Source: Paraphysomonas bandaiensis
Taxonomy: Eukaryota; Protista; Chrysophyceae
Length of the DNA: 64,000 nucleotides
Reading direction: 5' to 3'
Assembly (NCBI GenBank): GCA_965644295.1
Contig: CBFFRP010000409.1
Location: 1-64,000, forward strand
Shown here: positions 1 to 64,000 of the stretch, piece after piece
Position numbering within the stretch: position 1 is the stretch's first letter
Layout: every line of letters starts with the position of its first letter
Made by a program: the position numbers and the translations under genes
The notes under the pieces: model-generated
What the model saw: only the letters and a program-made list of their open reading frames with translations
The model's database searches: none
Told to the model about the DNA's origin: nothing

Positions 1-769
1 ACACTAATGAAGAATCCAACTTATTATTTACATCTATTAAATCATGTTTGTCACTTTGTAAGTTTGTTATGTCTGTATCATTACTTATTATTTGAGTCTT
101 CAAACTAGAAATAATATTATCCATTGTGTTTAATTCTGTTGAGTCATAAACTAATCCAGAATCCAACTTGTTATTTACATCTATTAAATCGTGTTTGTCA
201 CTTTGTAAGTTTGTTATATCTGTGTCATTGCTTGTTATTTGAGCATTCAAACTAGAAATAATATTATCAATTGTATCAGTAAAAGTGGGGTCATAAACTA
301 ATCCAGAATCTAACTTATTATTCAGATCGATTATATCATGTTTAGAATTTATATTGTTCTGTAATGCTATATCTTGGGCTTGTAAATTAGGTATATTAAT
401 TAAGTCTATATCTTGAAGAGCATCAAGACCGTTAAAACTTGCTGTTAATGTATCTAATTGTGATTGTATAGTTTCATTGGTATTTATACCGTCTAATGTT
501 TGTATTTCATTTCCAGTGAGGTTTAATAATCTTGTGTTTATATCTAATAACATATTATTTTTTGAATCTGTGAAAGCAACTGTTTGGGGTTCATTGTTTA
601 TGGTTAAGTTATTACCATTCAAGATTTCAACATTCGCTGTAAATTTAGCATTGTCTAATCTTGCATATTCCGCCATATTTAATATTACTCTTGCTGTTTC
701 AATCTGTTTATGATTTTCTGCATTGAAAATGGCATTATTGCTTGTTTTGGGCTTTGTATAAATTGACAT
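1..769 (-). CDS. Virus-like repeat protein (fibre/coiled-coil-like), runs off the left edge
   Basis: Hand translation from ATG at 769 (MSIYTKPKTSNNAIF...) is open to position 1. Contains 147-bp/49-aa repeats (DNIISSL..QI.SNDTDITNLQSDKHDLIDVNNKLDSGLVYD). AT-rich, intronless, absent from the supplied ORF track. Confidence 0.75.
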   Translation of the reverse strand, partial: MSIYTKPKTSNNAIFNAENHKQIETARVILNMAEYARLDNAKFTANVEILNGNNLTINNEPQTVAFTDSKNNMLLDINTRLLNLTGNEIQTLDGINTNETIQSQLDTLTASFNGLDALQDIDLINIPNLQAQDIALQNNINSKHDIIDLNNKLDSGLVYDPTFTDTIDNIISSLNAQITSNDTDITNLQSDKHDLIDVNNKLDSGLVYDSTELNTMDNIISSLKTQIISNDTDITNLQSDKHDLIDVNNKLDSSLV

Positions 770-961
770 CTATATATATAATACAACAACATTATTATAT
801 TCTATAATTAAATTGAGGGTTTTTAAAAAAATTGGGGGTTTTATTTCTAAAATTAAGGTTTTTTATATAAATCAAGGTTTTTATATAAAAATTGGGATTT
901 TGTCGTTTTGTTTTAGCAAAATTGGGACTTTTCAAGATTATTTTATAGCAAAATGGGTGCT

Positions 962-1021
962 ATGAGGATTCCAAACCATTGTTGTAAAGGAATTCCCCCA
1001 AAAATGGTTTGGAACCCTCAT
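962..1021. repeat. Inverted repeat/hairpin
   Basis: atgaggattccaaaccatt (962-980) pairs with aatggtttggaaccctcat (1003-1021), 18/19. Confidence 0.8.
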
Positions 1022-1485
1022 GTGTGTTAATGTGGTCCAAGCCTAGCATTAACAGTATTTGAGTTCCATTTTTTTTTTCAGAAAAACGCCTTTTTTCAAT
1101 GTGGCGGCATAGGGAATCGAACCAGATTATTTCATCTGCCGCCACAGACTATTTCATCCGGAACGACTCCAAACGTCTTTCCTAATACGTGATGACATGA
1201 TTTAAATATATAAATGTAATATTTTTAGTCTGTATATTTTCTGTTGTTTGTTGTGTTGGTGTGTATGTTGTGTTGTTGTTGTGATGCTGTTGTGTTGTTT
1301 GTGTATGAGTATATATATACATATATATATATTCATTCATAATATTCATTGTCATTGTGTCTATATCATTGTGATATATAGCAAGCATGGAAATAAAGGA
1401 AATATGATGTCATTATAAGGCATTGTCTTTGTTTGGTTATATGTGTCGTATTCATTATATTCATTGTTGTTGTTATGTAGGGTTC

Positions 1486-1992
1486 TTATTCTCTTTCACA
1501 GGCATTTGTGAAGACTCCAAAGGCTTTATTTGCTCTCTTTATTCTTGCTTGTTTTGCTTCTTCGATTGTACCAAAACTTCCAATGTGGATTTTAATGCCG
1601 TCTAATTTTATTGATGCAATCCATTTCTTTTTTCTTTTGTCATAATGTACGCCTTTTACACCTGATGTATTTGCTTTGCTCAATTTTTGGTTATAATTAT
1701 TCTCTTTGTGCGTTGCCCATCTCAAATTATTAATATTGTTGTCTATTATGTTATTATTTATATGATCTACACATGATTTGTTATCGGGATTAGGTATAAA
1801 AGCCATTGCAACTAATCGATGAATCTCAACTGTTTTTTGCTTTTTATTCAGACGTAAGTTCAATCTGTAATAACCATGTCTGCCTAATCTAGGTTTTAAT
1901 ATCTTATCTGTATTATTGTTCTTTACATTTCCTTTATTTGATATACTATAATTATTGTTGTATCCATCAATCACTTTCCATTCTTCAGCCAT
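1486..1992 (-). CDS. NUMOD4 + HNH endonuclease + AP2-like DNA-binding domain protein
   Basis: EEWKVIDGY..YSISNKGNVK (NUMOD4); HRLVAMAF..VDHIN....DNNINNLRW.T..EN (HNH); NTSGVKGV....KKWIASI......HIGSF.T.EEA..AR (AP2/ERF-like). Confidence 0.92.
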   Translation of the reverse strand: MAEEWKVIDGYNNNYSISNKGNVKNNNTDKILKPRLGRHGYYRLNLRLNKKQKTVEIHRLVAMAFIPNPDNKSCVDHINNNIIDNNINNLRWATHKENNYNQKLSKANTSGVKGVHYDKRKKKWIASIKLDGIKIHIGSFGTIEEAKQARIKRANKAFGVFTNACERE

Positions 1993-2078
1993 TGTAATAT
2001 ATATATATGTATATAATAATTTCTTTTTAAACCATTTTATATATATTTAAATTAGAATTCAAGGTTTTATGAGTTTTT

Positions 2079-2178
2079 GCTTTAAGCATATTCGCCATTA
2101 TATCACTACAACTACATTCCAGAGCTTTAAGCATATTCGCCATTATATCACTACAACTACATTCCAGAGCTTAAAGCT
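2079..2178 (+). repeat. 45-bp tandem repeat, two full copies plus a partial
   Basis: gctttaagcatattcgccattatatcactacaactacattccaga at 2079 and 2124. Confidence 0.9.
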
Positions 2179-2505
2179 TTGTCATTATACATTATTATAA
2201 AAAAGTCATATAGATAACAAAGTAGATTTAATAAGTAGTTTTTATGGTAGAATCCCGGGGTTTTACAACCTTTACAAATTTAAATTATTTTTCATTTTAA
2301 TTTTTCCCTCCCCCTATATCTACTATTAAATCTACTTATTAAATCTACTTTACTATCTATATTACTTTTTATTATAAACATTATAAATAATATATAAAGT
2401 TATTAATTTTATTTAAGAATATAAATAATATATAAAGTAATTAAAAGTTATTAATAATATATAAAGTAATTAAAAATATATAAAGTTAAATTAGCAAAGA
2501 GAAGG

Positions 2506-2535
2506 AATTACAACTGCAAGCTTGCAGTTGTAATT
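2506..2535. repeat. Perfect 30-bp palindrome
   Basis: aattacaactgcaag|cttgcagttgtaatt. Confidence 0.95.
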
Positions 2536-2671
2536 GGAAACACTCGAAGAGAAGAGCCCCTTGAGGGGTTGGGGTAGAAAAAGGCTTGTCCTTGTCCCGC
2601 CTCCCTCGTTTTTTTGATAGCAATGTTCTTCACAAATTTCCATACTACATCCATATTTAACTACATCCAAT

Positions 2672-3021
2672 TGAGTGGGAGTGTTGAGTTCTGCAATATG
2701 ATGTGATATATATTGTGCGATTGAAGTGAGTTAAGAGTGTGTAATAGGTGAAGTCACCTCATAGGTGTAACGGGTGATCATAGTTACAAAGGAATTAAAT
2801 TCAATTACTGATGTGTGACTATACAAGATATACAACTGACTGATGAACATATGATAAACAGATGTTGCTGAGAACAGATGGTTCATCAGATGTTACACGA
2901 ATATGTAGTGAAGTGTTCAGAATAATAATAATATACTTGAAAGTGCATAGTGTTCAACATAGCAAGATTAAGGTTTACGTGTATAGCAAAGTTAACTTTA
3001 GTGAAATGCCCAATTCTAACA
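2672..3021 (+). mobile_element. Copia-type polypurine tract plus 3' LTR remnant (LTR 2682-3021)
   Basis: aattgagtgggag-TGTTGAGTT matches the PPT/LTR junction of the full Copia at 31.9 kb (aattgagagggag-TGTTGAGTT). It ends in ttctaaCA like that LTR. 340 bp, interior diverged. Confidence 0.7.
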
Positions 3022-3173
3022 GTGTATAGTGTATACAAGTTATGTTCTGTAGCTTAAAATTTTTTATTGTAAGATCCGTAAAAATGATACCAGCAGGAGG
3101 GGCTTCACATTTGTAATGATTGACCGCTTTTGCTTCTATTTGATTGGCCGCTTGCTATCATGCGGGTTTGGTT

Positions 3174-3282
3174 CAGTGCCTGGTAACCGTTAGTGGTAAT
3201 GGCATTAATGGCCATTAATGCGCCATTAATGGTAATGCCATTATAATTGCCGGGACATTTGTCATTAATGCCATTATAAATT
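3174..3282 (+). mobile_element. hAT-like MITE end with CCATTAATG subterminal repeats
   Basis: Starts CAGTGCCTGGTAACC, matching the terminus of the 15498-15544 mini-element; repeated ccattaatg/ggtaatg motifs. The other end was not found. Confidence 0.5.
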
Positions 3283-3645
3283 CTCAACAAAGTCGGACTC
3301 GCACCTTTTCGTGGTGTTCTGGGGAATAAGTACCGGAGAGATTCTCTCTGGGAAACTAACGTGAGCCGCAAACATAGTCAGCAGATATTCTTCTGTCCAC
3401 TCATAGCCGAATGCTTGTGTGGTACAAGGGACACCAATAAGTGTCACTTGTGTAGACGTCTTTGGGCCCTGACGAATAAACAGGCATCCTGGAATGACAT
3501 CTGGGACAGGGACCACCTGAAGGGTAACCGGGGTATTGGGCTGCCTGCTGAAGTCAAGCATCCGGGATGTTCACCTTAAGAACTCAGAGCGGAAGTGGTA
3601 GCACCTTGGTGCTTGCGGCGACGCACACGCAGCTTCCGTAGCGTT
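3283..3645 (+). mobile_element. Structured short interspersed element (SINE/SIDE-like), copy 1
   Basis: Homologous at both ends to 59198-59496; its 3' ~60 nt is shared with 46485-46543; multiple hairpins. Confidence 0.7.
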
Positions 3646-3997
3646 TTCTCACTTGCTACCCGGAGTATTATATAGCTACTTGAGTACGTAGTTTATTATC
3701 AATTAAATTACAATTAATTGCAATTCAATTAATTGGGACAGCAAGTAATAATTTCAATTATAATTAACTACAACCTGCATCCACTAATAGACAGGTATAT
3801 GTGTTCTGTCTGATTATATTTACATAATATTGATATTACGACTACATGATTGATGACTGAAGAGTTTCACACAAGACCCTCTTATTATCAAAAAATAATC
3901 TTACAACATGATGTCAAAACCATGGAAATTAGGGCACCACTATTTCAAAGAATATACAATTTATCAATAACAAATATAATTAGCAAATGTAATCTTA

Positions 3998-6900
3998 CTA
4001 CGATGTAAATGAATCCATACTAGGCATCATATCTATCAGTTGTTGTGCGGATAGCTCCTTCGAGGAGGCAAGTATTTGCGAATCAACTCTGTCCGACACC
4101 TCTTGCAACCTTCGCTTCACTGGATCAATTTCTTGACGTATACACTCGCTCAACATTCTCATCATTTCGTCTATTTCATCCCCTGACATCCTCTGTGGAT
4201 TTGATTCGGATTTCGTTAAAACCAATGTTGGCCTCCCCACACGAGCAGATTCTATTGGGGTAGAGCTTCCGCTTTCACACCCCTCTCTCGGAGACGGTGA
4301 TGGGTCTTTGAGAGTGTCTGTGATAAACCTCTCCTGAATGAGACTAATCTTCTCCGATAGAGTTTCACTTAATTGCTTGAAGTCCGCCCTGATATCAGGG
4401 CTGGTGCGTGTGGTATCAGGGTGGTCAACAGTGAGCGTTTCCTGCGCAACCTCCACGGTTTCGTTGGAGTCTTCTGTATCACCTTGAATACCGATCGGAA
4501 ACCAGCTTACATCGCCATTCTCCATGCACTTCCGGACGTGCATTTCCACACTGTTATCGTAGTCTCTGTGTTGTTGCCATATTAGCATAGCAAAGTAGAG
4601 ATAGTTCCACATGTTGTGGCTTTGATCTCTATGTTGCTTGAACGATACCGCAGACCCGCGCTTAATGAAGTCGTGAACATCAATGCCGCATATAAAGCAT
4701 CGGTTGGCTTCGTCAGCCTCTCGTTCAACTTTCAAGTTTCGCAATTTCCCAAAAGTATCGATAATAATACCGAAGAAGATGTTCAATAGAACAACTGTAA
4801 TCTATAATAACAGTCAGTAAAACAAATAAACATCAAATTATCAACTTACAATTAAATAAAAGAACATATCCATCACAAATCTGCTCGATGTGTTAGGCTT
4901 CATATATGCTATTCCCTCATTGGCCCTCACACCATACGTGATGGCAAGTTTGTAGGTCTTCCACAGAGTATCACCCTCCATGTTGTCGAGGTCAAATTCG
5001 TCCCTGTAAAAGGTGAAGACTATTCCCGCAAATACATTCACCATTATCAAGATAATAAAAATTGCAGTTGCCAGCTGTCTTGCCGGATAAACAACAGCAT
5101 ACATTATATCTCGACTTGTAGAGTCCATCACAACGAAATCAAGCAAAAGAATAGAAGTGAAAAGATAACTCTTCCACAAGCTCAAAATAGAGACACCAAG
5201 ATAGCATATGTACCAGAAAGGCATAGGATCAGTCAGGGCAAAAATAATGGCCCACAGTTTGCTTTGCCCATTATCTATAAACGACCAGTACAGAACGGGT
5301 ACTCGAACAACCAGGTACACACTAAGAGCACAGGCAGCAAGAATGAGTTGGATTATAACTAACGCAAACACCGCGTCATCGACGTCCTGCGGCAGAGCTG
5401 TACGGTTGCTGGAGTTTACATAAAAATGACTGACCAAGAGGATATTAATGATAAAGACGTTTAAAAGCATTACCCACGAGAGATTTCGCTTTAGGTTCCA
5501 GACCCGTGATATACCATAGCTCTTGAGATTTTGGTGATGTACAGCTTCGCGGTGAAGGTCTCTAGCGATCCGCATGAAATCTTTCAATTTCAGTTCTTGT
5601 GAGGATAGGTCCACTTCCTCGACGAGACGACGTTTACTACTCTCACTGATATCCTCCGCAATACTCGGCAAATGAAAATAATGTTTATGAACTTGTTGGT
5701 TCCAAATCACCTCAATACTCGCAACTTCCTGTTTGAGAGGAGTCTTAGCATTTGCTGGGATATCCGCGTCACTGCAATTAAGTGCTTTCAGAAATACTAA
5801 ATACTTCGCTTGGAGTGGAGTCAAGTCTGTAATTTCGGCAACATTGCCGAACTCATCTACATCAGACGGCATGATTAAAACATTCAGTACGTTTAGTTCC
5901 ATAGAAATTTGTACGCGCTCAAGGACGACAGAATTATGGGGTTGGCCTTCTACAGACGCCTGCAAAACATCAATTGAGTATTCTTTCAGCGTTTCAAGGT
6001 CAGCCTCCCACTGAGCAGAATAGTGCAACAAGGACTGAGATGAGCGCACAATTCTATTAAGAGCCGATAGTAGGTTGGTGTGCAGGACGAAGTGCTCTTG
6101 GTTTCCTTTGCATGGGCCCTGCATTAGCCCCAGCATTGTATGTAACACACGAATACCAATGCGGGCGCTCACCGGTGACTCGAGACGGCTCATCAGGTCC
6201 GCATAAGACCCGAGGTAGTCAAGCAAGTTCACCCAGCGACTGTTTCCATTCTGCTCGCGGATTAAATCCTTGTTTCTTAAAAATCCACCCTCGCATATGG
6301 AGTGTAGAGCTTTAAGTACAATAACAGTATCTGGCATCTCTATTCTCTCAGCGTCGTCGTTCTTATCGTTGTTGCTTTCAGCCTCGCGCTGGCACCACAA
6401 CATTTGCTGCTCAATTAAATCTTTTATATGTTCAAAAAATAAAGTCGAGTCAGTCTCACTGAGGTAATTGAATACGGTTTGCTGCACTTCGGGGTTACCA
6501 CCATTTTTTGCAAGAAGTGCAACAAGTAGCTTCAAAGCAGCAACACTAAGTTCAGCATCAATTCCAACAGCGATCAAATCAAGACACATGACTGTTATTC
6601 CATTTGCATTCATGATAGCTTGATACCTAGACTCAGGAATCGTAATAGAGCACGTAGGGTCGGCCAGAATTTCCACTTCCACGCCAATATCCTGGTATAT
6701 CAGCAGTGTCCATGTCTCTACTAGCCATAGAGCAGTACTGACAGCAGCTCTCTCAAGATTGACAGCACCCGAGGATCGCTGAATACGGTTCCGAATGTGA
6801 GAAGAGACTCGCATTAACAGTCCCTCTAACCTGACATCATATTCCACATTATCTTTCACACTAGGGAGTTGCTCGAAAATCTGCATCGCAGATGCATAGT

Positions 6901-9900
6901 ATACTTGCTTCTGTTCACTAATACTGCTCAAAAAAGTAAAATACTGCTTTCTGTAGAACGCCTCGTGAATTGCATCCGCGGCAACATTGACGCTCTTCTT
7001 CGCCTCAAATTTGCGAATTTTAGACGGGCTTAAAGGCACCGCCTCGGCCCCTCTTGTCTCACCACCAAAATTTTCATCATCCTCATCTGGCACTAAGTAA
7101 TCCAGAATCGCAATTGCGCCATCATATAAATTCGTCAATTTCGGTCCGAGCTTAGAACTGTGTGTGGATCGCATGGTCTTCACTGCATACATCAGTCTAG
7201 CAATCAGTTTCTGAATGTCTTCTTCAGTCCGTCGAGTGGGCTGGAAAGAAGTTTCGTTTTCAAATATAGTAGCGTCTCTAAATGCCATGAAGTCAAACGA
7301 CTCAAAAAACGATACGATCAACGTCAACAAGATCTGCATCCACTCAGCGTGTTGAAACCTCAATGCAGATTTTTCTTTGGTAAAGTAACTTGGGAGGGTA
7401 TCCCGCGCATCTTCAAAAAACTCTCCGCAAGAATCAAAAAATAGCCAAAGCGACTCTGATCCTTCAAGACCATCTACCCTTGTTTCAACAATCTCCATGA
7501 GCAATATTCCTAGACCCCTCTTCACATTGTAAAGAGTAGTGGGGTCGAGAATAGCAGATACGATATCTTCAATGGCAAAGACAGCTTGAAGTTTTTGTCC
7601 AAGCTTACATCCAGCAAGAAGGGTGAGAAGATTTATGTGGTACTGTAAATCACTGGGTAGATCTCGGTCCTCCAAAGGGTATTGTGAATCTACGAAAGCA
7701 CTCATTGCATCCCGACGCTCTCTATACCCAGGGCTATCCAAGCTATCACACCAGTCAATAAGGTACTGTGCTCTGTCACTATTCGTAACATATCGAGATA
7801 TTTCACTCCGTAGTGACATAATGCCACTATCGCCACTATCAGACACATCAGTCAATCCAATCAGCAGGTCCAAGTATTCTGGTTTGCGCCCGTTAGAAAT
7901 AATTTTCTGTATCATCGAAGAGACAAAGCTGCGTGGACATTGTTTTATAAGACTCCTGTTCCCAGACACTATTGCACGAACAACTTTCGAGCTGTACATT
8001 CCATCATCGATTCTATCAATGAACCAGTCAATGTGGTGAAAAGCTACATTTTGATTAGTTTCATTGTAATCGACGAAGAGAACGATAACATCATTACATG
8101 CACACACTATTTCCGATATCCTTGGGTCCATCTGTCCTATCGCACCATCGAGAAGTGCTCGTTGTAGAATCATGAAAACAGACATAGCATCCATGTTATA
8201 TAGGAGCTGCTGAATTTCCTCATCACTGGAGTGTGTTGAGTAACAATCAAATTTTTTCTGTTCCGGTTTCTTCTTTATGTAGTTCGCTATCTCCTTCAAT
8301 GTGTACAACAGACGCTGGGCAGCCTCGACGTCAGTGTCTGTATCAAAATCTCCCCAAAGTTCAAAGGATTCAGCACATATCTTTATATTTTTCAAATCCT
8401 CAACTAAATTCTTGTAAATATTTTCGAGCTTTGAAGAATAAATAATCTGAACTCTACGAGCCGTTGACAGGAAAATTCCTTCGTGACACACATGTACCAT
8501 CAACAGCCTCAAAGCCTCTTGAACAAGAACCGGTTCAGAGTACATGAGCACATCAACGAGAACATCGCCAAACTCGTGGGGAAACGTAGTTGACAGATTA
8601 TTTGCCAAGCAGAGCTGGTGATAAACTTCACGAGGATTACCTGCCTTATTTCTAATGGAGTCATCAAACCACAACGAGAACTTCTGAATTAACATTCCTA
8701 GCTTTCTATCCTGCAGTCGATCGTGAACAATAGACATGACTCGCATTATTCCAGTTATCGTTCGTGCTTCATACTCTGTCATTGCATTGTAGCGAGTTGG
8801 TAGTTCATACGGCTCGAATACTGTTGCCTTATGGGCAATTCTACGCAGCAAACGAGCGGCCCGAAATAAACGCGCCAGACGAAGAATACGCAATACACTA
8901 AGTATTTAAGGTTAAGGCAACCTTGCAGCAAGACAACAACTTACCGCAATGTCTTCGCAAACTTAGCAGCACTGAAACCCGCATGCACTGTAGCACTTCC
9001 GTAACAAAGCATAGCTACGTCTAATACAACCTATACGCAAGTGTAAGAACTAAAGCAATAGCCGTAACATACTTACAACAACCACATCCAGTAGCCTGTA
9101 CGGATTTGTCACGAAACTTGCTATCTCAGAATGTACGACAAAGTTGCAGTACATCCGAAATGCTAATTCAGAAATAAAAAATATTGACACCCCAAGATCA
9201 ACATTGGTAAGCAAGTAAGTGTATTTATTTCCAGAAAATACATTTGCCAGATCAAGAGCAGTCATAACTGTGGTACCAATTACGAGTAGCAAAATGAAAC
9301 ATATAAACCGAAAAGATTCCATCAGATTTAACGCTGTTTCTTGCCAATTAACCAGTGAACCGCCAACATTGGATTCGTAAGTCTCCATGCGACTCAAATT
9401 CCTTATATTTTTGCCACTTCGTGCTGAGCTGGACCGACTCAATCTGGTTGAGCGCTGTTTAATTGATAACGCCTTCCTGGATCTACTCGATTCTTCAGGA
9501 GCGACGCTGTTAAAGGCACTGGGTGCGGCGATACCAAACACTTTCTTTACAAACGACACATCGCGGTCCTTACTCTCGGGGACAACTTTATGATCTGAAT
9601 TACTCCAAAAATGCCCCAAAAAACTCTTATTACGAGGTGATACATCCATCGGTTTAGAGGCCGCAGTTGTAGTGGTGTCGCTCTGAAAGCTCTGTAGGCC
9701 TTGTCCCATAAAAAGCCTTCTGTTCGGCTTCCTGTGATCATCTAAAGCTTGGGTCAATGGGACAATAATATCTTCTAACTGAGAAACTTTATTATAAAAT
9801 CCAAATTTGATAAGTGCCAAAAGAAGGTCAATCATCTCGGCAGAAAGCTCATCACACTGGCTGGTATCAAGGTCATCGTTGATATAATCGGATATTATCT

Positions 9901-12900
9901 GCTGCAGAAGCCCGAATGCATATGCCGACCCTTCGTGGTGATCATGAAATGAGTTCTCCTCTCCTCCTTCCAAGGACACAGAGGTTCGTATTAATCGCGG
10001 AAACTTGGCTTCCACTTGGGGATCTCGGTCCACATATAAACATCTGATAAGTCGGCACACTGGCGCCTTGAACCTGCTCGATGAGCAGGGCATTTTCAAC
10101 ATGGTTATCAACATCTCGTAGGGGTACTGTCGTTCTACGAGGTTCATAGCAACGTAGTTTCTATCAAGGCAAAGGTCCGCAAGAAGATAGAGTTGACCAC
10201 AAAAATAGTCAGCAACTTGCAACTTTCTCTCCATGGTGGATCTAGAGTTGTTTTTTTGACCCTTCCACTTCAGTCGGGCTTTACTATTTATTGAATTCCT
10301 GGTACCCCGCTTGATGGCAGTAGATGTCCTGCAGTCAATGAATCCACAATAATGGAGAGGTTGCCAGTCAACATACCTCCTCATCCCAGCAACTGTGATG
10401 CTACTCGGTCTTCTGCTCACATCAGCGTTCACTTTGCGAACAATCTCTCTCCTCTCTTCAATAGGTGAGGTGAGCTTGGATTTCTCAAAACTATGAAACC
10501 ATTAACAAATCAACTCAACACGTGTGAGCAATATACCTTGTCAGTGTGCATATGCAGTCATAAGGCATATCCTTCATAAACCCAAATAAATGGAGCATGC
10601 CCAATACATCTTCTTGTGCGACTTCCCAATTAAGGATCAGCCGGGGAAGGCCATCAGTTACCAGGGAATATCCCATCACAGTATCGTCATTTTTGACCTC
10701 AGGGAGATATATAGTTTTTGTTGACCAAGGAATCGTCTTCAATGCAGTGTAAATATGTAGAGTTTGTAAAATAAAAATAAGTTTATACCTTAAGCTTGTT
10801 ATTCTTGCTCATCTCAATTTTGATCAACAGGCTTCGCGATAACGACGCTCCAGAGAATACGTACGAACTTCGAATATTGGTAAAGGGGGCATTGGGGGTG
10901 GTCATCATTGCCGAAGGGCGTATAATTTTCTTCTCAGATTCAGGGCTAAATGGTTCAACCGGGGGCACAGCAGAAGCAGCAGCTGTGGCAGTGGAAGTGG
11001 TCTCCCCACAGTCATCACTGCTTTCAATTGGAAATAAAGGTGTACCTTTACCACCATTAGCACGTGTGCTGTACACAGATACAAAGAGAGCACTCGCGAC
11101 CATACGCTGAGTGCTATCCACCCCCATCGGACACGAACATGCGCTCTGTACATGCGGTACATATTATCAAAGGAATAAGAGCAAATAGTTCCAGTATAAT
11201 TACCCGGAGAAGGTTAAGTAGAGTCACATTCATTTCGGACTCCTCTAACAGTTGGAGAAATATTCCAATCTCACGCTCGCGCACCTGAAACAGAATGGTG
11301 ACACAGCGACCAACACACTTTTACATAATGTACCTTCGTTTGCAACATCTGTAGATTGTCTCTAAGCATTTCTTGAACACACACCACTGCTAATTCCTGG
11401 TCCTTCACCTGATGATAAAAACAATTGGTCAGGTAGAACTAAGGATACTAACTAACTGTATTGCACCTGATTCAAGAGTACAGGGAACTTGTCTGCAATG
11501 TACATTTGGTTCGAGTGGTTGTCATGAATAATTGCCAAGAGTGACTTAAAGCAAGCCGTCGATATATCTTGCGAGAGAGATCGTAAATTCTTCTCTATCT
11601 CCTCGATATCTCCTTCTTCATCCTCGTCAAATGTATCTGGTTCTTTACAGGACTCTCTGTCGTAAGGGGAACTTGTTTCTACGGTGAGGTTTCTAGGTCG
11701 ACTTGGCAGAACACTGGCGTTCTCCTGCTCAAAGGAAAAAGTTCTAATCCTCCCAAAGTTATGATTAGCTCGGGCAGAGCTTTTCATAGCGACAGAAGAA
11801 GCAGCACTGGATAGCAAAACTTTTCTGGTGTTTTGAAGTGGGGATTGAGTGTCTCCTCCGATTGATGACATTTGGGATAGGAGAGATTTAAATGATCCTT
11901 TCCGAGATAAAGACCTCAGTCCAGGGGCCTTCATTGACTTCATGCGCTCTCTCTGTCTGCGCACATTGTCCGGTAATTGCTCAAAGGTTCTGTCTCCACA
12001 TAGTTCGATGAGATCCAGCAGTGCGCCTAGAACACCCTGTTCCCGCATCATGGTTTGTCGGATGATAGTGGAGCGAGCGTTGGAAGAGTCAGACACTGCT
12101 GTTGATCCAGGCCCAGAAGTGGCATGCATTGCATCCAACAAATCATCAGTCAAAAAATCAAAAACCGTCTCTAGCACGCCAAATACGTTTTTAACGGCCG
12201 TCTCAATGTACCCAAGAGACTCACCAAAGATTTGTTTTGATCGACATGATTTTTCAAAAGCTCTAAGATGCTTCGCAGCCTCCACACCCAAAAAGAGATC
12301 AACGCCTAGAGTCTGATGCAGCTGGTTACTTATACATACATACGAGGCAAGAGTATGTTCTGGCACAGCAGCACACTTCCGATGCGATTGAATGTCAGAC
12401 TGCCGATGAGTGTGGCTACGAGCGCGGACCATATGCCCGCCTTGTGCCCGAGCGGCATTCCCGGCCAGCATCTGAGGACAACCAGTGGATCGTGCCACTG
12501 CTGAGCTGACTACAGATTGACGGGATGTAATTACAGGAGTGTGCAACCACTGTCCACGAGAGTGCAATTGAACCATGGTACCCTCTGGGAGTCCCCTGCT
12601 GTCAGAGGCCTGGGACGAGACCACATCGAAGAAAGAACACTCTTCTCGACCTTGTACCGCCTTCAACTGCCCGTTTTCCATTCGAAGATATAGGCCAGTG
12701 TTCAAATTACGCAATGCCACTCGTTCACCTCGCGTAGCAATAGCACCGCCCTTGGCAGTTTTCTCTTTCTCAAGCATCCAAAGTAGATGTGTACCCACTG
12801 AACAGTTGGGTGAGTCCAGAGAAAGTAGCGATGTATGCAGCAAAGAAACTTTGTTCGAGGTAGAAGCTTGGCCTGAGGAAACTTCTGGAGCAATGTATGA

Positions 12901-13692
12901 TGACGACTCGGGCTCCTGCAGAGTGACCATCTGTCCCCCAAGAATACACTTTGAGACAGCATCGCTTGCGTGCTGGTACACCGACACCGTCCAGCAAGAG
13001 CTCTCCAAGGAGCAGTTAATCTCTCGTCCACCTGACTTAAGCATTTTTTTGGCGCTGTGAATAAATTCACTCGGCCGCTCATGCACACGTAGCAAGCATT
13101 CGGAGCTACTAGCAATGTGCTGCCCTTCCCTATCTGCTTTGGATCGAGGCATGAATACTAACCAGCTGAAAGAATCACCGTAACCCTCCAATGATACACG
13201 GATGTTCTCACGCTCATGTTTCGCGAGAACAGAAGCATTAACCGTTAAAAATTTCTTCGACTTCACATGGCGCAGCTGTATGACATCTCCAAAAGCAACT
13301 GGCTTTCCTACTTTCATCGCCATAAGCTTCTCGTTCAGGCGTCCTTCATTTGTGGCTGCCCGATGTAACTGATTGATAAATTCATCAGATGTCGCTGGCT
13401 TATTTACAGCGGGTTTATCAGCAGCGTCTCCATCATGTGGCTCAGCTAGTGTTTGTCCCTCCATCATAGCGGAAAAAAGCACCTCTTCATACTCTCTGAC
13501 GGCACTATACTGGTTTTGTACATGCACTTCCCATAAACAGTTCTCAAAATAATCCTCATCCTTCGTAAGAATAACATCTTCACTAATTATTCCTTCCGCA
13601 CTTAGCCATCCTTCTATTGGCTTGGAGTGTCTTAGAGTGACATAGTCTCCTATCTTTAACCCGAGAGGTAATACTTGATTATTGAAAGCCAT
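3998..13692 (-). CDS. IP3 receptor/ryanodine receptor-family Ca2+ release channel (~3,100 aa, 8 exons) with an inserted voltage-sensor domain
   Basis: N-terminal beta-trefoil/MIR motifs (FGDVIQLRHVKSKKFL, LRNLNTGLYL); RIH-like RQTMMREQG; QLYLLADLCLDRNY; FGFY; RIH-associated CEG..QGPCKGNQ; 6-TM pore with GVRANEG; LNIFFGIIIDTFGKLR; CFICG..H..HNMWNYLYF zinc finger. ORF-track pieces are joined by short GT-AG introns (e.g. 4802-4849, 8898-8944, 9031-9076). Confidence 0.93.
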
Positions 13693-14367
13693 TTCAATTA
13701 ATTATAACGATTCAAAACATGACATGAGAAGGAGATGAACAACAAACACTTCCTGTGACATGCCCACTTAGAGCAGTCTAATCCCATGTATTCAACATGG
13801 CCATAATCTATTAAGGTGATACTGGTTAGATTAATAGTGAATTCACTGTACTAAAAGTTGGCCGGTAGTAATAAAATAACAACTAGAAACCTCTGTAGAA
13901 TTCCAACCCTCTTACAGTGTACTGCCGTATGTCAATAGTAGACGTGGTATATGTACTGCTGCATTGTCCATGGGTATCGTAGTGTATATGGTACACATGT
14001 GTATGCCAGTAGGAATTTCCTGCTGTGTAGAGGTTTACGGTATTGTGTATTGTAGTTTTGTCCAAGAGAAACCGTCTATAGAAAAAAGTTCCAAGAAAAA
14101 AACGATAAAACTGAAAGTGGTATACAGCAGGTATACAGTGCAGTATAAATATACAGCAGTACGGCGGCATGAGACTGGTAGCTACTTGGTCGGATGATGT
14201 GTATGGATGGAAGGTGCTGCTCTACATGATACTGCTGTATACAGGAGTATATACACAGAGCGACATGGCCTGTCTGTCTGTCGTGTGTCGGATATGCATA
14301 CATCATAGATAGATAATATATAATTAGGTACGAGGAAGCACACCACCGACATCTCGCTGCATTGAGT

Positions 14368-15018
14368 ATGTTAAGACATACAGGAAGAGTTATTACTGGC
14401 TTGAGACCACGCGCTTCATTCCTTAGCCGCAGTCTGTCCACAACAAGCCAGCCTTGTGAAGATGGTTACTTGTATGATCATTCGGATGCAAGAAATGTTA
14501 GAATATCGGTTTTTGCTACTTTTACAAATTTGACGTACTGGGGATTCAACACTGGAATGACAATATTTGAAAATATTTTCCGGAATGATGTCTCCGATTT
14601 TTGGGGTGTTTTTCAAGGAGCAGAACTGAACACTGCCATGCTTATGGTTTCTGGTGGTTTCGTCTATTTTTCATACCAGTACGCCGTACACTCAATCTAC
14701 AGATTTTACGAAACAGCAGACAGGGGGCGCCTGGGATTTCAACTGCACAACATTTTGGGTTTCCCGGGAAGGTGCATTGAAGTTCCCAAAGGTAATACGC
14801 AACTGGTGACCAGTAGTAATAACACAAGTGCCATTGGAGTGCGAGTCGAGGGGCTGGGTAAAAATTTAGTGTTTTCAAATGCCGATGCTGTGGAAAGCAA
14901 TCCAAGAATTAAAGAACTTATTGAGGAATCGAAAGCTGCCGTCAACAAAGATCAACGTCTGAATTGGAGAAAGAATATTGCTAGCACTAAGAGAAAAGGG
15001 AACAACACCAAAGACTGA
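14368..15018 (+). CDS. Probable mitochondrial membrane protein (TMEM70/186/223-like layout)
   Basis: Arg/Ser-rich presequence MLRHTGRVITGLRPRASFLSRSLSTT, two hydrophobic segments, then a beta-rich segment. Family assignment tentative. Confidence 0.6.
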   Translation: MLRHTGRVITGLRPRASFLSRSLSTTSQPCEDGYLYDHSDARNVRISVFATFTNLTYWGFNTGMTIFENIFRNDVSDFWGVFQGAELNTAMLMVSGGFVYFSYQYAVHSIYRFYETADRGRLGFQLHNILGFPGRCIEVPKGNTQLVTSSNNTSAIGVRVEGLGKNLVFSNADAVESNPRIKELIEESKAAVNKDQRLNWRKNIASTKRKGNNTKD

Positions 15019-15497
15019 TGCCGTTATAAAGCATTTGCATAGATAGTGTCAATCAACTAGTACTTACTACTTTATATGGTACCATGACGCAGCAACTATA
15101 ATAAACCTTCTTTACCAATAACTTGAGCGTCTTTGAGTAATACCTGCTGGAAAGTGCATCTAACTACTATTATATTGTTTGTTTAATAACACGCAAAACT
15201 TTTTCAGCCAGAGATATGATATCAGTGGCCTTAGATTTGGAAGCCAACAATGAATATTGTGAGTTACTAGCGAGCATCCTATTGTGGAAAGGTAGAAAGT
15301 CCCAAGACAGTCACCAGATGACTAATTAATAACATAAGGAGACGATATAGCCTCCTTATTACGACCCATGGTTACAAATAACCATACATGTATACTGATA
15401 TATTATATATTGTTTCCAAGCGCTGGTATGTTGTCTGCTGTAGGTTACTGTTTTCGAGATAGAGGATCGAATCAAATTTCGACTGGACAGTTCATCT

Positions 15498-15544
15498 CAG
15501 GGGCTGCCGAGAACTGGACTACCATTAATGGTTACCAGGCCCTG
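15498..15544. mobile_element. 47-bp hAT-type mini-MITE with 8-bp TSD
   Basis: Termini CAGGGGCTG...CAGGCCCTG (8/9 inverted match), flanked by gttcatct/attcatct. Confidence 0.6.
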
Positions 15545-15840
15545 ATTCATCTAGGACATAGGTGACAATTCAGTATATAGCTACTGGAACTACTTTACGG
15601 ACCGGAAAAAAACAGAGAGGAAAAATTTCCTTCGGAAATGAAGCCGAGGGTAAATATAGTTAAGGATGATAATCCTTTAGCTTAACTTCCGAAGAAACTT
15701 CTCCTTTGTTGTTCTCCGTTTTTTCTGAGCTGAAATACAATGAGTTCATCAAACTTAACATTATTAGTTACAAGACGAAGACACGATTAAAAGTTAATGG
15801 TCCGGTGTGCCACAAATCTAATCGACGAATAAATCAACAG

Positions 15841-18592
15841 TTAAGGAGACAGAAACACTTCAGACAGCTGAGATCTCGCCTCACTTGCGGACATATCGGC
15901 AACAGGTAAGGATTCGAATTTGTTCATTGCAGTCAAAATCTTCTGTAGCTTCAGAGTATCTGCAACAGACAGTATCATAAGAATTTATAACGTATATAAT
16001 TAACGGTACTCTACCTTTGGTAACACCTCCTGCCTCAGGGTCTTCCAATTGATCGGATTTACGCTTTGCTTCTCGGATAACACTATCTGGAAAAGATGCC
16101 ATCGCAGCGACATGAATTCCAAAAGATTCAGCACAGGGACCGTCCATCACATTATGTAACATTACAACCTGTAAGTAAAGTATCCACGTGACTCGCTTCC
16201 ATATTACAACAACCCCCACCCACTAACCTCTTTATTTTCCACTATTGCAGACACATGTTTGTTTACAACGTTAGGCCTATGATGGGCAAGAGCAGTAAGC
16301 TCGTGGAAGTGGGTGGCGAATAGACACAGGGGGTTTATCTTTGTCGTAATGTACTCCGCTATAGCCCACGCAAGTCCAAACCCGTCGTAGGTTGATGTTC
16401 CCCTTCCCAACTCGTCTATTATTACTAAGGAGTTCGACGTCGCCGTCTCAAGTAGAACAGAAGCTTCAAGCATCTCTGCCATGAAGGTAGATATACCCTT
16501 TTGCCCCGCATCCCCAGCCCCTACCCGTGCCAAAACACAGTCCACTACTGCAATATGTGCCTCTTCACATGGGACAAAGCTTCCTATCTGGGCAAGAGTA
16601 ACAATACTTCCCAGGCCACGAATATAAGTAGACTTCCCACCCTGTCGCCGAATACGGTTATATATATTCACTAAAAAATACAGCCGCACAATATAAGACA
16701 TACGTAACATGTTCTCACCATGTTTGGTCCGGTGACTATCTGAAAGTTCGATTGATCTATTGTAAGATCATAGTCATTGGCAATAAAATCCACACCATCC
16801 ATCAATTCGACACACGGGTGTCGTGCTCCTTTAAGCGTTGTCCTCCTTTTGTTTTCAGCGCTCGCATTAGCGCTGGTAGTGAGTGGGGAGAGAGTTGGTC
16901 TCACATAAGTTGCCGGTGAGACTGCAGCGACGGTGGCGAACGATGATAAGACATCTAGTTCTGACACCAACGCACACGCAGCTTCAACGACTGGGAGGTA
17001 AGTTCGAGCAGTTGCAACAGCATTCCGCACCAATTCCGCTTGCTGCTTACGGTATAGTCGTTCTACCTCCTGGTGACGCTCTGCCACCCCTGTCAGTTCT
17101 GGTGTTGTGAAGTGCAAACCATTCTGTGACAAACATGAACATGACGCTGCTATAAATCAACAGTATGTTTTAATATACCTTAAGCATAGAGAGTATTCGA
17201 ATCTTTGAGTTGTTCGCTCTAAGTTTTCTTTCGTCGTCTCCCTTTGTAGTTCGAAATATAAATCCAAACTGGGAGTTACTCTCCAGTTTTACATCTGTGA
17301 ATGAACCCCATGTTCTATTTGCCTTCTCCTGTAGCTGTCTCGCCTGAGCTTCTAGGTCGTCGATCTCTTCCTTGAGTTCCATCAAGTTAGGATCGTGTTT
17401 GGCAGCAACCATTAGATCTGGTAAACGGTCAAAGTCTACGACATGTTCCACAAGTTGGCGATACATATCCAGTTTGCTGTCCAGGTCCTGTAAGGGGACT
17501 ATGTATCGCTCAGTAATGAATGAAGTTTTGTCTCCTTTCTCGATGCATTGGTCTTCCTGAAGTTCATTGAGGGCACGTATGATCCCAGGCAGTGCACGAG
17601 TAAATATGTACAAGCGATATACCCCGCTCAAGTCCGCATTCGGCTTTTGAATCCTACGCAAATTACAGAATTATCATGACCGCAGCGGTGGAGGAAGGAC
17701 TCACTTTGTGAGAATAGCATCTATATCTGGTATACCCTTGAGCGACCCGTCCACGAGCAGGTTCCGGGCGATAGCAGATTCCTTCAGTAGTTCTACTACA
17801 TCTAGTCTACGGTTGATCTCCTGTTCGTCTACCAACGGCTGTCGCAGCCACCTGCAATTGAGTTCAGACGTATAAACATATTCATATATTCATACCGCTC
17901 CAGAAGTCTCTGCCCCATCTTTGTTTTACATCGGTTAAGCACCCCATAAAGACTGCCATAGGGCGAAGGGTCATCGGAACGAGGGAGTAAGTTGATAGCA
18001 CTTGCGGCTGCGCTGTCCAACCGCATGTGGTTGCTGAGAGACCCGAAAGATATAGAATACTTGCCTAATTCGTCATCTATTCCGATCAGGCCAAGGTACT
18101 GCGAGAGGCATTCAACGCATCCTACACCTAAAGGGCACTCTGTCTGTCATATAACAGTCATACCACAACATAGGGACAACATCAGAGTGATACCTCGGCA
18201 GTATTCGTGACGTATGTGTCAACCCCGCTCAACTTCACTAAAACACCAGAAGCAGCCGACAACTTGAATGTAGACTTCTTACAGTAATTAACATCCACCG
18301 AATGGTCATCAACAATCAACTGAATCTTCTTACCATCTGCACTGTCCTGAATGTCTTCCGGTATGAGCAGACTGCAGGCACCCAGCTGAACAATCAAACT
18401 GTCCAAGTTGCTAAACTGATCATTATCTGCAAACTCAAATAGTTCAATCTTCCATAGTATATTATCTTCCATGCTCTTCCTCTGACAGCGGCTACGTACA
18501 GCTGCCCCAATCCTCTTCTGTCCACCCTTCTTTACTACCTGTACAGCACATACAGGCGATTCGATATCACTTCCTTGTGATCCTTCTTCCAT
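15841..18592 (-). CDS. MSH2: DNA mismatch repair protein MSH2 (multi-exon)
   Basis: [26 protein letters not shown]|[61 protein letters not shown]. Spliced last exon ends VFLSP* at 15841. Confidence 0.96.
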
Positions 18593-19288
18593 GATAACTG
18601 CAGATACTTGACTGATGGTGAATAGAACTATATGTACATCGAATGAAGTAACTCAACCAGTATAGTAGAGTTATAGTAGAGAATAGGAACACACTGATGT
18701 TTCTACTATACATATGTACTGTACATATACATATATATGGGGGCACAGGCACTGGATAGATATGCAGATTAATTTGAAAACTTGAATCTTGGATTCAGAG
18801 TACAGAGGAATACATGCGGGTATACAGAGGGGCCTTAGAATATACAGCAGTATATACATACAGTATACAGTGGTATACATGAAGCAGTAGGTGACCAAAC
18901 CACACACGACTATATCGTGAAATACAGCAGTACCATGCCATGCTACCGTCTAGAAGCATATCCCTCTCAATAGGACCTATAAAATCTAAGGTTTTACAAG
19001 CTAAAAACCACTGATATATACAGAAAAACTTGAAAAGCAATTTTTTGTCCAACCCTCTGTATACACCCTGTACATCCATCCAATAGACCAGTGTGTCCAT
19101 CTCTACACGCATACAGTACACTCCATACCGCTCCATCAACACCAACATACTTACAGCAGTACCAATTTGGGCTCTATTATTGGTTGAAGGTGGGGTTAGT
19201 CGCACCAACCCACTCTCTGGGTGCATTATACCACACACGTGACATGTGCATCGGTTCTTCTCATTGAGCAGTGGAGAGGTAGTGCTCT

Positions 19289-22219
19289 ATGGCGACTGTG
19301 TACTCTATACTGGACGGATGCATATTCGGCTGTGGACTATCTGTGTTACCTGCCCTGGTACAAGACGTGGCCACTGGCTCCTCAACATCTAGTGTTTTAT
19401 TCACCTTATCTCTAGCAGTGTTTACGTTTCATTTCGGTGAGTGACACTGCGCTTATCTCCCGCATATAACGACAGCTTATATACAGGCAAAGCAGTCAGT
19501 TCTTATTTTAATACTTGTAGCTTAGGAGGAAGTACACTTATTTCTGTCCTATTTTCTTCGATATGTTTGTTATTTTTCAGCGTAAGCTCCAATGTTGTGT
19601 GGATACTAGTAATGAGGTAGCCGCTTCCGTGTTTAACCTCTGTTATGTTTTCATCGTTGAATTAACAGGTTTGCACTTGGACTTGTTTCCGGCTACCTTG
19701 GTTTCTTCTTTGAAATATCCCGTTCCCATGTGTTTAGTCGAATTTCTTGGATTCTTGCCGTAGGCTTTGGTGCATTTGTGTCAGGATTCTTTTATGTTAA
19801 CGATAGGAATTCGACTCAGCCCTTCCACAGCTCCCCCCGGTTCTTCCAAGATCATCCTGTGTTCTTGAGTGCTTTGTGTCTAGCTCTGATCTTGGTCGCT
19901 TCTTTTGTTGGATATGTGTTCATGGAAACCCTCGGTTTTGACGAAGCAGACGACTGCACGGATGGAAAAAGTGCGTACGCTCAGATTATCCAATTCTCTA
20001 TCGATGATCAGGACGAGGAAGTCATGAAGGGCCCTCTAAGATCTTCCCATGGATCGCATTCCGCCACCGTCTCTTCTTGTATGAATCCTTGTCATACTCA
20101 TACTGAAGAAGGGACTGGTGACTACGACAATAGAGAGCTTTTGGTACCCTCTCGATATATACGTGGGTGTGGAGAGCATCAGGAGGCATTGCGACGCTGG
20201 AGAGCCACTCTGGCGTGGAGACAAGAGAACGACGTCGACAGTATTCTTGATGAACCCCAGCCAAACTTTTGGATGATAAAGCAGTGCTATCCCCACTTTT
20301 TGCATGGTCGCAGCAAATTAGGACACCCCGTCTACTATGAACAGCTGGGACGCATCGATATCGAGAAGCTACGGGAACATGGAATAAGCGTTGCTGCACT
20401 GCTGCGCCACTACATATTCATCACAGAGTATATATGGACACATGTTGAACCTGACGACAACTTCGGGCAGACAGTGAGTATTCTAGACGTGTCAGGTGTA
20501 GGTATTGGTGATTTGATGGGTGAGGCTCTCGACTTCCTCAAAGAGTCCACAAAAATGATACAAAGCCACTATGTTGAAAGATGCAACAAAATTTTTGTGG
20601 TCAATGCTTCATACCTGTTCTCCATGCTGTGGCGGATGGTGCAGCCGATGATTCATGAGAACACCCGACGGAAAATCAGCATCCTGAGTGCGTCTGAGTT
20701 ATCTCAAATACAGGAAGTTGTGGACCGAAATCAACTTCCCGATATTTATGGGGGGACTGGGGGAGCTCTTGGTTCTGGGGAAGAGGAACTGGCACTACAC
20801 AAGTTCGTTCGAATCCTTAATCAGCGTGCTGGTGTTCACATGGCAGAGGACGCTTCACCTCTTAATGACGATAATTCGCCAGATTGCGATACTCCTTCCG
20901 CCTCTGCCAGCGGCATTGCTGGAGATGTTATCGTGACAGAGTCACTCCCGGTGCATCGACGACCGCTGCGCGGAACAGGACAGGATGGATACAATTCTAT
21001 AATGGATTGGCAAGAGGATGGTGAAGTGGGACTAAGTGACGATGAGGAAGAGAATGGAATCCCAATGGAACATGCCGCTCCAGGTCATCATATGTTTCAA
21101 AGCCCAATCATTTCAGTTTCCAACTGGGTGGCATCAATGGGGCAGAGTGCATTAAATACTACATTATCCGCAGCGACATCAGTGTTTTCCTCTTCAAGGA
21201 GTACTGATTCAAAGATTGGCGAATCCACCCAACCGAAGGCCCATCTTGGACGAAAGAATGATTTTGTTTACAATTCGGCCCTTCGCAAGTGGGAGCTGAA
21301 GAGATCTGGTGGAGATGATATGGGAGTGACACAATTCTCTCCTCTTGGGGCCCGGGAAGTGGAATATGCGGAAGAAGATGACGACACATGTAGCGTAGAT
21401 AGCAATGAGGAGCAAGTCATACGTGCGATACAGGCTGCACATGGATATGTCTCTGAGAGTGAGGACGAGGGTGACGACGTAAATGTTTCCAGACGTGGTC
21501 GGAAGTTATTCCGAGTAAATATATCAACTAAAAAGCTACGTGTGCTTCAGACTCTTTCATTATGGTCATACATGCATTGGGCCTGGCGAGCTGCTCTCAC
21601 ATGCTCCCTGGAGGCTCTACCTGTGTATGTGCTTATATCTCGTTCGCATAAAGGCCTTGGCCTCCCACCAATACTGATGGGTTGCGTGGTGTTGGCAGCA
21701 TCGTGTGCAATTGCAATGGCTCAGCGGATTCATTACAGATACAATCGATTCCCTTCGAAGGGTTTCTTTAAGCGCTCTCTGGCGTGTGTCCTCGCCATTG
21801 AGATAATTACTTTAGTCTTAGTAATATCACTCGCTGGGGCGTTAACTCCTATTGTGTGGTCATCGCAGCCCAGTGGAAACGAAGTGACGGTGCTGTCGTT
21901 GTTCATATCATTTGCACTCACCGCCTTACTCTTCTCGCTCGGAGTCACGAATATATTTACTTCCGCTGTGATGTCGTCATATAAAACTCATTTATACTCT
22001 CCAGCTGCTCGGTCTCGTGCGTGTTTTGCCGACGCGCTCGGTGGCATGTTAGGAATAATGATGATGCTTACTTCGGACTATATGGGCGTACCAAGTATTC
22101 TTGCCCTACTGGCGCCATTTATTGTTACTTTAGTTGTCCATACGTTTATAGCGATCGTAAATTATGCCAATCCTTCTGCTGCTGGAAATGGAATGGATTT
22201 AGGAAACGTAATGTGGTGA
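19289..22219 (+). CDS. Multi-pass MFS (ZIFL-like) membrane protein with an internal Sec14/CRAL-TRIO domain
   Basis: Upstream exons from ATG 19289 (MATVYSILDGCIFGCGLSVLP...; splice sites tentative) join ORF 19730-22219. CRAL-TRIO motifs: HGRSKLGHPVYYEQLGRID, HYVERCNKIFVVNA, ENTRRKI, QLPDIYGG. Hydrophobic helices on both sides. Confidence 0.8.
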
Positions 22220-23341
22220 AATAAATTAATCATCTAAACTGTAATACGAATACTGATGTATAATAATTATATAGCTCTATGGTTCTGCGTTTTTGTTTTG
22301 TATCGTTCCTGTCATACGTCGTATTGGGTTTTGGATTACCAGTATAAGTCAACGGCAAATATGCTATAAATACCAATGAATTCTAGAGGAGTAGTACTAC
22401 GGTATGTCTAACATTTACTGGGCCTATCTGGGGTTAGTAGTTAGTAGTATTTATGTATTTATTAATTACTAAGTTAACTACATTTGCCAGCAAGATATTT
22501 ATGTGTGCGAACCCACCTGTTTCACGAAAATAGAGCAACATACAAAAAACACGGATCTCAAGAATTTATATAAAGTGTGCACAACGTAATAAACGATGTA
22601 GATGCATAGAGCAGATGAGTCTAGTAGTAATTAGTACACACTTTGAATTGGGCTCCTTATTCTAGCTAGAACATACTTTGAAGACTACATAGAAAACTAC
22701 TAAGCGCTAGTAACCAAAGAAGTTGCAAATTGAAATTCAATATTTTCAAACATGTGCACCCCAATCATACGTCATTTCTCCCACTACAAAGCATCTAAAG
22801 TGTTTTGTTCACTATATTTATATTTCACAGAGTACATCTCAGAATGATTACAATGAGAAGAATCCGACAGACTGTAAAGGCAGTGCAATTGACGCATATC
22901 CCTTATCTGCCTTATGCTGAGCTAACAGAAATGAGCTAAAACAGACACACCGTAACCGCCTAAGTTTATCGTGATTCAACCATACCTTACAACTACAGAA
23001 GAGTATACAGCAAAACATCACATGCTACATACACACCACTAATACACTTACATGAACACATGATCACTCTAAGATAACTGGTAAGAACTATCCAACTATT
23101 CAATTCATACAAATATTGATCTGAAAGCTATCATGTTCAAGGGCAAGAGGGCAAGAGGACAAGAGGACAAGAGGTACTCAAAGTGAGGGAGTATAAGCAT
23201 TGCTTTTCATCTAAAATCCCCAATATCACACTTTTCGGAAAAAAAAGAATTGAGAAATCAGACTATTCATCCATTGTGTATGTACAGTACGTAGTATGTA
23301 GACGTACGTATAGTATGTACAGCAGTATGTACAGTATGTGC

Positions 23342-23472
23342 GTATGTATGTATGTATGTATGTATGTATGTATGTATGTATGTATGTATGTATGTATGTA
23401 TGTATGTATGTATGTATGTATGTATGTATGTATGTATGTATGTATGTATGTATGTATGTATGTATGTATGTA
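23342..23472 (+). repeat. (TATG)n microsatellite
   Basis: About 32 perfect units. Confidence 0.97.
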
Positions 23473-23577
23473 CAGTAGGTAGGTAGGTACAGTAGGCAGG
23501 TAGGTATGTAGATAGGTCTGTACATAGCTATATATAGCATATATATTATCATAACTGGACCTGCAACAATCATCAAT

Positions 23578-24176
23578 ATGTTTTCCTTATCAAGGTGTTT
23601 GCACTCTCCGCCACTGCGGCATGTTCACTCTAAAGCAGCATGCAGTAGAGTACTTCGTCTGTCGTTCTCTACCTCAGGCAGTCCAACTCCTGAATCTAGC
23701 AATAAGAAGCCCAGCCCCTCTACTCAAGAGGCTAGCCTCTTAACATGCGGCTTGATAGCAACAACAGCATACGCCACTGTTTACTTTGCCAGTTTGGGAG
23801 CAATATTCATAGCATTGGAGAACAACGTGTTTCCTCTAGATTATTTCGAAATAGATGCAACTAAGTCAGTATTAGAGGTTTGACTTCATTTATGTGTATA
23901 TGAAATTGTTTCTAATTTGTGATGCAGCTTCAGAAGAGTTCAGTGGGGCATTTAACTGAGGGGGATATTTTAGCGAACCCACAAATGAAAAATTTTGCAC
24001 TTGCATTGGGTCTGAATCGTTTCATGAAAGTTCCACGTGTTCTTGTATCATCTGTGTCTGTTTTCGGTTTCTCTTCATTGCTTGGACTGAAGTCCACTTC
24101 CAAGATAGACGGCGCACTGCTGTTTATCATATTCGCAATAAGTTTTTGTGAACAACCAGCTGAAAATTATTACTAG
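23578..24176 (+). CDS. DUF1279/FAM210-like mitochondrial membrane protein (2 exons)
   Basis: Presequence; G.IA...Y..VYFASLG.IF.A; NFALA..LN....VPR pattern; short intron near 23878-23927. Confidence 0.65.
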
Positions 24177-25263
24177 TTCATGGTGCCGTACTGTATTTTC
24201 TTGTTAAGGAACTATGAAAATGTATTTAAAATCTGGCTTAGAGTCTTAATAACTAATATTTTGACTGCATCTAATTCTCAATGCATAGCCTATTTTGTAC
24301 AATATAAATGAATCACGCAAATAATAAAGTAACTGTGTTTAATGAGAAACAAAAATTTTCTTGAGTTGAACATGTTGGAACACGTATGTTTTTCTAAGAT
24401 AGAACTGTAGATTACGTTAAAAGATGTAATACGCAGTCAAAAATACTTTATACCTATAACTGTGAAACTGAAGTATCATGACCATTCAAGATACGGAAGT
24501 TGATCAGTGGTTGACTTGAAAGAAATATACAATAATGACAATAATGTTATGGATATATTTTATGACAACGCACAATTGTGGATGCAATATAATCGTATCT
24601 ATCTAGTATCACTACTTTATAGCCTCTCTTAACTTATACATACAATAAATTTAGAAGCATTGAACAAACATGAACCCTGCGCCGGCACTACATGTTGATA
24701 TCTCCTTCCCATTTATACTTTCTGAATACTGAATGCATTGGGTTACCCCTGCTAGGACCTCATTACTTTGTAATGTGACGCTATATGTAAGCGTAATTTA
24801 TGATTACGTTTCTAACAGAAAATTGACTGACTAATTATCTATAATTTAGTCGCGACCCACTCCATAATATAAAGGAACAATTCAATTTCCAGTTCAAGTG
24901 GTCTGACAAGTGACAAGATTGAATTTATTCATCACGATACATCAGTTTCAAAATTTCATTTTATGTATTGTAAACTGACTACATACTACATTGTCCTTAT
25001 CATATACTACAGCAGGCGTAAATATTTCACTATTCGTATTACCAGTCATTTTCACGTAAATATTCTTGAGCAAACAAAAACTATTATTGTTGACGAAAAT
25101 CTATTCAAGTGAGCTATTTATCATAATGGTTTCTGTACGGCTCGTGGGCAGCGGATATAGATGAAGACATGATTACTGATGACTCCCAGTCTTGGTTGCT
25201 CTAATATAGAGTAAAAACAGATTAAAGAAGGATTGAAAAAAATGCTATAGCACTTCGTGTTCA

Positions 25264-26772
25264 TTAATTTTTACTCTCGCCTCGCATACGACTGAGTTCT
25301 TCAGCTGAAATCCAATCAACAGCAGCCGTATTGCGATCGTTACAATCATCATCTCCCTTACCAATTCTAGCTGCCGCATGAATCTCATCGTTTATTTCAG
25401 AGAGTGAATACAGAAACCAGTTTCCAACAAACCTCACAGCGCTGCGGCTGAGGTCTCTGCTTTTCCTAATCAGGACACTAGTATCTCTTCCTATCTGCTC
25501 CCATACCCCACCTTCTACATGAAAAAGTGCCTCCGATGGGACTTTAGGTAAGCCGTGGGTATCGTCAATCGGAGTAAACTTCACTGGTCGGAGAAACCGT
25601 GGCCACATTAGAGAAGATTTATTGATGCCATTGGAGTCCGGCATGCGCATGTTGGGTCGCAGGCTTTGCTGATCTTGAGGAGACGGAGATGTGTGCACTT
25701 GTTTGCCCCACCATCCCAACATAAGAGTCAATCGAGGTGCAGAGCCACTAGTGATGGAAATATGAGGTACTACACCGTGCAGCAGCGCACCATCGAACAT
25801 GAGAAGACGATTGGTCTTTGGAGAGCACATCCATGCCTCTTCAACAGGAGAGTCACTACTCAATGTCTGCATACTAAATATTAAATAGTTGGATCAGGTA
25901 CATGCATAAGGTACCTGTGTGGTGACTAGAGTGGGAGCTCCAGAGGACCCACCATCGTCGAGATACAAAACACAAGAAACAAGAGGGTGAATGGTCCTAT
26001 CTGCTACAGCCTTCGCTCCATCATCACCACAAAGTGCTAACTCATCGAGGTCATAGTGCAACTAAACGAAATAAAAAAATTAATTAGAAAGGAATAATAG
26101 TCCAACGGTGTGTACCCGGTGTCCAGCAGCTGGACCAGTAGATCGTGAGTGAGCCCACCACTCAACCGACCCTACGTGTGTATTAATATCTTTGTCAGGG
26201 AAGGCTGATGCCACAAGAGGGCGCAGATGCAAGGCCAACTGCTCTATTATATTCTTACTCGTGTGAGGCATCTTCTTCTTCTGCTTCTTCTCCACATCCA
26301 GGGGTATGTTGTAGGAAAAGAAGGAGTCTGTAGGATACCCATGTTCACTCCAGAAAGGAGAATCTCTCGAAAATGCCTCACACAATGCAGTCAATAACGA
26401 CTGTGGCAGCACATCATCAAAGGATGAAGCAAAGCCGCCAGTACTGGACCTCTTCTCTAGCTGCGTATAGTCCCATACGCTACGAGTAAGTCTATACGAA
26501 TAGCCCAGCAGCTGCAAGTAGCTGTCCGCTTTAACGAATTCAAGACGCTGACAGTAATAAACGGCAAGTTCATAAGCAACTTGGGCCTTCGTATCGATAT
26601 CCTTGGAGGTCTTATAGAGATATAAGAGCATCTCTTCAAAGGCCTGTAACTCCCCTCTATCCTTAAGATCCAACACATCATCCAGATCAACACCAGAGGA
26701 AGCACGAACTCGCAGTGATGGTTTCTTATTACCACCACGTAGAGGGGCTCTCTTGCGTTTTCTACCGCTCAT
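25264..26772 (-). CDS. Fe(II)/2-oxoglutarate oxygenase-like protein (3 exons)
   Basis: VEWWAHSR..GHR|LHYDLDE (HxD), HPLVSCVLYL, PKTNRLLMFDGALLHGV, RLTLMLGWW. N-terminal NLS-like RKRKR. Confidence 0.75.
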
Positions 26773-26849
26773 TGCAGAGTAGAAGAGGGATATGTAACCT
26801 TCAGTCAAACCCCATGCAAATAATGTCCACTCATAGGCACATGCTATGT

Positions 26850-27025
26850 GTATGTATGTATGTATGTATGTATGTATGTATGTATGTATGTATGTATGTA
26901 TGTATGTATGTATGTATGTATGTGTGTATGTATGTATGTATGTATGTATGTATGTATGTATGTATGTATGTATGTATGTACGTATGTACTGCTGTATATA
27001 TGTATGTATGTATGTACGTATGTAC
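26850..27025 (+). repeat. (TATG)n microsatellite with degenerate right end
   Basis: Directly visible. Confidence 0.95.
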
Positions 27026-27485
27026 TGCTGTATATATGAGTGTACAATATGGACAGTGTATGCTGATGTACATACAGCAGAGTACTCGTATCCAGTATCA
27101 GAACTCTAGAACTGACGAAAAAATATGAAGTGGGCCGGAAGGAAGTCTGAAGTACAGGCAGTATGGTATGATATGAGGATATGTACAGAGTACCGTGATC
27201 TGATTCTTTCGTATGGGGTTGTTGGGATAGTTAACCAGAGGTCACATATATAACTATGAGTCTATGAGTCTGCTAATATATTCTATTCCTTCGAGTGATA
27301 CTGAACTCTAACTGTAGACATCAATGAGATACTGTGAACAGTAGCTGAGAGCGACGCATAGAAGTATATCTGTGGTGTTACTATTATACTGTAGCGGTAT
27401 ATTAAATACATGAGAGTTATGTTATACGATTCAACGCCTCTCTCTCACTAAATACAACTGATAAGTTCCACGAGACTATAGTTTC

Positions 27486-30400
27486 ATGGCAGGGTTACGT
27501 CCAGTTCAAGTGGATTCCCTGGAGCGCCATAGGAGCCCTCCAGCATCAGAGGTATGTCTATAGCAGAGTTATATATGTACTCCTCATGCTTTCTTAATGG
27601 TTTATAAGATATACAGTAGTGCGAAGATGTACTTAAGAAACGGCTGTGGAGCCAGGCGACGTAAACCCCCACTTATGTCCCCTCTCCCGCCGTGTGAGCA
27701 TGAAAATCATGAGAAATCGAATACCCTACACAGGTAATTCTTCCGTTGTTACGGATATGATTAATCATATTAATACAGAGGTGAAAATCATTCTGATTTG
27801 TGTGAGTCTTCGTCAGCTGGCTGTATGACTGTGAAGGCGAACAAAGATCGCACAAGGAGAGTTGGACGGCAGCGTTCAACATCGTCGGAATCCTCAGAAG
27901 GGCTTGAGACTATTCTAAGTGGTACGACTGAGAATCGAAGCAGTCTCACGGAGTGCAGTGTACTATCGGGAAGAAACTCTGATTCTTCCTTAGAAAAAGA
28001 TGGCGTTCCCTATGTGGAAGTTAGTCCTAATATCGACATGGCGATGCTGCAATCCACCACTCGATTGGCATCGTTATCTATAGGGCGGAATGGTGCACCA
28101 CCCATTACTAATCCCTTCACCAATTCAGATATCAAGCAAATATCATCGTTATCTGGCAATATTACGGAGATAAATGTTGCAGAAGAGAGTCAAGAAGCGT
28201 CGATCGAAACATACATTGGTCAGACATTTCCCCGCGTGAAGGATATTCCGAAGGTAATGGCTGCGACTTCTACACGTATCACATCACACGAGAAACGTCA
28301 TAACCGGGCCCAACCATTACCATCGATGGTAGCTGAAGCATCTCGTTCTCAGTTTTCGCCACCTCGTAATACTAGTGAATTTATGAATCACACACCACCG
28401 TACGAATACAAAGGTCGAAAACCATTCAAACATAGGAGATTTATTCAACCTGTGAGCGGTGTGGCTCTTGATAATGAAGATAACATGAAAGTAATGGAAC
28501 GAGATCGCGATAGCATCAATGGAATCAATGCAAAACTCGTCAATCCTCCGTCGAGAGGCCGCAAAGTTAGCGATACGGAACGGGACACTGTTCCCCTTGA
28601 GTACATTCCTCATAATGCGAAGACGGATAGCTATGGTGACTATCCAGGAGCCATACGGAGGTTGCAGTCGAAGAAGTCTGGTAGTCGAGAAAGTAGCCCG
28701 CCAATGGGGATGAATAGAGTAGCCAAAGGTGGTACACAATCGATCACCCAGTGCAATGATCTCCCCACTTCCTCTGCGCAGGACTTCCAAAACGCTCCGG
28801 TGAAAAACGCATATGACCAGAAAAAAACAAAAGATTCCAAAGCCAGTGACTTGGACAGTATTGTGAAAGAGCGGTTACAGCAAGCCAAGGCGGAGAATCG
28901 AAAAAATAGTTCGGATGGTGCCACGATGTATAAGTTCTCCCTCTGGAGTGGTGTCCAGCGTCGCGACCCACTGGTTGAGCCGGCCGCACTGTGCACAGAT
29001 GCAGTATCATTCTCTCGTGTGGAGCAGTCAGTTTCAATTTCAAATAAGAAGTGTTCTGATTTACAGGAATTGCGAACGGTCGGAGATACTTCTCAGGAGA
29101 GTACAGATTCAATGCTTCGCATGCGACTGATGAAGATAAAGAGTCTCGGTCATAACTCCCAAGGTGGTGGGTCAATACAATGTGTGACACAGTCTGGTGA
29201 GGGTAGTGGTGCCTGTTTAGTGGAAGAGTCAGTTCCGTCGAGTAAATTCTCTCCATGGAAACAAAGTCGAGATTATTATGCAGGAGGTGTTGAGGTAGAG
29301 GATGACTCTGAAGCGGATGAAGAGGTACTGAGTGAAGATGGAGTGCGAGACTCTAATGGAGAAGGTGGTGGCAGAGCACTGGCATTCCGTAGCATGGTGG
29401 GCAGTTGCAAGGTTCATGAATCATCTATGGGATCTGTTGCAGAAAGTATACAGACAGAGCGCGGGGTCATTGGGATTCCTCTCAACACCAAGAGCATGGA
29501 CTCAGTAGGTAGCAACAACTACTTGAGTGATGAGTTTGAGGAGGTAGAGGACGAAGTAGCCATATTAGGTATTGCTGTTGACGACTACAGTCTTGCTTCT
29601 GACGAAGTGGAGGATTCAATAGATGACTGCAAAATAGGAAGTGCTCCAGAGCAAAAAAGTGATATTCAACAGCGTCCAGAATTAGATATCACATTCGCGG
29701 ATATTCATAATAATGAAAGCGATTTGACGATCCTGGTTGCCAGTAGTTTAGATCAGGTGGGCAACTTTTCCCCTAACCATCATACTTATATCCCTCCCCC
29801 AATACAAAAAGGAAACAAGCTTGTACGACTTTTCGATGAAATCCCTTGTAAAGATAATTTTTTTACACGATCTGTATCGCCACTTCCAACCGAAAGGAGA
29901 GACCCCAGTAAAGACTCGTCGATACCGCTTCATGACAAGAAAGCAGGAGAGAGAAATCACAGAGAAAAGAAGAGACACGAGAATGCAGTGAATTGCGCAT
30001 TTTACCACCACAGGGATCAAACATCATCTCCTACGCTCTCAGAACTATCAGATATAGACAGCTCTCAAATAGAGTACCCGAATAAGACATATGTTGCAAA
30101 CCCTGTTGAACCACATCAACAACCACGAGAAGAGGAGGTGTATATAATTCAAGACTTCAAGTGGAAAAAAGGTGTTGATATTATCGGGGAAGGAACATTT
30201 GGACAAGTTTTCAAGGGTATGAACTGTGCTACTGGGGAACTACTAGCTGTGAAGCAAATATGTCTCGTGGATGGTTCGGAGGAAGAAGTCTCTAATCTAC
30301 GTCGAGAGATAGATCTCATGCAAAATCTCTCTCATCCCAACATAGTACGATATATTGGCACATCGGTGTCTTCCCGTTACCTGTTCATAGTTCTGGAGTA

Positions 30401-31123
30401 TGTACCAGGAGGGTGTGTGGCTGGAATGCTTGCACAGTTTGGCGCATTTTCGGAGGTTCTAATAAGGTAATGTGAGGCATTTTATACAATGTGAGTTAAA
30501 GATGATGCTATCTAGGCGACTGGTGAGCCAAATAATTCAGGGCATTGACTACCTACACCAGAAAGGAATCGTTCACAGAGACGTTAAAGGAGCCAATGTG
30601 CTAGTTACCAATTCAGGGGTTGCCAAATTGGCTGATTTCGGCTGTTCGAAGCAACTTGCAGGACTCTGCACCACCTCACTGGAGGAGAGTATGCGAACTA
30701 TAAGAGGTTCTGTACCCTGGATGGCGCCGGAGGTGATTAAGCAAAATGGCCACGGGAGGTCGGCAGATATATGGAGCGTTGGGGCAACCATGATCGAAAT
30801 GGGTACAACTATATTAATTTTTCTGCTTTCTCATTAATATATTGAGTAGCCACTGCCAAACACCCATGGCCAGAGTTTTCCAATAATCTTGCAGCACTGT
30901 TCCACGTTGCTACCTCTAAGCACCCTCCTCCCATCCCAAGTCACTTAAGCGCTGATTGCACCGGTTTCATCAATAGGCAAGGTGTATATATATGCTAATA
31001 TTAAATAAACGAATCCATGTTTTCAGATGCATGAAGATAAAACAACAGGAAAGAGCAACGGCACGAGAATTATTGACGGATCCTTTTTTGCTAGCCCTGA
31101 TAGTGACAAGTACCAATGCATAG
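27486..31123 (+). CDS. MAP kinase kinase kinase (STE11/NPK1-like) with a long disordered N-terminus
   Basis: [60 protein letters not shown]. Spliced end [14 protein letters not shown]. 5' exons tentative. Confidence 0.9.
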
Positions 31124-31570
31124 TACATCTCGAGTACAGTCACTGTCCATAATAGACGCTTACATATTAACAGTGCTGGTGAATATAATGAGTATTACCT
31201 TTGCGAATCTGTATTATTAATGTATTTCGATATTATGGATAATATGTTAGTGTTGCATATTATGTAGTCGTCCATAATTAAACTTATGAATATAATAATT
31301 GGTATATACTATTACATTTTCCTTGAGATGCTATTATATAGTATTAAGAGTTACGTTACCCATTAAAGGTGACCTTGGATTTTTACATTTTATCTATAAT
31401 CTATTTGTACTACTAGCAATTGAAGTCTAATTAACTCATATGATAATTATTCAGTTGTAATACAAAACTGCCAGAGTGTCGACCCTTTAATATAATCTTA
31501 TCTCCATTTAGTCTCAAACAAGTTTTTATTTGACTTGAATTCGGTTCGAACAGAGAAACTCTCTTATCTC

Positions 31571-31890
31571 TGTTAGAAATAGACATTTTTAGTAATAAGA
31601 CCTTTGTTAACACTTATATGGAATATTATATAATTATAAGAGATACCATACTTCATTCATTGACGTTCACCAACTCTTTCTATCTCTACTACACCAACCA
31701 TTTCTAGTACGATCTTACATCGTCACTATCTTGTACAGTCAGTATATTTCAGTTTTATCACTACAATGGCTATCATATTATTGGTTCTCATACTACAGCT
31801 AGCTACTACTGTATTCTTTGAGTAACGGATATAATTCTAATATCTTGGAAACTACAGCTTTTAATTGCTCACAAACAGCAAAACTCAACA
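31571..31890 (-). repeat. 3' LTR
   Basis: Identical by eye to 36765-37084. Confidence 0.97.
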
Positions 31891-32017
31891 CTCCCTCTCA
31901 ATTCAAAGCTGTAACACATGGCATAACTGACGGATACGCAACCACCGAAACCGTATAGGACAAACCGGTGGACGTATGGCTCCGACGTTTCAGCTAGCCT
32001 CTCCGTAGACAACACGT

Positions 32018-35000
32018 TTATGAGCCTCTGTTTCGTTTGTATGAATTCTCTCTGATGACATCCACAGATGACTTCTGATCTTCTCCTAGACATCTCTTTC
32101 TATGCTTCTCGTATATAACGCCACACAAAGATTTCGTAAATATGTCTGCAGTCTGGTTATCAGTTCCAACGTGATACAATATCGCAGTGTTAAAACGTCC
32201 TTCTGGATCTACATGTTCACGCACCCAGTGGTATTTGATTTCAATGTGTTTTGATCTTTTGTGGAACACTGGATTTAATGCTAGATCACGAGCACTCTGG
32301 CTATCTAAAAAAAATGGAGTGGGTTCGTACAGTCGAAGTCCCAATTCGGCCAACACCCCCGAAGCCACACCAGTTCTTGCATGCCAGCGTACATAGCTTG
32401 GTACTCACTCTGCATTGAAGACGTAGACACAGTAACTTGTAAGATTGATTGCCAGGTGAGTGGTCCACCTGCTGCAAACACAATGTATCCAGTTGTCGAC
32501 CTTCGTGACACAGTATCGCCTGCCCAGTCAGCGTCTGTGAAAATATGCATGTCAAAGCTCTTACCACTGAACCGAATACCTTTCCGCACAGTACCCCTGA
32601 TGTATTGTAACAAATAAGTCATCAACTTGCATGTAGCCTTTGTTGGTTTCGAAGCATATCGTGACAATAGGCCAACAGCATACGCAATATCTGGACGCGT
32701 ATTCATTGATAGATATAGCATGGCACCTAGTAAGCTACGATAGGGATAATTGTCGACTCCCTCTTCCTCCTGAGATGAGTTCTCACTATCAGTGCAATTA
32801 ATCCTGTCCATGGCATCTACAGGTAGTGGGGATTTGCGAACTTTGTTTGAAGGTCCAAGGAATGCTGCATATTTGGTGAGAATTTTTTCAGCGTATGTCG
32901 ATTGGTCAAGTTGAATATAATTCTTGGTCCTTGTAACTCGAACGTTGAGAAAATGCTCTAATTCTCCCATGTCTGACATGTCAAATCTTTCACAAAACCG
33001 TTTCTTGATTTCTGTCAAAATAGTCAGATCCGCACAAGCGATTACTATATCATCAACGTATATGGTTAAGTACACACGATGACCTTTGTACATCATATAA
33101 TATAGACATGGTTCTAAAATGCAGGGTTTGAATCCCAAAGACTTTATAAATCCATGTATGGTCTTCCACCATGAACGTGGAGAACTCCGAAGGCCATATA
33201 GTGAGCGATATAGTTTGAAACAGTGTCCTGGTGGCAACTGAAAATCGGGAGGAGGGTCCATGTACACGTCTCCTTCGATTTTAGCATAACAGAATGCATT
33301 CGACACGTCAAGTTGATGGATGTGCATACTAAACATGAAAGCAAGGGCAATGATTAGTCTAACCGTAATCGATTTCACCACAGGAGCAAATGTATTTTCG
33401 ACGTCTATACCTGTCCTTTGACCATATCCCAGAGCGACCAGACGAGCTTTATGCTTTTTTATTGATCCATCTTTATTGTATTTTCGTTTGAACACATATC
33501 TGGACTTTAGAGGTCTAACACCAGGTGGCGTCTCAACGACATTAAACACTTCCCGCTTGAATAATGCATTCCGTTCTAATCGTCTAGCTTCCTTCCAATT
33601 TGAAGCTTCAGGACATGTCAATGACTCTTCATACGTCTCAGGCTCTCTATAAGTAGACGAGTTAGACATAAGTGCGCAATCACTCTCATCACACAAGTTA
33701 ACAATCTCCTCGTCATGGAGAAGGTTTACCTCACCCAGGGTGGACACATTAGTCAACACCCTTCGGATTCGCGTACGTTTACCACTGGTCTCCCTTGACT
33801 CAGCATGTACAGTACCACTATTCTCACTTGGCACACAAGAAGGTACATTCTCAAAGACACGATTCGCGCTGACCCCACTCGGTACAGCACCCGCACTACT
33901 CTCCGGCAAAGTACGAAGGGACATTCTCTTCCCTGGAATCTCATCCGCCGTAGACTTATTGGGCGTGTCACCCGAAGCCGGCGTAGATGACGATCCACCT
34001 CTCTTGTCGTCACAAGAACGAGGTTTTGAGTACAGCCTGCGGTTATAGTCACCAGTCAACTCGGCAATATCACGTACGTGAATAGGGACTTTTTCTTCTA
34101 TCTGCTCTTTCCCAGCAGTTACTAGCGCCCTAAACGCCACAATTAGTCCTTTTCGCACCACAACTCTCGTAGTCTTGAAGAGAAACCCGTCGTCCACATG
34201 ATACGAACCAATCAGATGTTTAAACTCTTCAACTGATCGATCTAATGGGTCAGTTTTGACTAAGGCCTCTTCAAGCTCTGCATAGTACTCCTTATCTCTT
34301 GGAGGTATACTTTCATCATACAGAACATGTACTGATACGACTTCTTTGTCACCAAGCCACACACGGGATCCCTTTTTCGTATTGGATAGACCTATGAAAT
34401 ACCCAGTCTGCGACTTCTCCTGCCAGTCCTTTCGACGATCACCTTTGGGAATAAGCACATAAGCCTTGCACCCCCAGCGTCGAAATCTCGATAAGTCAGG
34501 GACTGAACCTCCTGGGACGCATTCCATTGGAGACATCCAACCTCGATATGTACGTGTAGGCATTCGTCGAACTATCATGCATGCATATACATAAGCATCC
34601 CACCAAAAAATTACGGGTAATCCTGAGTCCATTAACAGAGCCAGAGTCATTTCTCCCAATGTTCGATTCCTACGCTCAGATACACCATTCATCTCAGGGC
34701 TGTCTGTGGAGCTCCAAGTGATGCTAGTTCCAAACTTGCTCATTAAGTATTGCTGAATGGACTTGTCGATCAACTCAGCCCCCCCATCCGAATGGTACTG
34801 TATCAACCGGTGTGAACCGGGATATGTAGGGAGTTTACGCTCAACCCAGTCCTTCACGCAACTCAACACCTCATTCGCAGACCGTGTCTCCAACGGATAT
34901 TCCCAAAACTCCTTGGTGGCTATATCTGATAATGTCAGAACATATTTGTATCCTTGTCTGGATGGGCAATTGAAATATACAGCAATGTCCACAGAAACCT

Positions 35001-36765
35001 TCTCAAGGAACTCTGTAGCTTGCAGTTCGTCATCTCTCTTTGCGGTGAATGATTTCCTTGTCATCTTTGATTTTGCGCAAGCTTTACAAATACCTTTCAT
35101 TTTTCGTAAACTCTTCTTGCTGAGATGTCGTCGGGTTAATCCGCTCCCGGTAAAAAGTCTGTGTTTAAACGCTTCAATCAGCTTATGTTTGCTGACGTGT
35201 CCACAGCGCTTGTGTAACATCTCTAACGGATCTTCATGCACCTTGTCGGACAAATATACTTCCTCCAGCATTGTCAAATTTGGAAGATCAAGTATTTCCT
35301 GTAAATTTACATAAGGCATTCCGTTGCTTGAGTAGGTTGCCTCCAATACAGTCTCCCCAGTATCAAGTCGCACAACAGTGGGCTTGTTCAACAACTGCAA
35401 TCCATACCCGTGAGAACGGAGTATTCCTCCAGAGCAGATATTCTTGACTGATCCAGGGCAGATCTTGATGTCAGTCCAATCGCCAAAGCCTCCAGTTTCC
35501 TCATAGTGTAAACTGGATCCAGCTCTGGTTGTCTGTATATTTCCATCCTCCTTCTTGACCGTATGAAGGAAATTTCTGTCCTTAACAATGAACAGTTTAT
35601 TAGAGGCACAGCTGTCTAAATACACGGGTTCATCGGAAGTGTGTAGCACCTCTTCAGAGACACATGAATCATCATGCGGTTCCTCATACATAATCATGTT
35701 CACAGAGTCCGAATCTTCCTCTTGCTCCTCTCTCCGCAAAAAACGATTCCAATCTGTGCGTTTTGCAGGCTTTTCGTCCAAAAATGGCCGGTTTTTGTCT
35801 CCTTGGGCAGAGTCACTACGTACTTGAGCACGAAATTTGCACTTATACGCACGATGTCTGGTGTCTCCACATACATAGCAGCCATCTGATTTTTTCTTCT
35901 CGTTGTTGTCTCTGCGACTCTCAGATCGATTCCTAGCGCCACGACTCTTTCCCTGCCTTCTTAATTTCGCGATCTTAAGGTCTCTCTTCTTCTTCCAGCA
36001 CGATTTCTGTGAGTGACCCCGTTTGCCACATTTGGGATAGCTGCACACCTCATTTTCATCAGCAGTGGAATTCATGTTTACTTCGTCGGTGCCTTCTTTC
36101 GGGACACCTTTTGCCTGATCGTATCTCCTGCATATGGTGATCATATCAATAAAGGTTATGTCACCTTGTAGGTAGAGATTGGTGTACAATTGCTCCAAAT
36201 CGCTTCGTGTTTCGAGGGCAGTCTGTAACTTCGTTTTTTTAGCGATGTCAGTGGGTGGTTCCCCCAACTCGGACATTTTTTGACAGATGCCGTTTAGTCG
36301 ATCGATTGCTGCGCACACGAGTTCCCCCGGTAGAATTTTGAATCCTGCAAACTTCTTATTCAATTCAACTAATTCATATTGGATTTCCCCTCGAAACCGA
36401 ACAATTAACCTAGAGATGAGTTCACTCGCTAACTGCTCTTTATCAGGATGGTCCTGCGGGAGCATATCCTTTTCCCGGAAGTACTGATCCACGATCTCAA
36501 GGGCTTCAGCGACTGGTTGAACAGCTTCAAATATCGAACTGATGCACGTGTCTTTCCTCTCCAGCCACTTGTCCAGATCCTCCTTGTACTTATTTCGGAC
36601 TGTCACTGGCGCATTATTTGCTGGTCTTACTGGACGGTCCTCTAGACCCAGATGGTTCCTGTTCTTCCTCATCAACCACACTTTCAGATTCTTTGACCAA
36701 TTCACTACACCGAACTGATCAAATTTAGGAAGAAGTTTCCACTCCGAACTACCATCCGCTACCAT
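32018..36765 (-). CDS. Copia gag-pol polyprotein with one frameshift in RNase H at about 32358
   Basis: Zn knuckles, YLDSCAS protease, HKRCGH..C..C and SDGGAE..NGVSER integrase, KARLVALGY/LYGLR/YVDD RT, DADWAG and RSKHIEIKYH RNase H (the latter in the 32018-32368 frame). Confidence 0.93.
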
Positions 36766-37084
36766 GTTAGAAATAGACATTTTTAGTAATAAGACCTTTG
36801 TTAACACTTATATGGAATATTATATAATTATAAGAGATACCATACTTCATTCATTGACGTTCACCAACTCTTTCTATCTCTACTACACCAACCATTTCTA
36901 GTACGATCTTACATCGTCACTATCTTGTACAGTCAGTATATTTCAGTTTTATCACTACAATGGCTATCATATTATTGGTTCTCATACTACAGCTAGCTAC
37001 TACTGTATTCTTTGAGTAACGGATATAATTCTAATATCTTGGAAACTACAGCTTTTAATTGCTCACAAACAGCAAAACTCAACA
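36765..37084 (-). repeat. 5' LTR
   Basis: Identical by eye to 31571-31890. Confidence 0.97.
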
Positions 37085-38672
37085 ATCTCTTAATGATGAT
37101 ATTACAAATTACAACCATGTGAATGTGATTTCATTTTATTACACTATCATAGCACAATGATGACAAACATTCAAAAGCAGAAGTTATATTCTATCCTTCG
37201 GCTGATGTAGAAGACCGTAGTGATGTCAGTGTAAGCAATCTATATTCATGCCACAATTTCGCAACAACTTCAACATTATTACTGGAGACTGGAGAGTCCT
37301 TACAGTGTTTGTGTACTTCATATCATATACACAGCATTCGAATTAGTTGCACTACCAGAAGTTAAGCGTGATGTACACAAATGTGATAATGATGCCAACG
37401 GCAACAAGAAGCCTTGTGCGACTAAAACTTTGTACACCCTCATCACATTTATCAACGAATTTCAGTACCCCGCAGTTGCTATTCCCTCAGTGTCCTCATG
37501 TGGTAGAGGTACACTTGTTGTAGCTATTACAGAAATATGGGATTTATTGTTATTAATCGAGAGCAATGGCCATTGCCATTCCCTGAGCTCATGTAGCTGT
37601 CATCGATTCACTCTGTACTTTCTTGTTGCCAGTCATTCAACGCCTCTTCTCTAACAGCAGTGATATATACAGCCCTAACAGCCGTTATTGACTGAGGAAG
37701 TATGCAAGTATGCGGTGTGCAGGTCACAGCTATGTACATGATATCCATCCATATGCAGAGTATGCTGTACATATCTTGATATCTAAATATGAGGGGCCAA
37801 TTGTAAATATGAAGAGTATGTGCGGGTTTCGACGTCACCGTCGCCGTCGCCGTTGCCATCATTGTCATCATCATCCAGCTTTGCAGTAACCAAAGATGAA
37901 CTGAAACGGAAGTTCGAACCCTCACATACTCTTCATCCTCCCTCCACTGCACATATGTATGCAAGCCTACGTGTGATGTTGCTTGGCAATCACATATGCA
38001 TATATCGGGATCGTCTTTCTTTGCTTCGAAGGCTTGACAGGTACAGGAGCTGTAATCGCCATGACATTCTCCACGAATGATGAATGTCTTATCGACAAGG
38101 CAAGTTGATAGTAAACGCTAGTGTTTTTAACTTGTTTAATCAGATGATAATAATGACTTGCACTGTAATCTGCCCTTCGTATCACACACTACACTCTCAC
38201 TGCACTCTGGACATAAACACTTCGCACATAAGATTCTGTCTGTCCAAATGACTGCACAGACAGCAGTCCACATCGTATCATCACACACGAAGAATACAGC
38301 AAACGCTTTTATGTTTTTTTAGTAGCTAGTTACTACTATAGTAGAAACAAGTAGAGTCATTTTATAAATATCCTATTTTATAGACTTCAAATGCTAAATT
38401 TTGGCATATTTTCATAATGTGGAGAAAGAGTTTCCAGTTTTCAGTTCTTATTTTTTGATAAATTTAAATTTCACAGTTGATTTTTTGATATTGATATGCT
38501 CTACAAAAATGTGTATGTTGTCCTCGACTACACCATAGATACGTGCATCTCACTGCATCTGATCTGATGACTGTACGGGTGAGTCTATATGTTACTATGC
38601 CACACTGCACATTAATACAAATCACTCCCATATCGAAATACTAAATCAAATATGTCAAATTTAGCCGAGACA

Positions 38673-39444
38673 ATGGCTGATTGCCTGCAGCTGCAAGTGG
38701 AGGTATATGATCTTGCATGTGTGGTAAGGAGTTGCTAACAGATCACCAAATATATGCAGTGTCTGCAGGCTCAAATTAAATTACTGAGAAATAATGCGGC
38801 GAACCAACCCAATGACTCAAAGGATGCTGGAGAGGATCAAAAGACGAAACGCAAGAAAGCGCCTGTTGATCCCAATAAGCCCAAGTAAGTATCAGTTTCA
38901 TATGATTGCACGCACTGCGCGCTAAGCGATACATTGCAGACGTAACCATTCTGCGTATCAATTATTCATCATGGAAATTCTTCCTAAGTTGAAGCAAGAA
39001 AATCCCGGCATGCAGCAAACGGATATCATGTCTCTAGCGGCGTCACGATGGGGAAAGATGGATGACAGTCAGAAAACGGTATTTGTCCGCTTATTAGTAT
39101 TAGCGTATTAATGTTTTCTCTCCCTTAGAAATACGTTGAGGCTGCGGCCAAGGATAAAATGGAGTATCACCTCAAGTTGGAGCAGTACAACAGTGGAGCT
39201 ACACCTGACGTGGTATCCACACCTTCCTCAAAAGCACCCGCATCCAGCCAGGATGCTTCCTCTGGTGATGATGGCGAGCAATCCTCTCATCAAAAGAAGA
39301 AGAAAAAGAAGGACTCGAAAGAGAAAAGGAGGAAGAGTGACGCTGGGTCGGACAGTGACCACAAAAAGAAAAAGGTTTCTCGTTGACACTTCATGGATAA
39401 TTTTTTAATGTGTTTTTGTCGAACTATAGAAGAAGCACTCCTAA
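38673..39444 (+). CDS. HMG-box protein with Lys-rich tail (5 exons)
   Basis: Spliced: DPNKPK|RNHSAYQLFIMEILPKLKQENPGMQQTDIMSLAASRWGKMDDSQKT|KYVEAAAKDKMEY. Confidence 0.88.
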
Positions 39445-40153
39445 GCGCTGCTCCTTGACATTGAACCGGCGGGAGTATGAATCATGCGAGGTTGCGTTGA
39501 ATGGTAATGCATGTGTTGTAGATTTATAGGAATATAATTCAATTGGCTCAACTTATAAGAAGTACACTGCGTCTTAACACCCAAGCAATTCCCGCTGCAC
39601 TTTATAGCTTTATAGACATATAGATATCACTATTCTAGGTTAGTAGCTGGAATGAAATGTAACATTCAGTAGGGTCAGGTTCATGATGTGTTCGGATGAC
39701 TCCCTAGATAAATTAGAATGCGTAATGTCCAGTGGTAGCCTATCACATACCCGAAAACTACAAATGAACACCCCAGAGCTAGGATGACAGCAATATTTTG
39801 CAATATGCTGCTATCAATAACCTGATTGATAGCGAGCACACAGCAATTGCAAAAGCTGAATATTAGATTGTAGATTGCTATTGACCATGAATACGAGAAA
39901 CGTATACATGTATGCCACTATTTAATATAATTTATCCATTCAAACACTGCATCAACTACACTACTGAGTTGAATGGCAGTAATAATAATATTTAACGTGA
40001 TTTATTATGATAAGTTACATTCACATCATGTTGTGTGCAAAATTGATTCGAATGAAAAATTAAGCACCACGTTTCACACATAGACGAAAAGTTTAGATAA
40101 CAGCAGGACTAAACATGAGCCAAACACAGCAGAGAGCTTTCTGCTACACACAC

Positions 40154-41704
40154 TCAAAGCGTCTCACCACAGGCCATTGTGAGGTACCGCCAGCTTCGGC
40201 CCGAGAACAGGTCCTTTGAATTCTGGCACTGTGACCTGAATGGTCCTGCCGAGCGCATAAAGACATCTGACAACGGCGGCGATATCACGTTCCTCATACA
40301 AGTCCACAGTTTCAAACAGGTCATGTTCAGGAACACCAACAGCACGACATGCCCTACAAAAGAAAAAAATAGGGGCTATTAGTACAACGTGGTATACATG
40401 CATGCCGATCGTACTTGAGGAACGCGGAGATGTTCTCCATCTGCATGAATGGGGCGGGTTGCTTGTTAATCCGCTTGACACTTTCTGGTTTGATGTTATT
40501 GATAAGCTTGCAGAGAAGCTCGCCACTCTTTAGTCGTTCAGCAAATGGATGCGGGTGAAAGGCTTCGCCAGTTATAGCCTGTATCCACTCCGTGGCCTCC
40601 TCAGTGAGAAGAGCTTGGTCTTCCTGCATACAAGACGCGATCAGAAAGCATACACGATGTGTAAAATTAAACGTGTAAGAATCACACAGACTAATCACCT
40701 GTGTATCTAAACAATACTATAACATACAGAATGAACTCAGTAATAATGAAGGTATACTATTACCTTCTCCAAACCTCTAGCTCTAGGTGGGGTTCGAGCG
40801 CCGAGCGGTTGAGTCTGTGAAGGTGGATTGGATGAATTCTGTGCTATTGGCTTTACCGTAGTATCATTACTTTCACTTGCGACAAGGTTGTTTACAGTAT
40901 TCGATTCACCAATCCGCAGACTGGTTAAGTGAGGGACGGGACTTAGGGCTCTTCCCTTTCCTCCCGGTACAGGGCTAATGGAGCTCGCACGCTTGTTTAC
41001 TAGAGTACTGGTACGGGCACTGACTCCAGGCCCTGTCGAGGTCGGTGTATTTCGCCCGTTCACTGGGGATCGACTAGGTGATCGACTAGGCGTTCGACTA
41101 GGAGTGCGCTTACCAGAGCGTGGGCTCGGGGAAGGTGACTTAGAAAGAGAGCGAAAAAACATGCGAGGTGGACTGGGGCTGTTGGAAGACGGAGGCGGAG
41201 GAGGTGGTACAAAATGGTCACCTAAATCTACCGTGGCCATGTAAGGTCCAGAGTATTCTGGTACAGTGGTTTTAATGGTTCGGGAAAGTGCATGAAGGCA
41301 TGAGATAACCCTGCCGATATCCTTCGCTTCATACAAATCCACTGTCTCAAACAGCTCATGTTCCACCATTCCTACTTCTCTACATGCTTTCAAAAAATTG
41401 GATATATTCTCCATTTCTTTGAAGGCCATTGTGGCGGTTTCTATTTTGCGCACACTGTTCGGCTTAATCGCATTAATTAATTTACACAAGACTTGACCAT
41501 CTTTCAGTGCAATGCCGAACTCTCCAACTAGTGTCTCGCCCGTTACTTCCTCCACCCAGTTTCTACGAGGTGATATGCATGAGATCACATGTATGTGTGT
41601 ATGTACATATCTCACCGGGCATATTTGCGGTATAAGTAATTCCTCTGCTCCTTAGCGGCTTGTTTAAGAGATAAATCAGAGTCAGGTTTAGGTGATGAGC
41701 TCAT
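40154..41704 (-). CDS. Tandem calponin-homology (transgelin/myophilin-like) protein
   Basis: Two CH domains (LKDGQVLCKLINAIKP..MENISNFLKAC..LFETVDLYE; LKSGELLCKLINNIKP..MENISAFL..LFETVDLYE) separated by a Ser/Pro-rich linker. Confidence 0.9.
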
Positions 41705-42058
41705 TGTTATCACTGTGATATGATTGTATTGAGAGGGTTACTGTGATATAGTGATATATGCATATATGCCTGAGTAGCTATATGTGTGTATGTCATCTAG
41801 AAGACAGAGCGATTTCTTACATATGGAGACTGTAGTTATACTCCTCCCCAGTGCGAACCATCTAAATTTCCCAATTTTATAGGGATATTGACATATTTTC
41901 CGGTATTTTAGTTTTTTACAGGAGAAATATCGGCATATTTTACAACCGTATAAAGAAGCGAATGGCAGTGGTGAGGACTCTCTATATGATAGAGTTGCAA
42001 CCCCATCAACTGCAAACAACAGCAATCCCCTCTCATCCTTGCATCATACCCATTGACA

Positions 42059-42373
42059 ATGTCACCGCCTAGGAAATTAAAAGATGTCCTTCCTCTGCAG
42101 GTGTTTATCCACAGACAGCAGGTGCTCCGTATGTTTCGGTCTATGCTAAGGTCAGCAATGGTTATAGAGCGACCAGAGGTTAGAACAGACTTGACATTCC
42201 AGATTCGTTCTGAATTTGCTAAAAACAAGTCCATTACGGATAAAATGGCTCTAAGGACGTTATTAACAGAGGGAACGAGACAGTTGGAAGTATTACGCCG
42301 TATGGGCCCATCACACGATAGTAATGACACGAAAGATGTCGGGACTGGATGGCCATGGCAACGAAATCAATAA
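42059..42373 (+). CDS. LYR-motif protein (LYRM2-like)
   Basis: LPLQVFIHRQQVLRMFRSMLR...IRSEF..NK.ITD....R.LL.EG.RQL. Confidence 0.8.
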   Translation: MSPPRKLKDVLPLQVFIHRQQVLRMFRSMLRSAMVIERPEVRTDLTFQIRSEFAKNKSITDKMALRTLLTEGTRQLEVLRRMGPSHDSNDTKDVGTGWPWQRNQ

Positions 42374-43142
42374 TATTATCTTTAATGTTGTCTAGGTAGC
42401 GAAATTGTGTGTGTTATACATCTAGTTTTTGATAAGTGATTGTTGCACTTTTCACGCTTTTCTTTTCACTGCTAACTGTATATCATTCTGTATGGCATGT
42501 AATATAATAGATCGCATCACTACATCTTGGGAATTAAATGATAGTTTGAATATCAGAAAGTTTTGTTGTCAAAACTCCACAGTCCACACGATTCGTATTG
42601 GATGATGATTGCAATGAAGTAAATGCTATGTGCCGTTATATTCTGTTGCTTGAACTTTGCACAAACCAAGAAGAAAGAAGTTTATATTAGAGGCAGAATC
42701 ATGCTCGCACTAACCCAGATAACCATAGTATTCTCGTGTTTAGTTCAACAAGAACTATAAAGGAGCACTACGAACTACGAAGTATTGTTCGTGTACGACT
42801 ATGGTTTCTAAACATTTTCCTAATCTATAAGTCCGTGAAATAGTTGAAGTGCAACCACAAAAAGACACACGTTGCCATCCCCACTATACTTGTAATATAC
42901 AAATTTATCTTAGGTAGATATTTACATTTGTTGAGATGTACTTATTGATATAAGAAGGGGTCAGTAGCTAAACGCTAAACTCTGTCCACTGTCCCTGCAA
43001 CTCAAAAGGAAACGATGAGCCTACTAACCTCCCTACTATATACTAACTACAGGTTCAGCAGAAAAGTAAAAAATTTAATTCGCGAATATGTACATATTAT
43101 TCACATAGTAACACTGCACTAAGAAAACTGCATAAGTCGAAC

Positions 43143-44144
43143 CTAGTGTACAAGTTCCCTGCTTTCAGGGGAATTTACGCTTGGCACAATTTGAGACTTT
43201 CTTAACGTGCTGAAACATGTATACAGTGCTCGCATAAGCACATAGAGACCAGAAGCCACGAATATCTCAAAATCATACTTCAAAATATCCGGATACAATG
43301 TAATAATCGGTTCAATACTTCTACCTGCGGATGCATTGACTAGAATTTGGTCGAGTTTTCGTACCGCCCAGTGGTCTGATTCCGGTAGCCAAGTCGAGTT
43401 GTAATGATATACCATAGCTGTGGATCTAGGAGAGGCGGTGGCAGGGACTGCACGCGGTAACTGCTTCGTCCATTTAGAAAAATGGTATGCAATCGTTGCC
43501 GCGTCTCTTTTTTTCCCATATTTTCTAGCCAGAATACCTTTGTGAAAGAATAGCAATTTCGGAAACGAACGAACATTGTATTGTGCACACATGTTATGAA
43601 ATTCATATCCAATTCCAAAATATATAGTGATAGATGGAAACATTGGAGCAACTACTTGGAGAGAATCTATTAATTCATATGAAAAGGGGTGCTTTGGTAA
43701 GACAAGAGCGAATGCTAAATAGTCGTGTACTGTATATTCATCGTCAGATGTAGATCTAGATTTGTTCTTCTTGCCATTACTGCTGGAGTTGGTCTTCTTT
43801 AAATCATTTCCTTGTCCCGTTTTCTGTGGAATGTCCTTTGGATCCACCTTTTTAAAAGACACTTGAGTCGCACTGAGAACACGAGGAAAATACTTCTCAT
43901 TCGCACAGACTGAAACCATTTCACTTATAAATGCATTAGTCATATTGGTATCTTCATATAAATCACATATTTGGTTATCAGCGACGACACTGTCATACGT
44001 CCTATAGTCTATACTGTACTGAACGAAACGCTTTACGATCTTATACTGTACAGGAGATGTGCTGTTCCTCCTGTGCGCTGTCACAGGTATAGTGATAGCC
44101 ACCAGTAAACTGATCAATAATACTATGAAATATTGCAGTGACAT
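43143..44144 (-). CDS. Secretory-pathway thioredoxin-fold membrane protein (TXNDC15-like)
   Basis: Signal peptide MSLQYFIVLLISLLVAIT; HPFS in place of CxxC; YNVRSFPKLLFFHKG; C-terminal TM. Confidence 0.7.
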   Translation of the reverse strand: MSLQYFIVLLISLLVAITIPVTAHRRNSTSPVQYKIVKRFVQYSIDYRTYDSVVADNQICDLYEDTNMTNAFISEMVSVCANEKYFPRVLSATQVSFKKVDPKDIPQKTGQGNDLKKTNSSSNGKKNKSRSTSDDEYTVHDYLAFALVLPKHPFSYELIDSLQVVAPMFPSITIYFGIGYEFHNMCAQYNVRSFPKLLFFHKGILARKYGKKRDAATIAYHFSKWTKQLPRAVPATASPRSTAMVYHYNSTWLPESDHWAVRKLDQILVNASAGRSIEPIITLYPDILKYDFEIFVASGLYVLMRALYTCFSTLRKSQIVPSVNSPESRELVH

Positions 44145-44504
44145 TATGTACAGGTGGTGTGATAGGACTACTTGACATAGACGAGTGTATGTATATATAT
44201 ATATATATGATATCGCTATGCTGTACAAGCCTCTATATACATAGCAGCACTGGTCCACTGATACTGTCTGTCACACCCCACACACAACAAAAGTGTATCA
44301 TACTTATAGGAAAACACCTTTTTTTATGAATAAGAATACAAAAAATCACTAATTTTATTGACTTCTGACATCTGAAAAATGACATTTACTGATTTTGCTT
44401 GTTGATATTGCTTTGGCTTATGTATAGCAGCAGTACACACTCCTGCACTGGTCATGCATCTCACACACTCCATCAGACTCACGTAACCTCATCATATCAT
44501 CAGT

Positions 44505-46133
44505 ATGGGTATGTTGAGTATATCTGATCTCAACGATGACGTGATTCGTATCATCATCTCTATGATCCCACACAAAGCTCTCCTTCCTGTGATGATGACT
44601 TGCAAGAGACTTCACGATATGGCTGATAACACGAGAGCTAAGAGCAGAGACAAGAGCAGAGAGAGACTTGAGTCACATGCATCTCACTACTGCATGTCCA
44701 ACTCCATGGTCTCATGGGCTCTGTCTATGGGCTGCCCTCACCTCAAACTAATGGATACATGTGCACTATACGGCAGACTACAGCAGATGAAATACTTACA
44801 CACACATATATATACACATACACATACACATAATGCAGATCATGCTTCTATTGAATTGAATACACATCAGTGGCTTCATGCACAGCACCCTCCGTGTCCA
44901 TGGAATTCACAGACATGCAGCGCTGCAGCAAGAGGTGGACACTTGGATGTTCTGAGATGGCTTCGTTCACAGGACCCTCCATGTCCATGGGATCACTGGG
45001 CATGCAATACTGCTGCGCAGGGTGGGCACTTGGATGTTCTTCGATGGCTTCGTTCACAGGACCCTCCATGTCCATGGAGTTTATATACTTGCAAAGCTGC
45101 TGCAGAAGGTGGGCACTTGGATGTTCTGAGATGGCTTCGTTCACAGGACCCTCCATGTCCATGGCATGAATGGACTTGCACAGTTGCTGCAAAGGGTGGA
45201 CACTTGGATGTTCTTAGGTGGCTTCGTTCACAGGACCCTCCATGTGCATGGGATGGACAGACATGTTGGTCTGCTGCAGATGGTGGACATTTGGATGTTC
45301 TGCAGTGGCTTCGTTCACAGGACCCTCCATGCCCATGGAGTGAATATACTTGTATAGTTGCTGCTAGATGTGGGCACTTGGATGTTCTGAGATGGCTTCG
45401 TTCACAGGACCCTCCATGTCCATGGGATCACTGGGCATGCAATACTGCTGCGCAGGGTGGGCACTTGGATGTTCTTCGATGGCTTCGTTCACAGGACCCT
45501 CCATGTCCATGGAGTTTATATACTTGCAAAGCTGCTGCAGAAGGTGGTCACTTGGATGTTCTTCGATGGCTTCGTTCACAGGACCCTCCGTGTCCATGGA
45601 ATGAACGGGGTTGCATAGTTGCTGCACAGGGTGGGCACTTGGATGTTCTTAGGTGGCTTCGTTCACAGGACCCTCCATGTCCATGGGATGGACGGACTTG
45701 TAGTTCTGCTGCAGATGGTGGACATTTGGATGTTCTGCAGTGGCTTCGTTCACAGTTCCCTCCATGTCCATGGAATGAATGGACTTGCACAGTTGCTGCA
45801 GAGGGTGGGCACTTAAATGTTCTTAGGTGGCTTCGTTCACAGGACCCTCCATGTCCATGGAATAACAAGACTTGCGAAGCTGCTGCAAGAGGTGGACACT
45901 TGGATGTTCTTAGGTGGCTTCGTTCACAGGACCCTCCATGTCCCTGGGATGAATTTACTTGCAGTGCTGCTGCAGAGGATGGGAACTTAAATGTTCTTAG
46001 GTGGCTTCGTTCACAGGACCCTCCATGTCCATGGAATGAACGGACTTGCAGTGCTGCTGAAATAGGTGGGCACTCGGATGTTCTGGATTGGCTTCGTTCA
46101 CAGGACCCTCCATGTCCAATGTCCATGTTTTGA
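44505..46133 (+). CDS. F-box-like domain plus 14 ankyrin-like 29-aa repeats
   Basis: LSISDLNDDVIRIIISMI...MMTCKRL (F-box-like); repeat WxxxxCxxAAxGGHLDVLRWLRSQDPPCP. Confidence 0.88.
   Translation: MGMLSISDLNDDVIRIIISMIPHKALLPVMMTCKRLHDMADNTRAKSRDKSRERLESHASHYCMSNSMVSWALSMGCPHLKLMDTCALYGRLQQMKYLHTHIYTHTHTHNADHASIELNTHQWLHAQHPPCPWNSQTCSAAARGGHLDVLRWLRSQDPPCPWDHWACNTAAQGGHLDVLRWLRSQDPPCPWSLYTCKAAAEGGHLDVLRWLRSQDPPCPWHEWTCTVAAKGGHLDVLRWLRSQDPPCAWDGQTCWSAADGGHLDVLQWLRSQDPPCPWSEYTCIVAARCGHLDVLRWLRSQDPPCPWDHWACNTAAQGGHLDVLRWLRSQDPPCPWSLYTCKAAAEGGHLDVLRWLRSQDPPCPWNERGCIVAAQGGHLDVLRWLRSQDPPCPWDGRTCSSAADGGHLDVLQWLRSQFPPCPWNEWTCTVAAEGGHLNVLRWLRSQDPPCPWNNKTCEAAARGGHLDVLRWLRSQDPPCPWDEFTCSAAAEDGNLNVLRWLRSQDPPCPWNERTCSAAEIGGHSDVLDWLRSQDPPCPMSMF
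44901..46118 (+). repeat. 14 x 87-bp coding tandem repeat
   Basis: Exact 87-nt period; 14 x 87 = 1218 bp. Confidence 0.95.
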
Positions 46134-46214
46134 AATGATATGCTTCCCTGCTGCATAGTATGGAAATTTGGATGTTTTGAAATATCTTTATTTATATTAG
46201 ACATTATGGCCTAG

Positions 46215-46543
46215 TTTTTAGGAATCAATCATTCCCACAAGAGCATATCACCGTCCCTCAAGAAACCCTCAGGACCTCGACAACGACGCCGTCTCCTGCA
46301 ACTTTACCTGTGCCCGAGGCCCGAACGGTGCACTGCGACAGCGCCAAATTCCAACTCTCAATCCACCTCTCAGCCCACACATGTAGCACTCGGTGCACTC
46401 AGGACCTTCCTACAAAACCCGGTACCACCACAAAGCCCTGTGGAGTCTCATCCCAAGGGGAGACCCCCTGATCACAATCAACATTAAGAACGGAAGTGGT
46501 TGCACCTTGGTGCTTGCGGCGACGCACAAGCAGCTTCTGTAGC
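46215..46543 (+). mobile_element. Probable 5'-truncated non-LTR retrotransposon 3' end carrying the shared 3' stem-loop
   Basis: Stop-free frame 46215-46487 ending ...HPKGRPPDHNQH*, then the 3' module also found at 3575-3642 and 59437-59493. Confidence 0.55.
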
Positions 46544-47633
46544 TCGTAATAGTAGGATAATAGAGCCTAGTCAAAGTATCATGAGGAGTGTGTCTCTCAT
46601 CAGTCTTACAGTATCATGAGGAGTGTGTATGACAGGCACCACAGAATAATATCTATGTTGTACGGGAGATTCCTTAATGATCAAGCGCAAACCCAATATC
46701 GCTTGTGAGGTATGTAAAATACATTTATAGCTCTCTACATATCTTAATTATGTGCTCAGGGGACATTGATGTGAAGCACATGTTAATTTCCATCAAGACT
46801 CACAATGCAGCTAGGTCCCTCATCAACGGTGAACCCACCGATGTCATCGCCCTTGGGAAGCTATGGAACAGCACCGGACATGGTCACGAGAAACTGTCCA
46901 ATTCTCATTGGAATGCAACGTTATAATGTTATGTATTGCATGTATACAATATATGCATTTATTAATTGATGGCTAGAGTATGCTCCCATGGTTGAATGAA
47001 AATTTTTATTTTTGACTAGGTGAATACCGTAAATCATAAACACCTAGTCATTGTAAACTAAAAATATGAATTATTAAATGACTAGGTTTTTACACCAATT
47101 TTGGTGTGACTAGGAAATTACGCCAATTTGACTAGAGGTCCAATGATAGATCCCGCTGATTAATGATACTAATATATAATATATAGCAATTGTACTGTTG
47201 ATCGGGTTAGAAAAGCATTGCATTATTATTGACAGTTGAAGGGATGATAACCTACTATACTATTACAATACATTGTTCCTTAGCCCTGATATATATTATT
47301 GTCGTACTCTGTCAAAGGAACGAGTTGTTGGAAGATTTTTCTTCATTAATTATGCTCTCGTCTGTCAATTAAGAGAACGAGCGAAGTGTTTACATACTTA
47401 CTTGTGGATCGCCATCCTCCTACCATGCAATATCTATATCTTTCTGCTTTTATAACTAACATTAAAACATTTATTACAATGACTAGGTATTACTACTAAT
47501 ACGTAATGTGCGATGTGCGTGAATATATATAATTCGCGAGGTTGCATACGGTGTACGGCCTGAGACTATTCTGTATTATTACTACACACAGTTGAAAAAT
47601 GTTGCATATTAACATGTAGCTAGTTGCTGAAGT

Positions 47634-49517
47634 TTATGAACTAACTTTCTGTTTCTTTGACTTCTTAGTAGTCTTTGAAGCTGCTGTTGCTTCTTCTTTG
47701 ACAGCCTGGGAGCCAGCAGCAGCCGTGCTGGCACTCTCAGCAGCCTCAGTTTTTTTCGACGACTTCGATGAACTCGAAGATTTACTTTCTCCCGCGCCAT
47801 CTGTAGCGTTGTCGCCTTCTGATATAGCAGATGCTTTTCTCTTCTGTGTTCTTTTCTCCGTCTGAAATAAAAATATTACAATTACATCACATTTCAGCTC
47901 GACAGAGCACAGATACACATACTTTCTTCGTTCCAGCTTTGGAGGAGGGCTGCCTGCCCTGGGAGACTGGAAGCGGAGGAGGGAGCACTGCGGCAACAGT
48001 CGGTTTAACGTAGTGCTCAGTCAGCTCTTTGTCCGACGAATCAATTAGAACACTCGCATGTGGAATCACAAATCCAGCGCCAGAATCTACAGTCCCAAGG
48101 TCAATATATGTAGACGATGAAAGAAGTGTACTCACTCTTCTTAGACCTAGACCCAGATTCATATGTCGCCCGAAGTGTCACAAGATCTTTTTCTTTCTTC
48201 GCCAGTGTGTTCTGCAAACTTAGCAGGGTGGCTGCGTTTCTTCTCACCTGGTCATTGAGGTCGCACACTGCGCGGGTAGGCAAGAGGCGGTCGGGCATAC
48301 CCTGTTCTTGTAGATAGAGCACAAGCTTTTTCATGAATGATTTAGACATATCCGGGTTTAGAACTTTTTGATTCTGTTCAGAGTGTAGAGCAAGTCGCGC
48401 ACTCTGTAGGCAGGGGTTCCCAGGGGATGGTTTAAGACCTCTTCCTGATGGATCGGAAATACCCCCTCCATACATCATAATGGGGGGAACCAAGTTGGAT
48501 GCGGACCCTGGTTGCGACTGACCCATAGAAGCATTGAATGCAGCAGCATTACGGGCAGCTGCTTCGGCAGCAGCGGTAGCAGCGGCGCTCGTACTGGGCT
48601 GCTTGGGCTACTGACAGTAAGATACAAGAAATATCACATTGTTCAAGCAAACCTGTTTTTTTATTTTCTTTAGAGCGGCATCGACTGCCTTGAGCTCCTC
48701 CCTAAGCTTAGCTTCTTCTTCTACCTGTGCAAAAGTTCTATGTATAGAGAAAATACGTCAGTTGATGGTAAGTTGGAGGATATGCAATACTCACTGGTGA
48801 AACAAGATGTCTTGCTGTTTTCTTCTCGCCCGTTCATACTCAGCATTAAAAACACTGCAGGGCTGGTGTCTGTTCGAAAATTCTCCCTGTCCAGAGTGTT
48901 GGGCTTTTAATTTCGAGACAATGAAATAATATCTCGCCATTAGCTCCTCAGTCGTCCGAGGTGGTGTTGGCTCGTAGCGATCAGCGATCACGGGCCATCG
49001 AAGGTCATACCTGTGACATAAATACATCAAGTGGTCGGTCTCAGACCGCGTCCAAAGCGCGCTTTGCAACATTGATTCATACTCCGCATCAGTATATTGT
49101 ATGGGTTCTAATTTGACATTGAACTTAGCGTATGGGTAATCGAATCCTTGCTGCTCTGACTTAATCCAATGGCATAACTCAAGGTTATCACTAATACAAC
49201 AAAATAACCGATTAGAGACCCAAAGTGCGATTTTATGAGTATTGATACCTTCTAGCTGAATTTCGGAAAGGAGCCCACACCCACTTGCCTTTCATTGCAT
49301 TCTGACGCTTATCCTTGAACAAGGGCCCCTGATTGGTCTGTACAGCGGGGGCGATGCCGTCCTCTCCCACTAGTGCAAACAGCTCTCTGCTCATTCCTTT
49401 CGGTTTGCTTTTAATCTTCGATGAGCTTTTTGGTTTCTCACCAAGTATTCTCGCAGCATCGTCCTGGCTACTAGAGGCATGTTTGTTCATGCCCAGTATA
49501 TCCGCAACGTCTCCCAT
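47634..49517 (-). CDS. DMAP1: SWR1/NuA4 subunit SWC4/EAF2/DMAP1 (multi-exon)
   Basis: MGDVADILG, GMSRELFAL, WVWAPFRNSAR, YPYAKFNVK, WTRSETDHL..LC.RYDLRWPVIADRY, PTRAVC. Confidence 0.92.
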
Positions 49518-50369
49518 GATATTAATCTGATCCCTCACCTCAATCAAAACAAATAAAAATAAAAGATGATCACTTCCAATTCGCAGTGATAGAGGAGTAA
49601 TCTGAATGCACGGGTTTCTATCAACTTAAGTTGCTATCATGAAGTGTGTATGCATGTGCATATTATGGTATTTAATTTAATGCAAAGCACGGCATTTTAT
49701 CTCGATATCATAAAATCAAACTTTTCCTACAATAAACTGCATTTTTATAACTTTAAACTAGAAACTGTGTATTTTTGGACAGCAAAATCAGCAGCACAAC
49801 ATACATAAGTATACCGTATACACAGCACTGTAGTGCAGGGGGGTCTCTACACATGCATGGACTTGGCCTCATATCATGTGCATGATCTTTATGTAACACG
49901 CTGCTACATAATGCGAAACAAATTCAATGATTAGCCCTTCCCGTCTCAGGGAAAGTCGCTAGAGATCATCTATCAGCGTGGGTCAACTCTATATACTGAT
50001 AATCAGTAGGAGGCGTCACTTAAAGAAGTGGCAACAGATGGAGACCCTTCCTTCACATGTAAGTTATGAGTTGTACGTGAGCTCTGCGCAGAGAGCTATA
50101 TGAAGGGACTGTTGAATAAGAGGATGATACCGTACGCTCTCTTTAGGGAAGGACAATTCTGCTTCATTGTATATTGATGAGAACACATTCAGTAATTTTA
50201 ATAGTGCTGAACTTGTTGTATAATTCAGTCATATCTCTTTTGTGAATACCGTATTAGTCTACTTATATCTACACTATCTACATGACTACAAAAAATAACA
50301 TAACATCCATACATTACTGCACTCCTTGTACTATTAAGTACTATTTTTGACTTTACCATCGCTGTCCAT

Positions 50370-50670
50370 AAAATCGCGGTAATATAGTTGTCCCTACTAA
50401 ATTTAACCGACGTTCCAACTAAACAAGAAATTGTCATTTGTTCCTACGAATTTTGCTGACATCCCTATATTATTAAACACGGCAGCAAATGTTTCAGACA
50501 TTCCTACTAAGTTAAGAAGTTTCGATTCTACTAAGTTGAACAACTACGGCTCAACTAATTTACTAGGTACATCTGCAAAATATAGTAGGAAGTAATGGCA
50601 CTTTGTAGTTTAGTAGGAACGTAGGAACACATGGAGAATTTAGTAGCTTTAAAAAACACCGCATAAACAA
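50370..50670. mobile_element. Degenerate MITE-like element with long imperfect inverted arms
   Basis: ctactaaatt..cgttccaactaaac..ttcctacgaattttgctga is mirrored by tctgcaaaatatagtaggaa..gtttagtaggaacg..aatttagtag. Confidence 0.5.
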
Positions 50671-50782
50671 ATCGTGAACAACTCAAAGGAGAAGTAAATA
50701 TCTACAAAAAATTCTTCGAATTAATTAAAGTAAAAAATCGTCCACACAAAGTTTATGTAATGAGCACATTAAAGATAATGAC

Positions 50783-53700
50783 TTAATTCACACGACACTC
50801 TTCGAATGGAACCCCTGCCTGTGAAAAAAGCTTACTCCAAGCTTTTTGCCAGACACTCATCTTATCGTTCGTACTCTTCACTTCAGTTACAAATATACAA
50901 TCACGTGTCCACGGATATTGAGTGCTGTGTAGGCCCATTTGAGATGATAGATTATTACCCAGAGAATCGGCGACAGATGGCTCATATCGGTCAACGCAGA
51001 ACATTAAATCTGGCATTCCCCTGTAATAACATACCGGATCACGAACCATTTCCTCTAGGATGGTACTCAGTCTACTCCCACCCAAACAACACGCCACCGA
51101 TACGATAAACTTCTTTTCTGTCCTTTCCCAGTTAATCCCGAAACACCTTTTCCCATAGCATTGGTCATACTTTTCAGATAGTTGTCTCCTAATAGTTCCG
51201 ACGTCGGAGCACTTTAAAGCGTTAAGTATGGCGCATATTTTACCCCTTCGCCTTTGAAAGAAACTTTCATTTTGAACCAAGGGACTGTTAGGACCCTGGC
51301 AGTGTCTACCAGGAAGTAGGTCGATAGGACGGTCAAGAAACTCCCTTATCATTCCAAACGAAAGGGTAGAGTCATACATCGCATCCCATAGCACAAGCGA
51401 CATTAGTACCAACCATATAGAGCCCTCACAGTAAGACCCTAGCCAGGTCAGATGATTACCAGGAAGCGTTACTGTCCCATGCACCCAAGCACCCGGGCCT
51501 TTACATGTCTCCAACACATTTTGTACAAATGTATCAACACAACCTCTTGTAGGATCATTGTCGATTACAAACTTCGCCTCATCGTATAGGTGTAGCTCAA
51601 CTCCTTCGCATCCGTTGCCACCAATAACAGACAAATATCGACATAATGCAAACTTTTCAACAATCATGCCACAATCGCGGTTGTTAAAATATGCCACACG
51701 CGTGGCATTGGCCGAAATATCATCCAAGTGACTTGTTAGGTCACGACGGACATTTATTATTCCGCTTTCCTGACTATCAACCCTCTCGTATATCAAACGC
51801 TTTCTCCGCTTAAACGGCTGATTATCACCTGCACTTGTCACTGGACGTTGACGAGTACCACGAATCAATCTACCGCGAAACCAGCGAATCTGGTGTGCCA
51901 AAGGCGGAACATATCGTTTCGGAGGAGTTCTATCAGGGTCAGCACTTTGATCTAGAACATACTTTCTATTTCGACGCCTTCGCCCTCTAGAGTCATTTCC
52001 ACGATACATAGATGCCAGCTTTTCGATTTCTTCTGCATCGGCGGCATTTGTACCTCCCAACTGCCCACAAGACTCAAGCGCGGCGGAAAGTGCATGGAAA
52101 ATTTCATCTCTTGGTGCTTGTAGGTGCCGTAAACAGACAAGTAGGCGGATATGGCACTTGCCACGTACACTGGAAAGGATATCGTCCACAATTTCTAAAC
52201 CATTGAATAGTTTTCGACTTTTATCACCATTCAATAAATAACGCATAATTCGAATTGAAATATTGTAGTCATCTCGCCAACCACTGCAAGCGGTAAAGCG
52301 CTTCTTTTTCCACTGAGCTCTTCGTTCAAAATAATTTAGAAATTCAAACAGCCCACATAAAATTGGCCAGAGGGGAAGGACATGATACAATCTTGCCGAC
52401 ACAAATTCAGTAGAGAGAGATGCATAGTCATCATTAGACCCCCACGTAGTAGCTATTCCGGTGAAGGATACTGTCTCGTCGCTGCTCTCTCGCCACCCTT
52501 GCAAAACCATATCCAGCATGAGCTCAACATTACAGTCTATATCACTGTACACAGGTGGCTCATCGTCATCCTCCCCATTCACCAAAGCATCCCATTGACT
52601 ACTGATTCTACTTCTATGGTTTTCGTTTGACTCCTTCACGAGAGACTTCACTATATCACGCCATATCATAGCATCCCGGTAAGCACAGATATGTCTCACA
52701 TTCGTGTACAGACTGTCGAATGGTATATTCCGCACAGGCACTTCAAATGAAGTAAGAACATATGATGCACTATAACACACGCAATAGTTCATTACAAATA
52801 CGTCGATAACATATAATACACGATCGTTCAAATGTTGAAACTGTACATGCTGGTCAGAGTCATCCTGAAATTTTGGTGAGCTGTCACAAAAGCATTGCGA
52901 AGTACGATATATATTTTCCAGCATGTAGTCACATATTGCGTTCAGTGTAAGATTATCAGGGGTAGTGGAATCTGAGTACGGCACGCAGAGATAATAAACA
53001 ATATACACTAGCGCCCATTTAACAAGGCATGATCTACACTTCCGTAACGACAGCACTACGTCTTGTATATCCACACAAATCCTGGAAAAGTTACACACAT
53101 AACGCTGACTGAGCGTCATTTTCCCATGAAATACAGTGGTAAATAAACCCTCCAGCTCTGGGCCGTATGGTGAATGGAGTAGTGTTACAATATTCTTCAC
53201 AGCAGTAAGTACACGCAGCACAATTGGAAATTCGTCACACAATAGCTTAGAATTACTGCGGGTCACTGGTGATTCATCCGAGCATGGAACAATCGCGGCT
53301 GGTGGTATAGATACACGATTTAATGAAGTACTAAGTCTTCGTTCTTCGCTTGAAAATAATTTATCTAGAATAGAACGCACACTATCGGCAGTTTGAACCA
53401 GTTCTGAAGCGACATAATGCCAAACCACACCTCCCCTATCTCTCCACTTCTTACAATGTTGAGAATTCGGTGATATCAATAGACTACCAATCTGACACTG
53501 TTTAATCAACTGTGACGACCTCGAATAGACGTATATGTCAGCATCACAGTGTATCTCTCGCCTGCACCATATGCGGCGCTGTGAGCTCATCCAATACTTG
53601 TGTCCTATGGGATACTTGCAACACAGCTTTGGAGAATAGTCCCTCAGAGCTCTCCATAACTCTCTGCCTCTTTCATTCCATCGTGATTCAGCGATATAAT

Positions 53701-53851
53701 TGGACTGTATAGCGATGTGTAAGTTATGAGTGTTGATGCGATGTACGGACTCATAAGCACTGAACGATAACTGATTAGTCAGATGAATAAGAGAGAGATT
53801 ATCGTCAGTTAAAACACCATCAAACTCACAGTATATCACTGGTTTACTCAT
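50783..53851 (-). CDS. FAN1-like VRR-NUC nuclease with an N-terminal degenerate HAD-like domain
   Basis: C-terminal VEKFALCRY, EGSIW..L..LVLWD, GMPDL, EVKSTNDKMSVWQKAW; N-terminal IYCEFDGVLTD..GRELW. Intronless. Confidence 0.8.
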   Translation of the reverse strand: MSKPVIYCEFDGVLTDDNLSLIHLTNQLSFSAYESVHRINTHNLHIAIQSNYIAESRWNERGRELWRALRDYSPKLCCKYPIGHKYWMSSQRRIWCRREIHCDADIYVYSRSSQLIKQCQIGSLLISPNSQHCKKWRDRGGVVWHYVASELVQTADSVRSILDKLFSSEERRLSTSLNRVSIPPAAIVPCSDESPVTRSNSKLLCDEFPIVLRVLTAVKNIVTLLHSPYGPELEGLFTTVFHGKMTLSQRYVCNFSRICVDIQDVVLSLRKCRSCLVKWALVYIVYYLCVPYSDSTTPDNLTLNAICDYMLENIYRTSQCFCDSSPKFQDDSDQHVQFQHLNDRVLYVIDVFVMNYCVCYSASYVLTSFEVPVRNIPFDSLYTNVRHICAYRDAMIWRDIVKSLVKESNENHRSRISSQWDALVNGEDDDEPPVYSDIDCNVELMLDMVLQGWRESSDETVSFTGIATTWGSNDDYASLSTEFVSARLYHVLPLWPILCGLFEFLNYFERRAQWKKKRFTACSGWRDDYNISIRIMRYLLNGDKSRKLFNGLEIVDDILSSVRGKCHIRLLVCLRHLQAPRDEIFHALSAALESCGQLGGTNAADAEEIEKLASMYRGNDSRGRRRRNRKYVLDQSADPDRTPPKRYVPPLAHQIRWFRGRLIRGTRQRPVTSAGDNQPFKRRKRLIYERVDSQESGIINVRRDLTSHLDDISANATRVAYFNNRDCGMIVEKFALCRYLSVIGGNGCEGVELHLYDEAKFVIDNDPTRGCVDTFVQNVLETCKGPGAWVHGTVTLPGNHLTWLGSYCEGSIWLVLMSLVLWDAMYDSTLSFGMIREFLDRPIDLLPGRHCQGPNSPLVQNESFFQRRRGKICAILNALKCSDVGTIRRQLSEKYDQCYGKRCFGINWERTEKKFIVSVACCLGGSRLSTILEEMVRDPVCYYRGMPDLMFCVDRYEPSVADSLGNNLSSQMGLHSTQYPWTRDCIFVTEVKSTNDKMSVWQKAWSKLFSQAGVPFEECRVN

Positions 53852-54213
53852 ATGGGATATAGTGATTACATCAGTGATTGTGAATGATGTGACTGATGTT
53901 TAATGCCACCTGACTATACATGTATGTATGCTATGAGACCCTTCTATGTACTCTCGTCATGATGAGGTGGACTAATAGTTGGGATATTTACAGGAATATC
54001 CCTGGTTTCCGGAATGAAAACCAGTTTTCCTGTACTATTCAAACTCCTTTGTAGGAGTACCAGCACTGCTGTGCTATATATACAGATAGGTGTTGGGATC
54101 TTGAGGCACGGAGGAGTGATTCAATGTGCATGGAATAGAGGCCGAGTGATTCACCCTGTTACAATATATCTCCCACCAGACTCGTCTATACTTGTACGAC
54201 TAGTTCATTTGCA

Positions 54214-55555
54214 ATGCATCACGTTCTCAGCTTCTTACAGCAGGCCTCTGCACATAATGTAACCTTGACGCACACTCTTTTGTCGTTTTAATCCTTATTT
54301 TGCTTTATTTTCAGGCGAATTCATCTTCGAATACGGAACAAAAGAGGTAACGTGTAATGGCGAGATGTTTATTCTCTGAAAGTATTGTTTGTAGAGTTCA
54401 ACTTGCGGTACAAGTTCGACAGCGAATGAACCGAGCGGATAACGTTCAGAAGCAATCGGAACAGTCTTGCTGTGATTTGTATGCACATTGGTTTGTTTCA
54501 TTGTTAGCGTTATGCGAGAGTGCTGCCCGACTAACTGTACACTCTGCTATTGTGGGGGTTGTACTTATTCTCTACTATGTTATATACTGTCTGTCGTGTG
54601 GTAAAGTAAGTGTGAGTAACGTGATGGCCCATCAAATGAGTCGATGCAGTTTGTATTCCGGCCTGTTATTTGCAATGCTAGGGAATATATGTACGTTTTA
54701 TCATATTGTAAATGCAATTCTAAAGTGTGATTTTATGAAGTGGTACCTTGGAACCCAGTTCTCTATGTTTTTCACCAATCAGGAACACTCTCAAGGTACA
54801 CATACACTGTTCTAGTTTCTTTTTAGGCGTGTATTTGTTATGATATGAAGTACGTTTACATAGTGTATATCAATTGGTTTTGGATATATATAGATATCTT
54901 ATAATTCGACCTCAGGCCAAACGTTCCGGGCTCTTTGCTCCACCTTCAGGATATTCCCTCTGCACTAGACATAGACTGTTGGAGCTGTTGCATCTGTTGC
55001 GGGTGCCGCAAAGGCCATTGCGTCTGCTGTGGTCAGCCTGCAGAGTCGAGCCTTCCGCCTTATAAGCTGGCGCAAGTATGTATATGTTCACTTATACTAA
55101 TTGTATCTTTTTACCGCACCTCTTTCACGTACACAGATCTCGCTACTAAGTGTGGGGTTTTGCTCGGGGTGTGGCTGGTATCAGTGTGTCGGAGGGGATT
55201 CCTTCCACCGCAAACTAGGTCTGTTTAAATTTGTCTTTTCCGAAATGCCTAAGTATGAATGATTTTAGACAAGGCATTTAGTGAGGTTGATGTTGAAAAT
55301 GCTGAGGCTACTCGAGCATTCTACCAGCAGGTAGCTATCTATATACACATGACATGATATAATACGATTCTATTGTACATGAATTTTACTTGTTTGGAAT
55401 AGAACTACAACTGTACATCCTTCGATGAGCTATTTCGGAGAGATGTATGTGGTGAAGTGGTCGCCCCAGTAGCACAGCAGAGAGATATGCACTACCCCGT
55501 AGTAGTGCAAGCGCAACCAGTGCAAGGAACCACTGTTGGTGTGAACTACAAGTAA
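54214..55555 (+). CDS. Cys-rich small membrane protein with many short exons
   Basis: Short Cys-rich exons (CCICCGC, CVCCG, CSGCGW) bounded by GT-AG; ends VVVQAQPVQGTTVGVNYK*. Exon structure tentative. Confidence 0.5.
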
Positions 55556-56963
55556 TAACTGAATTGCGGAATTGCCCTACTTGATATTGGGCTACTGCAA
55601 GCATGAAATATAAAGTATATAATGCGTAGTAGCGTCAATGTATAGTTATTGCCGAATATACAACATATACTATGTATCAGGATCAGGAACAACTGTACAG
55701 CGTTGAGATATACAATGTGCACAGCTGCGAGTTTTCGATGCAATATTCAAGTGACTTAGGAAGCATTAGTACACGATTGCAATTAACTACAAGTTCGTAA
55801 TACTATTTTCAATTATTTCAATGGTATTGTTGATCGCTTTGAAAAACTATGGCACTATTTTGGCTACAGTATCGATATACATTTTTAAGACTAGAAAGAG
55901 ATATCACAAATTAACAGTGGATGTACTTCTCCTAAAATATACTCCAAAATAATATTTTAAGAAGTGCTTACTATAGTAGTAACAGGAAAGTAGGTATCTT
56001 TGTCAAAATCTGGGGCCGTGAAAATTTGTAAAAGAGGATGATTGTAAACACCTTATTATTTTGTAGCGGTTGTGCTTCTACACTTCTACATGAAGGAGTT
56101 AGGATGGAGAGTATATCTTCTGTATTCTATTTGGAATGCAATCAATTGCTAAATATATTTGAGAACTATGCATTAGTATGACCGTATGACCTTATCACGG
56201 CTGGCCATCTATGACGCATTTCAATTGTGAGTTCGGCCTCTCGTTGATTTTATAAAACAGTAGCAAACGCTCTAATAAAAGTATGCTTATTACAGGAGAC
56301 ACTACATCTCCATCCATCCTTACATTTCTATTTCAAGCTATTTATTCTTGTTTCGGAGGATGCCTCAATCTCATCTAATAGTGTTTATAGAGTTTAAACA
56401 ATATGCAGCTAATCAACTTCTTCTGTTTATGTTACTGTACACATGATGCCATATTAGAACAAGAAGATAGCCAATGAGTACATATCTATCGTGCGCACCT
56501 CACAGTTTTACTGTCCTAGATACCATACCTGTTAGAGATAGATCTACCTATAGATATCTAGATATATAGATAGCTATGCATGGATGCAGATGTCCACATA
56601 TAGGTATATATATACGGTATACCGTGTATACTGTATGTGTTCATGCTATCAACCAAACCTTCCAGAGCTTTGATTGGACATAAAGTGTACAAAAAGAACC
56701 TACTCTGCTGATGATGATGGTGAATAAAGTGTCAGCATGGATATTCACGATCCCTCTCCGCACCCTCGGCCTGACTGCATATGCAAAGCACCCTTCACAC
56801 TTCCATCTTAGAACTTCGATCATCCATGACGGCATAGCAATGATTCATACCTACACTATCACTGTATAGACCTACTTCACTTCACTGTATCTTCACTTCA
56901 CTTCACTGTATTGACTTCGTATATTATCTTCTTGTTCTGTATGCGTTAACACCGTAAGCTAAC

Positions 56964-58839
56964 ATGAGTGAAGTAAGTGATATTACGAGTGAAGTAAGTG
57001 ATATTACGGATATCGGGGACGGAGTGGACCGGCAATGGATTAACGGTAAACCTCATAGTATAACAACAGCCGTAACATCATGAGATACTGTTATAGTATC
57101 ACAAGTGAAATCCATTGAAGATATGTTGACAATCCTCTCACTCACACGTCTTTATTACTGTTTAATGGCTATCTGTTCGATGATATTCTTCTCTAGCGGG
57201 GTAGAGATGTCTATAGGAGTATTCGCATCAGCGGGATGGGTGAATGAGATGAATTACGATCAGTTGTTTCTCTTCTCTGGTGTTCTGTTAATCGGACAGT
57301 TCTTTGGGACATATGTGTTCGGTTTATTGGCAGGTCAGTTGATGTGATATGCACGTATGACTCTTGTGGCGTGTGAGATGACTGGACATCCACATACTTA
57401 TAACGATGTGGGTATTCATGAATTAAATATTTATTTGTGTGCTCAGATTATTTCGGACGAAGGAAAACAATCATTGCAAGTAAGCAGCAACCTTGTCTCT
57501 GTTGCTCCTGTTTGACGTCTCACACAGGTAGTTTTGTGATTGCATGCAGCAGTGTATTGGCCGCATTTACAGAGAGCCACTGGCCTCTTTTGGCCCTTAG
57601 AGCGGTAACAGGATTCGGTTTTGGCGGGCTAACCGTTGCATTCGATCTAGTTGCGGAATATGTACCCGGAAGCTATCGAGGACGATTCTTGGTTCTCTTG
57701 AAAGGATTCTGGGCCTTGGGCATACTCACGACTCCTGTAGTATTCGTGATGTGCAAGCCCTTCCTTGGATATAGAGTGGTTGTTCTTATCTGCGCCGCGC
57801 CTGCTTGTATATCTACTGTTTTGTCAGCATGTTTCTTGCCAGAAAGTGCTCGTTGGCTCTTAGTAATGGGAAAGCCGCATCTGGCTGAGGATGCTCTACG
57901 GTACTGTGGAAGTAGAGATGTATCTCTCTATAAACTTCAACCTCATAGTGCTCCACAAACGTCAGCATTCAGCTTTCTCAACGCTGATAACAAAGGGTTG
58001 ATTATGCCGTTATGTGTGTTATGGACATGCTTTGGTTTCGTTTCGTCTGGTGTAGTGGTACACCTTTGCACCGGTCTGATGCACAATGAATCTAGTTCTA
58101 ATTCCACACTGAACCCTTCTGCCTACGAGCTCTTACTGCGTGGCTCGATAGCTGAACTCGTCGGTATCGTAGTGGCGATCTTAATGGTTGATTCATGTGG
58201 TCGTGTATCATCTCAGGTATCATCTGATATTTGACGTGCCCTCAGTTTGACAGAAACATGTAGGTATCTTTGTTTGCGGGTAGTGGTGTGGCTGCTTTCT
58301 GTCTTGGTCTCGGCATTCCCTCTTTGACGGAGAGTATACTAGTTGTAATTCTTCTTGCCACTCTTTCAGGAGGGACTGCGGTGTCGTGGACTGCTACGGC
58401 TGAACTCTTTCCTACTTCTTGTCGAGCTACGGGACACGCATTCGTGCACAGCTTCTCCATATTGGGTAGCTTACTTGGACTCATGCTATATGCGGCTACT
58501 ACTACCCGGTCCTTGTTTATATGCTCTGTGCTCTCGCTAGCTGGCTGCTTGGCCGCAGTTTTTGCCCTGTTTCCACCTGAAACTTACGGTAGTAACCCTT
58601 GAGAATTACGTAATGTAACTAATTTTTTTGTAGGGAACACGTTGGACGCGGTAAATATATGGCAATGCGTGATGTTTTGAAGTGTTTAATATTGATTCAT
58701 ATAGGTTGGTTCTCAGAAAGTAAATGTTAAGCCTAAAGTTATTACTCCGCGGAAACCTCGTGGAAACGTAGTATTCGATGCTAATGCTCGCTATGAGCAA
58801 TTCTTTGCGGATCCTTTCGATGGGAATGATGATGTATAG
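56964..58839 (+). CDS. MFS transporter (SVOP/organic cation family)
   Basis: DYFGRRK, RAVTGFGFGG, AEYVPGSYRG, LPESARWL, TAELFPTSCRATG, PETYG. Confidence 0.9.
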
Positions 58840-59197
58840 GAAGGGTCACTATAATTTTATTGGTGCGTGGTATTACTAGTACATGTATAATATAACGTAT
58901 AACGATGTTGAACTTCTTGGTGTAGTACTGAAAAAGTTATTGGTTATATTAAAGTGTAGTCGTTGAAATAAATAATTTAAAGTTGTTAATATTAAATTAC
59001 TCTGATCTCTGATAGCTAGGAGAATGTCCTTGTACCAAATGAACTTCCCATCGTGTGCTGATGCGTTGTACAATGTAGAAAGTTCTTGCAGCATTAGTAC
59101 TTTAAGTTGCAACATCCAACATATAGAATGTGTTCTGTTCCAACGGTACGTGTGCTAAGCAACGCAACTATGACAAATTATACGCTGTTAAGGCTCG

Positions 59198-59496
59198 CTC
59201 AACAAAGTCGGACTCTCACCATTTCGTGGTGTTCTGGGGGATAAGTATTGGAGATATTTCTCCGGGAAACTAACGTTCTTGTAGCCAGCAGATAACTTTT
59301 TGTCGGCTCATAGCTTGTGTAGACGTCACTTTGGGCCCTGACGAATAAACATACATCTGGGTTGTTCACCTTAAGGACTTATAAAATGTCAGGTATATCA
59401 ACATTCTTCTTGTTCATTGAGTTTTCTTTGAGTAATAGAGCGGCCGTAATTGCACCTTGGTGCTAGCGGCGACACACAAGCAACTTTCGTAGCGTT
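59198..59496 (+). mobile_element. Structured short interspersed element, copy 2 (internally deleted and diverged)
   Basis: Same 5' start ctcaacaaagtcggactc and same 3' end gtagcgtt as 3283-3645. Confidence 0.7.
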
Positions 59497-59594
59497 ATAT
59501 AATTGGATATCATAGTTAAGCACTAGTTAGTTAAATAGTGCTGAAACTAAAACGCCTATTGCTAATAATAAGACATTAACTACTAAAAAATGGT

Positions 59595-59780
59595 TAACTG
59601 AAATAGTTTTACTGTGTACAAGATCGTGTCTATCTAAGATGTGAAAAATTTAGTATATTGATTGGTAGTAGAGAGTAGAGAGAGCATAAATTTAAGGAAT
59701 GTCAATGAATGGTAAGAGATGGTGATTATAATTTTACTAATTGATTAATGAGGGAGTTGATCGCTTTATAAATACTTAAT
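59595..59780 (+). repeat. Degenerate LTR-like remnant related to the Copia LTR
   Basis: Colinear motifs aactgaaata / tgtacaagat / taagat / gtagtagaga / gtcaatgaatg shared with the 320-bp LTR. Confidence 0.4.
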
Positions 59781-60498
59781 AGCTATTTTTCCATTCAAAT
59801 ATAAAATACAAAATACTGATATTACGATATCGGATGGTAGTTTGATCAGCTTGGGGTGATCATATGAACGAAAAATATCAAGGCTTCCCGAGCACGAAGC
59901 AGCAGCAAAATCGTCATTTTAGACAATACTACAAAACACTTCGAGAAAAGGCTTCCCGAGCAGAGAGTTAACTGAATACAGATTACATATGATTTAGAAT
60001 AGAATTGCACATCTTAAATAAATGAACATATATATACATCCACCTGTTTGTCTTAGTTGGGTTTTGGTGGTCTGTCAGTTATGAGGAATCGAGTCACGAA
60101 GTATCAGCTCTAAATAGGAGAGGGAGTGTCAAGTCTATAACTAATTTATATTAACTAATCTATGTAAGCTGTACTCGGCACATACACTGCCAAGCGCATC
60201 CTAAGAGGAGACCTGATCTTGCTATTCCCACTGATGCAACTACTCAGTATGTATTACTCAGGTACTATAATTATAGTCAAAGGGAAAAGAAGATGTGCAC
60301 GACACCCCCACAGGATTCTAAGAACACCAAACTACTGATAATGTTATCGCGCAAAAAACAATATTCATACCCAGCTGCGTATTTTACGTTATAAATTTCT
60401 TAACACATAGGCACGTAAATTATACTACTGGAGTAACTTGTTTACCATGCCGTCGTATATACACTACCATCATGCTCTCAAGAGATACTATCTATATC

Positions 60499-60920
60499 TT
60501 AACCTCCGTGGATAACAATCTGGTCGTCGTGGCATATCTCCTGATCAACAAAGAACTCACGAACATTTGTCCTCTGATCTCCTGACAGCTGAATAATCTC
60601 TCCGAGCTCAGCATCATTATTCACAGTTCCATTGCACTGAAAAGTTTTCTTGAGTGCTCTTGTGATCTTCTTGAGGTCAAGATCATCAGGGAGACCTTGA
60701 ATAGTAGTGATACACTTCCGTCTAATACGCAGCCATCACACACATACAGTCAGTAGTGATATAAGCCTACCCATTACGCTGTTGAACACGGACGTGAATC
60801 TTACTCCCCTTATCATCTTCCTTATCCGCAAACGGATCTGTGAGCAGATAATTAGATTCCTGCTACAGAATTATGTAACTAATATATACCCGAAGCCTGG
60901 GCGAAATTCTTGATATCCAT
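60499..60920 (-). CDS. SUI1: Translation initiation factor eIF1/SUI1 (3 exons)
   Basis: Spliced: MDIKNFAQAS|DPFAD..KIHVRVQQRNG|RKCITTIQGL..KKTFQCNG..IIQLSGDQR..IVIHGG*. Missed by the ORF track. Confidence 0.95.
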
Positions 60921-61366
60921 AATAATGTTAGTGACTAATAATGCGAGAGATATAAGTTAAGTATGTATGTATATATATATGTCTACACATCCCTCCAACT
61001 CCACACACCACACACCATATAACTACTAAGAACACTGTACACTTGTTCATAGAAACAAGAGGATGTGTACGACTATCTTCAACCGACATCGTTTTCAGTT
61101 TTAGTTTATAGAAAGGACGAGCAGCAGAGTGAGGGGGGGGAAGTTACTCAATCGAAGTGTCAACACTTCCTTCCTCATAGATCTGTATACATATCACTTC
61201 ATCTCTCTGGATCTACACTCACTTCTATATACTTCACTGATGGGATACTTCTAGTATGTAGTAACACTAAACGTGCTCTATAGTAGTTAGCGTGCTATAT
61301 AGTAGTTTATAACTCCTGCTAGTATCATTAGAAACCCATTGAAGTTTATCATGAAGTTGTAAGTCC

Positions 61367-62719
61367 ATGTTACCTCCAATCCCCTCCGCCTCTCAATATA
61401 GGAACGACACCAGTAAACCCTCTATTAGTAGCATCCATGAAGACAATATTAAATTACCCTCTTATTCATCCGCATACAGAGGAGTGCCTCTTGCTGGAGG
61501 GATACCTATCGATGAAGTGATGAAGAGGATGGAGATTGAGAAGTTGATGAGTAGAGAGGAGCGGCTGGCTCTTAACACCATATTAAAAAACAACAATATC
61601 AGAGATAAGGTTTTGATGGAAATACAGAAGTTAGAAATTGGCTCCAGGCAAAGATCCACTCTCAAGAGGTTACGTATGCTGATTAAACGATACCGACGGC
61701 GTGGAAGTAGGGATGCCGACAGTGTGGACGGTGCAACGGGCCAAGATGCTCTGGACCTTTCACGTAGCGGACGTGAAAATATTGTTCCCGACACCAAGGC
61801 TGCTATTTTACAAGTAGTAGGTAGTGCCCCAGTGTACTCTGAATTTGCAAGCGCTGGTGTTCTCTTGAAGTGTCGACAACGATTACAAGACTTCATATCA
61901 CAATATGGGATTGAGCGAGCACAGAGCACGCAGTTTGCAATCATTGTAGGCAGTGGATCCTGCAACCCTGTTACACGCATGCACATTCGAAAATTTTTCA
62001 TTGCGAAGCAATGCATTGAGTCGTCGTCGGATATATTCGTTCTGGGCTCCCTTCTCTCTCCAGCACACCCTCACCTCGTCAGGCAGCGCTTCCGTAGCTT
62101 TACTCGCGAGATTATTCCTGCCCCCCATCGGCTCGCAGTGGCGCAGCTATCGGTAAAGGATAGTATATGGGTAAGCGTAGATCCTTGGGAAATAACCAGG
62201 CGTCGTGTGATGGACTATCTCTCACTGCTGGAACATGTCTCTTGCATGATACAGAGCGAGTTTCTAGGGTTCAAAATAAAAACACTATACCTTTTTAAGG
62301 CCAATATGTTACCGAATCTGTCTGCCAGGGCTTTGCGTCAAGCGGACTATGGGGCTGTATGCGTGTGCCGGGCTGCTGAGTACGACCAGCTCCGTAATTC
62401 TATGCGCAGCGAATGGAGGGGTGTTCTCTGGGTGGCAGAAGATACTGCTATACTGGATGCATCCATGGACACTGTTTCTTCGCGCAAAGTTCGGGCTGCT
62501 GTGAAAGCTCAGGAGCCTCTGCAGCATCTCGTTGGTGGAATTGTGGCAAACTATTTCAAAGCTAATAGGATCGGATTGAAGGTAACGCGTTGTAGCAATG
62601 TTAACGTTTTGTTATTAATTCATTTTGATCAGATGAAGGGAGATGAAAAGTGGTCTGAAGATGAGAAGTATCTTCCCAAAATTGTGAGTAGCTCGGTGGT
62701 AGCAGCCTCAAACTCCTAG
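61367..62719 (+). CDS. Nicotinamide/nicotinate mononucleotide adenylyltransferase-like protein with N-terminal extension
   Basis: GSCNPVTRMH (cf. GSFNPITNMH), PAPHRL...WVSVDPWE, VSSRKVR. In-frame intron likely at 62582-62632; 3' end uncertain. Confidence 0.8.
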   Translation: MLPPIPSASQYRNDTSKPSISSIHEDNIKLPSYSSAYRGVPLAGGIPIDEVMKRMEIEKLMSREERLALNTILKNNNIRDKVLMEIQKLEIGSRQRSTLKRLRMLIKRYRRRGSRDADSVDGATGQDALDLSRSGRENIVPDTKAAILQVVGSAPVYSEFASAGVLLKCRQRLQDFISQYGIERAQSTQFAIIVGSGSCNPVTRMHIRKFFIAKQCIESSSDIFVLGSLLSPAHPHLVRQRFRSFTREIIPAPHRLAVAQLSVKDSIWVSVDPWEITRRRVMDYLSLLEHVSCMIQSEFLGFKIKTLYLFKANMLPNLSARALRQADYGAVCVCRAAEYDQLRNSMRSEWRGVLWVAEDTAILDASMDTVSSRKVRAAVKAQEPLQHLVGGIVANYFKANRIGLKVTRCSNVNVLLLIHFDQMKGDEKWSEDEKYLPKIVSSSVVAASNS

Positions 62720-63181
62720 TGTGCAATTTACATAGCTGCGATCGGCATTTGAGCCAACTGACCCGTGTTTGCTGTGAATGTTATTCATTGTGTATGTGCT
62801 TGAGTTCTATTTCGGTGTTGAAACTTGATATGTCTACTTAGTGTACTTATTCGTTGGTGGCTTTGAGAGTGCTAACCAAAGTCACCTTTCAATATGTGGT
62901 ACCACATCTGTTTGTGATTTACTCTTATGGAATAATCTTGTGGAATATGTGGTGCACTTATTGAATATCTTTATTAATATAATATTTTTGTCCTGGCATA
63001 ATTATAAGAATCAGTTTATTTTTCAGAGAATGTATACTTTGGGTCACTATATGCTGCATATGATTTTCCAAAATAATAAATTTTCTTTATAGAGTGTATC
63101 CAATGTAATACTAATCTTAAGTTCTTGTGTGTGATGCTTAGCAACAGGGCTAAATAAGATTTAAGCTTATTAGTAAAACAA

Positions 63182-64000
63182 TGTTGTGATTATTAGAGTG
63201 TAAGTAATGAACACGATAGAGTGAAAATTATGAATAACAATATAGAACGTACTATCATGCACAACGGAATAGTTAGAAGTGTAACTGATAATGACGACGT
63301 TATGATGACGATCACGTATCTTCGACAGATACTCTCTCTAATTCAGTTCATGGTATATTTCATTGAACATTATAACTCACAGATACAATCATGTATTAAG
63401 CTGAATCCTAATACGCCCCCTCAATGAAATAATCAGTGAATCGTAGATAATAGAGAGAATATGAACTTATGCACACTGAGAGTAAAAACCAGAGTAGCAG
63501 TCACTAGTCAATAATAAGCGAACTGCAGAGATGCCATATTGTGAGACCATCCTTCTAGTCCAGCATCATGTATTGAATAAAAATAAAAAAAATGGTAAAA
63601 ACTCCGTGTAACTCAAACTAGCCACCTAGGTCGCTTGTGGCTTGTTAATTGTGATTTAGGTGTCTCTGAGGTTGTTGATCGCTTTCTGTTGCTGCTGGAT
63701 GGGATGTCGAACCCAGCTCCCCCCATCAATGTAGTTCGCAATTGAAGAAAATTAGTTGTTCCTAGTGGTTTCGTGAGAAGATCGGCTAACATTGACGTGG
63801 TGGGAATATGGTCAACAGTCAATTGGTTTTCGGCAATATTTTCTCGAATGAAATGATACCGTATCGCAATATGTTTCGTACGACGATGATGAGTAGGATT
63901 GTAGCATAATTGGACTGCCCCTTTATTATCGCACCAAATAGTTGTTGAGAATGGAAGTTTGAAACCAATTTCTGATAATAAAGAGCGTAGCCATAATGCT
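63182..64000 (-). mobile_element. 3' end of a second Copia family (RNase H, PPT, probable LTR 63182-63413)
   Basis: HHRRTKHIAIRYHFIRE...MLADLLTKPL; PPT TGAGGGGGCG at 63414-63423; LTR begins TA rather than TG; left boundary tentative. Confidence 0.8.

Follow-up and report, generated by a model that had tools for sequence, protein, structure and literature searches.

Release channels of the IP3R/RyR family are textbook ligand-gated channels and, to our knowledge, voltage acts on them only through a separate protein, as from CaV1.1 to RyR1. In skeletal muscle, a Cav/Nav-type sensor works with a giant RIH-family release channel, the two proteins sitting in two apposed membranes and being coupled mechanically. 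The protein described here brings together the same kinds of components, with sensor control of the channel presumed, but it does so in one chain and, by inference, in one membrane. Ci-VSP and TPTE/TPTE2 also have a pore-less S1-S4 sensor joined by a short post-S4 linker to a cytosolic effector. Their effector is a phosphatase, whereas in the present protein it would be the channel scaffold, and the sensor lies within the chain, flanked by polypeptide on each side. The sperm Na+/H+ exchanger SLC9C1 and other VSD fusions are a precedent for a portable sensor on a transport protein; in SLC9C1 the sensor follows the transporter domain, while here it lies inside the cytosolic solenoid of another host. 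The S1-S4 domains of Kv, Nav, Cav, EukCat, and TPC channels are homologous to the inserted sensor and share its charge-transfer centre and S3 N..D motif. However, Kv/Nav/Cav-type channels continue past S4 into an S4-S5 linker and an S5-S6 pore, and the inserted sensor has neither.

Animal IP3 receptors (ITPR1-3) have the same order of beta-trefoil/MIR region, RIH, RIH, RIH_assoc, 6-TM pore, S6, and zinc finger. They lack a voltage sensor, whereas the present protein has a charged S1-S4 in its central linker region, and they differ from it at most IP3-contact residues and, as regards its own subclade, at one Ca2+-site Glu. Stramenopile calcium-channel genes whose domain combinations are odd and whose IP3 sites are little conserved are represented by the oomycete ITPR homologues and the PKDRR channels (PMC4820453, PMC7399828, PMC9694693). 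No voltage sensor has been reported in an ITPR among these oomycete homologues (PMC4820453, PMC7399828, PMC9694693), and the PKDRR proteins, unlike the present one, are polycystin-type channels. Literature searches found no IP3R-type channel with a built-in voltage sensor, in line with the initial annotation of this DNA, which knew of no earlier description.

The gene lies on the minus strand of the window, the whole 64,000-nucleotide stretch of Paraphysomonas bandaiensis DNA analysed, and its 10 exons encode an IP3R-family channel of about 3080 residues with the sensor built in (Table 1). The exons are stop-free, each in its own phase, and all 9 introns have GT..AG borders. Joints in transcript contigs support 8 of them; the other (4802-4849) is a prediction. 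A transcript contig of 6146 nt, running from 7272 to past 11700 with every intron spliced out, joins the scaffold, the sensor, and the second RIH domain, and so connects both flanks through the sensor. The two sensor introns that the initial annotation had proposed are excised exactly there in transcript contigs, with GT..AG ends; both preserve the frame, and the one in S4 cuts an Arg codon between CG and T. The runs that lack this S4 intron include one metatranscriptome recorded as RNA. The earlier reading of the open frames was correct for these introns but missed a further in-frame one at about 10329-10376, within ORF 9050-10432.

Table 1. Features of the sensor-bearing channel gene, in window coordinates.
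Feature	Position	Strand	Details and evidence
Whole coding region	3998..13692	-	9243 nt with stop; channel subunit with inserted VSD
Exon 1: N-terminal beta-trefoil/MIR region and start of first RIH	11467..13692	-	Pfam Ins145_P3_rec 6e-26, MIR, RIH; PDB
Exon 7: pre-insert scaffold helices (ITPR2 ~718-889 equivalent), Ser/Arg-rich linker, S1, S2, half of S3	9077..10328	-	
S1 of inserted sensor	9251..9313	-	Read from sequence; hydrophobic
S2 of inserted sensor	9149..9202	-	Outer Asp and Phe..Glu...Arg charge-transfer motif
S3 of inserted sensor	9077-9106 + 9007-9030	-	Two exon parts
Intron within S3	9031..9076	-	46 nt, GTAAGT..TAG; removed in contigs of runs X8, X10
Exon 8: rest of S3, S3-S4 loop, initial S4 charges	8945..9030	-	86 nt; translation, family alignment register, transcript contigs
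S4 of inserted sensor	8945-8964 + 8840-8897	-	Basic residue at each third position
Intron within S4	8898..8944	-	47 nt, GTAAGT..TAG; removed in 4/4 runs
Post-S4 tether, aromatic..P.RY motif, running into next scaffold helix	8762..8839	-	
Second RIH domain	7853..8212	-	Pfam RYDR_ITPR 2e-9
RIH_assoc domain (ARM3), bearing Ca2+-site motifs	6050..6319	-	Pfam 3.8e-10; own-genome search; motif comparison
Juxtamembrane region and pore-domain S1-S5	4985..5740	-	IP3R3 1963-2219 (6uqk numbering), E 1e-12
Exon 10: S6 gate helix, C-terminal Cys/His zinc-finger motif, tail	3998..4801	-	IP3R3 2505-2652, E 2e-19

The protein belongs to the IP3R/RyR (RIH) channel family by its N-terminal region, its RIH and RIH_assoc domains, and its pore. 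Exon 1 matches N-terminal structures of IP3R1 at E 6e-18 and of RyR2 at 7e-6, and the S6/C-terminal part matches IP3R3 at 2e-19 against 1.5e-10 for RyR. The two RIH domains (3e-8 and 2e-9) and RIH_assoc are all over the curated Pfam cut-offs; SPRY and RyR-repeat domains have no Pfam match in the gene, which by this criterion and by the PDB scores is no RyR in the strict sense. The normal 6-TM pore, said earlier to be retained at the C-terminus, is recovered in both its S1-S5 and its S6 plus C-terminal parts, and the S4 of this pore domain is uncharged. The peptides named as flanking the insert are both found in the translation, and the insert sits between the expected IP3R segments, as its two sides align with ITPR2 718-889 and 1060-1135; between them, it is Cav sensors that match. 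A complete VSD within a single IP3R-family polypeptide is thus borne out by the spliced contig and by paralogues in which everything is read in one frame.

The insert is a genuine S1-S4 voltage-sensor domain by sequence, fold, and conservation. Once both introns are removed, S1 to S4 are in frame with the S2 charge-transfer motif, and the nine Lys/Arg residues in register claimed for S4 are seen in the translation. In an alignment of 46 relatives, S1 is hydrophobic and has no charge conserved across the family. S2 keeps its Phe in 43/46, an acidic residue (D/E) in 46/46, and a basic one (R/K) in 45/46; one S3 Asp is present in 46/46, the second falls within the range of 87-100%, and seven S4 positions carry a basic residue in 87-100%. 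Against the profile of these relatives, the S1-S3 exon piece of the window gives E 1.6e-23 and the S4-plus-tether piece 9.7e-25, a resemblance far beyond chance.

Since the window sensor is split over three exons, the fold and the above-cut-off Pfam scores are taken from paralogues. Pfam Ion_trans on 9077-9346 alone reaches E 1e-3 (18.8 bits, below the cut-off of 25), and a PDB search with the S1-S3 exon alone gives only TPTE2 at E 3.6; this lone-exon match being too weak, the family profile was used. It matches each of the four sensors of Cav3.2 and Cav1.x, the Nav sensors, and NavAb chimeras, with E down to 1e-41 for the best Cav/Nav sensors, and TPTE2 at 5e-15. In paralogues and relatives Ion_trans scores above the cut-off (58, 40, 38, and 44 bits), the top paralogue match (58 bits, E 1e-15) covering profile positions 4-112 of 241 only. 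The AF2 model of the sensor of paralogue L009 (pLDDT 85.9) has the four-helix VSD fold and aligns by VIA-align with Cav3.2 VSD-IV (Z 14.4, rmsd 2.3 A, 126 residues) and with the Ci-VSP sensor (Z 13.2). By Foldseek, the 50 best rows for the sensor model are all voltage-gated channels, at E-values >1e-3, and an ESM Atlas feature search returned generic Ion_trans fragments only.

No S5-P-S6 pore follows directly past S4, the Ion_trans match ending at about 112-117 of 241; instead, a tether is found there and then the IP3R scaffold. The tether is about 25 residues long, almost without gaps, and conserved (W/Y/F 44/46, P 44/46, R 45/46, Y 42/46), and three relatives without S1-S4 still have its motif. 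The Ser/Arg-rich linker upstream of the sensor, of about 130 residues, is variable.

The genome contains eight genes of this sensor-in-IP3R design. Six paralogues carry sensor, RIH, and RIH_assoc in one stop-free frame each (1900-2256 aa); the earlier remark that the ORF track hides the domain therefore applies to the window copy and not to these six. Paralogue C426 seems interrupted at the profile position equal to the S4 intron of the window gene. The same insertion, proposed as something to look for in other protists, was found in about 100 database proteins, with three chrysophytes represented among them, and chrysophytes are the closest named relatives at about 35-45% identity. The full-length proteins read Ins145_P3_rec, RIH, Ion_trans (S1-S4), RIH, RIH_assoc, pore. 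These relatives were found by exhaustive phmmer and a second word search; a first word-indexed search with the P0010 sensor, whose index was too coarse, gave 2 proteins only. Precomputed Pfam labels are not diagnostic for the insertion, as ordinary insect RyRs are labelled PF00520 too, owing to their pore, and have no match to the sensor profile.

In a tree built with the sensor columns left out, the 57 rows that bear a sensor all group together in one starred clade. The genome's own copies are distributed over both of its subclades, A and B, the window gene being in B. Judged from these sequences, the sensor-bearing IP3R family is ancient and retained. A further protein, P0137, which lies within one 9.2-kb ORF of its contig, has a sensor at a different insertion place of an IP3R-like protein, and this separate insertion suggests that the pairing of sensor and IP3R is useful.

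The agonist sites are altered in the window gene. The residues which we take to be the IP3 contacts of IP3R1 are R265, T266, T267, G268, R269, R504, K508, R511, Y567, R568, and K569, and 9 of these 11 are changed, only the equivalents of T267 and R511 being kept, a provisional result because the alignment is weak in the helical half. By the basic IP3 contacts, the gene would provisionally not qualify as a strictly IP3-gated receptor. The Ca2+-activation site consists of two ARM3 glutamates, E1882 and E1946 in hIP3R3 (PMC10613215). A PDB phmmer search with the RIH_assoc stretch of the window gave no match, so the site motifs were mapped via a paralogue; the window gene retains the first Glu and has Gly at the second. 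The E1946 equivalent is lost in all subclade-B rows with a locatable QGPC motif (21/30) and is present in 26/27 subclade-A rows and 5/5 outgroup rows.

These observations make a voltage-coupled Ca2+ release channel plausible, a reading favoured by the conservation of the sensor and by the loss of agonist-site residues. The gene product would be a subunit of a cation channel of the IP3R family, assembled as a tetramer, and each subunit would have 10 TM helices, of which 4 belong to the sensor and 6 to the pore domain. A single chain threads its TM segments into the same bilayer during translation, and the sensor would therefore read the voltage across the membrane of the pore. Of the two placements offered by the initial annotation, the same membrane is thus the probable one, and an apposed membrane is set aside as unlikely on grounds of topology and biogenesis, ten TM segments being in one chain. 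S4 motion would pass through the short, length-conserved tether to the helical scaffold, which relays ligand-driven movements to the gate in animal IP3Rs and would likewise carry the movement of S4. Channel opening, or its probability, would thereby come under the control of voltage. With most IP3 contacts and one Ca2+-site Glu lost there, voltage may have become the main trigger in the window subclade; in the sister subclade, whose Ca2+ site is intact, voltage and Ca2+ may act jointly. To a tetrameric channel whose same-membrane sensor works the gate via the tether, with voltage perhaps the main trigger in the window subclade, we assign a probability of roughly 0.6. A stronger version is held only tentatively, at somewhat below even odds: a single-chain voltage-gated release channel in one membrane, in which the sensor replaced IP3, and partly Ca2+, as primary trigger, and which arose at least twice, P0137 being the other case. 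The voltage across ER membranes is usually close to 0 mV, which counts against an explanation by voltage gating.

A domain with a VSD fold does not in itself prove a function, and the insert might no longer sense voltage but serve as a membrane anchor or scaffold pinning the cytosolic domain, or as a lipid-binding module, with other ligands gating the channel. The long, variable upstream linker, as in a tethered module, and the small voltage thought to exist across the ER would suit such a role. However, an anchor does not need charges, which are buried at a cost unless used, and yet the S4 bases, the S2 Phe/Glu/Arg, and the S3 Asp are kept at 87-100% in two old subclades, so this explanation appears unlikely. 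Slightly less probable still is a sensor that reads voltage but controls something other than the pore, such as clustering, trafficking, partner binding, or the response to another ligand. The VSP phosphatase and the SLC9C1 exchanger are indeed sensors with non-pore effectors, and the insert lies in a peripheral scaffold, distant in sequence from the pore; on the other hand, the Pfam scan of the window gene revealed no additional enzymatic or binding domain. Moreover, the flanking CLD and ARM2 of animal IP3Rs shift on activation (PMC13433952, PMC10613215), and a pull there is therefore expected to reach the gate.

The four helices might also form an ion path of their own, an Hv1-like proton or omega current supplying counter-charge during Ca2+ release, which needs a counter-ion flux, and VSDs such as Hv1 can conduct. 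This is very improbable: in the 46-relative alignment, S1, the segment that holds the selectivity Asp of Hv1, contains no conserved acidic residue, and the complete S4 charge ladder with the S2 Phe plug is typical of non-conducting sensors. An Hv1-like proton path is rejected on these features. Finally, the domain of the window copy is cut by two introns and can be read only after splicing, which could raise the suspicion that two adjacent genes or a pseudo-exon were misread as one protein. Such an artefact is refuted by transcript contigs spliced as predicted and reaching both flanks, and by the one open frame of the six paralogues, of many database proteins, and likewise of P0137.

If the voltage-coupled reading is true, a natural family of sensor-bearing release channels would represent a new coupling of excitability to store release, and excitation-release coupling, which takes two proteins and two membranes in muscle, would here be accomplished by one polypeptide in one membrane. 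It would also offer a compact model for the movement from scaffold to gate in very large channels and, possibly, a template for tools for voltage-controlled Ca2+ release. The question is raised of which endomembrane, or whether the plasma membrane, has a voltage worth sensing in these algae. The family occurs widely among marine and freshwater ochrophyte-type protists, and its transcripts occur in ocean samples; it therefore likely matters for protist physiology.

The voltage sensor lies within a single IP3R-type polypeptide, an architecture to which we assign a probability above 0.95. The gene is read on the minus strand; searched with the exons kept separate, and checked by translating every exon in the phase proper to it, it is modelled in 10 exons with a product of 3080 aa, all borders being GT..AG and no exon containing an in-phase stop. 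The sensor stretch is read at 8780-9420 and its S4 carries nine K/R in register, as the initial annotation had proposed, and both IP3R-like flanking peptides cited there are found in the gene.

Features of the sensor-bearing channel gene, from N- to C-terminus
Feature	Position	Strand	Basis
Ins145_P3_rec	exon 1 (11467-13692)	-	Pfam, E 6e-26
MIR and first RIH	exon 1	-	Pfam
S1, S2 and first half of S3	exon ending at 9077	-	sequence reading
Intron, 46 nt, GTAAGT..TAG	9031-9076	-	sequence and transcript contigs
Exon, 86 nt: remaining S3, loop, first S4 charges	8945-9030	-	translation
Intron, 47 nt, GTAAGT..TAG, interrupting an Arg codon	8898-8944	-	sequence and transcript contigs
Remainder of S4	from 8897	-	translation
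Second RIH	large exon	-	Pfam, E 2e-9
RIH_assoc	large exon (6050-6319)	-	Pfam, E 3.8e-10
Predicted intron	4802-4849	-	prediction

Transcript contigs from four public runs, one of which is a marine metatranscriptome recorded as RNA, were compared with the gene over 6200-11700. The 47-nt sensor intron is spliced out exactly in all four runs, the metatranscriptome included, and the 46-nt intron in two of the four; every splice joint is GT..AG on the strand of the gene. A 6146-nt contig extends from 7272 to past 11700 with all introns removed, and thus one mRNA leads from the pre-sensor scaffold through the sensor to the second RIH region. Both introns proposed earlier, as well as a single transcript across the sensor, are borne out by these contigs. 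Six additional introns are revealed beyond the two in the sensor; one of them (~10329-10376), 48 nt long, in frame and free of stops, is concealed within the long ORF 9050-10432, where an ORF-only reading yields 16 spurious residues. In runs X8 and X10 alike, the contigs stop at 7230-7272 with loose unmatched ends of 28-29 letters, and an X11 contig spans the place; an assembly break could explain the stop, as could a variant or an alternative form. Window positions 1-4000 have a G+C content of 31.5%, against 40-45% in the remaining window.

The juxtamembrane region and S1-S5 of the protein align to solved IP3R3 (E 1e-12), and S6 with the zinc-finger tail matches IP3R3 at E 2e-19 as against 1.5e-10 for RyR. 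Neither SPRY nor RyR-repeat domains are found in the protein by Pfam. Judged by these alignments and its domains, the protein belongs to the RIH channel family, is of the IP3R type and retains an intact pore of its own, in line with the normal C-terminal 6-TM pore noted before.

The window sensor being split over three exons, database proteins and intron-free paralogues in this genome supply the Pfam and fold evidence for a sensor in one piece. By itself, the window S1-S3 piece matches Ion_trans at E 1e-3, below threshold (profile positions 4-75). Open-frame paralogues score 58, 40 and 38 bits against a curated cut-off of 25, and their matches span only ~4-117 of the 241 profile positions, which is the S1-S4 half. 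Among 46 aligned sensor segments, conservation extends to the S2 Phe (43/46), the acid three residues past it (46/46) and the S2 Arg/Lys (45/46), to the S3 Asn (39/46), Asp (46/46) and second Asp (43/46), and to S4, where seven positions spaced three residues apart are basic in 87-100%. The sensor profile matches all four sensors of Cav3.2 and Cav1.x, each separately, and also Nav sensors, TPTE2 (5e-15), NavAb chimeras, NALCN and Kv7/Kv2, with whole-chain E-values as low as 1e-41; no pore is matched in any of these channels. An AlphaFold2 model of one paralogue segment (L009:7827-8414), built with the same alignment, shows the expected helices at a pLDDT of 85.9. With this model the top 50 Foldseek rows are all voltage-gated channels, and in VIA-align it scores Z 14.4 against Cav3.2 VSD-IV (126 residues at 2.3 A) and Z 13.2 against the isolated sensor of Ci-VSP. 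Conservation, profile matches and fold thus identify the insert as a bona fide voltage-sensor domain with a full charge set and no pore of its own. The expected folding as a VSD is therefore seen in the paralogue, and the anticipated Ion_trans-type match between RIH regions is present in paralogues and full-length relatives.

In a 761-aa stretch of the database protein P0016, the first 195 residues align to ITPR2 718-889, residues 355-476 to Cav sensors and residues 568-643 to ITPR2 1060-1135. The central linker domain (CLD) of hIP3R3 includes Arg743, and its ARM2 includes Glu1122/1125 (PMC10613215). Together, the flank alignments and this domain map place the sensor within the first segment of the CLD or at its boundary with ARM2. 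In the family alignment the linker upstream of the sensor is long, variable and Ser/Arg-rich (~90-160 aa), and the tether downstream of S4 is nearly gap-free over ~25 residues, with a conserved aromatic..P.RY motif.

A survey of the genome (62.6 Mb, 669 contigs) gave seven further copies of this gene type, and the sensor profile matches all eight. In six of the eight, sensor, RIH and RIH_assoc share a single frame, free of stops and up to 2256 aa long; the earlier remark that the domain is hidden in the ORF track therefore applies to the window copy, but not to these six paralogues. Sensor-less RIH-family genes also occur in this genome, on contigs C395 (L016) and C144 (L017), the former with a 2886-aa open frame (C395:121459-130116) that contains Ins145_P3_rec and RIH_assoc. 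Searched exhaustively with phmmer, a set of 1.8 billion representatives yielded 367 relatives, the full-length ones sharing the order Ins145_P3_rec, RIH, Ion_trans (S1-S4), RIH, RIH_assoc, pore. Named sensor-bearing members are the chrysophytes Epipyxis sp., Chlorochromonas danica and Dinobryon divergens and one MMETSP transcript; the others come from metagenomic or run assemblies. By the sensor profile, a Platysulcus IP3R-like protein and insect RyRs carry no sensor.

In a maximum likelihood tree of the post-sensor region only (65 rows, LG+G4), all 57 sensor-bearing rows fall inside one starred clade of 60, which comprises two old subclades, A and B, both with copies from this genome; the window gene is in B. 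A single old gain of the sensor is compatible with this tree, which comes from a quick search rooted on distant RyRs. P0062, P0119 and P0129 are nested in the clade without S1-S4 and keep the post-S4 tether motif; either they truly lost the sensor secondarily or their gene models skip its exons. P0137 (L020:769-9987; GCA_902530625.1, contig CACAAY010000006.1), an IP3R-like protein of 3072 aa in one ORF, has an Ion_trans match at residues 2229-2367 (profile 3-110 of 241). Unlike in the window family, its sensor sits between the second RIH and RIH_assoc, and its S3/S4 sequence is of a different flavour, which we take to be EAG/HCN-like. As it branches outside the family, P0137 may have acquired its sensor independently, in a second capture event.

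The initial annotation knew of no description of such an architecture, and in the full-text literature, where most subscription journals are outside coverage, no report of a voltage sensor in an IP3R/RyR-type protein was found; reviews dealing with the calcium channels of oomycetes and diatoms, and a study comparing the ER calcium system, contain none.

The agonist sites of the window protein are altered. Of the eleven residues that we take to contact IP3 in IP3R1 (R265, T266, T267, G268, R269, R504, K508, R511, Y567, R568, K569), the equivalents of T267 and R511 are kept (2/11), the helical-half alignment being weak; in this partly weak alignment the replacements in 11467-13692 read R265L, T266H, G268S, R269L, R504I, K508T, Y567N, R568H and K569S. 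The Ca2+-activation site of hIP3R3 consists of Glu1882, Glu1946 and Gln1949 (PMC10613215), a numbering that agrees with our alignments. Subclades A and B differ at this site, and the genome has copies of both kinds: both Glu motifs are present in subclade A (26/27 rows) and in outgroups, whereas the second Glu is gone from all subclade-B rows with a locatable motif. In the window gene (6050-6319) Gly replaces the second Glu, and the first Glu and Gln remain.

Architecture, transcription, fold, a conserved charge system and a widely spread family are established by these results; that the channels are gated by voltage is a reading we favour modestly. The sensor and pore transmembrane sets would share one membrane, because a single chain is inserted co-translationally. 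S4 would pull on the scaffold via the conserved tether, and this pull would alter channel gating. In subclade B, voltage may be the main trigger.
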